Assembly (NCBI GenBank): GCA_965240325.2
Contig: OZ251228.1
Location: forward strand, 2,666,001 to 2,730,000
From: Rebecca billardiae RCC1528
Taxonomy: Eukaryota > Protista > Haptophyta
Reading direction: 5' to 3'
Length of the DNA stretch: 64,000 nucleotides
The notes below the pieces were generated by a model. It had not been told where the DNA came from, ran no database searches, and worked only from the letters and a program-made list of their open reading frames with translations. Positions 1 to 64,000 of the stretch are shown here, piece after piece; the first letter of the stretch is position 1, and every line of letters begins with the position of its first letter. The position numbers and the translations under genes are program-made.

Positions 1-2
1 CG

Positions 3-380
3 CCCGCGCGCGCGGGCGGCGCGGCGCTCGCACCGCCGGGCGAGTGCGGCCAGCTCGAGACCCGGCCGTTCGAGCTGCGCGGCACGCATCGGGTGCTCAG
101 CGTGAACGCGCGTGTGCCGCCCGCCGACGGCGCCGTCGCGAGCAGCCTCACCGCCGCGCTGGTCGACGACGCGCGCGTGCAGCCGATCGCGGGGCACGAG
201 CGCGGCGCGCCCGCCGCCCCCGCCGTGGACGCTGCGGATGCGGTGCTGCAGTGGGCGGGCGCAAAGGGCGCGGGCGCGAGGAGCCGCATCGATGCCGCGC
301 TGGCCGGTCGGCGCGTGCGGCTCCGCTTCGAGCTGTGCGGCGCCACCGAGCTGTTCGCCTTCACGCTGCGCGCGAGCTAG
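3..380 (+). CDS. 3' end of a gene truncated by the window edge; resembles the C-terminal beta-sandwich of uncharacterised beta-propeller glycoside-hydrolase-like proteins
   Basis: Open frame from base 3 to TAG at 380, followed by AT-richer UTR-like sequence. Reads GQLETRPFELRG..LSVNA..LTAALVDD..VLQW..LAGRRVRLRFELCGATELFAF. Confidence 0.5.
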   Translation, partial: PARAGGAALAPPGECGQLETRPFELRGTHRVLSVNARVPPADGAVASSLTAALVDDARVQPIAGHERGAPAAPAVDAADAVLQWAGAKGAGARSRIDAALAGRRVRLRFELCGATELFAFTLRAS

Positions 381-787
381 CATGCAGCAGTGCATGCATG
401 ATGACGACTGCGCGCACATTTCGCATCGCATCGTCGGCGCGTGATGCATACTACGACTACGCTGACGGATGAACTGATGAATAGCTAGGATGCGTCGGCA
501 CGCGCGTCGTCGATCTGCTGACTCGGCGCGCTCTCGCCCGTCTCTGAGTCTCGATCCGCCTCGATCGCCGCAACGCAGAACGCTGATGATGTGATGACGA
601 TGACTCATAGCAGACACGACTAGCTAGTCGTCATGCATGCGCGCGCGCAGCAGCATATATATCGCGCGACGACAACATCGTCATTATTATTATTTATTAT
701 TGGGGCGGTGATCATTCGTCATTATTCGGTGATGCCAGACAGCCAGGACCCTCCGTATACTACTTACTACTCATATATACTAGTATA

Positions 788-1414
788 TGGCTCCGGCTTC
801 GGTCCACCCCCCCCAGTCCGGTCAGTGGAGCGTTACATCTTGACACTGCAATCGGCGGGATCGCCGCGCCTCTGATGATCTACAATAGCTCCTAGCCCAC
901 CCCAGGCGGTCCCTTGCCTCCCTTGGGCTTGGACGATATTGACCGCGCCACACCTCCAATCGACGGTTCAGACTCTATTTTCTATAACTAATACCCAGTC
1001 CGGGTATCATTTTCGCATATGTATACAGGTGTCCGGAACGCTCCCGGACTGTGCTGAAATCTGAGTAAGGGACGGGTAATTACATAGTAAAAATAGAGTC
1101 TGAACATATTGGGAGGTGGACAGACATGAGACAGAGAGAGTGCCAGGTGGTCGGATGCGGCTGATTTCTCAATGATTCTCGTTGAAGTCATCAATCGGGG
1201 GTCGTCGGAAGGGACGACTCTACTGCTGCATGGTCCGCTTGGTTGACTTCGGCTCCGGGGCCGGCCTGAAGACGTAACGGAGCTGGGGGGGGTGGACCAA
1301 TTCTATGAGTTAAAAGACACAGGCACGAGGGCGCAGCTCTCCTTAGATTCGTCTGCATAGTGGTACCTACTGGTCGAAGCTTCACTTAGCTTGCGACGCA
1401 GGAGCCAGGAGCCA
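788..1414. mobile_element. MITE-like element with a split terminal inverted repeat
   Basis: Outer IR TGGCTCC(GGCTTC) at 788 pairs with GGAGCCAGGAGCCA ending at 1414, with TA on both sides. Inner perfect 16-bp IR GGTCCACCCCCCCCAG (801-816) / CTGGGGGGGGTGGACC (1283-1298). The interior is AT-richer and non-coding. Confidence 0.55.
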
Positions 1415-1437
1415 TATAGATTATAGTTATTGAGAAT

Positions 1438-2796
1438 TCACTCGTCATCATCATCATCAGCAGCAGCAGACGAGGATGACAGACCGGATGCCATCACCGT
1501 CCAACGGTCAGACGACGACTCGTCAGCAGCAGCAATGCCTGTGTCACCATGTGGCCAGTGTGGCGGCATTCGGCAACCCGCCCCGTTGCCTGTCTCTGGT
1601 CTTCCGACCAGCGGCGGCGGTTGGGGCAGCTGCGGGGCGGCGTCCGAGACGGTGGCAATGCAGCTGGTGCGTTTGTGCTGTCGCTTAGGTGCGCGTGTGC
1701 CCTGGTCACCAGTGCCATGCTCCAGCCTGCGCTTGGGGACGGCGAGCCGAGTGTTAACCATGCCGGCCAGCTTGTGCGCAGCGCACCTGCTAGCGCGCGC
1801 GTCGCCCGGCATGCCGAACGCAGGCACCGTGGTGCAGCCGGTGTGGTCACACTTGCGGCTCCTCACGTCGACCATGCCGGCCAGCTTGTGCGTAGCGCAC
1901 CGGCTGGCGCGCGCGTCACCCGGCATGCCGAAGTTCGGCACCTTGGTGCAGCCGGCGTGATCACACTTGGGGCTCTTCACGTCGACCATGCCGGCCAGCT
2001 TGTGCGTAGCGCACCGGCTGGCGCGCGCGTCGCCCGGCATGCCAAACACAGGATGCTTGGTGCAGTCCGCGTGATCACACTTGACGTGCATCACGTCGAC
2101 CATGCCGGCCAGCTTGTGCTGAGCGCACCGGCTGGCGCGCGCGTCGCCTGGCATGCCGAAGTGAGGCCGCGTGGTGCAGCCAGCGTGATCACACTTGGGG
2201 TTCCTCACGTCGACCATGCCATCCAGCTTGTGCGTAGCGCACCGGCTGGCGCGCGCGTCACCCGGCATAGCGAACGCAGGCTGCTTGGTGCAGCCGGCGT
2301 GATCACACTTGCGGCTCTTCACGTCGACCATGCCGGCCAGCTTGTGCGCAGCGCACCGGCTAGCGCGCGCGTCGCCCGGCATGCCGAACGAAGGCACCGT
2401 GGTGCAGCCGGTGTGGTCACACTTGCGGCTCTTCATGTCGACCATGCCGGCCAGCTTGTGCGTAGCGCACCGGCTGGCGCGCGCGTCACCCGGCATGCCG
2501 AAGTTCGGCACCTTGGTGCAGCCGGTGTGATCACACTTGGGGCTCTTCACGTCGACCATGCCGGCCAGCTTGTGCGTAGCGCACCGGCTGGCGCGCGCGT
2601 CGCCCGGCATGCCGAAGGAAGGCACCTTGGTGCAGCCGGTGTGATCACACTTCGGGCGCACTACGTCGACCATGCCGGCCCGCTTATGCGCAGCGCACCG
2701 GCTGGCGCGCGCGTCGCCCGGCAGCGTCACCCGGACCAAGGGTGTCCAGGGTCCGCAACTCGCAGTGCGCAGCGCGGCGGAGGCAGGCTCACTCAT
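1438..2796 (-). CDS. EsV-1-7 cysteine-rich repeat protein, array 1 (8 full 38-aa units, NLS-like and acidic tail)
   Basis: Tandem 114-bp units encoding C-x4-C-x16-C-x2-H-x12 (KCDHxGCTxxPxFGMPGDARASRCATHKLAGMVDV). Likely ATG at 2796 (MSEPAS). Tail PKRRLEHG..APKRQHKR..DDDDDE. Confidence 0.85.
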   Translation of the reverse strand: MSEPASAALRTASCGPWTPLVRVTLPGDARASRCAAHKRAGMVDVVRPKCDHTGCTKVPSFGMPGDARASRCATHKLAGMVDVKSPKCDHTGCTKVPNFGMPGDARASRCATHKLAGMVDMKSRKCDHTGCTTVPSFGMPGDARASRCAAHKLAGMVDVKSRKCDHAGCTKQPAFAMPGDARASRCATHKLDGMVDVRNPKCDHAGCTTRPHFGMPGDARASRCAQHKLAGMVDVMHVKCDHADCTKHPVFGMPGDARASRCATHKLAGMVDVKSPKCDHAGCTKVPNFGMPGDARASRCATHKLAGMVDVRSRKCDHTGCTTVPAFGMPGDARASRCAAHKLAGMVNTRLAVPKRRLEHGTGDQGTRAPKRQHKRTSCIATVSDAAPQLPQPPPLVGRPETGNGAGCRMPPHWPHGDTGIAAADESSSDRWTVMASGLSSSSAAADDDDDE

Positions 2797-3115
2797 CGCG
2801 AGGTCGCCGCTCGCCAGGGGCACTCGCCCGCCCACCGCCGTGCACGGCGGCGGAGCCGCTCGCGCCGTGCGCTCCTGCGGCCGTCGGATCAAAGGAATCG
2901 GATCGGGCTGCGTAGGCGGCGCGCGGCTTGGGCCGTCGCTGCGCCACCCAGCGCCCCTCTCTGCGCCGCGCGCCTTCCTCGTCCTCGCCTCCTCCGCGCC
3001 TTGGAGCAGCACGCACACGCGCGGCGCCGCACAAAGGCAGCCCAGGCGCTCGCGTGCAAGCGTGCGCGCGCGCAGCGTGACGGGCTCGACTCGGGGCTCG
3101 CGCCGCTGCGGGGGC

Positions 3116-3991
3116 ATGCAGCACAATCACATGCGCGCGCGACGCCACCCACAGCTCGCAGAGGGCACGCTGCGCTTCGAGCTCATCTGGCGCGAGGGCA
3201 TGCTGGCGGCAGTGAATCGCAGTGGGAAGGCTGCGCTCGAGATGTTCAGCCCATCGACCGACAGGGCTCACGAGACTGTGCTCAAGCTGGTGGTATCCAC
3301 TGCCTTCAATCGCGCCCTCGCCCTCGCCGGCCACAACCAGATCGCGTACAACTTCAAGGCGGAGGACGTCGTATGGTACCAATTGCGGAAGTCCGGCAAG
3401 CTCTCATACCCCCTCGGCATCGGGGCATTCAAGCAGATCGTGACCGGTTTCATGCAGATGCAGCCGCTCCTCGAGATGCAAAGCTACCTCAACATGCAGC
3501 GCGACTCAGCCGCCTTCACCAAGGCAGCCGGGCAAGTCGGCGAGATCGGCCGAGGGCAAAACAAAGTCAACGTGTTCTACATGCAGCTACACGGCCCCCC
3601 AACCCCGAGCCGTCTCGAGGCCACCCTCTCTTTTGAGGGCGGCGACAGGATCCAGTACAGCAGCTCCAGCCTCGTCGACGCACTCAAGGGGTGGTGCGTG
3701 AGCGACCTCTGCTCCTCTGCCCTGGGCTCAGGCCAGCAGTGCCCGCGGCAGGACTGCCCGCTCAGGCATGTCCAGCCGCAGTGGCAGCAGATCCCATTCA
3801 AGAAGACGGATTGCGAGGCGCTCGTATCGCTCACGCAGCAGGCAGCTGTGGGTGGCTCGCTCGCGCTACCCGCCTCTGCTCCACAGACGAAACACACCCA
3901 GCTCGCAGCACAGGCAGTCGCTGCATTTGTCGCGGGGCAGAGCGGCGGTGCTGCAGAGGCAGGCATGTCCAACCTGCAGGTCTCAAAGTGA
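3116..3991 (+). CDS. Hypothetical protein with a Cys/His cluster (possible CCCH-type finger); 5' end uncertain
   Basis: Protein-like composition and C/G third-position bias from about 3155 to the stop at 3991. Contains LCSSALGSGQQCPRQDCPLRH. A possible splice acceptor CCCACAG lies near 3154. Confidence 0.6.
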   Translation: MQHNHMRARRHPQLAEGTLRFELIWREGMLAAVNRSGKAALEMFSPSTDRAHETVLKLVVSTAFNRALALAGHNQIAYNFKAEDVVWYQLRKSGKLSYPLGIGAFKQIVTGFMQMQPLLEMQSYLNMQRDSAAFTKAAGQVGEIGRGQNKVNVFYMQLHGPPTPSRLEATLSFEGGDRIQYSSSSLVDALKGWCVSDLCSSALGSGQQCPRQDCPLRHVQPQWQQIPFKKTDCEALVSLTQQAAVGGSLALPASAPQTKHTQLAAQAVAAFVAGQSGGAAEAGMSNLQVSK

Positions 3992-4320
3992 GGCCACAGT
4001 CGGGTACATTCACAGATGATATAGTATGCGGCTGCTGCGCAAGCACTGATGATAGATAGGACAGGGTGATGCAGGCCCAGGGGCAGGTGTTGCCGGTGCA
4101 GCAGCAGCAGCGCAACTGCGCCCGGGGCGCGCTATTCCGGAATACTCAGCCATGCTGACATCTCGTATTAACTAGAAATACTGCTATATTTATTAATAAT
4201 AAAGACGATGTATGCGCGGAACTACTATATCCGAGAGCGGAGTCAGAGGGCGCGGAGATCGACGACAGCATCGGCATGCATTGTATATCTGATATCATCG
4301 ATCAGCATCATCGGACGGAA

Positions 4321-5400
4321 TTAATCATCGTCATCGGCGTCGGAAGGGGATGACAGATCGGATGCCATCACCGTCCAATGGTCAGACTCATCATCTGTGT
4401 CACCACCGTCGTGTGGCGGCGTTCGGCAATCAGCCCCGTTGCCTCTCTCGAGTCTCCCGACCAGCGGCGGCAGTTCGGGCAGCTGCGGGGCTGAGTCCGA
4501 GACGGTGGCAATGCGGCTGGTGCGTTTGTGCTGTCGCTTGGCTGCACGTGTGCCCTGGTCGCCGGTGCCATGCTCCAGCCTGCGCTTGGGGACGGCGAGC
4601 CGACTGCGTACCATGCCGGCCAGCTTGTGCGTAGCGCACCGGCTAGTGTGCGCGTCGCCCGGCATGCCAAACGAAGGCCACTTGGTGCAGTCGGTGTGAA
4701 CACACTTGCTGCTCCTCACGTTGACCATGCCGGCCAGCTTGTGTGTAGCGCACCGGCTAGCCCGCGCGTCGTCCGGCATGCCGAACACAGGCTGCTTGGT
4801 GCAGCCGGCGTGATCACACTTGCGGTTCACCACGTCGACCATGCCGGCCAGCTTGTGCGCACCGCACCGGCTGGCGCGCGCGTCGCCCGGCATGCCGAAC
4901 GAAGGCACCTTGGTGCAGCCGGCGTGATCACACTTGGGCTTCTTCACGTTGACCATGCCGGCCAGCTTGTGCGTGGCGCATCGGCTGGCGCGCGCGTCGC
5001 CCGGCATGCCGAACGAAGGCCACTTGGTGCAGCCGGTGTGATCACACTTGGGGTGCTTCAGGTCGACCATGCCTGCCAGCTTGTGCGCAGCGCACCGGCT
5101 GGCGCGCGAGTCGCCCGGCATGCAGAAGCAAGGCCTCTTGGTGCAGCCGGTGTGATCACACTTGGGGTGCTTCAGGTCGACCATACCTGCCAGCTTGTGC
5201 GCAGCGCACCGGCTGGCGCGCGAGTCGCCCGGCATGCCGAAGCAAGGCCTCTTGGTGCAGCCGGTGTGATGACACTTGCGGTGCTTTGCGTCGACCATGC
5301 CGGCCAGCTTGTGCGTAGCGCACCGGTTGGCGCGTGCGTCGCCCGGCAGCGTAACCCGGAAGGGCGCGCGTGGTGGCGAGCTGCAGAGGGCTTGCCACAC
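4321..5400 (-). CDS. EsV-1-7 cysteine-rich repeat protein, array 2 (6 full units)
   Basis: Same 114-bp unit, same RVTLPGDAR entry and same RLAVPKRRLEHG tail as array 1 (tandem paralogue). Start uncertain: GTG at 5400, first in-frame ATG at 5298. Confidence 0.8.
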   Translation of the reverse strand: MWQALCSSPPRAPFRVTLPGDARANRCATHKLAGMVDAKHRKCHHTGCTKRPCFGMPGDSRASRCAAHKLAGMVDLKHPKCDHTGCTKRPCFCMPGDSRASRCAAHKLAGMVDLKHPKCDHTGCTKWPSFGMPGDARASRCATHKLAGMVNVKKPKCDHAGCTKVPSFGMPGDARASRCGAHKLAGMVDVVNRKCDHAGCTKQPVFGMPDDARASRCATHKLAGMVNVRSSKCVHTDCTKWPSFGMPGDAHTSRCATHKLAGMVRSRLAVPKRRLEHGTGDQGTRAAKRQHKRTSRIATVSDSAPQLPELPPLVGRLERGNGADCRTPPHDGGDTDDESDHWTVMASDLSSPSDADDDD

Positions 5401-5472
5401 TGCCGCACACGTGCGTCCGCTCGGCCCGCCCCACCGGCACGGTCACCAGATCCACGCCCGCGCGACTCCAAG

Positions 5473-7268
5473 ATGCAGCAGGGTTTTATCAGCCGCCAGT
5501 GGTCATCAGCTTTCGGAGCGGAATTGCATGCCCTGCCGCATCCCATCCCTGACGCACAAATGGCGGGCGCGAGGAGCAACGCGACGGCGGCGGTCGCGCT
5601 GAGCGCCGCGTTCGTTTCGTACAGCTCCTTCATCCTCGTGCCGGAGCACCGGCTCCTCTTCTGCAAGATCGACAAGGTCGCGAGCCAGAACTTTTTGCAG
5701 CTCTTCCGCGCGGTCCGCACGCCGCACGACCCGGCGCTGCGCAAGCAGCTGTTCGTGCAGAACACCAACACGCTGCGCTACTTCGGGCTGGGCGTGGAGG
5801 ACGCCGCGGCGCGGCTGGCCGACCCGACGTGGCACGCCGCCGTCTTCTACCGGGAGCCGCTCGAGCGCTTCGCCTCGGCGTACGCGTCCAAGTGCACCGC
5901 GGGCCGTGACATGGACGGCGCGCGCCATTGCTCGGAGGCATTCGGCGTGTCGCGCCCCAGCTTCGACGAGGCGGCGGCAGCGCTCGGGCGAGGGCGCGTG
6001 CGCAACCGGCACTGGATGCGGCAGTCTGAGCACTGCGGCGGGCTCAACGCCACCCTCGGCGCGTACAAGACGATCGAGCGCCTCGAGCCGACGCGCGCGC
6101 GCGCAGCCGTCGAGCGCATGCTGCGCGCGGTCGGGGTGGACGTGCGCGCGCTGGCGCCCGAGCTGGACAAGCTGTTCCCCGACGAGCACGCGCGCGCGGC
6201 GGTGCTGCGCAGCGTGCAGTCGGGCGACCGCGACCCGCGCAAGCGGCCGGCGCCGCAGCCCGCGGACGGTTGGCGGCGTGCGTGGGCGAAGCGGCGTGCG
6301 CCAGCCGCGCCGAGCGGCAGCGGCCCCAGTAGCAGCAGCAGCAGCAGCCGCAGCAGCAGCAGCAGCCCCCGACACAACGCACACGTGACCACCGAGCTCG
6401 AGCGGCGCTACTACGCGAGCGACGCGGCGCTCGCGAGCGTCGTGCGGTACTACGCGGAGGACTATGAGCTCTTCGACATGGCGTTGCCGCCGTGGGCGGC
6501 CGCCCGGCTGCGCGCCGTCGAGCCAGCGCTCATGGCGCGGCTGGGCGGTCTCGGCGCGACAGCTGCCGGCGCGGCGCTCGCCGCGGCGCTCGACGCGGCG
6601 CTCGGCGCAGAGGCTGGCGCGGAGGCCAGCGCGGAGGCGGGCGGGACGGTCGACTTCAGCGGCGTGTGGGAGCTGCGCGAGTCGACGCGGTTCGACGAGT
6701 ACCTTGCGGCGATGGGCGTGAGCTGGATGCGGCGCAAGCTCGCCGGCCGCATCAGGCCCAAGCAGAGCTGGAGCAAGCACGAAGGCGTGTGGCAGTTCAC
6801 GGCGCAGACGCCCAGGGGGGCCAAGACGGAGGTGTTGCCCATAGGGGTGCCCACGGACGACGACATCGACGGTGAGCTCAGGATGACCAAGACGAGCCGG
6901 TGGGAGGGCAACGTGCTCGTCACCGACGTCGTGCCCAAGGACGCCGCCAAGCGCGCCGCGCTCGGCAAGCTGTCCTTGTGTGCGCGTGCGCATGCGCCCC
7001 CGTCTGCCTCAGCCAGCGCGCCGACGCGCCGCGCGGCCCGGAGCTACCCGCCCGCGGCACTGCTGACGCCACTCGACGTGCGCACGGTCGCCCGGCCCCG
7101 CGCGTGCGCAGGCGGCGGTACATCCGTGGCGAGGGCAGCGCCGAGCGGCTGGTGCTCGAGATGATCGCTGGCGACATCACCTGTGTGCGCACCTTTCAGC
7201 GCGTCGCCCCCCGTGCGCTGCGGCAGCCGCGACGGGCGACCAGTCGACTACGATCGCGACGACGATGA
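5473..7268 (+). CDS. Sulfotransferase (Sulfotransfer_2/CHST-like) fused to a C-terminal fatty-acid-binding-protein-like domain; predicted intron 6978-7111
   Basis: 5'-PSB-like LLFCKIDKVASQNF, 3'-PB-like FYREPLERFASAY and HWMRQSEHC. These are followed by DFSGVWELRESTRFDEYLAAMGVSWMRRKLA ... RRYIRG..LVLEMIAGDITCVRTFQR, which are FABP hallmarks. Start 5473 or 5560. Confidence 0.8.
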
Positions 7269-8226
7269 TCACGACCCCGGTGCGATCATGATGACGATCA
7301 CTCTGACGACAGCGATATGTCAACGACCGATCGTCAGCGATGCTACGACGTGTACGCGCGTGACGATTACGACGACTATACTGCTACTTGATATAGCCCG
7401 CCGGGCCGCCGGTTACGACTGCGCCGTGACGGCGTGAGCTGTGACTTGATGGTGCGACATCCCGACGTACGGTCGTACTCGTCGGGCCACACATGACACA
7501 GTCAGTAAGCTCGTCACGTACCGTGACGAGCGATGCCGGGCCCTGCAGCCGGCAGTAGTAGGTGGGAATAATATCGCGAGACGGCGAGTGCGGCGCGCGC
7601 GCGCCGCCGCGGCCGACGCAGGCGCCACTAATATTATAATATATATATTCCCGGCCGCCGGCAGACAACTAAGCACTAAAGCAGGCGCCAGCCGCCAGCA
7701 TTACAGGCGGCTACGGACGCTATAAGTGATCGGACTGCTCATGGAATCAGCTCCGTCCTCAAGTCATCATGTGGCTCATGGAATCTCATCAAGTCATCAT
7801 GTGGCGCTACCGACTACCGTCGTACCGAGTCGTGCACGGCACGGCCGGCATGCAAATTGCAATGCCGTTCACGTGAATCGGCATCACGTAACTAACTCGT
7901 GAACGTTCACGTCTCAGTCTCACGAACTCGATGTCGATGATGCGACGATCATCATCATTCCGGGATCAAGCCCGTACTGCCGCGGGCGGGCCATCAGAGG
8001 TCGCATGAGGGCGGCTGCCCCGTCCCCCGTGGGATCACGGCTGGGACTTGGGAGTGGCCAGTGCGTCAACGCCCATCAACAGTGCACAGACCACGGTGGC
8101 GGTAGACCGGACCGTTCCCCGGCGATCATCAGTTCGTCGTCCCACGGATTCCGTGTCACTGATACACTGCTCTCAGCTTTGGCGGTCGGAGCCCCAGCGA
8201 CGCGCGCAGCCGCGTGCGCCGCCCGG

Positions 8227-9725
8227 TCACATGTCCTGCAGCGACGTGTCTGGCGCGCTACTGTCGAGGAGCGGGTCGCTGTCGACCGCGTCGAGCGAGA
8301 CCGGCCGCGAGCCGTCCGCGCTCGAGTTGTCGTACGATTCTGCCGAGGGCACTCGCTTCGACGCTGCCTCGAGCTCCTCGAGCTCCTCCGGCTCGGACTC
8401 GAAGGGCCACTCCGCCTCGACGTCCTCGTCTGTCTCGCGCCAGAACAGCCCCTCGGTGTCGCCGTCGACCTCGAAGGTGAAGAGCGGCGCGTCCGCACCG
8501 TCGCGCTCAGTGCCTGCACGCACAGCGCGCGGGGCGGCGCGGCGCGTGCGCGCGTCAGCCGACGACCGACGACAGCCCGCACGGGCGTGGCCGCCATCGC
8601 GCGCGCGGGCGCACCAAGGCGGTGCCTCTCCATCGTCTCCGCCCAGCGCTCGAGCGCCGCGGACGCCTCCTCCACGCGCGCGTCTTGCAGCTCGAGCTCT
8701 GGCGTGCGCAGCGCGCCGTCCGCGGTGAAGCGCCCCTTGGACGCGGAGAGCTCAGCCGGGGACACGAGGAGGGGCGGCGCGTCGCCGAGCTCGTCGGCCT
8801 CCCACCACGTCTCGAGGGGCGGGCCCTCGGGCACGGGCAGCGTGCGCGTCGTCACCGCGAGCGACGTCCACGGCGCCACCGTCACCGCCTCGAACAGCCC
8901 CGCCTGTGCGTAAGGGTCCCCCTCCGCCCAGCCGCGCACCTCAGCGAGCGACTGGCCACACACCAGCAGGAGCGACCCCACCTTGGGCGCGCCGGCGGGG
9001 TCGGCGGCGGCGAGCGGGTCCGGGTCGAGCAGCGGCCCGGCCGCCACCACGCGCGGCACCGACCCGCGCAGCCACTCCAGGTGCGCCTCCCGCGTGCGCG
9101 CGCGCAGGTCCCCCGCGTCCGCCCTGTCGCGGCAGTAGACGAGGAAGGGCGGCGTCGAGATCGGGTTGTCCAGCTCGGGCTCGAGCAGCCGGACCCACTC
9201 GTTGACGTGGAGCTCGTCGAAGAGGCCGGCGGCGGCGAACGGGTCGTTCGCCGCCACCTCCACCGCGTCCTGCGCGCCCTTCCCGTCGATCACGTACATG
9301 GTGCCCGCGGCCGCCTGCAGCCCGTCCTGCAGAAAGTAGCCCGCCTCGTACACGCCGCACCGCACCGACTGCAGGTACTCGCAGTGCGCGGAGTGGAGCG
9401 AGAAGCGCACGTCCTCGAGGGAGGGCCGGTCCCGCCCGAACACGCAGAACAGCCGGGGCTCGCCCTCCTCCTCCTCCTCCTCCGGCTCCTCCGCGCCACC
9501 CGGCGCGTCCAAGAGCTCGGCAAAGACGTCCCCGTCCTCCGCGCCGTCCGCGTCCGGTGCGGGCTCGGCGCTGGCGGCGGCGGTGCGCTTGGCGCGCAGC
9601 GCGCTCACGTGCGAGCGCACGAACGGCGGCCGCGCCCGTGTGAACCCGCTGCCCGCGCTGCTGGCCACCGCCACGCACGCGGCGGCGATGACCGTGAGCA
9701 CGCGCACGTGGCACGAGGCCCCCAT
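8227..9725 (-). CDS. Tandem YciI-domain protein with a probable plastid-targeting leader; predicted intron 8514-8614
   Basis: Two YciI-like repeats: (D..R..R..HCEYL..AG..GTMYVI..A.NDPF) and (DRADAGDLRARTREAHLEWL..AGPLL..GSLLLV..W.EGDPY). Hydrophobic signal followed by GF and an Arg-rich transit-like segment. Confidence 0.8.
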
Positions 9726-9788
9726 TCTCGATCGCCGACGACGATCGACGACGTCCACGGCCGAACGCCTCCGGCCTCCCGAAGCAGC

Positions 9789-11708
9789 ATGCCGCGTCCC
9801 AGTGCCAAGGAGCGCGCGAAGGAGCGCGGCGGGCGGCGCAGCGCGCCGCCGACCGACCCGGCCGCGCGGACCCGGCTGCTCGTGGCGATCGGCGGGCCTT
9901 CCGCCGTCTTCGCCGTCATCCTCGCCGGCGCCGTGCAGCTCAAGAAGAAGCGGCAGCGCGGGGAGCTCAAGGCGGACGCGCCCGTCGAGCAGGACGCGGT
10001 CGACCGCGCGGTCGCCGTGGGCGCGACCGCGCTCTTTGGCGTGCTCGTGGCGTGGCTGGTGGCGAAGCAGCTCGTCTGGTTCGCGCGCAAGTCGCGCGAG
10101 CTCTACGCGGCGATGGAGGCGGAGCGCGCGCTGCATGCGGCGGCGCGCGCCGAGCGGCTCGCGGCGCGAGCCGAGCGCAAGGCGCAGCGGGCCGCGAGAG
10201 GCGAGCGCGACTCGGCGGCGTCCGCCGCGTCGCTCGCGGCCGAGGACATGATCGAGTCGATGCGCGCCTCGGCCAACGCCGCGATCAGCTGGCTGCGCAA
10301 GCAGCACGCGCCGCTGCCCAAGGATGCGCACGTGCCCTCGAGCGCGCCCGTCCGACCGTCGCGCGGCGCGAGCGGCGGCGGCCGCGGCGGCGGCGCGGGC
10401 GGGCGCGGGAACGCGGGCGGGCACAAGCCGAGGCACGCGGCGAAGCCGCCCGGCGCGCGCGCCGCGCCCGCCTCGGGCGCTCGCTGGTCGCGCCGCCGCG
10501 CCGAGGCCGCAGCGGCCGCGTACGACGCGGCTGCCGCCGGTGCGGAGGGCGAGGGCGGTGTGGAGGAGGACTGGGGGGCGTGGGACGAGGCGCTCAACGG
10601 GGCGGCGGAGGGCGGGGGGCGGCACGCGGGCGCGGAGGAGGGGGAGGAGGAGGAGGGGGAGGGGGAGGGCGAGGGCGAGGAGCACGCCGGCGAGGAGGAC
10701 GACGCGGACGCCGCCGACGCGGTGCGCGTGCCTCTTGACCTCGCGCCCGCGGCCGCCGGCACGTGCGTGCGCGCGGAGGGCGTGACGGTGGGCGCGGCCG
10801 TGGCGTCCGTGCAGCCGGCTGTGCTGGCGCTGGCGCTGCGCTGCACGGCGTGCGCGCACGGCTTCACCACCAGCGTCGAGCTCTCGGCGATGGACGAGCG
10901 TGCCGCAGCCGTGCGCATCTGGTGCGAGCGCTGCGCCGCGCTGCTCGGCGCGTCGCTGCGGCCGGCGCTGCTGAGCGGCGCGGCGGGCGGCGCGCTCGCC
11001 CACGTGGATACAGAGGGCTGCGCCCTCGCAGACGTGCTGCCCGCCTCGTCGCTGCTCGCGGCGTGCCTGCCGTGCGGCGCCGAGACGGCGCTCACGCCGT
11101 TGCAGCGCAACCGCCGCGCCGAGGCGCCCTGCCGCGGCTGCCACGCCAAGCTCGCCTTCAGCGCGAAGGAGCTTCGGCTCGAGGTGCTGAGCGCGCCGCC
11201 GCCCGCCGCGGGCGCGGCCGGCGGCGCGCGGCGGCGCGGCGGCGGCGCGGGCGGCGGCTCGTTCGACGCGGAGCTGGCGCAGTTCCGCGAGCGCGCCGCG
11301 CGGGCGCACGGCACGCCCACGTTCGCCGTGGGCACGCCGCTGCCCCAGCGCGGCGCGTGCGCGCACTTCAAGCGCTCGTTCCGCTGGCTGCGCTTCCCGT
11401 GCTGCGGGCGCGCGCTGCCGTGCCCCGCGTGCCACGAGGACTCAGGCTGCCCTGCGGCCGAGCTGGGCGCGCGCGCGAACACGATGATCTGCGGCCTGTG
11501 CTCGCGCGAGCAGCCCTTCACGAACGGCGCGTGCGAGTGCGGCGCCGCGTTCACCGTCGCCTTCTCCGCCAACTGGAACGGCGGCGCCGGCTGCAGGGAC
11601 TCGGCCCGGCTCTCGAAGAAGGACTCGCGCAAGCACGCGGGCGCGCACAAGACGGTCTCCAACAAGGCCAACCGGGTCGGGCCCAAGGCCAAGCGGCCGG
11701 GCGGGTAG
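9789..11708 (+). CDS. CHY-type zinc finger protein with two N-terminal hydrophobic segments
   Basis: GACAHFKRSFRWLRFPCCGRALPCPACHE...MICGLCSREQP...WNGGAGCRD..LSKKDSRK, with additional CxxC pairs upstream. ATG at 9789. Confidence 0.8.
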   Translation: MPRPSAKERAKERGGRRSAPPTDPAARTRLLVAIGGPSAVFAVILAGAVQLKKKRQRGELKADAPVEQDAVDRAVAVGATALFGVLVAWLVAKQLVWFARKSRELYAAMEAERALHAAARAERLAARAERKAQRAARGERDSAASAASLAAEDMIESMRASANAAISWLRKQHAPLPKDAHVPSSAPVRPSRGASGGGRGGGAGGRGNAGGHKPRHAAKPPGARAAPASGARWSRRRAEAAAAAYDAAAAGAEGEGGVEEDWGAWDEALNGAAEGGGRHAGAEEGEEEEGEGEGEGEEHAGEEDDADAADAVRVPLDLAPAAAGTCVRAEGVTVGAAVASVQPAVLALALRCTACAHGFTTSVELSAMDERAAAVRIWCERCAALLGASLRPALLSGAAGGALAHVDTEGCALADVLPASSLLAACLPCGAETALTPLQRNRRAEAPCRGCHAKLAFSAKELRLEVLSAPPPAAGAAGGARRRGGGAGGGSFDAELAQFRERAARAHGTPTFAVGTPLPQRGACAHFKRSFRWLRFPCCGRALPCPACHEDSGCPAAELGARANTMICGLCSREQPFTNGACECGAAFTVAFSANWNGGAGCRDSARLSKKDSRKHAGAHKTVSNKANRVGPKAKRPGG

Positions 11709-12257
11709 CCTGGCGGCGGCGCGAGCCCGCCGGCGCCCGCGTTGTCGCGCCGGAACGAGCCGAGCGCTGATGGCGCGGTGATATGCTCGTAACGGCATGA
11801 TGAGCCGCGGCGACTGCCTGGCACCGCCCCGTCCCGCCGGCCACTGTGGGACTGGCTGACCGCACACAGCGCCGTGGCCGTGCGGTATGTAGCATTATGG
11901 CCCGCGGTGTAGGGCGGAGCGCGTAGCGTGGAGCCCCGCCGGGGGCCCTCACTACGTTGTCAAAAAGATCTTTTGATCAAAGAAAAGGGGACGGGGGACG
12001 ATTTTGAGGGGTGTTGGAGGGTGAGTTTTCGCTTTTTCGAGGGGTACGTTGGCCCATAGTGCTCTGCATTAGCAACTACGCGCTTGACGAAATAAGCGCG
12101 CCCACGCCATTCCGCATAAGTCGATGGACGGACGTGGGATCAGATACCCCGGGGGTGAAACAAGTGAGTATTTTTGTCATTCTTGTATGCTGGAGTACGA
12201 GTTTGCCGAGCGACGTTTGATTGTTTTGGGTCGAAAACAGCTATGAGGCCAGATGCT

Positions 12258-12465
12258 TCTGAATAGCGCTTTGTTTAAACACCTACCCGCCTGTCTCGAT
12301 GGATAAACCGCCCTATAATATTAAAAGAGATTCTTTTGAATAGCGCTTGTTCAACCACATTACCCGCCTGCCTCGATGGATGAACCGCCTGTGCACTAAT
12401 ATTAAACGAGATTCTTTGAATGGCGCCTATGGCGGCTTGTTAAAACGTAACAAGTTACCCGCCTA
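12258..12465. repeat. About 2.5 copies of a roughly 80-bp tandem repeat inside the element
   Basis: TGAATAGCGCTT..TACCCGCCTG.CTCGATGGAT.AACCGCC..TAATATTAAA.GAGATTCTTT is repeated. Confidence 0.75.
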
Positions 12466-12996
12466 CAAACCGGGCCTAAGCGCAACCTTTTGAAAGTGCA
12501 TGTTGATGTGCATGGTCAGGGTCCTCCTCAACTACTGCATGTCGGCGTACTGCGTGCGCGCGCGGCGCGCTGTTATTTACCGATGCATCACTTGGTGCTG
12601 GAAACATAGGCCATACACGGGCACTTGGAAGTGATCAAGTTTTGCTACCTATTCGCAATAAGTTGGATACTGGGAGCCGCCAGGCGCGCGCGGGGCGCCC
12701 TACGCTCACTTATTCGACCGAGCACGGACGGCCCTCGACTCTCGAGCTGCTCGCTCGCTCGTTCGCGTTCGCTTCGTCGCTGCGGCGCCCTGACCGGGGA
12801 CGTGCGTGTCGGCGCCGCGTACGCCGCGGTGCGCGCGCGGTGGCGGGAGCCGGCCGGCCGCTGGTCTCCCCCTCGCGCTCTGCTCTCGCCCTCGCGCTCC
12901 GCTCCGGCTCTCCCCGAGGCGTCGCGCGCGTCTCGCTCGGTCCGGTCCGTCGCCAGGCCGTGCCGACGGCGCGCCCACAGCGCCCCGCTGCAAAGC

Positions 12997-14197
12997 ATGC
13001 GCGACGAGATCGCGGCGGCGGGGGCGGCGAGATCGCGGCGGAGGCGGCGGGCAACAGCCTGCCCGCGGGCGTGTTCGTCGCTCGAGGAGGAGCGCGCAAG
13101 GGCGAGCCGAGTCCGGAGCACGCTCACGAGCTTGTCGCTCGGACGCTTCGAGGATGAGTGAGCGCGCCGAGCACGCAGCGGAGATGAGCCGGATGCGCCC
13201 GGAGTTCGCGCAGCTGAAGGGCGAGCTCAAGCACGCGAGCTCGCTCCTCGACGCCGAGCGCGAGCTCCTCCTCAACTCGGTCGACGGCGGCGCTGAGGTG
13301 CAGCAGCGTGAGGACGAGCAGCCAGCCAGTCCCGAACGCTCGCAAGACACTGCTGCACGCAAGCGGCGGCCACGTAGCGCGAGGAGCTGCGCTGGGAATG
13401 CGCCGCGCGCGTCGACGCGGCGATCACCGGGCTGCAGGCCTCGGCCGTCGACGCGTTGCGCACCCTCGCCGCCAGCCGCGACGAGTCCGCCGTCGAGCTG
13501 CAGCCGAGCTGCAGCCGAGCTGCGCGCGCAGATGGGCGGCGTCACAGGCACACAGACACTGACAGACAGGCCGTGCATGCCAGCACGTGCGCGCGGAGGC
13601 GCTGTGCGCCGAGCTGGCGAAGCGCGACGCCGAGCGCGACGCGCTGCGCGACGCGGCGACGGACGCGCTGGGCGCGCGCGGCGCCCTCGTCGCGACGCCC
13701 CGTGCAGCAGCTCGAGCAGCCAGCTGTGCGGAGTAGACGGCCGTCGAGGCGATCGGCGCCGGTTCAGGAGCGCGCACAGGCTCCGAGCCTGCCGTTGGCT
13801 GGCCGCCGCCGTCTTCGAGGCCGCCGACGCGGCGGAGGAGGCGGCGGGCGAGCACGGCGGCGCGGTGGAGCAGGCGCGCACGCGCGGCGGCAGGCGCGAC
13901 GCGCCGCTCGCCTCGTTCCACCCCGAGCTCCGCTCGCTCGGTCTCGGTGCGCGGCTGCGCAGCGGCAGGCCGGGGCAGCCGAGTGGCGCGCGCTCTCGCT
14001 CTGCCGGCACGAGGCGCGCCGGCTGAGCGACCAGCGGCCCGTCGTCGAGCGCATGGCGCAGCGCGAGCACCTCAAGCAGGTGCGCCCGCACGCGCGCACG
14101 CGCCGGCCCGCGCCGCGCGGCGCCTCTCGCCCTGCGCGCGCGCGCCGCCCCAGCGGCCGCTTCCCCGCCGCGCGGCCCGCGCGGCGACAGTCCTCAG
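12997..14197 (+). pseudogene. Frameshifted coiled-coil-like gene fragment inside the element
   Basis: Coding-like patches in shifting frames (MRDEIAA.., MSERAEHAAEMSRMRPEFAQLKGELKHASSLLDAERELLL, ..VVERMAQREHLKQ), followed by a host-type intron AAGCAG|GTGCGC...CAG at 14080-14190/14197. Confidence 0.5.
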
Positions 14198-15165
14198 GCG
14201 AACTGTTACACATGTCAGACTGACAGTGACAGCCGACGGCCGACGGAGGGTGCACCGCGGGCCTCTAACTGCGTTGGTTCTACGGAAGGACCGCGGAACG
14301 CGGTCATCAATTTAAAATAATAATACTAGTATAAGTCGTCGTAATTAATAAATAATACATATATATATACGAGACGACGGCTGACGACGGCGTGGCACCG
14401 CGACCACCGCGGTGGCGCGCGCGCGTCGACGCCAGACGGTGCGTCGAGCTTCCGCTCGGCGATGTCTGATGGGCGACTACGAGGGGGGGGGGACGACGGC
14501 GAGGAGCGCTGATCCTGGTGTTTGTCTCTGCTGCTCGATCTGATGCTGCTTGACAGCATGCTGACTTTGACGCCTGCCCGTTGCATACCACGTCGTTAAT
14601 ATATATACGATATGTATACGCGAATTAAATTAAAAGTCACTGTCATAATATAGACGCGGGCTCAGCGTCACGGGCTCGGCAGCCCGCGGCAGTCATTCAG
14701 TCAATCACTATATATTACAGCCAATACAGGTGGCACCAGCCGCGGGCGCACGGGAACCACGCCCATGAGCACGGCCACAGGGCCGTCAGTCCGTCACTCG
14801 CGACGTTCACGCACGACCGTCTCACGCCTACTCGCGGACGACACGCCACACACCCGAGTGGTACTGGTACACGGTCAAACTGAGTGAAACTCAAAGCGGC
14901 GCTCGATCCTGACTCCCGCGGGACACTGCTCCCGGCCACTCGTGGGCGAGCATCAACAAGCCGCAGGCTGCGCGCTGCGAATCCGGCCGGAGTCATTCGG
15001 CATGAGCCGGCACGGGCGGTGAGATGAGAGCAGGTAGCACTATGAGCTCAGCCTGCAGTTGCTGCTGCCACAGCATCACAGGCCGCAGGCTTCGGCAGAC
15101 ACCAGGGGGAGTGGCGCGGACGAAGCCATCGCACAAGCAGGGCCTGTTGCAGGGCAGCGCCACGA

Positions 15166-15618
15166 TCACACATTGCGCGTTGGCGGCGGCAGCTCTTCTG
15201 CCGCCAGCTCGTCAAACTCGGCCAGTTCCGCGCGCATCTCCGCCTCGAATGCCTCCTGATTGAGCTGCGCATCTGATGTGAGGTCCCCGATCAGGTGCTT
15301 TGACTCGCCCATGCCCGTCTTTGGAGTGGCCTGGTCCTCGTCCAGCATGCGATGGGCCGCGGCCGCGGCGGTGCCGCGCGTGCGCTCGAGCTGCGCCTGA
15401 AGCTCCCTGTCGATCTCAGCCTCGTCCTCCGGGTCGACGTCCGGTAGGCGCTTGCTGCCGTCGCTGCGGAAATCAGTCGAGTCGATCGAGAACTCAAAGC
15501 CCTTGCGCGCGGTCTGGCCAAACGCCGCCGGCATCGGCTTGTAGAAGATCTTGCGCAGGCAGAGCGCGACCAAGACTGTGGCAAGCACGCAGGCGGCGAT
15601 CGTCACGAATCCCGACAT
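15166..15618 (-). CDS. Small single-pass membrane protein with an acidic C-terminus, function unknown
   Basis: 150-aa ORF from ATG with an N-terminal hydrophobic helix and host-like codon bias. Confidence 0.7.
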   Translation of the reverse strand: MSGFVTIAACVLATVLVALCLRKIFYKPMPAAFGQTARKGFEFSIDSTDFRSDGSKRLPDVDPEDEAEIDRELQAQLERTRGTAAAAAHRMLDEDQATPKTGMGESKHLIGDLTSDAQLNQEAFEAEMRAELAEFDELAAEELPPPTRNV

Positions 15619-15831
15619 CGTGCGGCTCGCGCCGCGCGTCGCGCGCCGCGAGGCGTCGTTGGGCGCCGGCTTGAAGAAGGCTGGGGGCCGGATGACGAAA
15701 TCGATGATGGCGGCTCGTGAGCAACGAAAAACTGAGACGCGTCACCAGACTCCAGCCGAGGATCCAAATCAAGGGCGGGAGGGAGTCACGGCCGCGAAGG
15801 ACGGAGCCGGCGGGCGCCTGATCGGCAAGCG

Positions 15832-18800
15832 ATGGCGGATACCCCAGCCGCGGCAGAGGCCGTACCCGCGACGACGGAGGCGGCGCACACCCCGTTCACC
15901 GACGCTCCGGCCGCTGCACCGCTCGGCTCGGACGCCGAGGGCCAGCAGCCGGCACGGGCGCCGGGTGGGTTCACGTTCGGGACCAACACTGTCCCCGCAA
16001 GTGTCCTCGCGAGGTTCGAGGCCCTGGACGCGCTCCTGGCGCAGTCTGGAGGCATCCCGCCGAGCGTGCCCATCATGCACGCGCCCTTCGTGCACGTCAA
16101 CCCGTACGCCTACGCGCCACCCCAGCCGGGCGCGCTCATGCAGCACGGGCTGCCCCCAAATCACCTGCTCGCGCACGGCTTTCCTCGCGGCGGGCCGCAC
16201 GCGAACGGGCGCCAGCCAAAGTCGGCGGGCGCGAGTCGGCGGAAGCAAGGTCATAACAACGACAGCAAGACACCACGCGCCGAGGGCACCGCGGCCGGTC
16301 GCCGAGCACAGGACGGCGCCCGCGCGGGGGCAGCGAGCTGGCCACCGATTCCCCGCCAGCGACACGGTCACTCACCGACTCCGCGTGGGAGCGCGCATTG
16401 GCCAACCGCCGCTGCTGCCTCGGCAGGGGCGCAGCCGAGCGGGGAGGATGGCGGCGCGCGTGGCAAGGCGCGCACCCGACGGCGCAACCAGGCGTCCGGC
16501 GACGCAACGGGCCGCGACGCGGCGCGCCAGCCAAGTGGCGCGTCGAGTGCGCGCGGCACGCACGAGGGCGCGCCCGCGGCGGCGTCTGCCGCCTCTGGCG
16601 CCGCGCACGCAGCCGACGTGGGCAGCGCGGGCACGCGCGCCGGAGCGCATGCGGCGAAGTCGCCGTGGGCGAACCGCGAAGCACTGCGCGCCGTCAGAGA
16701 CAGCGCGTCGCACCCGCGCTCGCAGCCTGCCGAGCATGCGCGCGCGCGCACTCCAAGCGGCACAGGAGCGGAGTCGGAGGCGGCCCGCGCGCGGCCGCCG
16801 CAGCGCGCACAGAGCGCGCAGCGGGCAACCCCGTCGCACACCGGCGAGCTGGTGGGCGCGGGCGGCCCCAGCGCGCGCGCCGGCCACACGCCGCGCGCCG
16901 GCGCCGCGGAGGGCGAGATGCCCTTCCCACGCAGCAGGTCTGCGCAGCGGCCGAGCGGCGGCCATGCTGGCGGCCATGCTGCCACGGTGGCCGGCAGCGC
17001 AGCCCGCCGCAGCGGCGCTGCTGCCGCCGAGCACAGTGGAGCGCCAGACGCGCGGCCCGAGGCAGCGCCGGCCTTCCGGGCGCGCGCGAAGCAGGCGGCA
17101 CGCGATGGCACGGCCAGGCCGCATCCGCGCTGCGAGGCTGCTGCCGGGAGCGCAGCGGACACGGCGGGCGTGCGCACGGGCGGCGCGGGTGCGGCGAGCC
17201 GCGGCGGCGCGCCCAGGGCGTTCGTCGGCGCCGAGGACCCGCCGCTGAGCACGGCGGCGCCCGCTCCGCTGAAAGGCGCGTGGGCGCCCAAGAGCGCAGC
17301 GGGCTCCGAGGCGGAAGGCGGCGGCGGCGGTGGCGGCGGTGCGAGGCAGCTGCCGGCAGGCATGCTGCGCGTGCCGCAGGGCGCGGGCAGCGGCGCGCTG
17401 TTCGCGGCGAGCAAGCCGCCCCGCGCCGCCGCCGGCCTCGCGCAGCAGCCGAAGGGCACCCCGCCCAACCCGAACAAGCCCAAGAAGACGAAGGAGGTCA
17501 CCCTTGCAGATCTCTTCAGCTCGCTCGGCGCCACAGCAGCGCGGCCCGCCAGGCCGGTGGGCGGCGCGGCCGCGGCGACGGGGGCGGCCGGTGCTGCGCG
17601 AGGCGCGGCGGGCTCGGGCCGTGGCAAGCAGGGCGGCGGCTCGTCGAAGGGCATCTCCTTCTCGCTCACATCGCACCAGCACATGGGCGCCGGGCCGTCG
17701 ACGCTGCCGAGCCGGCCCACGGCGCGCGCGGCGCGCGAGGGGCGCGCGGGCGGCGGCGAGCCGGCCGCAGCTGCGGTGGCGCTCGACGGCCGTGTGCGCA
17801 CGCAGGTCCGCGGCAAGGAGCGCGAGGGCGGGAAGAAGAAGAAGCCCTCGACTCTGAAGAGGCGCATCCTGCTCGAGCTCATGGCCAAGTACGCCGCAGC
17901 ATCCGCCGCCAAGAAGGCGAGCGACGCACACGCTCCCGCGGCGGCGGGCGCGCCGACTGCGAGTACAGACCTCGCGGCCGAGGCGCGCCAGTCGCTGTAC
18001 GAGGCGGCGCTGGCGGCGATCGAGGAGGAGGAGGACGCGGCGGAGGCGCGGGCAGACATGCGCGCACGGCACACCGGCGCGGGCCGCCAGGACGAGGACG
18101 AGGACGAGGAGGAGGAGGAGGAGGAGGAGGAGGAGGAGGAGGAGGAGGAGGAGGGGGGCCTGGACAGCTCCGCCCTCACGCTCTCACGCGCGCCCCTCGC
18201 GGCCGTCCGGTGCGCGGTCGACGCCGCTGACGGCCGCGTCGCCCTGAGCATCGGCGTGACCCTCGCAATCTCGGTGCACATCGACAGCGCCTCTCTCGAG
18301 GGCGCCGCCGAGGACTCGCCCTCGCCGCACGCGCGCGCACAGCACAGGCGCAAGGCTGGCGGCGCGCACGAGCGCGCGCCGGCCGGCTCCGAGTCCTCCC
18401 CCGCCCGGATGGCGGAGCAGGGCTCGCACCCGCCGCAGACGCAGGCGGCGCCCGACGCGGCGCCTGCCGCCTCGAGCGCCGACGCCACCGCCGGGGCCGC
18501 CGACGCGTCGAGCCCCAGCGCCGAGCCCGCGCGCGCCGAGCCGGCCGCGTGCGCGGGCGCGCTGCTGCGGCCCAAGGAGGCTGTGAGCGACCCGACTCTG
18601 GTGCGCGAGTACTGCGTGCAGGCGGTGGACGAGCGGCTGAACGGCGCGGTGTCCGAGCTGCTCGCCGCGCTGCTGCGCTTCCAGGAGAAGGCGCACGCGC
18701 TCGACCCGGTCAAGGCGCACGCCAAGCGCCGCCTCGTCGTCGGCCTGCGCGAGGCGGTGCGGGGGCTGCGCACCAACAAGGTGAAGTGCGTCATCATCGC

Positions 18801-19446
18801 GCACAACGTCGAGCAGATAGAGGCGGAGGGCGCGCTGGATGATCTGGTGTACGACATCCTCAAGCTCGCGCGGCACAAGTACAACCCGATGGTCGAGAAG
18901 CACCCGGACACGCCGCTCGAGGTGCGCCGCGCGCGCGCGCGCGCGCGCGCCGCGCCGGCGGCCCCTGCGCGCGCGCGCCGGCGCTCACCCACCGGCGCGG
19001 CGCGCGTGCGCGGCCGGCGGCGGCAGGAGCGCGAGGAGCCCATCCCGGTGATCTTCGCGCACACGCGGCGCACGCTCTCCCGCGCGCTCCGCCGCTCGAT
19101 GCGCTCGTCGGTCGCGGCGATCTTCAACTACGACGGCGCCAACGCCGAGTACAAGGAGGTGGTGCGGCTGGCCAAGGCGCTGCGCGAGCAGTGGCGCGCG
19201 TGGAGCGCGCGCGCCGAGCAGGCCGGGCTGGCGCGCGAGTGCGAGGCGCGGCTGCGCGCCGGCCTCGGCGCCGCCGCCTTCGAGAAGCGCGCGCAGCTGC
19301 AGAGGATGTGCTTCGGCGAGCCCACCTTCTGGCCGGAGCGCCATCTCGTCCTCGAGCCGAAGCGGCCCAAATCGAGTGGCTCGTACGCTCGCCGCATGGT
19401 CGACCCCGCCCAGCTCGACCTCGGCCTTCTCGACGCACCTTTGTGA
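15832..19446 (+). CDS. SECISBP2: SECIS-binding protein 2 (selenocysteine insertion); predicted in-frame intron 18922-19026
   Basis: Lys-rich KKKKPSTLKRRIL motif. VREYCVQ..LLRFQEKAHALDPVKAHAKRRLVVGLRE..KVKCVIIAHNVE..GALDD..IPVIFA.TRR.L..SVAAIFNYDGA matches the SBP2 L7Ae-type domain. Confidence 0.9.
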   Translation: MADTPAAAEAVPATTEAAHTPFTDAPAAAPLGSDAEGQQPARAPGGFTFGTNTVPASVLARFEALDALLAQSGGIPPSVPIMHAPFVHVNPYAYAPPQPGALMQHGLPPNHLLAHGFPRGGPHANGRQPKSAGASRRKQGHNNDSKTPRAEGTAAGRRAQDGARAGAASWPPIPRQRHGHSPTPRGSAHWPTAAAASAGAQPSGEDGGARGKARTRRRNQASGDATGRDAARQPSGASSARGTHEGAPAAASAASGAAHAADVGSAGTRAGAHAAKSPWANREALRAVRDSASHPRSQPAEHARARTPSGTGAESEAARARPPQRAQSAQRATPSHTGELVGAGGPSARAGHTPRAGAAEGEMPFPRSRSAQRPSGGHAGGHAATVAGSAARRSGAAAAEHSGAPDARPEAAPAFRARAKQAARDGTARPHPRCEAAAGSAADTAGVRTGGAGAASRGGAPRAFVGAEDPPLSTAAPAPLKGAWAPKSAAGSEAEGGGGGGGGARQLPAGMLRVPQGAGSGALFAASKPPRAAAGLAQQPKGTPPNPNKPKKTKEVTLADLFSSLGATAARPARPVGGAAAATGAAGAARGAAGSGRGKQGGGSSKGISFSLTSHQHMGAGPSTLPSRPTARAAREGRAGGGEPAAAAVALDGRVRTQVRGKEREGGKKKKPSTLKRRILLELMAKYAAASAAKKASDAHAPAAAGAPTASTDLAAEARQSLYEAALAAIEEEEDAAEARADMRARHTGAGRQDEDEDEEEEEEEEEEEEEEEEGGLDSSALTLSRAPLAAVRCAVDAADGRVALSIGVTLAISVHIDSASLEGAAEDSPSPHARAQHRRKAGGAHERAPAGSESSPARMAEQGSHPPQTQAAPDAAPAASSADATAGAADASSPSAEPARAEPAACAGALLRPKEAVSDPTLVREYCVQAVDERLNGAVSELLAALLRFQEKAHALDPVKAHAKRRLVVGLREAVRGLRTNKVKCVIIAHNVEQIEAEGALDDLVYDILKLARHKYNPMVEKHPDTPLEVRRARARARAAPAAPARARRRSPTGAARVRGRRRQEREEPIPVIFAHTRRTLSRALRRSMRSSVAAIFNYDGANAEYKEVVRLAKALREQWRAWSARAEQAGLARECEARLRAGLGAAAFEKRAQLQRMCFGEPTFWPERHLVLEPKRPKSSGSYARRMVDPAQLDLGLLDAPL

Positions 19447-19716
19447 AGCTGACGGGTGTGGTCGGTGAAGGGAGCGTGTGGAGGAGGCGGGCGGAGTGAG
19501 TCGCGGAGGGCGCCTCTGGGAGCACGCGGGCGGGCCAGGGCGGCCGCCATTGCTGGCCGCGACGAGCCCGACGAGACTGATTGATGCCAGAATACTAGAA
19601 TAGGCCTCGAGCCTGGGCCCCCGGGTATTTTACTTCGATCGGCAGCAGCTCTCCAGCAGGGCGGCGGCTGGCGCCGTCGGCAGCCGCGGCTTGCCCTCTC
19701 GCGTTCACGCGGACCG

Positions 19717-20484
19717 ATGCAGGTCAGCCCAGAGGTGGTGCTGTTGCGCAGCATCTTCCCCGACACGGACCCGGAGCTTCTTGCCGACGTCCTGACCAGC
19801 GAGCGTGGCGATGTGGCCTCCGCCATGTATGCGCACGCGAGACCCTTCCGCGCCAGCCATCCCGGTGCACCCCTGCTCACGCTTCGTCCGCCCCTGCGCG
19901 CCGCGCGGACGCGACCGCGCAGCGAGAGGATGCTTGAGTTGTCGGGGAGCGGCTCGCGCGTGGACGCCGCCGCGGCCCAGGCGCGGCACCAGCTGGAGCA
20001 AGAGCAGATCGCCAAGGACGCCGCGCTCGCCATGATGCTGCAGTCGGAGGAGACGCAGCCGCCGCAGGATGAGCGGGCGCCTATGGATGTGGGCACGTAC
20101 CTGTCGCTCCTACGCAGCAATCCCGGGATGGCAGACGCCCAAGGTGACTGGCGGAAGCATGCGTACGACACCGCGCTCCGCGCACGCGATCCTGGCGCAT
20201 TGTCCGCGATGGCGCGCTCGCTGCAGCGCGTGACGGAGATGATCGGCGACCCGCTCGAGCTCGAGCCGGGCGAGGACGAGGCGCCGACCGCGTGGACGTT
20301 TGCTCGTCGAGAGGATGACGACGACGATGTTGCGGGCGACAGCGCACAATCAGGGGATGCACCGGAGCGAGTGCTGAAGGGCGGAGCAGCGTCGCTCACA
20401 GCGCGGCGAGCTGCGAGCGGCCGCGGGAACACGGGGCTGCATCGCCGGCAGGCATGGCAGCCAGCCTCTATCCCGGTGGACTGA
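19717..20484 (+). CDS. CUE-domain (ubiquitin-binding) protein; predicted in-frame intron 19827-19922
   Basis: After splicing, reads LLRSIFPDTDPELLADVLTSERGDVASAIERMLEL. This is followed by EQIAKDAALAMMLQ, which is typical of CUE proteins. Confidence 0.75.
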   Translation: MQVSPEVVLLRSIFPDTDPELLADVLTSERGDVASAMYAHARPFRASHPGAPLLTLRPPLRAARTRPRSERMLELSGSGSRVDAAAAQARHQLEQEQIAKDAALAMMLQSEETQPPQDERAPMDVGTYLSLLRSNPGMADAQGDWRKHAYDTALRARDPGALSAMARSLQRVTEMIGDPLELEPGEDEAPTAWTFARREDDDDDVAGDSAQSGDAPERVLKGGAASLTARRAASGRGNTGLHRRQAWQPASIPVD

Positions 20485-20601
20485 GCTGCTATATGTACAG
20501 TGTCAGTCGTATATTGACTAACGATGGGCAGTAGCAGTATATGCGTGTGTGCGTATGCATATGTGCGTGATTCGTCACAGTAGGCCGGAGGCACTAAGTG
20601 C

Positions 20602-21677
20602 CTGTGTGCGAATCAAGCCTCGACGGGCGTCGGCCAACCCGTCGGCCACGAGATGCCCACTTTCGCCCGTTCATCGGCCAGTGGCCGACTACGACGAATA
20701 AATGAATAAATAAGGATGACGATGCGCTGTATTCATTACATATTCATAATTTATTTTCTTTTTCGGCGCAATATCAAGGGCGTTCCCGGGATCCTGCCAC
20801 ACGCTCCCGAAAAGCAAAGCCCCCCCTGGGGGGGCTTTGCCTTTTTCCGTATTCAATGTACCCGCTTCAAATGGACGAAGCCCGTTCCAATAGGAAGCCG
20901 GTTCAATTTGGCGTATGACCGATGCGGGGAACGCCCCTGATTCACCACTCGTCGGGCAGAAAGTCAACGTCGTATGGTCGACCCCAACGAGGTCGGCTCG
21001 TCGACTCTGTATGGGCATGATCTCGTCGCAGAAGGTGCTTGCAGCCGAATACTGTGCTGCGGCAGCCACAGCTCGTCCGCTCGCCGCGAGGCTGCCGCAG
21101 TCGCCGCGTCGGCAGACGACGGCGCTGCTGGCAGTGCAAGCGCCAGCCGTGGCAGAAGTAGGGGTCGCGGGCGCGGGTGCGGCCGCTGACTCGCCCTCGG
21201 AGTCTCACCGGGCTCGCCGCCTGCACCTCGCGTCCTTCACAGTTCACTCGCCGGGCCGGCGCGCCAGATAGCTACAATAGACATGCCGCGTAGTAGTCTG
21301 GATATCTTAATTTATCTTATATCAGATTAACACACACACACACGACCCACCTGCCACGCTCGGTCAGAGACCGCCACTGGGGCTCGGCCGAGCCCCGGGG
21401 CCGCCCTCTCGGACTACGACCGTGCAGAGTCGGACAGTGCTGCAGCCAGCGTGGCGGCGTGCGCACGCGCCGCGAGGCCACGCGCCGGCGCCGTGGCAGT
21501 GCGAGTGCCGTCCGGCGCGGCCTCCCCGCGGGGCGGTCCGGCCGCCGGACCGCCATCGGCATCGGCCAATACCCATCGGCCAGTGATGGCTGGTTGGCCG
21601 CTTTCCATCGGCCATGGCCGCCTAGCGGCCAATATCATCGGTCATGGCCGGCCATATAGGCCTTGATTCGCACATAG
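20602..21677. mobile_element. Non-autonomous TIR DNA transposon with an 8-bp TSD (hAT-like MITE)
   Basis: TSD CTAAGTGC at 20594-20601 and 21678-21685. TIR CT(G/A)TGTGCGAATCAAG(G)CCT. Many subterminal TCGGCC motifs at both ends. No transposase. Confidence 0.85.
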
Positions 21678-21816
21678 CTAAGTGCTGACCGTATAACACT
21701 TAACAGTCTACTGAGTTTCAACCGTCAGCTGTCGTCCGTCTCGCGGAATAATTCAATAAATAAATAAATAACCGCCGGTACGGCGTCACCCGCCCACGGT
21801 CAGCCGCGGCAGCAGC

Positions 21817-22939
<1,123 letters not shown>

Positions 22940-22962
22940 CCCACCGCATCGCCTAGGCGCCC

Positions 22963-24332
22963 CTAGGCCGACGGTCCAGGCGGCGAAGCCGAGAAGCGGC
23001 AGATCGAGCCGAACACGTCGAGGAGCTGCAAGTACTCGTTGGCCCCGTCGGTGAGCTGCTTGTCCGCCTCCGCGATCGCCAGCGACACCTTGCACTTGGC
23101 CTGCTCCGACAGCGACGCGCTCGTGACCACCTCTGCCGAGAGCTGCACGAGCAGCTGCCCTGCGGGGTACCCCTCGCGCAGCACGCGGTCGAGCTCGGCC
23201 TGCACGGCCTGGAAGCCGCGGGGGCCCTTCTCGCACACGGCGAGGAGCTCGCGGATGGTCGAGGCCGGCAGCGCGCCCGCGATGTCGAGCACCGCCTGCT
23301 CGCTGATCGCGCCGTCCGCGGAGGTGGAGAGGCGGTGCAGCGACTGCATCGTCTGGATGGCCTGCGCGCGCGCGGACACCGCGCGCGCGGTCGGCGCGGC
23401 GCGCGGCACCGGAAGGAAAGGGGGGGGTCAGGGCGTGGACGCCGGCGGGCGCACGGCGCGCGCGCGCGGCGTGACGGGCGGCCGCGCCTCGAGCGCGCCG
23501 CGCGGCTCGCCTTTCGCATGTCGCCCTCCGCCTGCTCGGTGATCTGCGTGAGCACCTCGTCCGTCACGTTCACGCTCTCCTGCTGCGCGATCGAGCGCAG
23601 CCGGCCCAGCGTGGCGGTGGGCGGCAGGGGCTTGAAGTGGAACTTGGCGCAGCGCGAGGTGATCGGCGGGATGAGCCGCGAGACGTAGTTGCAGATGATG
23701 CAGAAGCGCGTGATGCGGCAGTACGTCTCCATCGTGCGGCGCAGCGCGGACTGCGCGTCACTCGTCATCGAGTCCGCCTCGTCCAGCACGATCAGCTTGT
23801 ACGGCGGCATGCTCTGGCCCCTGCGCACCGGCGGCGGGCGGCGGGCACGGCGGGCAGTGTCAGGGGGCGGGGCCGAATGGCGCGCGCACTCGCGGAGCGC
23901 GCGCGTCGGATGCCGCGGCGTGCGCGCGCGTGCGCGCGCTCGGGCGTGGAGGCGCGCATGCGAGTGATCGCGCGCATGCACGCACTCCTCGTTTGCCCTC
24001 GAGTGGACGGAGACCATGGCGAAGGACTTGATCTTCGTGCGCACAATAGAGATGCCTCGCTCGTCCGACGCGTTCAGCTCCAGCACGCGCTTCTTGAGCT
24101 CGGAGCCGAAGAGGTCGCGCGCGCACGCCAGGATGGTCGAGGTCTTGCCCGTGCCGGGCGGGCCGTAGAAGATGAGGTGCGGCAGGTTCTGCGTGGTCAC
24201 CGCGCGCTTGAGCGTCTCGACGACCTCGGACTGGTGCGAGACGTCAGTGACTGTTTTTGGCCGGTACTTCTCCACCCACGGCACCGCCCTGCCCGTCGGC
24301 GGCGCAGCGGTCGCGCGCCCCTCGCCCTCCAT
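22963..24332 (-). CDS. RFC4: Replication factor C small subunit (human RFC4 / yeast Rfc2 type); predicted introns 23821-23985 and 23362-23510 (GC-AG)
   Basis: [60 protein letters not shown] and GDMRK|AIQTMQS. Confidence 0.9.
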
Positions 24333-24481
24333 ATTGGCGCGCGTGTGTGCACCGGTCAACCCGCCTGCGCAGCAGCTCTCGAGCGAGCGATCGCGGCCGC
24401 GCGCGCGTCCGGCAGCCGTCTGGCGGCTGGCGCCTGCAAAAACGCAAGCCGGCGACGACGGCCACAGCAAAAAACTGCAAG

Positions 24482-24901
24482 ATGGCGCGCGGCTGGGCCT
24501 CTATCGTCATCGCGCTCGTCTTCGTTGCATGTGTCGCCCTAGTTGCGGTATTGCCACCTCGTCCGCCCCGGACATTGGGAAGTACGGGCTGCGAGCAGCA
24601 CGTGAAGCGTGGGGAGCTCTTCGCGTGCCCTGATGACCACGTCCCCATGCACTGGATTGCAAACGCTCAGACAGACTCGCAGCGCAACAGTGGCATCCAT
24701 GGGCGGTGCGCACTCGGCTGCCGAGATCGAAACGAGGGTACACACCTGGTGGTCTACGGCTACGGGCAGATTGCGCACTTCTCCGACGGCTATTGCTGCG
24801 AGGCCGGATATGACACGTACAAGGACACCCGCCGTTGGACTGAAGTGATGACGCATGGGTCCAATCGCCCGATTGAGCTGCACACGTTTGAGCCATCATG
24901 A
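24482..24901 (+). CDS. Small secreted or signal-anchored cysteine-containing protein
   Basis: ATG at 24482 followed by a hydrophobic N-terminus and six Cys in the mature region. Divergent from RFC. Confidence 0.65.
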
Positions 24902-25543
24902 CGCGGACTGGAGTGCAGGGCTCCAGGCGCCAGCCAATACTCTGCATGGTCTGCGCCACGAAGGCCACACTCCGGTTGTCACGATAAGCGCATTCATCGG
25001 CCGAGAGCGCCGCAGACAGCCGTCTCGGCGGCGATGACCGGCCAGCGTGATCGATCGGTGATGATGCCCGTAATGATGCAGCCGATCGGCCGGGCCCCAG
25101 GACCGCCACTAACTAAAACTGGAATCATGCACGCATGCTGACTGCATGCCTACTGCACAGTAGCTACAGCAGTCTACATAATATCAACGACGATGACAAC
25201 GTTCCGGGCCGTTCGGCGACGTGAGCGGGCCACCGCCCTCTGGGCGGGGCGCCCTCCCAGCAGCCTGGCTTGGCCCGTGCGCCGCCGCAGCCCTGCGACT
25301 GCGTTGGCTGCGTTCCAACGTGATCACGATTCACGGTTTAATATTATTCGCGATATATATATCGGCTGCGTCCGACTGGCGCAGGCCCGGCAGGGTTCGC
25401 AGTCGTTGGCGCGGCAGCCGGCAGGGCGGCGCAGCCTCCCGGATTAACATTTATACAGTAATAATATGACGAATCGAGCTGCGCCATGATGAAGTAGGCG
25501 GATATGATGTCGCGTAGTGATGTGATCACGCAGCCTGACGACA

Positions 25544-28500
25544 TCACATGTAGTACGGCTGCGAGGCTGGCTGCGGCGCCAGCGGCTGCGTCGCCGCCGA
25601 CGCCGTATTTGGGCTTCGCGCACGCCGCTGGCCCCGGCTGGCGGCGCCGGCGCTCGTCGACGACGCTGCTGCCTGCGACGGCGGGGCCAATGGTGCCAGG
25701 GACCGCGCGCCAGCTGCAGCCGGCGTCGTCGGCGCATCCTGCGTGGGCCACAGCTCGGCCGTGCGCGCGGGGGCGGCTCGTCTCCGCGTACGCGCCCGTG
25801 TCGCCGCAGCCACGGCCGCCGCCTCGCGCGACGCGGGCGCGCTCACCTCCGCCGCTCCGCGCGTGCCGTTGGCCGGCGTGTATCGCTCCGCTGCGCCGTT
25901 CGGCGTGGCGCCGCGCGGGGGCACCGCGTCCGCGAGCGGCGCCGCGGGGTACAGCTGCTTCGGCGGCCACGACCCGTCGTCCGGGCCGAGCGCGCGCTCG
26001 TCCGTCTCGGCCGCGTGCCCGCCGCTGTGCGCCGCGCGGTAGCCGCCCTCGCCCGGCCGCGCAAACACGCGCACCAGCGAGGGCGAGCAGTGCAGCTCGT
26101 CGTGCGCGTTGCGCGCGGTGTCGAGCATGAAGGAGATGGCCAGCCCCGAGAAGAGCGCCTCGTACACGGCGAAGAAGCAGCTCGCCGTCTGGTACCTGCG
26201 GCGCGCGCGGCGCGCCGGCGCGCGAGCGCGTCAGCGGCCTGCCGCGTGCGCGGCGCGCGGCGCGGCGCGCGCTCGCCGACTGGCGGCGCTTGGCGCGGGC
26301 GTGCGCCGCACGAGAGCACAAAGGTGACGCCCATCGGGAAGAGGAGGGAGGAGGAGAGGTCGATGCGCCCGCCGCTGCTGCCGATCACGAGGCCTGCCGT
26401 CGCCGCGGCCAGCGAGGCGACGGCGAACTTGAGCCTGCGCACGCGCAGTGGCGCGGGAGCGCGCGCGGCGTGCTGAGCGGCGCGGCCGCGCGCAGCCGCC
26501 GCTCGGCGGCGCGCGCGCGCCCGCGGGCGGGGCGGCCGAGCCGCCGCGCGCTGCGATCGCGCGCGCGCACGCGAAGAAGCAGATGTCGACGGTCTGCTGC
26601 GCGTGCGCCACGCCCACGCCCGGGTGGTGCAGCTGGTGGCTCCACGTCGCGCGCGTCGCGGGCAGCAGCCCCAGGTCGGAGCACACCACGAGCACGTACG
26701 CGTCGGCCGTGAGCGCGAAGAGACCGTCACAGAGCGAGGTGGCGGCGCAGCACGAGCTGAGCGGGTCCGGGTCTCCGCGCTCGGCGGAGGAGGTCGCGCC
26801 GAGGCGGCACGGGCGGAAGAGCCAGCCGAGCAGCCGCAGCGGCATGAGCAGCGGCAGCGCCACCGAGCCGAACACCACCGAGCCGAAGTGGTACCGCGCG
26901 ACGAGCGAGAGCACCGAGCTTACGCTCAGCTCGGGCAGCAGCATGCGCTGCGCCGACTCATCAAAGCCGCGCGGCCGCGCGCCGCCGCCGTCCGCCGCGG
27001 CGACGGAGGCGTCGTGCGGCTCGGGCAGGCTGGCGCGGAAGTACCACACGCTCGCGAGCCCGGCGGCGACGACGCGCAGCACGTGCTGCGCGAGCGAGAG
27101 CAGGAAGACGCCGGCGAGGCAGTGCGCGCCGAGCGCGCGCACGATGGGCGAATCAAACGTGGGCAGCGGGAATCCTCGGCTCGAGACGAGCAGCCTGCCC
27201 GCGGACGCGAGGTGGACGGCGGTCCAGAACCACCAGAGCAGCGCGCAGAGCGAGGCGAGCAGGCCGAGCGCGGGCAGCCCCTGCAGCGCGGGCACGTCGC
27301 GCAGCGGCCTGCCCACCTCCGCCATCGCGCCGCCGATCCGCTGCACGAGCGTGGACGCGGCGTAGAAGGCGCCGAGCGTCGCGCCGACCGTGAGCGCCAG
27401 GCACATGTACCCGGAGACGGCGAGCGCGTACCCGTAGCGGAACTCGGCCGAGTCCGGCGCGGAGAGGTGCTCGCGCATGAGCGCCTCGCCCAGCGCCCAC
27501 AGCGTGCCCGTGAGGCAGCCCAGCGCGACCAGCGCCACGAGCAGCGCGCACAGCGTCGTCCCGACCGGCGCGATCGTGAGCAGCGCGGACAGCAGCACGC
27601 TCAGCGTGAGCGCGCCCACGCTGCACGCGAGGATCACCTCCCAGCTCGCGCGCAGGTCGGCGGCGGTGTCGGCGAAGCCCTTGCCCGCCGAGCTCGCCGC
27701 GGCGCGCACGCGCTCGAGCCCCGCGTCCGACGGCCAGAACCTCCGCTCCAGCTTCGCCCCGCCCCACGCGTGCCGCAGGTCGGCCTCGAACACAGTCGGC
27801 TCGGGCGCGCAGTAGCCGTTGCGCTCGGCGGTGGCGTACGCGGGGAAGCAGCACCGGCCGTAGCCGGCGCGGCGGCCGTTGTCGCCGCGCGCGGCGCACG
27901 CGTCGGTGCACACGAGCGCGCCGGGCTCGAACCCGTCGCGCGTGCGCGCCGGCCTCGGGCACTCGCTCACGCAGATCCCCAGGTGCGCGGCCGGGTCGGC
28001 AAAGAAGAGAAGTGGCGTGGCGGTGCGGTCGGCGCCCGCCGACCAGACAGGCGCGACCGCGCGCGCGTTCGCGTCGTCGACGAGCAGCCGGCCGTCGACC
28101 TGCAGCGCGGGCTGGGCGGTGCCGCACAGGTCGAAGCCGTGGTCGAAGCCCGCGTGCAGCGCCTCCGGCCGGCCCACGATGAACGCCACCGTCGAGAGCG
28201 TGAGCAGCCCGCCCACGGCGAGCAGCAGCAGCAGCACGCACAGCACGTCTGTGCACTGGCGCGGCGAGCGGCGCGCGGCGAGCGCGCGGTACGGCGACCA
28301 AGGCCCGCCGCCGGGCAGGAAGGCCGAGGCGGAGCGCGCGAGCGGCGTGCTGCCGGGCGAGCGGGGCGAGGCGGGCGAGGGCGGCAGCAGGCCGCCGCCG
28401 AGCGCGCCGCCGAAGAAGCCGCGCGCGGCCGCGCTCGCGCCGCGCGCGTCGGGCGAGTGGAGTGAGCTGAGCGCGCTGGCCGCGTGCTCGGCGTCCGCCG

Positions 28501-31500
28501 CCGCGCGCTCGTCGTGGTCGTCGTGGTGCGCCTCGCCGTCGGAGTCGGCGTCGGAGCCGGCGGCGGCCACGTCGTCGCCGTCCTCGGCGGCGCGCCAGCC
28601 GTCCGCCGTCGAGAGCGCGGGCCGCTCCCCCTCCGCCCACACGCGCGCCAGCCACTGCCGCTTGGCGATCGCGTTGAGCACCGCGCTCGGCACGTCTGGC
28701 ACGAGCGCCGCCAGCCCGACCTTGCCCAGGATGACGGCGTGCTCGATGGCGATGAGGAGGAGCAGCTTGCCCGCGTCGTCGAGCTCGACCCACGAGTCCA
28801 GGTGCCGCGAGGTGAACGCGAGGATCGCGAGGTTGGTGAACACCGCGAGGTAGCCGATCCCGTCGAAGATGGGCAGCCACATGCCGATGCCCTCGACCAC
28901 GTGCACGACCGGCCGCTCGCGCAGCCGCAGCACCTTGAGCATGTCCACGCGCATCTCGACGAAGTTGTTGACGAGCACGATGAGCGGCGCGACGGGGAAC
29001 GCCGTGGCGAAGAGCGTCGCCGTGGCGAAGTCGAGCGCGAGCTCGTTGTACTCGTAGTACAGCGGCTCGGCCTTGGTGAGGCGCAGCTGGCGCGCGGCGC
29101 GCGGCTCGGGCGGCAGGCCGTCGGCCGCGCGCTGCGCCTCGCGCGCCTTCGCCTTGCGGTACGTGTAGAAGGGCTTGGCGCTCTCGACGGCCTGCGCGAC
29201 GGTGGCGTGCACGAGCACGAGCACGAGCACCTGCAGCCGCAGCTCGTCCATGCACGACTCCGCCACCTCGCCCGCCCACGTGGTGCACGGCTCGTTGTAC
29301 TCGACCCCAAACAGCACGTTGCGCCGCCCCTTGCCAAACGCAATGTAAAAGATCGCGAAGAACTTGTTGAAGAAGGAGAAGGCGGAGAGCTTGACGATGA
29401 GGTGGTCGCGGTAGCTCGCGTACGTGCGGTGGTTCTCCCAGTCCGTCAGCCGCTTGCTCGCGTAGTCGTACGTGTACCCCATCACCTCGATGAACGCCGC
29501 GTTGAGCGTGGCGGCCAGCAGCACGCCGCCGGTGCCAACGGTCGTCGCCATGAAGAAGCGGAACGCGAGCAGCGCGAGCGTGCACACGACGGTCACGCCG
29601 AGGAAGACGGTGATGATCGTGGAGGAGCAGAGCACGCGCGTGCGCGGCAGGCTCGACTCGACCATCTCGAGCAGCGGCGCCTCCACGTCCGCCGGCATCT
29701 CCTCGTCCGCCACGGGCACAAAGTCGCCCGAGGCCGAGTACAGGCCGCGCCTGAAGTCGCCCTCAAACTCGGCGCGCACGCCGGCGCGCCGCTGCTGGTC
29801 GGCCACGTCCCACTCGGCGGCGAGGGCGTTCTGCCGGCGCTTCCACGTCTCGACGAAGCCGGTGGCCCAGAGCATGAGCACGAGCGCGTACAGCGGCGTG
29901 AGCAGCGTCGCCGCCTCCGTGCTCACCCCTAGCTCCAGGCTGAACAGCACCACGCCCAGGCCTGCGGGCAGCCACAGCCCCTTGGAGAGCCGGAAGAGGA
30001 AGGCGAAGTAGAAGGCGTACTCGGGGCCGAGGTACCCCTCGATGCGGCGGAGCGGCAGCGGGTCCGCGCCGATCATCGAGCCCTCGCCCAGCCGCGCCTC
30101 CAGCCCCTGCCGCTCCGCCTCGTCGTGCAGCAGGTACACGCGCTGCAGCGAGCCCCGCTTGAGCAGCGCGCCCATGTCCAGACCGGCGCCGCCCTCGAAG
30201 CGCGCGGCGCTCAGCACGCGCTCGATGAGCAGCGCGCGCTCGGAGGACTGGAAGAAGCGCGCGCCGTCGCCCTCGCCGTGCCCGGACGGCTCGAACATGT
30301 GCGCGATCTCCTGCCGGAACGGCGTGAACCCGCCGCCGTACTCGGCGCGCAGCCGCAGCCGCAGCCGCGACTGCTCTGCCGCGCGCTGCAGCCGCGCCAG
30401 GCTTGCGCCCACGACGACCAGCACCTTCTCCGCGCCGTCGGACTCGGTCGCGCGCACCTTCTTCACGGCGAGGCCGACGCGGCGGAGCCGGCGCACCAGC
30501 TCGGCGCGGTTCGGCGCCGTCGCGCTCTCCTCCGCGCCCCTGCCCGCGCGGCCCTCCGCGCGCTCGGCCGCGCCGCGCCCGCCCTTGTGCGCGTACACCA
30601 ACACCAGGTCGAAGTGGGCGCGCCCGTCCTCGGGCGGAGGCGCGGGCGGGGCGGGGCCCGCGCCGTCGGCTCGCACGGCCGGCGGCGGCGCTGGCGCCGG
30701 CCCGGCCGCCGCCCCGGCCCCGGCCGAGCCGCTGGCCGCGCCGGCGGCGGCCTCGCGCCGACGGCGGCGCGCGGCCGCGCCCGCCGTCGGCCGCGGCGCG
30801 GCCTCGTCGGTGTCGGACGTGGCCGCGGCGGCGGTGCGCAGCGCGCCCGCGCCGTCGAGTGGCGACGATACCGGGCTCTCGCCCGCGCGCCCGCGCGGCG
30901 CCGCGTCGCGCGCGGCCGCGCCGCCCGCGCGCTGGCGGCGGCGCGCGGCCCGGCCGGCGGCGGCCGTGGTCGCGTCCGCGCCCACCCAGCGCTTCTTCGC
31001 CTTGGCCTCGTCGAGGCGCGCGAGGATGGCGGGCGTGGGCTGGAGGTCGGCGGGCTCGCGCCCCGCCACGTCGCGCGCGCCCACGTCCGCGCCCTGCGCG
31101 AGCAGCAGCTCGACGAGCTGGCCCTGCCGCTCCTGCACCGCCACGTGCAGCGCCGTGCGGCCGCTGCCGTCCGTCTGGTTCACGTTGGCGTTCATGCGGA
31201 GGAGGAGGCCGGCGCCCGCCTCGCTGCCGGCGTGGACGGCGAGGTGCAGCGCGCGCGCACCCGCGCGGTCCGCGAGCTCCAGGTCCGCGCCCGCCGTGAG
31301 CAGCATGCGCGCCACGCCCACGTGGTCCTCCGAGGCCGCGATGTGCAGCGCGCTCTGGCCCGCGTCGCTCACGACGTTGGGGTCGGCGCGCTCCTCGAGC
31401 AGGCGCTGCACCGCGGGCGCGTCGTCGGACTCGGCCGCGCGCACCAGAGCGGCGGCCCGGGCGCGCGGCCCCATGGGCGCCCGGCGCCGGCCGGCGACAG

Positions 31501-31534
31501 ACGAGCGGGCGCTGTCCGCGCTGGAGTCCACCAT
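25544..31534 (-). CDS. Ankyrin repeat - anoctamin (TMEM16) - choline transporter-like (CTL/SLC44) fusion protein; predicted introns 26435-26570 and 26196-26311
   Basis: Ankyrin: GQSALHIAA, ARALHLAV, GRTALHVAV. Anoctamin: IEGYLGPEYAFYFAFL, LTDWENHRT, FYIAF, EYNEL, FATAFPVAPL..NNFVEMRVD, GIGMW. CTL: RQCTDVLC..G.D..DLCG, RYHFGSVVFGS, AYV, VYEALFSGLAISFMLD. Start 31534 or 31474. Confidence 0.85.
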
Positions 31535-31579
31535 GTGCTCCCACTCGAGAGTCGAGTTTTGAGCTCGCCGGGCCGGGGG

Positions 31580-33916
31580 CTTCATCCGGTTGCCACATTA
31601 AGCCTTGACCACCTGCCACATTAAGGGCCCCGCGACCGGCTGCCACATTAAGGCGACCGGCTGCCACTATTAAGGATCCGCGCCAACGCGCGCACGGCCA
31701 CCGACACGCCACGCGCGGAGCGATGCGCCGACGGTCTTCGGCTCGGTCGCAAACGTCCTGAACCGCGCTGGCCTGTTCAGTCGCCCTTTGCTCGACGCAG
31801 TCGTGCACTGGCCGGCGGAGGCAGTGGCGCCGGGCGTCGGGAAGCACTTCGAGTTCCTCGGTGAGGCTGGCGAGCCCGCGCCCGACAAGAAGCAGCGTGG
31901 CGGCGCGCGCGCGCCGTGCTCGCGGTGAAGTACGTGCTGCTCGCAAAGGGAAAGCAGGGACACCTCGAACACTCGGTAGATGATCTCGCCGTGCTCGCCG
32001 CTGACGGCCAGCGTGCGAAGCGCGCTGCTGGCATACACGGCGTTGAGCAGGCCACCGTGAGAGAGTGCTCCGTCAGACCCGTGGCCAAGGCCCTTGTCGA
32101 TCAGCTGCGCTGAAGGGCGCGCGCAAGAGTGTGTACTGGAGGTCAGTTCCAGGCAGGCTCCATGTTGGCTGCAGCGCTGCGTCTGCGCAGCATGCCCCCG
32201 CACGCGCGTCTGCGGGCGCACGCCTGCGTTCATCTGCAACTTGCTCTCGAGCTCAGCCTTGAGCGCGCTCAGCGTGCCCTTCAGCAGCTCGAGCTGTTCC
32301 TCCTTGCGCCACGCGTCCGCGTGTGCTGCGAGTAGTTGCTTGTTCAGCGGCTGCACCTGCACCGCCGCGTGCTCGACGCTTGCCTCGACCACCTCAACAC
32401 GCACGCGCTCGCCGACGCGCTCCAGGGACTGCTGCGTCAGCTCATGCGCACAGTGGAGCGCCGGAGCGACACCTCCGCGCCGTCCTCCGCGCTTATCGCC
32501 AGGCTGGGCGCTATGGAGAGCTACACGTGCGCTGAGGGCTCGAGCCCGACGACGCGTACGCAGTTCACCTCGCTGTACGACGAACGCCACCTCGAGCGCA
32601 CGAGCGCATGCGTCTGCAGCGGGAGCACCGACGGCCGCTCCGGCAGGCTCGCCGCCGACTTCCCCAGTAGTAAGTAGCATATCAAAGTCGTCTTCGGTAG
32701 CGCGCGAGGCTGGCTACAATACGGTGATGCTACACAACATGGGTTGCGTCACGCGCAGCACCACATTGGTGGCCGGCAGCGGCGTACCATCGGCTGAGGT
32801 GTTCCTGAGTCACTGTTCCTCTGCAGAGGAACGTGCGCGCGTCGACGAGCACTTGCGCGCTCCGCGGCCTTCGGCACCTTGACATCATTGCGCGTGCGCA
32901 TGACAGGCGCGGATGGTTGCGCACTTGCGTTTCCGTTGGTGGCGCGTACGATCCGCGAGCACCGTCCGCCGGGGCCTTGCCATTGTCGACCTTGGACGGC
33001 GCACGGCGCACGGCGGCGCGCTCGCAGATTCGGTCGGGTAGCCCTCGCTGGACATGTGCTGGCCTCTGTTGCTCCGCTGCTCATCGGACCGGGTGCCAAT
33101 CAGTGGCCCACAACTGACGACCCGTGCGCCTGCCCCGCATGCTCGCACACGGGATGACTCAGCCTGGAGCCACCCCGGTCGAGATTTCGGGATGTCAAAG
33201 CAGTGGCCGAGCATGCGCGCAAGCGCTCTCGTCCGCATGGAGCGTGACCTCTACCGTTCTACCGTCTGAGCGTCTGCCGTCACAGGAGTCGGACAAGTCC
33301 CCAAAGCTGGGTGCAACCAGTCCCTCGGGAGTAGCCGCCAGGCCTCCCGCCACCACCGCAGCCGCGCCGCCCAGGGTTGTGAGTCCTGGGATTACCCGGG
33401 GTGGTCAGGCTGGCGCGCACGCTCGCGGAACCTTGGAACCCGCGCTCCCGCGCTGCGTCGCGTGTCACCCCTCGATCGTCGCCCCACCGCCACCTCTTCC
33501 ATCCCATCACCACCTGTTCCTCGACATCCTCGGCCTTCGCCGCAGCACCGACGCCCCCGCGCGCGGCCGCTGTGGCAGCGGGCGATCCGCGTGTGTTGCG
33601 CCGCCGCGCCGCCGCGCCGCCCAGAGTTGTGCAGCGCGGCCTGTGAGTCCTGCGAGCTGCCCTGTGTGGTCAGGCTGGTGCGCACGCTCGCGAACGCTTC
33701 GAACACTCGCTGCATAGCGTGTCGCCCCTCGATCGCCGCCCCACCGCCGCGTTTTCCTCCACGCACGGCGGCTGTCGCCGCCGCACGAGCGCCCCGGTCG
33801 CGGGCCGCGCGCGTTAATGTGGTGGCGGGATCCTTAATGTGGCAGTGGTCAACCGTCTGCCACATTAAGGCTTAATGTGGTGGCGGGATTCGGCTTAATG
33901 TGGTAACCGGCTGAAG
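31580..33916. mobile_element. TIR element with subterminal GCCACATTAAG repeats and a degenerate coding interior
   Basis: 25-bp TIR CTTCA(T/G)CCGGTT(G/A)CCACATTAAGCC at both ends, with 4-5 CCACATTAA copies per end. Internal imperfect direct repeat at about 33360-33490 / 33610-33750. TSD ambiguous (CCGG or GCCGG a few bases outside the TIR). Confidence 0.75.
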
Positions 33917-34028
33917 TCGCCGGTTTCATCGGCCGGAGCGCGGTCCTTCGGCCCCACCCGCCTCCGTCGTCGTCGGCGCTTCGTCAGACGAATGTACCAG
34001 TCCACAGCGGCACATATCGCAATTCGTC

Positions 34029-34538
34029 ATGGGGGAGGGCCCCTCGCCGCGGCTGATGAAGCTGCTCGGCGCGTCCGCCGTCGCGGTGGTCGCCGCAGCG
34101 GGCGTGGCATACGTGGTGCACCGCCGTGTGTTGCAACGCAAGAAGCGCCCTCGTGGGATCCTCGTGCGCGACGCAGCCGCGCGGCGCAAGAGCTCCACGC
34201 GCGCCAGGTGGGACGAGGAGACGCTGCAGCAGCACGAGACCGAGCGCGGCGTGCTGTACGGCACGATGAAGATTGACCACCCGGACACGCCGTACCTGTA
34301 CTACAACAAGGAGAAGGAGACTGTGCTCGAGTACGTCAAGGGCCAGCCCCCGAAGGAGGTCGAAGTGCCCGACCTGCAAGCGCGGCTCGGTGTGCTGCAC
34401 CTCGCGCAGGAGACGGGCGAAGACGTCACGCCGCAGGCCGCCGAGGCGCACGAGACCGCCGAGGCCCGGGAACGCCGGCTCGCGTTCGAGAAGAAGCGGC
34501 GCGAGCACTATAAACGCGAGGCGCCGGGCAAGAGGTGA
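34029..34538 (+). CDS. Protein phosphatase 1 inhibitor-2 family protein with an N-terminal hydrophobic anchor
   Basis: RGILV (SILK/GILK-like), ARWDEETL, GTMKIDHPDTPY and FEKKRREHY match the four I-2 motifs in order. Confidence 0.8.
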   Translation: MGEGPSPRLMKLLGASAVAVVAAAGVAYVVHRRVLQRKKRPRGILVRDAAARRKSSTRARWDEETLQQHETERGVLYGTMKIDHPDTPYLYYNKEKETVLEYVKGQPPKEVEVPDLQARLGVLHLAQETGEDVTPQAAEAHETAEARERRLAFEKKRREHYKREAPGKR

Positions 34539-35141
34539 GCCGCGAGTACGCGCATTGCTGAGTGCATGCTCCCGAGGTTCTGAAGGGCGGCGGCCGATCC
34601 TGGACCTGCTGCTGGCTGCTGGCGTGGCTCGGCGACCTGGCACAGGCAGCATGCACCCTGATCGGCTTTGGCGGTGCCGGGCTGGGCTCTCCGCCCGGCT
34701 GTGGCACGCCCTGTTGTGATTGTGGAGCCGATCGAGTCACGCTGGTGATGTGACCTGACTGTGATCCTTGGGCTTGATGAGTCCCTGGTTCCGAGGCACT
34801 TCAGCCGGTAGTTCATACTTCATTTAGTTCGGCCGCATCAATGGCGCATCACTTGGAGTTGGAGGAGTTGGAGGTGAGCGCAATATTAGCGCATGCATCT
34901 TAGTATTGATGATGATCGATATTGATGACAGCATCACTGACCGTGCGGAAATCGGCGGGATCGCGCCGCGCCTCTGATGAGAACCCGCCTCACTGTCGTA
35001 GCAATCGGCCCGCCTGGGGCCCTGGGACCCGCCGCCGAGGCGGCCGCGGCCCGCCGGCCCCGGGCCGATGGCGGCTTTGGGGACAGAGCCGCGTGTGGCA
35101 TCTGGGGCCCGGAAACGCCCTATGAAGCTTATGGAGCGGTC

Positions 35142-35151
35142 TATATATAGA

Positions 35152-35192
<41 letters not shown>
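35142..35192. repeat. Short (TA)n microsatellite
   Basis: TA run with one GAG interruption. Confidence 0.85.
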
Positions 35193-35195
<3 letters not shown>

Positions 35196-35348
35196 TCACT
35201 TAGCTATACAGCGGCGGGCCTCAGGCAATCAGACCCATGCTCAGCGTCGCTTGCGCTCTAGAAACGATGACGCGACAGACGCGGCGGGGCGGCGGGCGAC
35301 CCGGCGGCGCCGCTACCGCGCCCGCGCCTCAAGCCGCCTCATCACTCA

Positions 35349-37505
35349 TCAGGAGTGAGCATCGACCCGGACCCTCCTCGCCTTCACCACAGCCCGGGCT
35401 GCGTCGCCACCTGCGTTGCCACGCAGATGCCGCTCGTCCAGGCCCAGGGCACCATCATTGACCACCCCATCGTCAACCGAACGGATCGTGCCATCTGGCG
35501 CGCGCCAGCGGACGATGCTGACTGCAACCAGCGGCGGGGGCGGGGGCAGCTGCGGCGCAGCGTCCGAAACGGCCGCAGTGCGGCTGCTGCGTTTTCGCCG
35601 TCGCTTCGCGGCGCGCGTGCCCTGGTCGCCGGCGCCATGCTCCAGCCTGCGCTTGGGGACGGCGAGCCGACTGCATACCATGCCGGCCAGCTTGTGCGTA
35701 GCGCAACGGCTGGCGCGCGCGTCGCCCGGCATGCCGAACGAAGGCCACGTGGTGCAGCCCGCGTGATGACACTTGCGGGTTACCACGTCAACCATACCGG
35801 CCAGCTTGTGTGTAGCGCACCGGCTGGCGCGCGCGTCGCCCGGCATGCTGAACGAAGGCTGCTTGGTGCAGCCGGCGTGATCACACTTGCGGCTCTTCAC
35901 GTCGACCATGCCGGCCAGCTTGTGCGTAGCGCACCGGCTGGCGCGCGCGTCGCCCGGCATGCCGAACGAAGGCTCCTTGGTGCAGCCGGCGTGATCACAC
36001 TTGGGGCTCTTCACGTTGACCATGCCAGCCAGCTTGTGCGTAGCGCACCGGCTGGCGCGCGCGTCGCCCGGCATGCCGAACGAAGGCACCTTGGTGCAGC
36101 CGGCGTGATCACACTTGGGCTTCTTCACGTTGACCATGCCAGCCAGCTTGTGCGTGGCGCACCGGCTGGCGCGCGCGTCGCCCGGCATGCCGAAGTAAGG
36201 CCGCGTGGTGCAGCCAGCGTGATCACACTTGGGGTTCACTACGTCGAACATGCCGGCCAGCTTGTGCGTAGCGCACCGGCTGGCGCGCGCGTCGCCCGGC
36301 ATGCCAAACAAGGGCCGCTTGGTGCAGTCCGCGTGATCACACTTGGGGTGCATCACGTCGACCATGCCGGCCAGCTTGTGCGTAGCGCACCGGCTGGCGC
36401 GCGCGTCGCCCGGCATGCCGAATTTAGGCTGTGTGGTGCAGCCCGCGTGATCACACTTGACGTGCATCACGTCGACCATGCCGGCCAGCTTGTGCGTAGC
36501 GCACCGGCTGGCGCGCGCGTCGCCCGGCATGCCGAACGAAGGCCCCTTGGTGCAGCCCGCGTGATCACACTTGGGGCTCCTCACGTCGACCATGCCGGCC
36601 AGCTTGTGCGTGGCACACCGGCTGGCGCGCGCGTCACCCGGCATGCCGAACGAAGGCTGCTTGGTGCAGCCGGTGTGATCACACTTGCGGCTCACCACGT
36701 CGACCATGCCGGCCAGCTTGTGCGTGGCGCACCGGCTGGCGCGCGCGTCGCCCGGCATGCCGAACGCAGGCCGCGTGGTGCAGCCAGCGTGATCACACTT
36801 GGGGTTCACTACGTCGAACATGCCGGCCAGCTTGTGCGTAGCGCACCGGCTGGCGCGCGCGTCGCCCGGCATGCCAAACAAGGGCCGCTTGGTGCAGTCC
36901 GCGTGATCACACTTGGGGTTCCTCACGTCGACCATGCCGGCCAGCTTGTGCGTAGCGCACCGGCTGGCGCGCGCGTCGCCCGGCATGCCAAACAAGGGCC
37001 GCTTGGTGCAGTCCGCGTGATCACACTTGCGGCTCACCACGTCGACCATGCCGGCCAGCTTGTGCGTGGCGCACCGGCTGGCGCGCGCGTCGCCCGGCAT
37101 GCCGAACGCAGGCCGCGTGGTGCAGCCAGCGTGATCACACTTGGGGTGCTGCAAGTCGACCATGCCGGCCAGCTTGTGCGTAGCGCACCGGCTGGCGCGC
37201 GCGTCGCCCGGCATGCCAAACAAGGGCCGCTTGGTGCAGTCCGCGTGATCACACTTGGGGTTCCTCACGTCGACCATGCCATCCAGCTTGTGCGTAGCGC
37301 ACCGGCTGGCGCGCACGTCGCCTGGCATGCCGAAGTAAGGCCGCGTGGTGCAGCCGGTGTGATCACACTTGCGGCTCACCACGTCGACCATGCCGGCCAG
37401 CTTGTGCGCACCGCACCGGATGGCGCGCGCGTCGCCCGGCATGCCGAAGTAAGGCCGCGTGGTGCAGCCGGCGTGATCACACTTGCGGTTCCTCACGTCG
37501 ACCAT
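35349..37505 (-). CDS. EsV-1-7 cysteine-rich repeat protein, array 3 (16 full units)
   Basis: Sixteen uninterrupted 114-bp units and the RLAVPKRRLEHG..AAKRRRKR tail. First ATG at 37505; the ORF track start at 37727 is a non-ATG codon overlapping the divergent gene. Confidence 0.85.
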   Translation of the reverse strand: MVDVRNRKCDHAGCTTRPYFGMPGDARAIRCGAHKLAGMVDVVSRKCDHTGCTTRPYFGMPGDVRASRCATHKLDGMVDVRNPKCDHADCTKRPLFGMPGDARASRCATHKLAGMVDLQHPKCDHAGCTTRPAFGMPGDARASRCATHKLAGMVDVVSRKCDHADCTKRPLFGMPGDARASRCATHKLAGMVDVRNPKCDHADCTKRPLFGMPGDARASRCATHKLAGMFDVVNPKCDHAGCTTRPAFGMPGDARASRCATHKLAGMVDVVSRKCDHTGCTKQPSFGMPGDARASRCATHKLAGMVDVRSPKCDHAGCTKGPSFGMPGDARASRCATHKLAGMVDVMHVKCDHAGCTTQPKFGMPGDARASRCATHKLAGMVDVMHPKCDHADCTKRPLFGMPGDARASRCATHKLAGMFDVVNPKCDHAGCTTRPYFGMPGDARASRCATHKLAGMVNVKKPKCDHAGCTKVPSFGMPGDARASRCATHKLAGMVNVKSPKCDHAGCTKEPSFGMPGDARASRCATHKLAGMVDVKSRKCDHAGCTKQPSFSMPGDARASRCATHKLAGMVDVVTRKCHHAGCTTWPSFGMPGDARASRCATHKLAGMVCSRLAVPKRRLEHGAGDQGTRAAKRRRKRSSRTAAVSDAAPQLPPPPPLVAVSIVRWRAPDGTIRSVDDGVVNDGALGLDERHLRGNAGGDAARAVVKARRVRVDAHS

Positions 37506-37671
37506 GCCGGCCAGCTTGGGGAGGCCGAGATCGAGGGCGTGAAAGGCCCCGCTGCTGATTGGCGGTCCGGAGCCCGGGAAGCACTGAACCGGGTCCGGAC
37601 TCAGTCGTTCGCTCACTCGAGTTGCCGACCAACGGTCTTCGCCTCGACCGACCAAGCGCTCTCGTGTGGAG

Positions 37672-38654
37672 ATGACGACGCTCGACGCTCCATTCGCGTC
37701 GCCGCCCGGCCTCGGAGCACAGAACACCGTGGGGGGGGGGGGTCAAGCGCAAGACGGACGACATCTTTTCATCGGCTCTCACCCTCGGCGACGGCTCAGT
37801 GCTCGACCTGGATCAGCTCCCAGCCAACGATGAGTCCGTCACGCTCGCCATGCTGAGCGCATGCCGCGATCGCATCCGTGCACTGCAGGCAGCCGCCACC
37901 TCGAAAGTGCAGAAGGCGGGCCCCGAGGCTGCAACTCCTGCAGGGCGGGCTGCCGCCGCGAAGAAGCCCGGCGCGTCTGGGCCCGACCACGTGATGATGG
38001 CGGGCAAGCGGCTGGCTGCCTCCTTCAAGACCTATCTCAAGGGCGTGCGCTTTTACAACCACTGGTTCTCCTCCGGGGGAACGACGAAGGAGATCAAGTT
38101 CAACGACGCGCTGACAGAGAGCGAGCTCCGCGCGCTCTTCCTCGACGGCCCGGACGGCGCGCGAGGCATGCTCATCCAGCCCACGCCGGAGAACAATGCA
38201 AAGTCGAACGTGCGCAGCTGTGCACGCTTGCCCGTGCCCACGGCCCTGCTGCGCTGCGCATTGTGGCGGTACCCAGCCAGTCTTGCCCGCCAAAGCGTCC
38301 ACTTCACACCGTACCGTGCGCTCATCGCGCGTCCCATGCGGGCCGTCGGTGCAGGTCTTCATCATCGAGCTCGGGGGCAACGCGCTCGTCAAGATCATCG
38401 GGCTGAAGGACCCGAAGGGCGAGCTGTGGTCCGAGGGCGGCATCCAGCGGGGCAAGGGCCGCAAGCTTGGCAGCTGCCCGCTCAGGGTAGACTCCGCGAC
38501 GGCGAACTGGTCCGGTGGCGTGGGCAAGCTCATGCTTACCGTGCGCACGGAGAACTGTAGTCGTCGTCACTGCCTGATAACTGATGGCCGCGGTGCCCCG
38601 AACCGTCGAGTACAGTGTACTAAGATTGAACATGCACACGTTGTTCAGGCGTGA
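37672..38654 (+). CDS. Hypothetical protein; predicted intron 38210-38354; apparent +1 frameshift in the G12 run at 37731-37742
   Basis: Strong coding pattern over 37750-38209 and from 38355 on, joined by a GTGCGC..GCAG intron. The ATG at 37672 comes into frame if one G is removed. Confidence 0.6.
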
Positions 38655-40538
38655 TTGACGCCATCATCCGACACTGCATGCACAAAGACACCGCCACAAA
38701 AGCACTACGGCTACCGTGGGACCACTCCTGGCTTCTGCGGGCTGGGCGGCTGGCGCGCTCTGTGGATCGAACTCTGAAGTCTGATTACAGATTAGCTAGT
38801 TAGACTACTGCCTGAAGCCTTCTGCTGACGCCCGACGCCTATAACTACAATATCGCCTGCCTGAGCTGTGTGCGTCTCTTATTCTTAGTAAACTACACAC
38901 TACTACGGTCCGCCAATGATGACTCTGACAATATATGCCCATCGGCATCACACATATATCGCGTCGGATCCGGCACTATGAATTACCCACTGGCTTTACG
39001 TCAGATGATGATGCCTCATTGAGTAGCTAGAGTAGTCGTCCGATCATCGCGTCAGCACGATTCATCATCGTCCGCCCGCCCAGCGAGCGATGATTGATTG
39101 ATGCCAGTGTCAATGGGCTCGGACTCAGTCCGGCGACGATCATCATAGCCGACGCCGTCGACCGGCGCAGGCCAGCCAGCGCCAGACCCCTGGAGCCGCC
39201 TGGCCAGACTGCCGCCCGCGTCGTCACTCTCATCTGCCTCGTCCCGGCGCCTGGCAGTTGGTGAATGATGATGCCGTAATCAGGAATGAATAGCAGGATC
39301 ATCCCCGCCGGCGCCTGGGCCCGCTGGCGGCGTGACACACCTCGGTGAAATTAGCCCGCAATGGCGGCCACTAACGAACGTAACCCTGATGTGTGATGGG
39401 CTCCGGCTGAAAAGTGTTAAGTCTTCAGACGGTTGACCACTTGACCCCCGAAGTCCGCCAGTTAAGTCCGCCAGTTATTGGAAGAGCACACGCCTGCATG
39501 CTGACTTTAGCCGTCAGTTTCTGTCGTCCGGACAGACCGGACGTCGTCCGACGACTATACGCGATATATGACCCGGACGGATCGGATCAACCCTCCTGAT
39601 GCTTATAGTACTTGACTGATGACAATAGTACTTGACTGATGACAGCATAATGGCGGGTCACTCAAGTGAGCACTTACTCGGAGTAACCGAGCCTTATTGA
39701 CAGCCGCCACTAGCCGCGCGTCTAGTGCTTATTTCTTAGTTAAAGCAGCAGACGAGCTGACTCGGCGACTGATGATGACTAATATATACTATATATAGCT
39801 ACTGACTAGTGACGTAGTGTCGTCAACGACGTGTCACGTGAGTACCCAGCGCGACGAGTCAGACTCGACCGTGAGTCCGCGTCGGCGTGTGTGATGTGAC
39901 GTGATGCGGCCGACTCATTCCGAGCCGCAGGCGAGCGGGCGCGGATTAGTTCTCCAGCCTCCAGGCTGCCTGACGATGAGACGCAGCCTAGTTATTCTAC
40001 GGTCCCTTGCCGTAATAATAATGCGCCTAGCTACTTATACTACTATTTTATTTTTCAAAATATGATGGTTCCAATGGATACGGCGCGGGCGGGCGCGGGC
40101 GGCCGGGCGGACCGGGCAGCCGCATCAGCCTCAGGCTTCGAGCCGGCCCGAGCGGCAGCAGCATGGAGGGGTCGTCGCCCGAGCCCGACGTGGAGGCGGC
40201 GGCGCGGCGCGAGGCGCGCGTGTCCATCCAAAGACCAGACGGATGCCGGCTTCACGTGGTGGGTAAGATGGCACCGACCCCGCGAGGGTCAGGGAGCCCG
40301 CCTTGCCCTTGGCCCGTGGCCGTTCGGCTTCCGCCGCGAGGAGGTCCTCGTCCCGCTCATCCCGCGTGTGCAACGTGCTCACTCATGGCGGTGGCGGCGC
40401 TGCCGAGGATCGCAGCGGCAGGGCCGCCAGGCCCCGCACGTGGAGTGAGTGGTGTCAGTCAGTGGTGTCGCATGTCGTCATCGCCGTCACGCTGACGCGT
40501 CAGCCCGCCGCGCGGCGGCCGCTCCCACCCGGGGCGCG

Positions 40539-42439
40539 TCAGTAGCCGACGCGACCAGAGGGCTGCCGCTTGGCGCGCAGCTCCTGCAGCTGGTGCACGT
40601 GGCCCGAGCTCGCCGACCATCGGCGCCTGTCCGCCGCAGCGCCGCCGCCGGCCGATGGGCGGCGGCCGACGGCTGTCGAGTTTGCCGCCATCGCCGCCGC
40701 CGCCGCGGCCATCACGTCCTTGGGCACGCCCACGTGCGCGTGGCTCGGCGGCAGCACCGCGTCGGGCACGGCGGAGAAGCTCGCCGCGCGCGCGCCGATC
40801 CCCGTCGAGCGCGCGATCGGCAGGTTGCCGCTCGCCGCTGCCGCGCGCGCCGCGGCCGGGTCGCGCGCGCCCGTGAGCATCGTCTCGACGCGCGCGACCG
40901 CCTCGAGGAAGGTCTGCTGCGCGCGGTGGGTGTTGGGCGTGGCGAAGAACTCGCGGCCGGCGGCGGCGAGCATCTGCACCTGCCGGCGCAGCTCGATGTA
41001 CTCGACGAACGTGATCGGCCGCCGCCCGCCCAGCTGCGCCCACGCCGTCTCCGCCTCCTCCTGCGCGGCGCGCGCTGCGCCCAGCTCGGCGCCGAGCTGC
41101 GCGAGCGCACTCTCAAGCTCGGCCGCGCGCTCGGCGAGGGCGGTGCGCTCGGCGAGCGCGTCGGTGAGCTCGGCGCCGAGCTTGCGCTCGCGGTCGGTGC
41201 CCGACGAGCGCGCCGCCTCCGCCTCGCCGCGCGCGCGCTTCGCCTCCCTCGCCTTCTCCGCCACCTCCGCCTCGCGCGCGGCCAGCTCGGCCGCCAGCCG
41301 CGCCGCCTCGGCGGTGGCGCCTGACTCACGCCGCTTGGCGTCGGCGGCGAGGCGGCCGCGGTCGGCGCGGAGGCGCTTGAGCTCGGCGCGCGCGTCGTCG
41401 AGGTCCGAGCGCACGCGCTGCGACTCGGCGCGCGCCGCCGCCGCCTCCTCGCGCGCCGCCGCCGCGCGCCCCTCCGCGCGCTGCGCGGCCGCGTCCGCGG
41501 CCTCACTCAGACCTGAGCCCGCCTCGAGCGCGCGCACCGCGCCCGCGGCCGTGGCGCGCGCGTCGCGGGAGGCCTCGCCGAGGGCGCGCTCGGCGTCGGC
41601 GCGCACGGCGGCGTGCTGCGCGCGCAGCGCGGCGAGCCCGCGCGCGAGCCCCTCCGCCGCCGCGCGCATCCCCTGCACCCGCAACCGCTCCCGCCGCAGC
41701 TCGAGCTGGCTCGCGCGCGCGCGCTCGCGCCACTCATCGCGCTCGCGCTCGCACGCGCTGAGCAGGCCCGCGGCGTCGCCCTTCGCGCGGCGCTCGTCGG
41801 CGAGCTGTGCGATCAGCCGGTTCGTCTCGCGCTGCACCGCGCGCTTCGCCTCCTCCACCTCGCCCTCCAGCTCGCTGTGCGCCGCGCGCGCGGTCGGACG
41901 GCGCGGCGCGAGGGGCATGGCGTGAGGCAGGCGGCGACGGGCGCGGCGCGCGTGCTCGGGGCGCGTGGGAGCACGCACGTTGTGCGCTCGCGCAGGTTGC
42001 GCGCCTCCTGCATCGCCACGTCCGCCTCCTGCGCGCGCGTGCGCGCAGCGGCCAGCTCGGTCTCCAGCCTGTCCGTGTGCGTGGCCGCTGCGCGCTGCGC
42101 GTCGGCGTGCGCGTCCCGCGCGGCGGCGAGCTTCTCGCGGAGCTGCGCGACCTCGCTCATCAGCCGGTCGCGCTCGAGCTTGTAGTCCACCGGCGGCGCG
42201 CCGCCCCCCAGCTTGCCCGAGAGCGTGTCCTCCGACTTGAGCAGCATGAGCGGCAGGAAGTCCGTCGCCAGGTACGCCTTCTCCAGCCGCGTGGGCACGC
42301 CGAAGACGTAGGCGGGGGGGACGGGGAAGTGCTCGCGCACGTACGCGAGCGTCGTGCTCTGAGAGATGCGGATGCCATGCTCCTCCTGCCCCTCGAGGGC
42401 GAGGTGGAGCTCGCCCTTCTCGCCGCGCGTCACCGGCAT
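40539..42439 (-). CDS. Long coiled-coil protein with a small N-terminal globular domain; predicted intron 41875-41978
   Basis: ORFs 41813-42439 and 40539-42557 join in frame across AC|GTGCGT...CACAG|C. Heptad-rich A/E/R/L sequence. Confidence 0.75.
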
Positions 42440-43050
42440 GAGGCGGGCGCTCCTGATGATACTGAGATAGCCGAGCCGTTACATCGTGAGTCGTGACTCG
42501 CTTCGCCGCGCCGCGCGCCTGCCCAGGACCAATTCTATGATTTAAAGACACAGGCACGAGGGCGCAGCTCTCCTGATTCGTCTGTCGAAGTACTGAATGG
42601 AGTTAATGGAGGATGTCGCTGGACCGTCGTCGTCGTCTTTACTTTCTTTTCTTTTTCCCGCAGGCCGCAGCCCGCAGCGAGGAAAACCGCCCAAGGCGGC
42701 TCCCCCCCCGCCCGGGCGGCCCGGGCCGGCGGCGCCCGCGACTCTGCGAGAAACACTCGAAGCGCCGGGCGCGCGAGGGGCAGGCAGCAGCAGGCTGTGG
42801 TACCGCCGTAGAAGCCGGCCGCTCTACCCGCCGTTTTGGACGCAACCCGGACGAATCATGTTGTAACACTGCTTCTAATGCACACGTACTGTGTTGCGGC
42901 TAGCCCTGTTCCCACGGATGCGGTGCTCCGAGCCTGACATGCATTCGATTGTGCGACCCGGAGCCTGACGTTCATGCCGCCGGTCGTCATCGCGGACTCC
43001 CGCGGGCGCAGCAATCAGCGGGCTTCCGTGACGATCGGGATCGGAGGAGC

Positions 43051-43530
43051 TCAGGCCACGGCACCAGCGCCGGCGATGCTCAGGTGCTCGGCGAAAGTAG
43101 AGATGGCCGCGACGCCGAAGAAGACGCCCCCCAGCAGGTAGGTCGGTAGCGCCGGCGGCCACCGCGCGTCCTGCCATTGCTGCTCGCGCGCATGCACCCA
43201 CGCCCGACTCCTGGCGGGATCGGCCAAGAAGGAGTCGACCGCCTCCTCGGCGTAGGGGAGGTCGCGCCCAAGCTGAAGGAACTGGTCGATCAGATCCTGG
43301 CGCATGGTCTGCACCTCATCAGTCGCCACCTTCTCCGCCCACTCGTCCAGCTCTGGGCGGACGACATCCACATCGGCAAGAATGGCGGCGGCGGCTGGTG
43401 GTTGCAGGCCGGCTGGTGGCTGATGGTGCAGCGTGAAGCGAGCGCCGAGCGGAACAGGAGTGCGAAAAGCGCGTGCGCCCGAAGCCGAGAGCACGACGAG
43501 CGCGGCGATGTGCCGGCAGCGGAGAGGCAT
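43051..43530 (-). CDS. Small probable plastid-targeted protein with a C-terminal TM helix
   Basis: MPLRCRHIAALVVLSASGARA-FRTP resembles an ASAFAP-type bipartite leader. Acidic helical core and hydrophobic C-terminus. Confidence 0.65.
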   Translation of the reverse strand: MPLRCRHIAALVVLSASGARAFRTPVPLGARFTLHHQPPAGLQPPAAAAILADVDVVRPELDEWAEKVATDEVQTMRQDLIDQFLQLGRDLPYAEEAVDSFLADPARSRAWVHAREQQWQDARWPPALPTYLLGGVFFGVAAISTFAEHLSIAGAGAVA

Positions 43531-44768
43531 CGCGTGCGAACTCGCGTAAGGGGGGACCGCCCGGCCTTCGCGCAGGCACGGGAAAGTTGTTTGCCTCCAC
43601 CGGCCGGCACGCTGGGGTTGAGCGCACAGATGCCAGGATTCGTTGCGCTGGAAGAACGAATCTTTGCTCGAACGCACCCGCGACTGGCCGCGAGCACATC
43701 GGATTGGTTGGCAGGAGGGCCACCTATTCGTCCGCCCGGAAAAGTACCCGGCCAACCACGAGAAGTCATGTTGTCGCTTCGTCCAGCCACTGAGATCTCG
43801 CTTCGTCAGATCGAACAGTCGGCCCGTTGCTTCGAGAGCGGAATATCCCAGATTCCCCTCGTTTTGTGGGCAACGGGCTAGGACTGCGGTGCCTCCGCGG
43901 ACCGCGACTGATTGCCAGGCCGCCCCACATCACAGGCGGCGGGGTGGACGCACCAACCGCACGAGCACGGTGCGCGATGAAGAGTCTACGCGCTGACGCC
44001 GAGCGCAGATCGATGCCGTGACCGCCATGGCTAGGCCGGTCGACACGTCATGCATGCAGCATGCGTTGCATGCGGGGCTGATGCTGAAGTCGGTGACAGC
44101 CGCGCGGGCGGCCTCGCCGCAAGCGTAGCAGCGCAAGGGATTTGCGCGAGGCGTGTGCCAAGCTCATAACGCGCTTAGCTACGCTAAGAAGTGCGTTGTC
44201 GCGGATGCCATCGTGTGCGCGAGTCGGCAGCCACTCAGAGCTCCGTGTCGGGCGAGCTCAGACACGGTAACGACCGCCGACCGGCAGAAACAAGGCGGCG
44301 CGCGCCAGACGTCGCGGACGACGCGACTGCTGAAGGCTGCCCACTGCCCATTTTCGGGTTCTGATGAGCACAACACGCATGTGATAAACGGCTTGGTGAA
44401 CTCCAACTGTGGCAACCGCTTTCTCGGGTCGAGTTGGTGCTGCCATCAACTTGGCGGTGACGCACTGCCGAAGAATTCGAATCCGCCATGGCTCCTCCTC
44501 GAGCCGTCCCGCGAGGCTTTCTACGATACAAGCCACTGTGCCGTGTATTTGTGAGTAGACGGTTTCAGTGTATGTGGGTACTTTCGTATTGCTCATCAAT
44601 CAACATCTCGCCGAGAGATCGACACTCGACATCGGGAAAAGGGCGACCTCGCGGCGCGTCGTGACGATCAAACCAAGTGTGGCAGGCACGTGCTCCGCGC
44701 TCAGCCGTCGAGGTGCACGCGACGCTGGGTTGGCGTCCTGACCGGCCGTGGCTGCGGTCGGCGAGCTG

Positions 44769-46808
44769 ATGTGTGCTACGCACCTGCTGCAGATGTGGAT
44801 CATCGGCGCCGTCGTCGCGCACCGAGGCAATTTAGGCGTGCGGCGAGCTGTGTCTGCGGGCAGCGCGCGCGGACGGAGCCGCTTCCTCTGTGTCGCGACG
44901 GAGGCGGTGCACGCCCCCACCGGGCGCGCGCCGACGCGAAGCGAGCACATCGCCTCGGCGCGGTCCATGCGCGCACGCGTCCTCGAGCTCTGCCAGACCG
45001 AGCGCGGCGAGGAGGCGGCCCATCTCGTGCGCGAGATGGAGGGCGTGGGCGAGACTGTGCCGACCTACCTGTACAACTCGGTGGTGATCGCGTGCCTCGA
45101 CCAGCCGGAGGCGGGTGTGCGCACGCGCGACGCGCGCGGCCCCTGCAGCACGCGCCGTCGCCACGCACGCCCCCGCCCCTGCGCGCGCGCGCGAACGCGC
45201 GCACGCGCTCCGCGCGCGCCGACCGAGCGCTGCGCCTCGCCGCACGCGCGCGACACCCTCTCGCAGCGAGATCCGTGGTGGACCAGATGTGGTCGGGCGG
45301 GATCAGGCTGGACGACGGGACGTACTCGACCCTCGTGCGCGCCTTCGTGCACTGGGGCGATCTCGGCCGCGCTGTGCGCGTGCTGCACCGCATGCGGCGC
45401 GCCGGGCTGTCGATGCGGCGGCGCACGGTGCAGCCGCTCCTGCACCGGCTGTGTGACGAGGGCCTCGCGCGCGCGGCCGTGCGGTGCTGGGAGCGCACGG
45501 AGGAGTCGGGCGCGGCGTTCGTCGCCGAGGACTACGTCCGGATGCTCGGCGCGTGCTGCCGCGCCGGCGAGCTCGACAAGCTGCCGGCGCTGATGCGGCG
45601 GCTGCGCGACGGGTGCGAGGACCGGCTGCCGCGCGCGCTGCTCACGCAGGTGGGCGACGCGCTGCGCGCCGCGCGGCTGCCTGACGGCTCGGCGGCGTTC
45701 GACGCGACGAGCGTGGAGATGGGCGAGAGCGCGATCGGCTGCTCGCACTGCGGCACGCACCTCGCCGCGCTGCGCCTCTCCGACGCGCAGCGCCAATCGG
45801 TGCTCGAGCGGCTGCTCGTGCGAGCAGAGGCCATCGACCGAGGCGGCGCGCTGCTCGGCTCGCTCATGCAGTTCGACGCGTGGCTCAAGGAGCGGCCGGG
45901 GTACGACTGTGTGATCGACGGGCCGAACGTGGTGCGCGCCGCGCGCGCGGCCTGCTCGAGCCAGCGCGAGCGCCCCCGTGCCCGCAGCTCCGCGCGCGCG
46001 CGCGCGCGCGAGAGAGAGCGCTCAGGCGTGCGCGCGCGCCGCTCCGGGGCGCGAGCGAGCAGGCGTACGATGACCAGAACTACGTGGGCGGCCGCTTCAA
46101 CTACTACCAGGTGGAGGACCTGCGGCAGCAGGTGCAGCTCGCGGGGATGCAGCCGCTGCTCGTGATGCCGAGCAAGTACATGCCGAGCAACTTTGACCAC
46201 GCGAAGGTGTGCGCGCGCGCAGACTGGGCGCGCGCTCGCCCGCCGCGGGCGGCCGCTCAACCGGCCGCCGCGCTCGCCGCCGCGCGCGCGCGCGCGCGCG
46301 CGCCGCCGCCGCGCAGATCCCGAACCACACGCGGCGGCAGCGGCACGTGACGACGAACCTGACGGTGGAGGAGCTCCTCATCATCGAGCACTGGCGCCAG
46401 CTCGACGTCGTTTTCGAGTGCGGCGTGAGCGGCAAGGACGACTGGCTGTGGATGTACGCGTCGCTGCACGGCGCGGGCCGGCTGGTCGTGACCAACGACG
46501 AGATGCGCGACCACTGGCTGCACCTGATCGAGCACCGGCTCTTCCGCCGGTGGAAGGAGACGCAGATCATCCACTTCGACTTTGGGCGCAGCCACGACCC
46601 CACGCGCTGGGACATCCGGCTGTGCCCGCCCAGCGCGTGGACGCACGCGAGCCAGACGGCGCCGACGGGCGAGTGGCACTTCCCGTGCGAGGAGGACGAC
46701 ACGTGGCTGTGCGTCCAGCCGCGCGGCGACATGGGCGAGCTGCTGCGCGCCGTGCGCGGGCCCGAGCACGACGGCGTGCCGCCCGCACCGGGCAGTGCCG
46801 ACCGATGA
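44769..46808 (+). CDS. PRORP: Proteinaceous RNase P (PPR + Zn site + NYN nuclease); predicted introns 45115-45266, 45932-46062, 46207-46316
   Basis: PPR-like repeats (YNSVVIAC, TYSTLVRAF, RRRTVQPLL), CSHCG, CVIDGPNVAY, KDDWLWMYA, VVTNDEMRDH and WHFP..WLC. Confidence 0.9.
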
Positions 46809-47327
46809 CGCGGGACACGGGCGCATCGGTACGACGGCATGCCGCGACCTGGCGACGTGCACGTGACCCGTGGCCGTGTGCGGCACTGTCGACGAGTCGG
46901 TCAGTCGTGGGTCCTGGGGTCCACCGCCACGGGCACGATTCCACGACGATGACGAGGCTGAGACGAGCTAGGCCGCCTAGGCGGAGCCTCAAGCCTCAAG
47001 GCTGCCAGCCGTCACCAACTGTAAGTGCACGGAGACGTCGAGTGACTAGCCTCCCGGCGATCCTCGGCCTCGCTGCGTGAGACGATCGATGTCTCACTTT
47101 TCAGACTCGACTGTCGATTGCGGGAAAGCGGAAAGTTCCCGGCCCGCCGGAAAGACGTGGTCCGGCGGCGGCGGCAGTGGCGTTTTAGCGCGTCCGGCCA
47201 AACACTTGAAAAGATGTTCTCTGAATACGTAAGGGGCACTTGAAACGGTCCGAGTTCAACTCGCTCCTTGAGTGTTTTCACACCCGAGACCGCCCGTCGT
47301 CCGCAAGCGCTCCACGACCGCAGTGCC

Positions 47328-49266
47328 ATGGGCGCGTGCCAGTCGAAAACGTCCACGGACCTGGGCCAGTTGTCCAAGCTGAAGGAGGATGTGCGCCTCG
47401 ACCAGGAGCGCCGCCGATCCTCCGTCAACGGCGGCGTCATGCCGCTCAACGTGACCACGGGCGAGAAGGTCGCGCCGGCCACGCCGGGAGAGATTCAGCC
47501 CGAGACACCCGCGACGGTGGGCGGGCTGCCTGAGCTGCCGGATCTGCCGCCAGAGGTGCGCGCTTTCCACGCGTGCCGAACGCTGCCTCGCGTGCGTGGC
47601 GCCTTCGAGTGCGCGCCACCCCACCAAACTCACCTGTGCACACGCGCGCGCGCGCGCACCCCCCTCGCATGCCCGGCCATCGCCTCCAACGCGCAGGCGG
47701 CGCCGGCTGGAGAGATGCCCGAGCTGTGCGTCGAGACCGACACGGCGGCGCTTCTGCCGGGCGAAGAGCCGAACATGCTGCAGAAGGCGCTCAGCCCGCT
47801 CTACTCCCTCGTCTCGCCCGTGGCCAAGCTGCTCTCGCCCAAGCCGCCGTCGCCCATCAAGCCCGACCCGGCCAAGAACGGCCTGCTGCACGAGAGCGGC
47901 TGCCCGTGGTGCGGCACGAAGGTGTACATCGCCGAGCGCGTGCTCTGCCTCGGCCGCGAGTGGCACAAGACGTGCCTCAAGTGCATCTCGTGCACCAAGA
48001 CGCTGCAGCTCGGCCAGCAGCTCGACCACGCCAAGAAGCCGTACTGCAAGACGTGCCACACCAAGCAGTTTGGGCCGAAGGGCTTCGGCTTCGGCGGCGC
48101 GATGTCGGCGGAGCGGCACTCGGAGGTGGCGGAGCCGGCGGCCTCGGTGCTCTCCCCCATCGAGGCGACGACCGCCTCGTCCGACCCGGTGCTCGAGCAG
48201 GCGATGGTGGAGTGGGTGGCGATGGTGACGGGCCTCGAGCTGGGCGGCAACGGCGGCGCGACGCCGCGCTCTGCGCTCGCGCTCAAGGACGGCGTGGCGC
48301 TGTGCGAGCTGCTGAACAAGATCGAGCCGGGCTCCGTCGCGAGAATCCCGTTCGCCAAGCCGCGCACGCCCTTCAACGAGCTCGAGAACCTCAACGAGTA
48401 CCTGCGCGCGTGCGCGGCGCTCGGCGTGCCGGACGCGGTCCTCTTCCCGCCGGGCGCGCTGCACCAGGGCGCCAACCTGGACGCGGTCGTGAGGCACCTG
48501 CAGTACATGTTCGAGGTGGCGGGGCAGATCGAGGGGTTCTCGGGCAAGCTGGGCAAGTGGGTGCTCGACAAGCGCATGCGCATGTGGCTCACCGACGTGT
48601 CCGGCGTGGACGTGCGCGTGGGCGAGCTGCACCCGCAGCTGCGCGACGGCTTTGCGCTGTGCACGCTCGCCAACGCCATCGAGCCGGGCAGCATCGCAAA
48701 GTCGCTGCTGCAGCCGGCGACGTCCAAGTTCGGCGCGCTCGAGACGATCGCGGCGTTTGTTCAGGTGCGCGCGCGCGACGACGCCGCGCGTGCGCCCTCG
48801 CTCTGCCCACGCACGGCTGGACGGCTCGCTGAGCGCGCGCCGCGCCGCGCCGCCACCCGTGCGCGGTGTCAATGCGCAGGCGAGCCGCGAGCTGGGCGTG
48901 GCCGAGCACGACCTGTTCGCGTCCAAGGAGCTGTACGAAGGCACGAACATGCCCGCGGTCACGCGCACCATCCTCGCGCTCGCGCGCGTCGCCGCCAAGC
49001 GGCCGTCCTTCCGCGGCCCGGTGCTCGACCTGCCGCCGCAGTCGTACGAGGAGAGCATCCTCGCGCACCGAGAGTCGGTGCTCGGGGCCAACGGCGGCAC
49101 GCCCGGCCTCACGCCGCGCAAGAGCGTCGCGCCGGCGGATGCGGCGCACGGCTCGGAGAACCACGCGCCGCTCGGCGCGACGCCGTCCAGCCAGCAGAAG
49201 GTGTACCCGAACGGCCAGCAGGTGCGCATGGACGCGATCCAGGTGCAGATGAACTACGAGCAGTGA
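47328..49266 (+). CDS. LIM + two calponin-homology domain protein with a myristoylation-like N-terminus; predicted introns 47556-47696 and 48765-48879
   Basis: N-terminus MGACQSK. CRP-type LIM domain CPWCGTKVYIAE..WHKTCLKC..C..PYCKTCH..FGPKGFGFG. CH motifs LKDGVALCELLNKIEPG and LRDGFALCTLANAIEPG. Confidence 0.85.
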
Positions 49267-49908
49267 GGCAGCAGGCCGCGGGCTGCACGCGCAGCCCGCT
49301 CGCCAAGCCCTTGGCGCGCGCGCGCCCACATCGGCGCGTCGCCCGTCTAGGCTCTCGCCACGGTATCCCGGATCATGCGCGCACGCATCAGCGCTATGCG
49401 CGCATGATCCGCGAGACGACGACGAGCCCGAACACGGGCCACTCGCTGCCGATTTGTGCGCGCCGCCGCCGCGGGGCGACGGCTACGGGCCGCTACGGTT
49501 GTCGCTGTGCCGCCGAGTCCCGAGTCGCCGTTGGCCGGGCAGTCGCCGTCGCCGTTGCCTTGACGGCGTCGGCTAGACTGTCAGCATCAGCAAGCTAGAC
49601 TGTATTATGCAGCATATATGTAGTTCCACTGTGATTCGCGCCATTTATCAATTTGATTACAATATATATATATACATGTAATTATAATAATAATGTATCA
49701 TATTCGGTTTCACTACTCATCCGTAGAGTTGAGACTCGCGGACCGGCGGTACTCTCGAGTCTCAGTCTCGACGAGTAACTGCTAGCCTTAAAGTGTATAC
49801 TACAGTAGCCTAGTCGAGTAGCTATAGACGACAGTAGCAGACTGCTTATGTAGTTAGCTGACAGAGAGTCATAATCAGACTATGTCTATATTATATATAT
49901 ATAATATA

Positions 49909-51503
49909 GACCGCGTTCCGCGGTCCTTTTCCGTAGAACGAACGTAGTTCAGGGCCCGCGGTGGCGATGCACCCTCCTTCGCAGTCGTCTATTGACAGAC
50001 CCGGAGTTGCATGCCCGTACAACTAGACTCCAGCGGCGCGCCGCCGCCCGCCGCGCCGGGCGCGGGCCCATCGCACTTCGCAGCCGCCGGCGCGGCGCCG
50101 ATTGTGTACAGGCGGATGCGACGAGGCGTGATCGACGCATGAGCGCGACTCCACGTGCACGCCAGGCCACGCGAAGCTGACAGCCAGGGAGCACGGTGCG
50201 GGGCCGCGGATTCGTTCGGGCCGCTGCTGCTGACTGACCGCTGTGGCGCTGTCGACCGCGGGTCACCGCGCACCGGCAGCGCCAGGATAGTAGATGATTT
50301 GCACTGGTCCGAGTAGGGTTCGACCAGCGCCTGCGCGACGGCCGACAGGCGGGCGCGAGGCGTGATCGACGCATGAGCGCAACTCTACGTGCACGCCAGG
50401 CCACGCGGAGCTGACAGCCCGAGGGAGCACGGTGCCGAGGTCGGAGGTGCGAGCGGGCACCAGTGTCCAGTCACGGATCGTTCGCGCACGCCGCGCGTGC
50501 ACGGGCTGACACACCTCGATCAGGCTCGGCACGCGTTGCAGAGGCACAGCCAGCTCTGGGGACGTCACGCACCACCGTCGCCCGCGCAGCTCGTCCTCCT
50601 CGTAGAGTACCGTTCAGTTCCGAGGCGTAGCCCTCGCTCAGAGTCGACCGTCGACGATGGACTCGGATCGTCGGCGCTCCCCGGAAAGGCATGGCAAGGG
50701 CGGCGCGTGGTGAAGTCGAAGACTCAGAGATCGATCAGTCCGGCATCAGGCGCCGCTGCCCCCGAGCTTGCGAGAGCCCGAATACAGGGCGGCTGCCGCG
50801 GCGCGGCCGGGGCGCCCCGGCGACCAGGCGCGCGGCCGCGCGCAGGCATCGACACGGGGCGGCGGGGGCGCGCGGAGTGAGGAGCGGGGGCACGAACGCG
50901 ATGTCGACGGCAGTCGGGACCCGCCGCAGCCGCGCGCTCCAGGCGCCACTCGCCGCGCGCACCTGCCCATCGCCGTCCTCACCCGTCGGTCGCTCGTGGC
51001 TCGCCTCCTGAGCTCCGAGGCAGTGAGCTCCTGTCGCCGCAGCCGCGGCGTACAAACGCGGGCCGCTAACACGCCGCGCGCGCCGCACCCCCTCCGGCTC
51101 CGACTATACGGATAGCTGCGGCGGGTATTTTCAATGTCTCGCACTATTGGAGTTGGTTGGGTCACGATTATGTCAACGGTCGTTCTTGGCATCTTGCGGC
51201 GGCGAGGCCATATTATTTTACTATGGTCACACTACATTAAGGAGAGTCTACCCACAATTACCCTGCCTCGCACACTTGGGCGTGGGTTTCGTTGATTCCT
51301 CTGTTCACTATTCAAGACGGCGGACGCGCCCTTTTTCGACGCTAATGCACCTGTAAGGGAGTCTCAAAATCGAAACTCGGTCTCCTCCAGCCCTAAAAAA
51401 TCGCCCCCCGTCCCTTTTTTCTTGATCAAAGATCTTTTTGAAACGTGGTTCGGGCCCGCTGGTGCGGGCTCCACGCTGCGCGCTCCGCCCTGCACCGCGG
51501 GCC
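49909..51503 (-). mobile_element. Non-autonomous Helentron/Helitron2-like element, copy 2 (inverted)
   Basis: Hairpin GACCGCG-TTC-CGCGGTC at 49909-49925, subterminal IR GGCCCGCGGTG at 49953, and terminal TGCACCGCGGGCC ending at 51503. The interior is homologous to 62895-64000. Internal ~80-bp direct repeat at ~50122 and ~50356. Confidence 0.7.
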
Positions 51504-51611
51504 ATAAGACGCGAGTATCAGTAGTACGACGACTACACAAAGATGGTGGCACCATGTGCTCAGTGCTGATGTCATGATCATCATCGTGATCGTCATCATC
51601 GTCATTATTAT

Positions 51612-51935
51612 TGTCAAAGGAATCGCCAATCTACAGTGATTTCCGATTTCCAATCCAACATTTTACTCGCAGTCACACAGTGGCGGCGCGACCGCTGCGG
51701 CGGCGCTCGCACAAAATCCTCCAAAATCAACGACCTGAACCTCATCCTAAAATACAGCAGGACAGCATGGCTGGCGGCGACCTGGCGGCGACATCTCGAA
51801 GCATTCCAGATGCTTCTTAGAAATGAACGAAACATGAGCCGATCACACAAAACACGCTGAGCTCACCACCGCAAACAAGAGCCGAAGCTCGTCGACCGCG
51901 ACTCGACCGTCAAGCTCAAGACGCGTTCCCTGACA
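51612..51935 (+). repeat. 5' LTR
   Basis: Identical by eye to 54777-55100. Confidence 0.95.
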
Positions 51936-54499
51936 TGCTAGCACGGTGCTGGGAGAACTTGGGCAAGGATGGAGACGATGAGAACAGCGGCAAGGACGTG
52001 AACGGCCATCAGCCCGCCCCAGTTGCTCCCCTCATTGGGTTGAAGCCAGGCGTGGCCGAGCGCGCGGCAATGCCGCGCGGCTCATCGGCGGTTGCGCGCA
52101 AGCGCACGCCAGACTACCTCGCCGCTGCCCTGAGGGGCATGCAGGCTGAGAAGAACCGGCAAGGCGAGAAGCTCACGCTTCTCCGCAAGCCCATCTCCAG
52201 CGCCTCCGGGCCTGGCAACACCGCTGACCTGAATTCAGGCAGCCACGCGTCGAGTGCGATTGCACCGCGCATCGACCGGCTTCATGCCGAGTCAATCAAG
52301 GATCACCTTGAGGAGGAGGTTCGCGCACAGCGCGGTGAGGAGGAGCGTTACCGCTCGCATCCCCCGCCATCGCGCCACTCCATCCGCACGCACGTCGTTG
52401 CGCAGGGGATCTCAACAACTACCGCCCGGGACTTTGCGCCCGCAAGCGCGGAACAGCGCGTGGCCGCGTGCCCGCAGCTCAAGGAGTGCCTTGCTGCCTC
52501 CGAGTCATCGAACGAGGTCACCGAGCGTTCCGGGGCAGATGTAGCGCTCGACGCTGCTGCCGCTGATGCCGCTTCGACCGTCGAGGCCCTCGAGCCTGCC
52601 GACGCTGCTCGGCGTGCTGGCCTTCTGGCCGCCGCCAATGACAGCGCGGTCGTGACCGCAGTCAGTCTGCAGCCTCGCTCGCACGACTCTGTGTCTGAGT
52701 CTGACCGATCGAACGATGACATTAGCACCGATGAGTGCGACTCAAACGACCTGTATGGTCTGGCAGAGCAAACTATGCTCCAAGATGCTACGACGCGTGA
52801 CTCTGTCACAGCGAGCTCAAGCATTAAGTCAGCGGCCGCATTTATTGTTGATGCGCCTGACCCAAACAAATACGTTTGCCCCAAAACTACAAGCCTCACG
52901 ATGGCTTCCGAAGCCGAGCTGCTCGCCACGAGCGACACAAGCAGCCGCGAGATGACCGCCGCAGAGACGGCAGAGTCCTCGTCTGGCACGTATCGACTCG
53001 CGTCGAACGTAGGAAGCGCATACGATGCAGGGGGGGCATCATACACCTGCTTGACGGCAAAGCCGCAGCAAAACCAAGTTGGCGAGCGCGACGCGCGTGC
53101 GCATGCATCAGCTGCGTCAGCCATCACAACGCCACACTCTTGCAAGGAAGAGTATTCCGCCGAAGCTGCCGCGGATGCGCATGCATCTCCGCTGGACAGA
53201 ACGAGCGTGAAGAAGCCCAAAGAAGGCACCACAGCCTCGACGAGGGTCACTCCTCGCTCGAAGGTAGAGCGCGAATCGCCACAGAGCGCGCGCGACATAT
53301 CGACCAATGCACTTGAGTCGAAGAAACGTGACTGGATAGTCATCGAAGGAGGAGTCACAGACTCTAATCAAAACAAGAAGGAACGTGTGTTCATGGCACG
53401 CGAATCCTCGGCAGGAGTGGATACACCCGCCACATACAAGCTGACACAGTCGGCTCTGAAATCCAAGCGCGCGGTACACAGCGCGATACGGGATGCACTC
53501 GCAGAAGTGAGCACCTACTACAAGGGCAAATCCTCAGATGTCACACCTGACATAATGGAGCCCAAGGATAGCAAGCTATCCGGCTTTCAACTCATTGCCA
53601 AAGACAAATGGGTGAAAGACGCAGCCAAAATCGATCCATACAAGGCTGACAACGCTGACGCCAACAAGATCGGATCGGTCTACGATCGATCTGCGGCAGC
53701 GATATTCAAGCAGCTGAAGGACTCTATTGAGCCTCAGTTATTCGCCTATCTGGAATCGAAGCTGCACATCAGCGATCCGACCAAGAACTACTTGGATCTG
53801 GCGCTGCTGCTACAGATATTTGAGCGCGAGCTCAAGATCACAACTATGTCCGAACTCAGGGATGAATTCCTGAAGTTATACCCGACAAATGTGTCGCCCA
53901 TTGGCGCATCGGACATTATCAAGAAATCCGTCGAGCAAGTCCGCTCATCTCGATATGGGAATCTGGACGATGCTACGATGTTGGTCTTCAAGCTGTATAA
54001 CAGCATGCACGACCATCCCCAAGTCTACGAGTCAGTTATCTCGCACTTCGGAGCGCTCACGCCCGAGCAATGTGTGGATAACACTGACCAGATAATGGCC
54101 CAGATGGAAGATGCCTACAAACGGCACGGCTCAATGAAGCTACTCCATCAGAACAATACCAAGGGGAGAGAGACCGAAAACTATTCCAAGATACGCCAAA
54201 ATGCTGATTATCAGCAAGGCACGCGGCGACGCGGTGACTTTGAGGGCGCCGAAGTCTTCGCCGCTCAGGCCCAAAAGGCTCCAGCCAATGGCGAGAGCGG
54301 GCCGAATAACTCGGACACCGGCAAACGGTGCACTCACTGTGGTCTCAAGAACCATACTGCCCAGCAGTGTTGGAAGCTCCACCCAGAGCTACGCCCCAAG
54401 GCCAACAATTACAACAAAGGCAAAAACAAGGGAGCCAACAAATTTCCCAAGGAGCGTATCCATTTCCTGGATATTCCTGCTCCGGATGCCTATGATTAA
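51935..54499 (+). CDS. gag: Gag-like protein with a long low-complexity N-terminus and a C-terminal CCHC zinc knuckle
   Basis: CTHCGLKNHTAQQCWKLHPELRP (C-x2-C-x4-H-x4-C plus a Copia-type WxLHP motif). Lower GC than host genes. The first ATG overlaps the last base of the LTR, so the true start may be downstream. Confidence 0.8.
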   Translation: MLARCWENLGKDGDDENSGKDVNGHQPAPVAPLIGLKPGVAERAAMPRGSSAVARKRTPDYLAAALRGMQAEKNRQGEKLTLLRKPISSASGPGNTADLNSGSHASSAIAPRIDRLHAESIKDHLEEEVRAQRGEEERYRSHPPPSRHSIRTHVVAQGISTTTARDFAPASAEQRVAACPQLKECLAASESSNEVTERSGADVALDAAAADAASTVEALEPADAARRAGLLAAANDSAVVTAVSLQPRSHDSVSESDRSNDDISTDECDSNDLYGLAEQTMLQDATTRDSVTASSSIKSAAAFIVDAPDPNKYVCPKTTSLTMASEAELLATSDTSSREMTAAETAESSSGTYRLASNVGSAYDAGGASYTCLTAKPQQNQVGERDARAHASAASAITTPHSCKEEYSAEAAADAHASPLDRTSVKKPKEGTTASTRVTPRSKVERESPQSARDISTNALESKKRDWIVIEGGVTDSNQNKKERVFMARESSAGVDTPATYKLTQSALKSKRAVHSAIRDALAEVSTYYKGKSSDVTPDIMEPKDSKLSGFQLIAKDKWVKDAAKIDPYKADNADANKIGSVYDRSAAAIFKQLKDSIEPQLFAYLESKLHISDPTKNYLDLALLLQIFERELKITTMSELRDEFLKLYPTNVSPIGASDIIKKSVEQVRSSRYGNLDDATMLVFKLYNSMHDHPQVYESVISHFGALTPEQCVDNTDQIMAQMEDAYKRHGSMKLLHQNNTKGRETENYSKIRQNADYQQGTRRRGDFEGAEVFAAQAQKAPANGESGPNNSDTGKRCTHCGLKNHTAQQCWKLHPELRPKANNYNKGKNKGANKFPKERIHFLDIPAPDAYD

Positions 54500-54776
54500 C
54501 TATCAAGGCAGGGCATGGCCCAATAGCAAGGTCCAAGATCAAGGCCAAAGAGTGAACACATGGTGCAAATAAGCCCAGGACTGACTCGGGTTACCCAAAA
54601 CCGTCACACGGAAGTCCCAGCACATGACCCGTATCCTGGCATTGGCAACCATTACTGACTCCAATTCACTCATGCACACAGGTGCACAAACAATACCAAG
54701 CCCAAAATCAAGCCCAAAATCACTCATAATCCAAGCTTAGTCCTCACAGACGAGCGCATATTGGATTGAGGGGGGG

Positions 54777-55100
54777 TGTCAAAGGAATCGCCAATCTACA
54801 GTGATTTCCGATTTCCAATCCAACATTTTACTCGCAGTCACACAGTGGCGGCGCGACCGCTGCGGCGGCGCTCGCACAAAATCCTCCAAAATCAACGACC
54901 TGAACCTCATCCTAAAATACAGCAGGACAGCATGGCTGGCGGCGACCTGGCGGCGACATCTCGAAGCATTCCAGATGCTTCTTAGAAATGAACGAAACAT
55001 GAGCCGATCACACAAAACACGCTGAGCTCACCACCGCAAACAAGAGCCGAAGCTCGTCGACCGCGACTCGACCGTCAAGCTCAAGACGCGTTCCCTGACA
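54777..55100 (+). repeat. 3' LTR
   Basis: Identical by eye to 51612-51935 and preceded by a polypurine tract. Confidence 0.95.
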
Positions 55101-55273
55101 ATTATTATTTTTCGTCCGAGCTAATAAGCGCCTATATATAGTATATTCGGCCTAAGCCGCCTAAACTGCTTGCCGCCACTCCGACGCGCGCTGCCACTCG
55201 GTAGTCTCGGACCGAGTCGGGACCGGCGACGCCGGGCAGCTGACGTTACCAGGCCACTCGGGCAGTGGCACGG

Positions 55274-56968
55274 CTACAACCCAAAGCATCGGCGCGCGCG
55301 CAGCAGCCAGCCCGCCGATGAGCCGCTCGATCTGGCGCCGCTCAGGCGATGACGCCCGCCATTGGCAACGTGGCCGTCCACCGCGTCGGCTCGCGGGTCC
55401 CACAGCGACCGCCCTCGCTCGGTGCACGCCGCCGCCCTGCGCGCGTGTATGAGCGGGTACACGTGCGCGCGCATGTGCTGCTCGAGCAGCGGCATGTACC
55501 GCCTGTCGTCGTGCTCGGCCGCCGCGTATTGCGTGGGCACATCGAACGCGCGCAGCGCCGAGTGCAGCTCGACAAAGCCAAGGTCGAGCGCGAGCCGCAC
55601 CCACGGCTCCGCGTGCTCGGCGAACAGCTTGCTCGTCTTGATGAGCGGCGGGTACGAGTAGTAGTCGCGCACGATCAGGGCGACCATGCTGAAGCGCACA
55701 AAGTCCTCAAACGCGCGCTCGGACGCGTAGTACTCGCCCACCTTGGCGCGCAGGATGCCGCGGTCCTCCTCGACCGAGCACTCGCAGCCGTCGACCGAGA
55801 GCGCGCTGAGCGCCGCTCGGTACGCGCGCGCGTTCTGCGCGGTGCTGAAGGAGCGGTGGTTGATGAGCAGCTGCTCGGGGCCCTTGCTCGCGAGGAAGCT
55901 GAGGGCGCCACAGCGGCGCACAGCCGCCGCGCGCGCGGGGCGCGCGCCGTCAGCTCGGGCTAGTGCGCGGCGTGCGCGGCGTGCGCGTGGTGCGTGCGGT
56001 GCGTGCGTGCGGTGCGTGCGTGCGGTGCGTGCGCGCACCAGCTCCACTCGTACACGCACCACAGCCGGCGCAGGTAGCGGGGCGTCAGCAGCACGATCAG
56101 CCGTGCTGACGCGCCGATGAACGCCTCGAGGCGGGTGACGCACGCCAGCTTGAGCTCCTCGTCAAACTGGGGGATGCACACCTGCGGGTGGCCGCGGGAC
56201 GGCGATGGGCCGACGCGCGTGGTCGGGCGGGCCGGTGCGGACGGCCGCGCCCGCGGCGGGGCAGCGCACGCGGCACGCTCTCTCGCGCGCCGCGCAGTGC
56301 CCCACCTTGTCCATCCAGAAGAGCCACTCCGAGCGGTCCGGTCGCCTTCCCGTGCGCGCCTCGTCCATCTCCACCGCCGTGCGCACCACGTTCTGCAGCG
56401 CCACCGCCTTCCGCCGCCCGAACTCGGCGAGGCCCTCCTTGTCGCGCTCGGTCGACTTGCCGCGCAGCCCCTTGCTGTCGCCGTCGTCGTGCCACGAGTG
56501 CGAGACGAAGAAGTCGAGGCGCTCGGCCGGGGCGGAGCTGACGATCCAGCGGCGCGAGCTCTGCGCGCGCGAGACGTCCGACGCCCAGAGCTCGCCCACC
56601 TCGCCGCCCTCGTGGTGGAGCTCGTCCAGCACGGCGAGCCTCGCGCCGCGCAGCAGCCCGCGCACCGTCTCCGCCTCGTCCGACGCGACCAGCGCGGCGC
56701 GCATTGCGTTGAGCTCGGAGGGCAGCCTGCGGAGCATCTCGGAGTGCAGCTGCGAGCGTCTGCGCACGAGCTCGCCCTTCTCCAGCTCGGTGGCGGGGCG
56801 GCGGTCCTTCTCCTCGTCGCTGAGGAGCACCTGCTGCCGCAGCTCGTCGCGCACGGTCTCCCACGGCACGCCCTCGCCGGCTGCGGCGCGCCACTCCGTG
56901 TCGTCGGCGGTGGCCTGCGCGTGGACCGCGCCCATGTCGAGCTTCATGCTCAGCCGAGGCCCCGCCAT
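55274..56968 (-). CDS. TIR-like domain protein; predicted introns 56182-56305 and 55899-56038
   Basis: After splicing, reads DFFVSHSW ... FWMDK|VCIPQ ... FIGASARLIVLLTPRYLRRLWCVYEW. Confidence 0.75.
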
Positions 56969-57139
56969 GCTCGCGGGGGCACTCCCTGGCCGCGGCGCGC
57001 GGGCCAGCACAGCAAGCAGGTGCCTCTGCAGCGGTGGGCAGGCGCACACCCGCGCCCGTCGGCCCAGTCAGCGCCCAGAATTGTACCCGCCCGTATTCAA
57101 CCTGGTAGTACAGTATTGGCTGTACGTACACTGCCCACG

Positions 57140-58660
57140 ATGGCGGCGCGGCCGTGCGCGCCTCCCTTCCTGTACATCGAGGGCGAGCATGAGAGCCGTC
57201 ACGCCATGCGTCTCTTCCTCGAGTGCGTCGTCGAGCCCCATATCGATCTCTCGCGCATGCAGCGCGTCGACCTGGCCGTCAGCGCGCGGTGCGCGCAGGA
57301 GGACGCGCCGCTGCGCGAGGCGATCCGGCAGGGCAAGGCGGTGCGCGCCGTGTTCAAGGAGCCCACAGTCACGCCCACGGCGGAGGAGCTCGCCGCGGCG
57401 GGCGCGTCGCGCGTGCTCGAGAGCCCCAACGCGGCCTTGCGCAAGGGCTGGCGTGGCGTCGTGATCAGCCGTGACACGATCCACGCCGGCCGCGCTGCCT
57501 CTGCCGGGTACCGCCGGCCGGTGCTGATAGACCGGCACGCGGTCGGCGGCGAGTACGGCGCGCAGCACGGGCTCGTTGGGCCCGGCCGCGTGCGCACGAC
57601 ATTCACGGGCGCGGACGGGGCCGTCCGCACCATCGCCGACCTCGAGCTCTCCGAGCACGCCTCGTTTGTCGTGACGCACGCCACGGCACTCGACGAGGTG
57701 CCAGCACTCGGCCGCCACTTCTTTTCGCGCGCGCTGCGGGCAGCCGTCACGCCGTACGTCGTGACGAAGCGCACGGTGTTCCGCTCGCAGGAGGCGTTCT
57801 GGGGCGCGCTGCGCGAGCTCTTCGACGCCGAGTTCCGCGACGCCTTCGCCCAGCGCGGGCTGCTCGCCCGCACGGGCGGCGCGCTGGGCCACCTGCTGAG
57901 CGACGCGGCGGCGATGGCGCTCGTGCGCTGGACGGACGGCGGCTTCGCCTTGGTCGCGCTCAACTACGATGGCGACGTCCTGACGGACCTGCTGGGCGCC
58001 GTGCACGGCTCGCCCGCGCTCGTCACGTCGTGCCTGCTCGGCGACGTCCGCGGCGAGCTGCGCGCCGACAGCGCCGGCGGCTCGGGCACAGCCCCGGCCC
58101 TGGGCGAGTGGCGCGAAGCAGCGCCGCCCATCCGCCTGTACGAGGCCTGCCACGGCACGGCCGCAGACCAGTGGGCGGCGCGCGCGCGCGGCGACGCGAC
58201 GTCGTTCGACCCCGTCGGCCTGATCCACGGCTTCCTCAGCGCGCTCGCGTACGCGTGCGACGTGGAGTGCGCGCGCGCACAGCCGCGCACCAGCGAGCGC
58301 GACTTGCAGCGCATCCGCGCCTTTGCGGCCGCCGTGCGAGCCGCCCTCGGCGGCACGGGCCCAGCGCGCGGTGCGGAGGCGCGTGCGGAGGGCGAGGAGG
58401 ACGGCGCGCCGCACGGAGTCGGCCAGAAACGGCCACGGACTGCTGCCGGCGAGGTCTCCGCTCTGTCCGAGCCGGCCACCGACGACCAGCCTGCGCCCAA
58501 CGGCGAGAGCTCGCAGCGGCGCGGCGCGCCCACAGGCGCAGTGCCGGCGGCGGTGCGCACTCCGCCATTGCACCGAGGTGACGAGCGTATTCGAGCCATC
58601 GCACAGCATGTCGCCACTGCTATTGTCAACAGCCGGGGTGCTGATGAGCAAGCAGGGTGA
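57140..58660 (+). CDS. Type II isocitrate dehydrogenase-like protein (algal subfamily), divergent
   Basis: FKEPTVTPT, SPNAALRKGW, ISRDTIH, DRHAVGGEY, VVTKRTVF, LSDAAAM, NYDGDVLTD and YEACHGT. Confidence 0.85.
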   Translation: MAARPCAPPFLYIEGEHESRHAMRLFLECVVEPHIDLSRMQRVDLAVSARCAQEDAPLREAIRQGKAVRAVFKEPTVTPTAEELAAAGASRVLESPNAALRKGWRGVVISRDTIHAGRAASAGYRRPVLIDRHAVGGEYGAQHGLVGPGRVRTTFTGADGAVRTIADLELSEHASFVVTHATALDEVPALGRHFFSRALRAAVTPYVVTKRTVFRSQEAFWGALRELFDAEFRDAFAQRGLLARTGGALGHLLSDAAAMALVRWTDGGFALVALNYDGDVLTDLLGAVHGSPALVTSCLLGDVRGELRADSAGGSGTAPALGEWREAAPPIRLYEACHGTAADQWAARARGDATSFDPVGLIHGFLSALAYACDVECARAQPRTSERDLQRIRAFAAAVRAALGGTGPARGAEARAEGEEDGAPHGVGQKRPRTAAGEVSALSEPATDDQPAPNGESSQRRGAPTGAVPAAVRTPPLHRGDERIRAIAQHVATAIVNSRGADEQAG

Positions 58661-58843
58661 TGCTCTCCAGTCAATGCGTGGCGGACTGCGTCTGTGTGTG
58701 TCTGTGTCCGAGTGTGACCGCGGCGGGCGCCTGGCAGCGCCGGTCGGGCCACCGGTACACCTTGCTGCTTGCAGGTTTGGGTGAGGATGGTACAGTACCG
58801 GCCAAAAATGCATGCATGACGATTGACGAATCCACAAGCAAGC

Positions 58844-60703
58844 ATGGCTGCCGCCGACGCGCGGCGGCAGAGACTGCTATCTAAGCTGCTCGCGCTGTCC
58901 CTCCTCGATGCGGCGCGGCTCGCCGCGCCGGACGCCACGGTGGTCCCACTCGGCGCATCGCCGAACCCGCAGCGGCTCAGCGTGCTCTACCTCGTCGCGC
59001 ATGACGTGCGTGCCGACGTGCGCGGCGAGCACCTCGGCGCGCTCGCGGCGAACGGCACCGTGTTCGACCTCGCGTACACGCAGGTGCCGTACTGCGCGCC
59101 CAGCCGCGTCTCGTTCCTGACCGGCCGGCGGCCCGCGGTCACGCGCATGCACAACTTCCACAAGGCGCCGGCTGGCACGCTCAACATGACGGCGCTGCCC
59201 GAGATGTTCCGAGACGCCGGCTATCGCACCGCCAGCGTCGGGGTGACCGCCTCGCGCCATCGGCGGCTGAACGAGTGCTCGCGCTGCTGGTCCGAGGGCG
59301 CGGACGCGGTGTCCGAGCATCCCACGCGGCAGGTGGGGTACGATGCGCTCGTGGCCGCCGCCGGCGCCAAGCTCCTCCGCCGCTGGGCTGCCGCTGCGGG
59401 GCCACCCTTCTTCCTGATGGCGGGCTTTGCGGGCTCACACGAGCCATGGACGCCCGCCAGGGCCTGCCTCGACGCGACGCGCGAGGCAGCCGCGCGGGAG
59501 CGCTCCGGCGGGCTGCCGGCGTCGCTGCCTCCCCCGCAGGACACGTCGCCGCTCGACCTGCTGCGCAAGATGCGCCTCCTCCCGGTCGAGCGCGCGCGCG
59601 CCGAGGGCGAGCTGAGCGCGCACGCCGCCGCGCCCACAGGCCCGCTCGTGCTGCCGAGACTGGCAGGCACGCACCTCGCCAGCCAGAGGCACGCGTACCT
59701 CGCGACGCTGTGCGAGCTGGACAGGGCGGTCGGCGTGCTGCTCGGCGCGCTCGCGCAGACGGGCCAGCGCGAGCGCACGCTCGTCGTCTTCCACGCAGAC
59801 CACGGCCTCTCCCTCGGCGAGTTTGGCAGCACGGGCAAGGGCAAGCTGCTCGAGGTGGACACCAGGGTGCCGCTGCTCATCGCGCACCCGCCCGCGCGCG
59901 CCGGCCACGCGCGGGGCGGCGCGGCCGACGCGTGGGCGCGCGGGCGCGTGGAGGCGCGCGCGATCGTGCAGCTGCTCGACGTGGGCCCCACGCTGTGCGA
60001 GCTGGCCGCCGTGCGCTGCGCGCGCGCCGGCCAGCCCTCCCTCGACGGCCTCTCGCTCGTGCCGCTGCTGCAGCGCGAGCCGCGGCGGCGCGGCGGCGCG
60101 GCGGCCGCCACCGCGCCGGGCGTGTGCGCGCGCTGGGGCGTCGCGCTCTCCACGCAGGCGAAATGCCCCGGGGGCACCCTCGAGCTCGCAGACTCGTGCC
60201 AGCGCGTCCCCAACGCAGCGATCGGCGTGGTTGGCACCAGCGTGCGCGTGCGCGGCTGGCGGTACACGCTGTGGTCTGGCTGGGCGCCCAACTTCTCGGC
60301 GCCGCTGGCCGCGCTCGGCGCGCTCGCAGCCGGCGAGCGGCCGCCTGGCAGCGAGGTGGTGGTCGACACGTGGGCGCACGAGCAGATCCGGCGTGTGCGG
60401 CGCGCGCGGCACGCGCCGACGGGCCTCGGGCAGCCGGCGCGGCCGTGGGGTCGCTGGGGCCTCGCCGACCTCGCCGCAGAGTCGGCAGAGCCGTCGGTGC
60501 TGGCGCTGCAGCCGCGGCTGGCGCGCGCCCTCCGCGCGCTCGCGCTCGACTCGTGGACGCGCCCCGCCGAGCCCATGCACCAGATGGTGATGCGCGCGTG
60601 CGCAGGCGAGCTGGGAGACGCGCTGAGGCAGGCGGGTGCCATGCCCGTGAAGGTCTCTGAGGGCACGCGGCGTGTCACGCAGCAGCAGCCGATGCCGCCG
60701 TGA
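58844..60703 (+). CDS. Formylglycine-dependent sulfatase (iduronate/choline-sulfatase-like)
   Basis: CAPSRVSFLTGR (CxPxR motif), VLYLVAHD, SHEPW and VFHADHG..GKG..RVPLLI. Signal-like N-terminus. Confidence 0.85.
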   Translation: MAAADARRQRLLSKLLALSLLDAARLAAPDATVVPLGASPNPQRLSVLYLVAHDVRADVRGEHLGALAANGTVFDLAYTQVPYCAPSRVSFLTGRRPAVTRMHNFHKAPAGTLNMTALPEMFRDAGYRTASVGVTASRHRRLNECSRCWSEGADAVSEHPTRQVGYDALVAAAGAKLLRRWAAAAGPPFFLMAGFAGSHEPWTPARACLDATREAAARERSGGLPASLPPPQDTSPLDLLRKMRLLPVERARAEGELSAHAAAPTGPLVLPRLAGTHLASQRHAYLATLCELDRAVGVLLGALAQTGQRERTLVVFHADHGLSLGEFGSTGKGKLLEVDTRVPLLIAHPPARAGHARGGAADAWARGRVEARAIVQLLDVGPTLCELAAVRCARAGQPSLDGLSLVPLLQREPRRRGGAAAATAPGVCARWGVALSTQAKCPGGTLELADSCQRVPNAAIGVVGTSVRVRGWRYTLWSGWAPNFSAPLAALGALAAGERPPGSEVVVDTWAHEQIRRVRRARHAPTGLGQPARPWGRWGLADLAAESAEPSVLALQPRLARALRALALDSWTRPAEPMHQMVMRACAGELGDALRQAGAMPVKVSEGTRRVTQQQPMPP

Positions 60704-61155
60704 TGACGAGCCAGTGCCCCGGCGTGTCACGCGCGTGTGCGTGGCGTGTTCCCGTGCCCGCCAAGCGAAATAAAGCGACTCGCGCGCTGCTCGTAGTCAC
60801 TTATAATGGCAGCGCACGGCCCCCCCCGAAAGGTCTAGTCGGAGCGTACGCCAGCGAAAGCCGAGGGGGGGCGGCGCACGTGCTCCGGAAAAGATATTCG
60901 CGATCAGAAAAGAGGATGCGCGCAGGATTTGGGGGATTTTTGTACGTAGTAGGTCCGGATTTAGGTGTGAACAACGCATAGAGACTCCGATATCGCTGCG
61001 CTCATGATTGCGTTTGCGTACGACTGCCCCTTAATTAATAATTTTAACGATGATATAGCAGTAGTAGTAACAATTAATTAGGGGAATGCACGTATATCAT
61101 CGTTGATTACGGATATTAGATTCGTCAGTATGTAGTCAGCATCGTCATCATCAGT

Positions 61156-62718
61156 TCAATAATGACCAGCGCGCGTGGTATAGTCGATCTGACCCACAGT
61201 AACCACAGGGAGCTCTGGGCCTGGCGCCTCTGGGCCCTCTGGCGGAAGCACCGCCGACACGGATGCCATTGGATGATCCTGAGTCTGAAGGTGACCCACG
61301 ACCTGCGGCTGCATCGCGCCAGAGGGGATGAATTCTTCGCCCACGACAATGGGTAGCAGCATTGGAGACACAGTCGCCTCGCCTTGTGGCCAGCCTGTTG
61401 CATGGGCAGGCAGCAGGGCAATGCTGGGCCTTGCGCGCAGAGCACGTGCAGGCCCATCGGCATCGCAGTGCTGTGCCCAGGGACGTTTGCTGGAACCGAT
61501 CTGGGAGTGCATGGAGGCAGAGCTCTTGGCCACGTGAACGCTGCTGTTGCCACGTGACAGCGGAAGCATGCCTGCCAGCTTGTGCGCAGCGCACCGGCTG
61601 GCGCGCGCGTCGCCCGGCATGCCGAACGAAGGCCCCGTGGTGCAGCCGGCGTGATCACACTTGCGGCTCACCACGTCGACCATGCCGGCCAGCTTGTGCG
61701 TAGCGCACCGGCTGGCGCGGGCGTCGCCCGGCATGCCGACGCGAGGCCGCGTGGTGCAGCCGGCGTGATCACACTTGGGGTTCTTCACGTCGACCATGCC
61801 GGCCAGCTTGTGCGTAGCGCACCGGCTGGCGCGCGCGTCGCCTGGCATGCCAAAGTAAGGCTGCGTGGTGCAGCCCTCGTAATCACACTTGGGGCTCTTC
61901 ACGTCGACCATGCCGGCCAGCTTGTGCGCAGCGCACCGGCTGGCGCGCGCGTCGCCCAGCATGCCGAAGCAAGGCCTCTTGGTGCAGCCGGTGTGATCAC
62001 ACTTTGGGCTCACCACGTTGGCCATGCCGGCCAGCTTGTGCGTGCCGCACCGGCTGGCGCGCGCGTCGCCCGGCATGCCGAAGGAAGGCCTCTTGGTGCA
62101 GCCGGTGTGATCACACTTTGGGCTCACCACGTCGACCATGCCGGCCAGCTTGTGCGTAGCGCACCGGCTGGCGCGCGCGTCGCCCGGCATGCCGAACGAG
62201 GGCCCCGTGGTGCAGCCGGCGTGATCACACTTGGGGTGCTGCAAGTCGACCATGCCGGCCAGCTTGTGCGTGCCGCACCGGCTGGCGCGCGCGTCGCCCG
62301 GCATGCCGAACGAAGGCCACTTGGTGCAGCCCGTGTGATCACACTTTGGGCTCACGATGTCGACCATGCCGGCCAGCTTGTGCGTAGCGCACCGGCTGGC
62401 GCGCGCGTCGCCCAGCATGCCGAACGAAGGCTGCTTGGTGCAGCCGGTGTGATCGCACTTGCGGTTCATCACGTCGACCATGCCGACCAGCTTGTGCGTA
62501 GCGCACCGGCTGGCGCGCGCGTCGCCCGGCATGCCGAATGAAGGCCGCGTGGTGCAGCCAGCGTGATCACACTTGGGGTGTATCACGTCGACCATGCCGG
62601 CCAGCTTGTGCGCAGCGCACCGGCTGGCGCGCGCGTCGCCCGGCATGCCGAAGTGAGGCACCTTGGAGCAGTCAGTGTGATCGCACTTTGGGCTCACGAT
62701 GTCGACCATGCCGTCCAT
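61156..62718 (-). CDS. EsV-1-7 cysteine-rich repeat protein, array 4 (10 full units, unrelated C-terminal tail)
   Basis: Ten 114-bp units. Likely ATG at 62718 (MDGMVD). The ORF-track extension to 62976 runs into the transposon end. Confidence 0.8.
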   Translation of the reverse strand: MDGMVDIVSPKCDHTDCSKVPHFGMPGDARASRCAAHKLAGMVDVIHPKCDHAGCTTRPSFGMPGDARASRCATHKLVGMVDVMNRKCDHTGCTKQPSFGMLGDARASRCATHKLAGMVDIVSPKCDHTGCTKWPSFGMPGDARASRCGTHKLAGMVDLQHPKCDHAGCTTGPSFGMPGDARASRCATHKLAGMVDVVSPKCDHTGCTKRPSFGMPGDARASRCGTHKLAGMANVVSPKCDHTGCTKRPCFGMLGDARASRCAAHKLAGMVDVKSPKCDYEGCTTQPYFGMPGDARASRCATHKLAGMVDVKNPKCDHAGCTTRPRVGMPGDARASRCATHKLAGMVDVVSRKCDHAGCTTGPSFGMPGDARASRCAAHKLAGMLPLSRGNSSVHVAKSSASMHSQIGSSKRPWAQHCDADGPARALRARPSIALLPAHATGWPQGEATVSPMLLPIVVGEEFIPSGAMQPQVVGHLQTQDHPMASVSAVLPPEGPEAPGPELPVVTVGQIDYTTRAGHY

Positions 62719-62894
62719 CCTGTGCGTACAGTGTATTTGTTTTAAAATATACCATTCAGGCGGGCATTGCCGGGTTGCACCCGGCAATGCTGCATTCACC
62801 CCGGTCCTACCGGAATGCAGGGCTCGCCCCGCTGGCCTACAGCTCTGTGACCAGTCAGCGCCGCGCGCCACATAACAGGCCACCACGACTTCAT

Positions 62895-64000
62895 GGCCCG
62901 CGGTGCAGGGCGGAGCGCGCAGCGTGGAGCCCGCACCAGCGGGCCCGAACCACGTTTCAAAAAGATCTTTGATCAAGAAAAAAGGGACGGGGGGCGATTT
63001 TTAGGGCTGGCGGAGACCGAGTTTCGAGTTTTTGAGATCGCATAGAGAGGTCTATTAGGCCGAAAATAAGCGCGTCCAGCTCATTCCCTTAAGTAAAGTG
63101 CGATCTGGACGTCAGCTGGACGTGACATTAACGTAACGGTTCGTTACGAGCGCGATTTTGTGGGTAGACTCTCGTTCATGTGTGATAGTTTGCCTCCGCC
63201 TTGATGAATATGAACTTGGCTTCGCGGCGGTTGGTATCTAGAGTCTAAAACCCGCAAGCCTTATTGAAAATACCCGCGCAGCTATTCGTTGCCAGCCCAT
63301 TCCATAGTCACTGACTTACCGAGCTGGCGAGCTCAAAACCTGCCGTCGTCGCAAGGACGACGTGCTGTGCAGGTTTCTTCTGCTGGGGTGGCGAGCGAGC
63401 CTCGACGACTCTTGGTTGGTCCGCAAGGGGGCGCTCGATGGGCAGGTGCGCGTGGCAAGTGCCGAGTGGCGCCTGGAGCGCGCGTCTGCGGCGGGTCCCG
63501 ACGGCCGTCGACATCGCGTTCGTGCCCGCTCACTAGTCACTCCGCACGCCCCTGCCGCGCCCTGTCGATGCCTGCGCGGCCGGCCGGCGCGCGGCCGCGC
63601 CGCCGCCGCCGCAGCCGCCGCCCTGTGTTCGGGCTCTCGCAAGCTCGGGGGCAGCGGCGCATGATGCCGGACTGATCGATCTCGGAGTCTCCGACTTCAC
63701 CACACGCCCCCCTTGCCATGCCTCTCCGCCAGGGTCTCCCAGAACTCTTCTTCAGAGCAGGCGCAAGTCGAACTCGGAACTGGCCGCGGCCCCGCGCGCC
63801 GTCGGCTCCCCGTGGCTGTCAGCTCCGCGTGGCCTGGGCGCCTGGCGTGCCCAGAGCTGGCCGTGCCTCTGCGACGCGTGCCGAGCCTGACCGAGGTGTG
63901 TCACCCCGTGCACGCGCGGCGCGCGCAAGCACCGGTGCTGCATGGCTGCTCGCACCGTGCTCCCTGGCTCGCGGTCAGTCAGCTCGGCCGCGTGGTGCCT
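62895..64000 (+). mobile_element. Helentron/Helitron2-like element, copy 3 (runs off the window)
   Basis: The first ~135 bp are nearly identical to the reverse complement of 51365-51503. The interior (63430-63960) aligns by eye with the reverse complement of ~50390-50975. Confidence 0.7.

What the first reader, a model, noticed from the sequence alone, without database searches (positions are those of the whole stretch)
25544..31534. Ankyrin-anoctamin-choline transporter-like triple fusion
Seen: a ~5-kb uninterrupted exon carries ankyrin repeats, a full anoctamin/TMEM16 module, a ~130-aa linker and most of a CTL/SLC44 module, which two small exons complete. There is no stop or intron-like sequence between the two membrane modules. 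Known: TMEM16 proteins are Ca-activated scramblases/channels and CTLs are choline transporters, normally separate genes; I know of no such fusion. Inference: physical coupling of lipid scrambling or ion flux to choline (or other quaternary amine) transport.
Basis: partly seen in the sequence, partly recalled or inferred. Interest (0 to 1): 0.7.

Follow-up and report, generated by a model that had tools for sequence, protein, structure and literature searches.

The report
Ankyrin–scramblase–CTL fusion gene, haptophyte family
This alga has one real gene that joins ankyrin repeats, a calcium-type TMEM16 lipid scramblase/channel and a "choline-transporter-like" (SLC44) membrane protein into one chain; haptophyte algae of two classes keep the same join, which ties the disputed CTL family to lipid scrambling.

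Summary
On the minus strand, one 5-kb exon (31585/31534 to 26571) encodes ankyrin repeats, a complete Pfam Anoctamin domain, a 131-residue acidic and Ser/Pro-rich linker, and most of a Choline_transpo (CTL/SLC44) domain. Two further exons (26434-26312 and 26195-25544) complete it.

An open frame alone is weak evidence here, about 10% by chance. Third-codon-position GC, however, stays at 0.93-1.00 through the linker. An independent read assembly matches the window exactly.

Fourteen 90%-identity protein clusters carry both the TMEM16 and CTL modules, most with ankyrin repeats too. The named ones are Diacronema lutheri, Pavlovales sp. CCMP2436 and Chrysochromulina tobinii. Linkers differ in sequence and length. 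All read in frame except the CCMP2436 copy, whose mRNA retains 34 nt at the junction. The fused anoctamin modules tested form one clade (support 99). In CCMP2436 a spliced transcript contig spans both modules.

This copy keeps five acidic calcium-site residues. The same-genome paralogue, which this scan found before on another piece (s1-360715), has lost four of them and the ankyrin repeats.

I found no paper describing the fusion. Two 2026 studies report no choline transport by CTL1, and one shows phospholipid binding and simulated membrane thinning. I therefore read the protein as a lipid-handling machine, not a choline-coupled one. No RNA run was listed for this organism.

The parts
25544..31585 (-). 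Whole gene as modelled: three exons and two introns. The start is ATG 31585 or ATG 31534 (Met18). The predicted product is about 1,912-1,929 residues.
   Evidence: There is an in-frame stop just upstream of 31585. The Diacronema lutheri relative starts at the equivalent place.
26571..31585 (-). Exon 1 (about 5.0 kb). It carries Ank, TMEM16, the linker and CTL helices up to the ...DICFFA motif.
   Evidence: GC3 is 0.93-1.00 in every 60-codon bin (0.90 in the first). The Logan contig L003 is 100% identical to window 31606-24143.
31055..31447 (-). Ankyrin repeats (ORF residues 47-177).
   Evidence: Pfam Ank_2, Ank, Ank_4 and Ank_5, E 4e-20 to 4e-13. The same N-terminal repeats occur in P0158, P0154, P0024, P0014 and L002.
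30113..30610 (-). TMEM16 cytosolic N-terminal domain (ORF residues 326-491).
   Evidence: Anoct_dimer scores 26.4 bits against a cut-off of 22. Anoctamin_N scores 18.8 bits, below its cut-off of 27.
28661..30043 (-). Anoctamin/TMEM16 membrane module (ORF residues 515-975).
   Evidence: PF04547 E 2e-93 over profile 1-459 of 460. The best solved relatives are TMEM16K 5oc9 (E 4e-34), then TMEM16F, TMEM16A and the fungal scramblases.
28943..29185 (-). Ca2+-site helices TM6-TM8. The acidic residues are P0001 E784, E828, E831, E860 and D864.
   Evidence: These align to the TMEM16F and TMEM16K motifs and are tabulated across the family. The Asn four residues before the TM6 Glu is Ala here.
28265..28660 (-). 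Linker of 132 codons: acidic, then Ser/Pro-rich, no Met, ending in the conserved W-[ST]-P-x-R-x-L motif.
   Evidence: GC3 is 0.985 in frame. The RSPGSTP motif is shared with P0003. The juxtamembrane motif is conserved in all fused proteins.
26571..28264 (-). CTL/SLC44 module, exon-1 part: the R-x-C-T-D motif, TM1, the Cys-rich ectodomain and about TM2-TM8.
   Evidence: PF04515 scores 50 bits. Profile A2 against the PDB finds human CTL1 at E 2e-18, colinear from CTL1 residue 23 to 561. The model gives Z 13.1 to CTL1 and 11.9 to PNS1.
26435..26570 (-). Intron 1 (136 nt, GTGCGC...GCGCAG, phase 2).
   Evidence: Reading through it gives Arg/Ala-rich nonsense and the GC3 frame shifts. The junction is confirmed by P0004.
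26312..26434 (-). Exon 2 (123 nt): a CTL helix, LKFAVASL...GVTFVL.
   Evidence: 58% identical to P0004 residues 519-558 with no gap. GC3 is 0.95 in this frame.
26196..26311 (-). Intron 2 (116 nt, GTGCGG...CCGCAG, phase 2).
25544..26195 (-). Exon 3: the last CTL helix (YQTASCFFAVYEALFSGL...), a low-complexity tail, and the TGA stop at 25546-25544.
   Evidence: It matches P0004, P0002 and P0158 over the first ~45 residues. GC3 decays below about 25860, so the end of the tail is uncertain.

Best explanation
Shown: this is one gene encoding one polypeptide of about 1,900 residues. In order it carries:
- four N-terminal ankyrin repeats;
- a low-complexity spacer;
- a complete TMEM16/anoctamin module with its five acidic Ca2+-site residues;
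- a ~130-residue acidic and Ser/Pro-rich linker;
- a complete 10-helix CTL/SLC44 module.

It belongs to an old fusion family seen so far only in haptophytes. The family is present in Pavlovophyceae and Prymnesiophyceae, and the fused TMEM16 modules tested form one clade.

Inferred topology: TMEM16 ends in the cytosol and CTL begins in the cytosol. The linker is therefore a cytosolic tether, and the Cys-rich CTL ectodomain faces outside or into a lumen.

Inferred mechanism:
- The TMEM16 part works as a Ca2+-gated lipid scramblase, possibly with ion conductance. Its closest solved relative is the ER scramblase TMEM16K.
- The CTL part is not a choline pump. It is a phospholipid-binding, membrane-thinning partner held next to the scrambling groove.
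- TMEM16 proteins dimerise through TM10, so the two C-terminal tethers leave close together. They would bring two CTL modules into the dimeric state reported to deform membranes most.
- The ankyrin repeats and the phosphorylatable linker would supply anchoring and regulation.
For: One frame, one gene:
- GC3 is 0.93-1.00 in all bins of exon 1 bar the first (0.90), linker included, and collapses only in the introns.
- There is no Met in the linker. A stand-alone CTL (L004) has its own Met about 25 residues before the R-x-CTD motif.
- An independent Logan assembly is 100% identical across the gene.

Conservation:
- Both membrane modules are in one protein in P0002, P0003/L002, P0005, P0008, P0014, P0024, P0154, P0158 and P0161-P0164. 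All but P0002, P0005, P0008 and P0163 also show the ankyrin repeats; in P0003 they lie in the upstream ORF of L002.
- Linkers run from 100 to 171 residues with divergent sequence, and all but CCMP2436's read in frame. The W[ST]PxRxL motif is conserved.
- GC3 stays high through the linkers of L001 and L002.
- In a FastTree tree of 140 anoctamin domains, the seven fused rows tested plus two fragments of fused genes form one clade with support 99.

One mRNA in a relative: transcript contig L006 aligns to the CCMP2436 genome with introns removed, and spans anoctamin, linker and CTL.

Calcium site: E784, E828, E831, E860 and D864 are retained.

CTL membership.

CTL as a lipid binder rather than a transporter: PMC13160678 and bioRxiv 10.64898/2026.10.02.755950.

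The cytosolic termini and the TM10 dimer interface are established TMEM16 and CTL structural knowledge, not tested here.
Against: - There is no RNA or protein evidence from this organism.
- The only spanning transcript is from another species. There the mRNA retains 34 nt at the junction, which puts CTL in the +1 frame. Module coupling may therefore be regulated or lost in some copies.
- The Asn of the TM6 Ca2+ site is Ala in the three copies checked (P0001, P0002, P0003).
- The CTL module is divergent. A single-sequence PDB search found nothing.
- Of the CTL1 polar network, only the R457 equivalent is clearly kept in the HMM alignment. Lipid binding as in human CTL1 is an extrapolation.
- The scramblase-versus-channel question cannot be read from the sequence.
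- The model of the CTL part is mediocre (pLDDT 71.6, TM-scores 0.2-0.3).
Confidence: 0.55

Rival explanations
1. The CTL module is a genuine choline, ethanolamine or other quaternary-amine transporter. The fusion couples head-group or osmolyte uptake to Ca2+-activated scrambling or anion flux, for example for phosphatidylcholine or betaine-lipid synthesis.
For: - The module is a Pfam Choline_transpo member.
- Older literature, summarised in PMC13160678, reports choline and ethanolamine uptake for CTL1, CTL2 and plant CherI.
- Haptophytes make choline-derived betaine lipids and osmolytes (my own knowledge, not tested).
Against: Two 2026 studies found no choline transport: PMC13160678 for CTL1, PNS1 and CherI in oocytes, and the bioRxiv preprint for CTL1 in cells and proteoliposomes. 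PMC13160678 finds the fold hard to reconcile with transport, and the preprint shows bound phospholipids.
Confidence: 0.2
2. One gene but two working proteins. The long disordered linker is cut, or alternative splicing or an internal start separates the halves. The modules would then act apart, and the fusion would ensure only co-expression and 1:1 stoichiometry.
For: - The linker is long, disordered and poorly conserved apart from its ends.
- In CCMP2436 the mRNA form seen retains 34 nt that breaks the frame between the modules.
- P0056, from a transcriptome, looks like a CTL-only product with its own Met 22 residues before the W-T-P motif.
Against: - In this gene the linker has no Met and no frame break.
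- The frame reads through in every other family member listed, despite free divergence in linker sequence and length. Selection acts on read-through.
- CTL needs its N-terminus in the cytosol, which the fusion provides.
Confidence: 0.15
3. Two neighbouring genes on one strand that happen to read through in G+C-rich DNA, or an assembly join.
For: - An open 132-codon stretch has about a 10% chance here, and the other same-strand frames of the linker are open too.
- No RNA evidence exists from this organism.
Against: - GC3 is 0.985 in the shared frame; only 2.6% of random windows reach that.
- The same join is kept in fourteen protein clusters and in two haptophyte classes.
- There is a conserved juxtamembrane motif.
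- An independent assembly is identical.
- A spliced transcript spans both modules in a relative.
Confidence: 0.03

Closest known systems
TMEM16K / ANO10 (ER Ca2+-activated lipid scramblase; PDB 5oc9) and fungal nhTMEM16/afTMEM16
   Same: - Full Anoctamin domain.
- TMEM16K is the best solved-structure match (E 4e-34).
- The TM7 E..E and TM8 E...D motifs and the TM6 Glu are conserved.
   Different: - N-terminal ankyrin repeats.
- The TM6 Asn is Ala.
- The C-terminus continues into a linker and a second 10-helix membrane protein. None of the solved TMEM16 proteins compared here is fused to a CTL module.
CTL1/SLC44A1 (PDB 7wwb, 9qu3) and yeast PNS1 (9f63)
   Same: - Pfam PF04515.
- The R-x-C-T-D start, TM1, the Cys-rich ectodomain and a colinear match to CTL1 residues 23-561.
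- The fold match ranks first (Z 13.1 and 11.9).
   Different: - About 15-19% identity.
- No free N-terminus.
- Most residues of the human polar lipid-binding network are not evidently kept.
- The family's function is itself disputed (PMC13160678; bioRxiv 10.64898/2026.10.02.755950).
Uncharacterised haptophyte proteins KAG8468294.1 and KAG8459200.1 (Diacronema lutheri) and KOO35990.1 (Chrysochromulina tobinii, labelled 'd chain transport protein')
   Same: - The same Ank-Anoctamin-CTL order.
- KAG8468294.1 is 51-52% identical along the whole length.
- They share one clade with this protein.
   Different: They come from other species and are database entries without any described function.
Same-genome paralogue P0002 (earlier finding s1-360715)
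   Same: Anoctamin-linker-CTL in one frame, 46-51% identical.
   Different: It has no ankyrin repeats. Four of the five acidic Ca2+-site residues are replaced (EYNEL becomes AMNAL; VEMRVD becomes NSMRGA). The copy in this window is the ancestral-type, Ca2+-competent one.

Membership tests
TMEM16 / anoctamin | Full-length match to the Anoctamin membrane domain above the curated threshold | tested here: met
   PF04547 scores 314 bits against a cut-off of 28, over profile 1-459 of 460. Solved TMEM16K, F and A match at E 1e-30 to 4e-34.
TMEM16 / anoctamin | Acidic Ca2+-binding residues on TM6, TM7 and TM8 (N/E, E..E, E...D) | tested here: met
   Five of six are kept: E784, E828, E831, E860 and D864. 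The TM6 Asn is Ala.
TMEM16 / anoctamin | Cytosolic N-terminal ferredoxin-like/dimerisation domain | tested here: inconclusive
   Anoct_dimer scores 26.4 bits (cut-off 22) with no separate stretch passing. Anoctamin_N scores 18.8 bits, below its cut-off of 27.
TMEM16 / anoctamin | Ten transmembrane helices | tested here: inconclusive
   A crude hydropathy scan finds 7 strong peaks in the module. The amphipathic groove helices are expected to be missed. No structure was predicted for this part.
TMEM16 / anoctamin | Ca2+-dependent lipid scrambling or ion conduction | not testable with these tools
   Needs a liposome scrambling assay or electrophysiology.
CTL / SLC44 (Choline_transpo) | Match to PF04515 above the curated threshold | tested here: met
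   50 bits against 26.9 for the exon-1 part, profile 28-255 of 326. The rest lies in exons 2-3, which align to intron-free homologues. Relatives reach profile position 325.
CTL / SLC44 (Choline_transpo) | N-terminal R-x-C-T-D motif, TM1, then a Cys-rich ectodomain | tested here: met
   Colinear HMM alignment to human CTL1 from residue 23. The Cys columns are invariant across the family.
CTL / SLC44 (Choline_transpo) | CTL1/PNS1 fold | tested here: met
   The AF2 model (pLDDT 71.6) ranks hCTL1 at Z 13.1 (235 aligned, rmsd 5.3), PNS1 at 11.9 and 7wwb at 11.1. The next unrelated chain scores 8.3. Foldseek's top hit is PNS1, probability 1.00, but TM-scores are only 0.2-0.3.
CTL / SLC44 (Choline_transpo) | Conserved polar network of the central cavity (human K454, R457, R476, K480, K491, K544, H584) | tested here: inconclusive
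   In the HMM alignment only the R457 equivalent is clearly kept. The alignment of the following loop is unreliable.
CTL / SLC44 (Choline_transpo) | Choline or ethanolamine transport, or phospholipid binding | not testable with these tools
   Needs uptake assays, native mass spectrometry or lipidomics.
Ankyrin-repeat proteins | Tandem 33-residue ANK repeats | tested here: met
   Ank_2, Ank, Ank_4 and Ank_5 all exceed their cut-offs over residues 47-177.

The most novel reading that the evidence does not exclude
The fusion is a 'Rosetta stone' for the CTL/SLC44 family as a whole. On this reading, CTL proteins are everywhere accessory subunits of lipid scramblases. They select phospholipid (or, in haptophytes, betaine-lipid) head groups and pre-thin the bilayer for a TMEM16 groove. 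The same partnership would hold between the separate TMEM16 and CTL proteins of animals, plants and yeast. That would explain the lipid and trafficking phenotypes of CTL loss.
Probability: 0.15. Interest if true: 0.85.

Novelty: new variant of a known kind. Interest (0 to 1): 0.62.

Why it matters
What CTL/SLC44 proteins do is an open question in 2026. The two most recent structural studies find no choline transport, an odd fold and bound phospholipids.

A natural fusion of a CTL to a TMEM16 scramblase, kept in two haptophyte classes, is independent genomic evidence that the two act on the same substrate, membrane lipid. It also gives a single construct in which this can be tested:
- scrambling with and without the CTL half;
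- scrambling with and without Ca2+.

The family provides natural controls: a paralogue with a dead Ca2+ site and no ankyrin repeats, and a species in which the junction is frame-broken in the mRNA.

Tried and rejected
- RNA evidence for this organism: the look-up of sequencing runs listed no run, so read laying could not be used. None was listed; that does not mean none exists.
- A metagenome scan with the junction alignment gave only one distant stand-alone CTL (L004, 21% identity). It served only as a comparison for a normal CTL N-terminus.
- A single-sequence PDB search of the CTL part was blank. A 5-sequence profile was needed.
- Exons 2 and 3 alone are too short for Pfam. They were placed by homology instead.
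The exons were searched separately by reference.
- L005/P0004, a spliced homologue, is 5'-truncated at CTL TM1 and says nothing about the linker.
- I considered 'open frame means fusion' and rejected it as insufficient: about 10% by chance, with other frames also open.
- I considered the oomycete protein P0010 (2374 aa, 6 matched stretches) as a possible non-haptophyte fusion. It has no CTL match.
- I did not predict the fused core. The tool returns no inter-domain error map, so the result could not have shown an interface.
- The 'haptophyte' label came first from earlier notes of the scan. My own support is that all named relatives are haptophytes, the nearest being Diacronema lutheri at 51-65% identity. 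The species itself was not identified.
Full report
**What is in the sequence**

The window is very G+C-rich, 57-78% per 2 kb. On the minus strand a single ORF runs from 31585 to 26231, 1784 codons. Pfam finds three things on its translation:
- Ankyrin repeats at residues 47-177.
- A complete Anoctamin domain at residues 515-975, covering profile 1-459 of 460 (E 2e-93).
- A Choline_transpo (CTL/SLC44) domain at residues 1421-1669, covering profile 28-255 of 326 (50 bits against a cut-off of 26.9).

There are also weak matches to the TMEM16 N-terminal and dimerisation domains. Between the two membrane modules lie 132 codons (28265-28660). They are acidic, then Ser/Pro-rich, with no stop and no Met.

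**Is the continuity more than chance?**

The open frame alone is weak evidence. Stop triplets are rare here (0.017 per position), so 132 open codons are expected about 10% of the time. Both other same-strand frames of the linker are open as well.

The codon signature is decisive:
- Third-position GC is 0.93-1.00 in every 60-codon bin of exon 1 except the first (0.90). It is 0.985 in the linker, in the same frame as both modules.
- Only 2.6% of random 132-codon windows of the window reach that value.
- It drops to 0.80, with the periodicity moving to another phase, exactly where homology says an intron begins.

An independent short-read assembly, Logan contig L003 from run ERR14847148, is 100% identical to window 31606-24143. 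No indel or stop is hidden in the linker at the level of assembled reads.

**Gene model**

- Exon 1 ends at 26571, after ...DICFFA.
- Intron 1 is 26570-26435 (GT..AG, 136 nt).
- Exon 2 is 26434-26312.
- Intron 2 is 26311-26196 (GT..AG, 116 nt).
- Exon 3 runs from 26195 to the TGA at 25546-25544.

An intron-free homologue, P0004 (48% identical, contig L005), reads straight across both junctions. Exon 1 aligns up to its residue ~518, exon 2 to 519-558 without a gap, and exon 3 from 560. The same holds for P0002 and P0158.

The start is Met1 (31585) or Met18 (31534). An in-frame stop lies just upstream, and the D. lutheri relative starts at the equivalent position.

Below about 25860 the GC3 signal fades, so the last ~100 residues and the stop are uncertain. 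The product would be about 1,912-1,929 residues.

**Relatives**

Four searches contributed:
- Three word searches.
- One exhaustive HMMER search of 1.84 billion representatives with residues 490-1655 of the protein.

Within the best 150 of 6,343 hits, my own domain scan found both modules only in P0001 (this gene), P0002, P0003, P0005, P0007 (a fragment), P0008, P0014 and P0024.

Cluster look-ups named them:
- P0024 is KOO35990.1 of Chrysochromulina tobinii.
- P0158 and P0154 are KAG8468294.1 and KAG8459200.1 of Diacronema lutheri.
- P0155 is KAJ1633640.1 of Pavlovales sp. CCMP2436.
- P0009 and P0156 are MMETSP transcripts.

A search from the Chrysochromulina protein added four environmental members, P0161-P0164. 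Pfam shows Ank + Anoctamin + Choline_transpo in P0158, P0154, P0024, P0014, P0161, P0162 and P0164, and in L002. The triple architecture is therefore the ancestral state.

Across the family:
- Linkers are 100-171 residues and diverge freely. All but the CCMP2436 copy read in frame.
- They end in a conserved W-[ST]-P-x-R-x-L motif before the CTL R-x-C-T-D start.
- GC3 stays high through the linkers of L001 and L002.
- In a FastTree tree of 140 near-complete anoctamin domains, the seven fused rows tested plus two ORF fragments of fused genes form one clade with support 99, and no unfused protein falls inside it. This fits a single origin before the two haptophyte classes split.

An oomycete protein with many matched stretches (P0010) has no CTL part.

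**Transcript evidence**

None could be had for this organism. No RNA run was listed.

In a relative the evidence is direct. Contig L006 (JGI 3300017285, 4,435 nt) aligns to the Pavlovales sp. CCMP2436 genome (L009, GCA_026770615.1) in collinear blocks with several introns removed. It runs from the TMEM16 N-terminal domain through the linker to the end of CTL. Both modules lie on one spliced mRNA there.

There is a complication, recorded under things noticed. In that species the mRNA and the genome carry 34 nt at the junction that put the linker and CTL in the +1 frame. The NCBI model removes them as a GT..AG 'intron', although they encode the conserved A-W-V-x-G residues.

**The two modules**

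TMEM16 module:
- The best solved relative is TMEM16K, an ER scramblase (E 4e-34), followed by TMEM16F, TMEM16A and the fungal scramblases.
- Five acidic Ca2+-site residues are kept: the TM6 Glu, TM7 E..E and TM8 E...D. The TM6 Asn is Ala.
- The same-genome paralogue P0002 is the gene of earlier finding s1-360715 (5,337 nt, on another piece). It lacks ankyrin repeats and has replaced four of the five acidic residues.

CTL module:
- A five-sequence profile finds human CTL1 (9qu3, 7wwb) at E 2e-18, colinear from CTL1 residue 23 to 561.
- An AlphaFold2 model of the exon-1 part (13 sequences, pLDDT 71.6) ranks hCTL1 at Z 13.1 and PNS1 at Z 11.9, above unrelated chains at 8.3 or less. TM-scores are low.

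**How it most likely works**

Shown: one chain, a conserved order, an intact Ca2+ site and a complete CTL.

Established knowledge: TMEM16 proteins have cytosolic termini and dimerise through TM10. CTL1 and PNS1 have ten helices with a cytosolic N-terminus (PMC13160678). The linker is therefore a cytosolic tether, and the two tethers of a dimer leave close together.

Literature:
- PMC13160678 found no choline or ethanolamine transport by CTL1, PNS1 or CherI, and a fold that appears incompatible with transport.
- bioRxiv 10.64898/2026.10.02.755950 found bound PE, PS, PI and PA, no choline transport, and membrane thinning in simulations that is stronger in the dimer.

Inference: the protein is a Ca2+-gated scramblase whose tethered CTL modules bind or recruit phospholipid and thin the bilayer beside the groove. 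The ankyrin repeats and the linker would serve anchoring and regulation.

A third option is that the halves are separated after translation or by splicing.

**Novelty**

Three literature searches on the fusion found no description. The proteins do exist in public databases as hypothetical or mislabelled entries, and this scan reported the paralogue earlier. This is therefore a new variant, a new architecture of two known families. This window holds the ancestral-type, Ca2+-competent, ankyrin-bearing copy.

Noticed in passing
L009:8440-8490 (Pavlovales sp. CCMP2436, MU631398.1); also L006:1800-1870 and L007: At the TMEM16/linker boundary of the CCMP2436 homologue, a 34-nt stretch (GTGGGTAC...GCGCAG) is removed as an intron in NCBI model KAJ1633640.1. 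It is retained in the JGI and MMETSP transcript assemblies. With it, the linker and CTL are in the +1 frame, and the codon-position GC signal switches phase right there. The stretch encodes the conserved A-W-V-x-G residues. It may be a micro-intron, a real frameshift or fission, or recoding.
   Followed up: partly
L001:2295-7631 (same run as the window; earlier finding s1-360715): Paralogue P0002 has no ankyrin repeats. It has lost four of the five acidic Ca2+-site residues of TMEM16 while keeping an open, codon-biased fusion frame. It may be a Ca2+-independent or regulatory copy.
   Followed up: partly
L007:594-749: A 155-nt, extremely A+T-rich retained intron sits inside the TMEM16 module of a transcript from a ~70% G+C alga. 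The sister contig L006 instead skips the ~95 residues holding the TM7-TM8 Ca2+ site. This suggests alternative splicing or a mis-assembly.
   Followed up: no
window:25544-25860 (-): The C-terminal tail of exon 3 loses the GC3 signature while another phase rises to ~0.9. A GTGAGC lies at ~25845. There may be a further intron, or the coding part may end earlier than the TGA at 25546-25544.
   Followed up: partly
window:22953-24470 (-): The downstream neighbour on the same strand is an AAA+ protein of the replication-factor-C small-subunit type (AAA, DNA_pol3_delta2, RCF1-5-like lid, Rad17).
   Followed up: no
window:31670-32680 (-): A 336-codon ORF directly upstream has moderate GC3 periodicity (0.87-0.90, changing phase) and no Pfam match. 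It is probably a separate multi-exon gene of unknown family.
   Followed up: no
P0024 = KOO35990.1 (Chrysochromulina tobinii): The public name 'd chain transport protein' looks like an annotation artefact. The protein is Ank + Anoctamin + Choline_transpo.
   Followed up: yes
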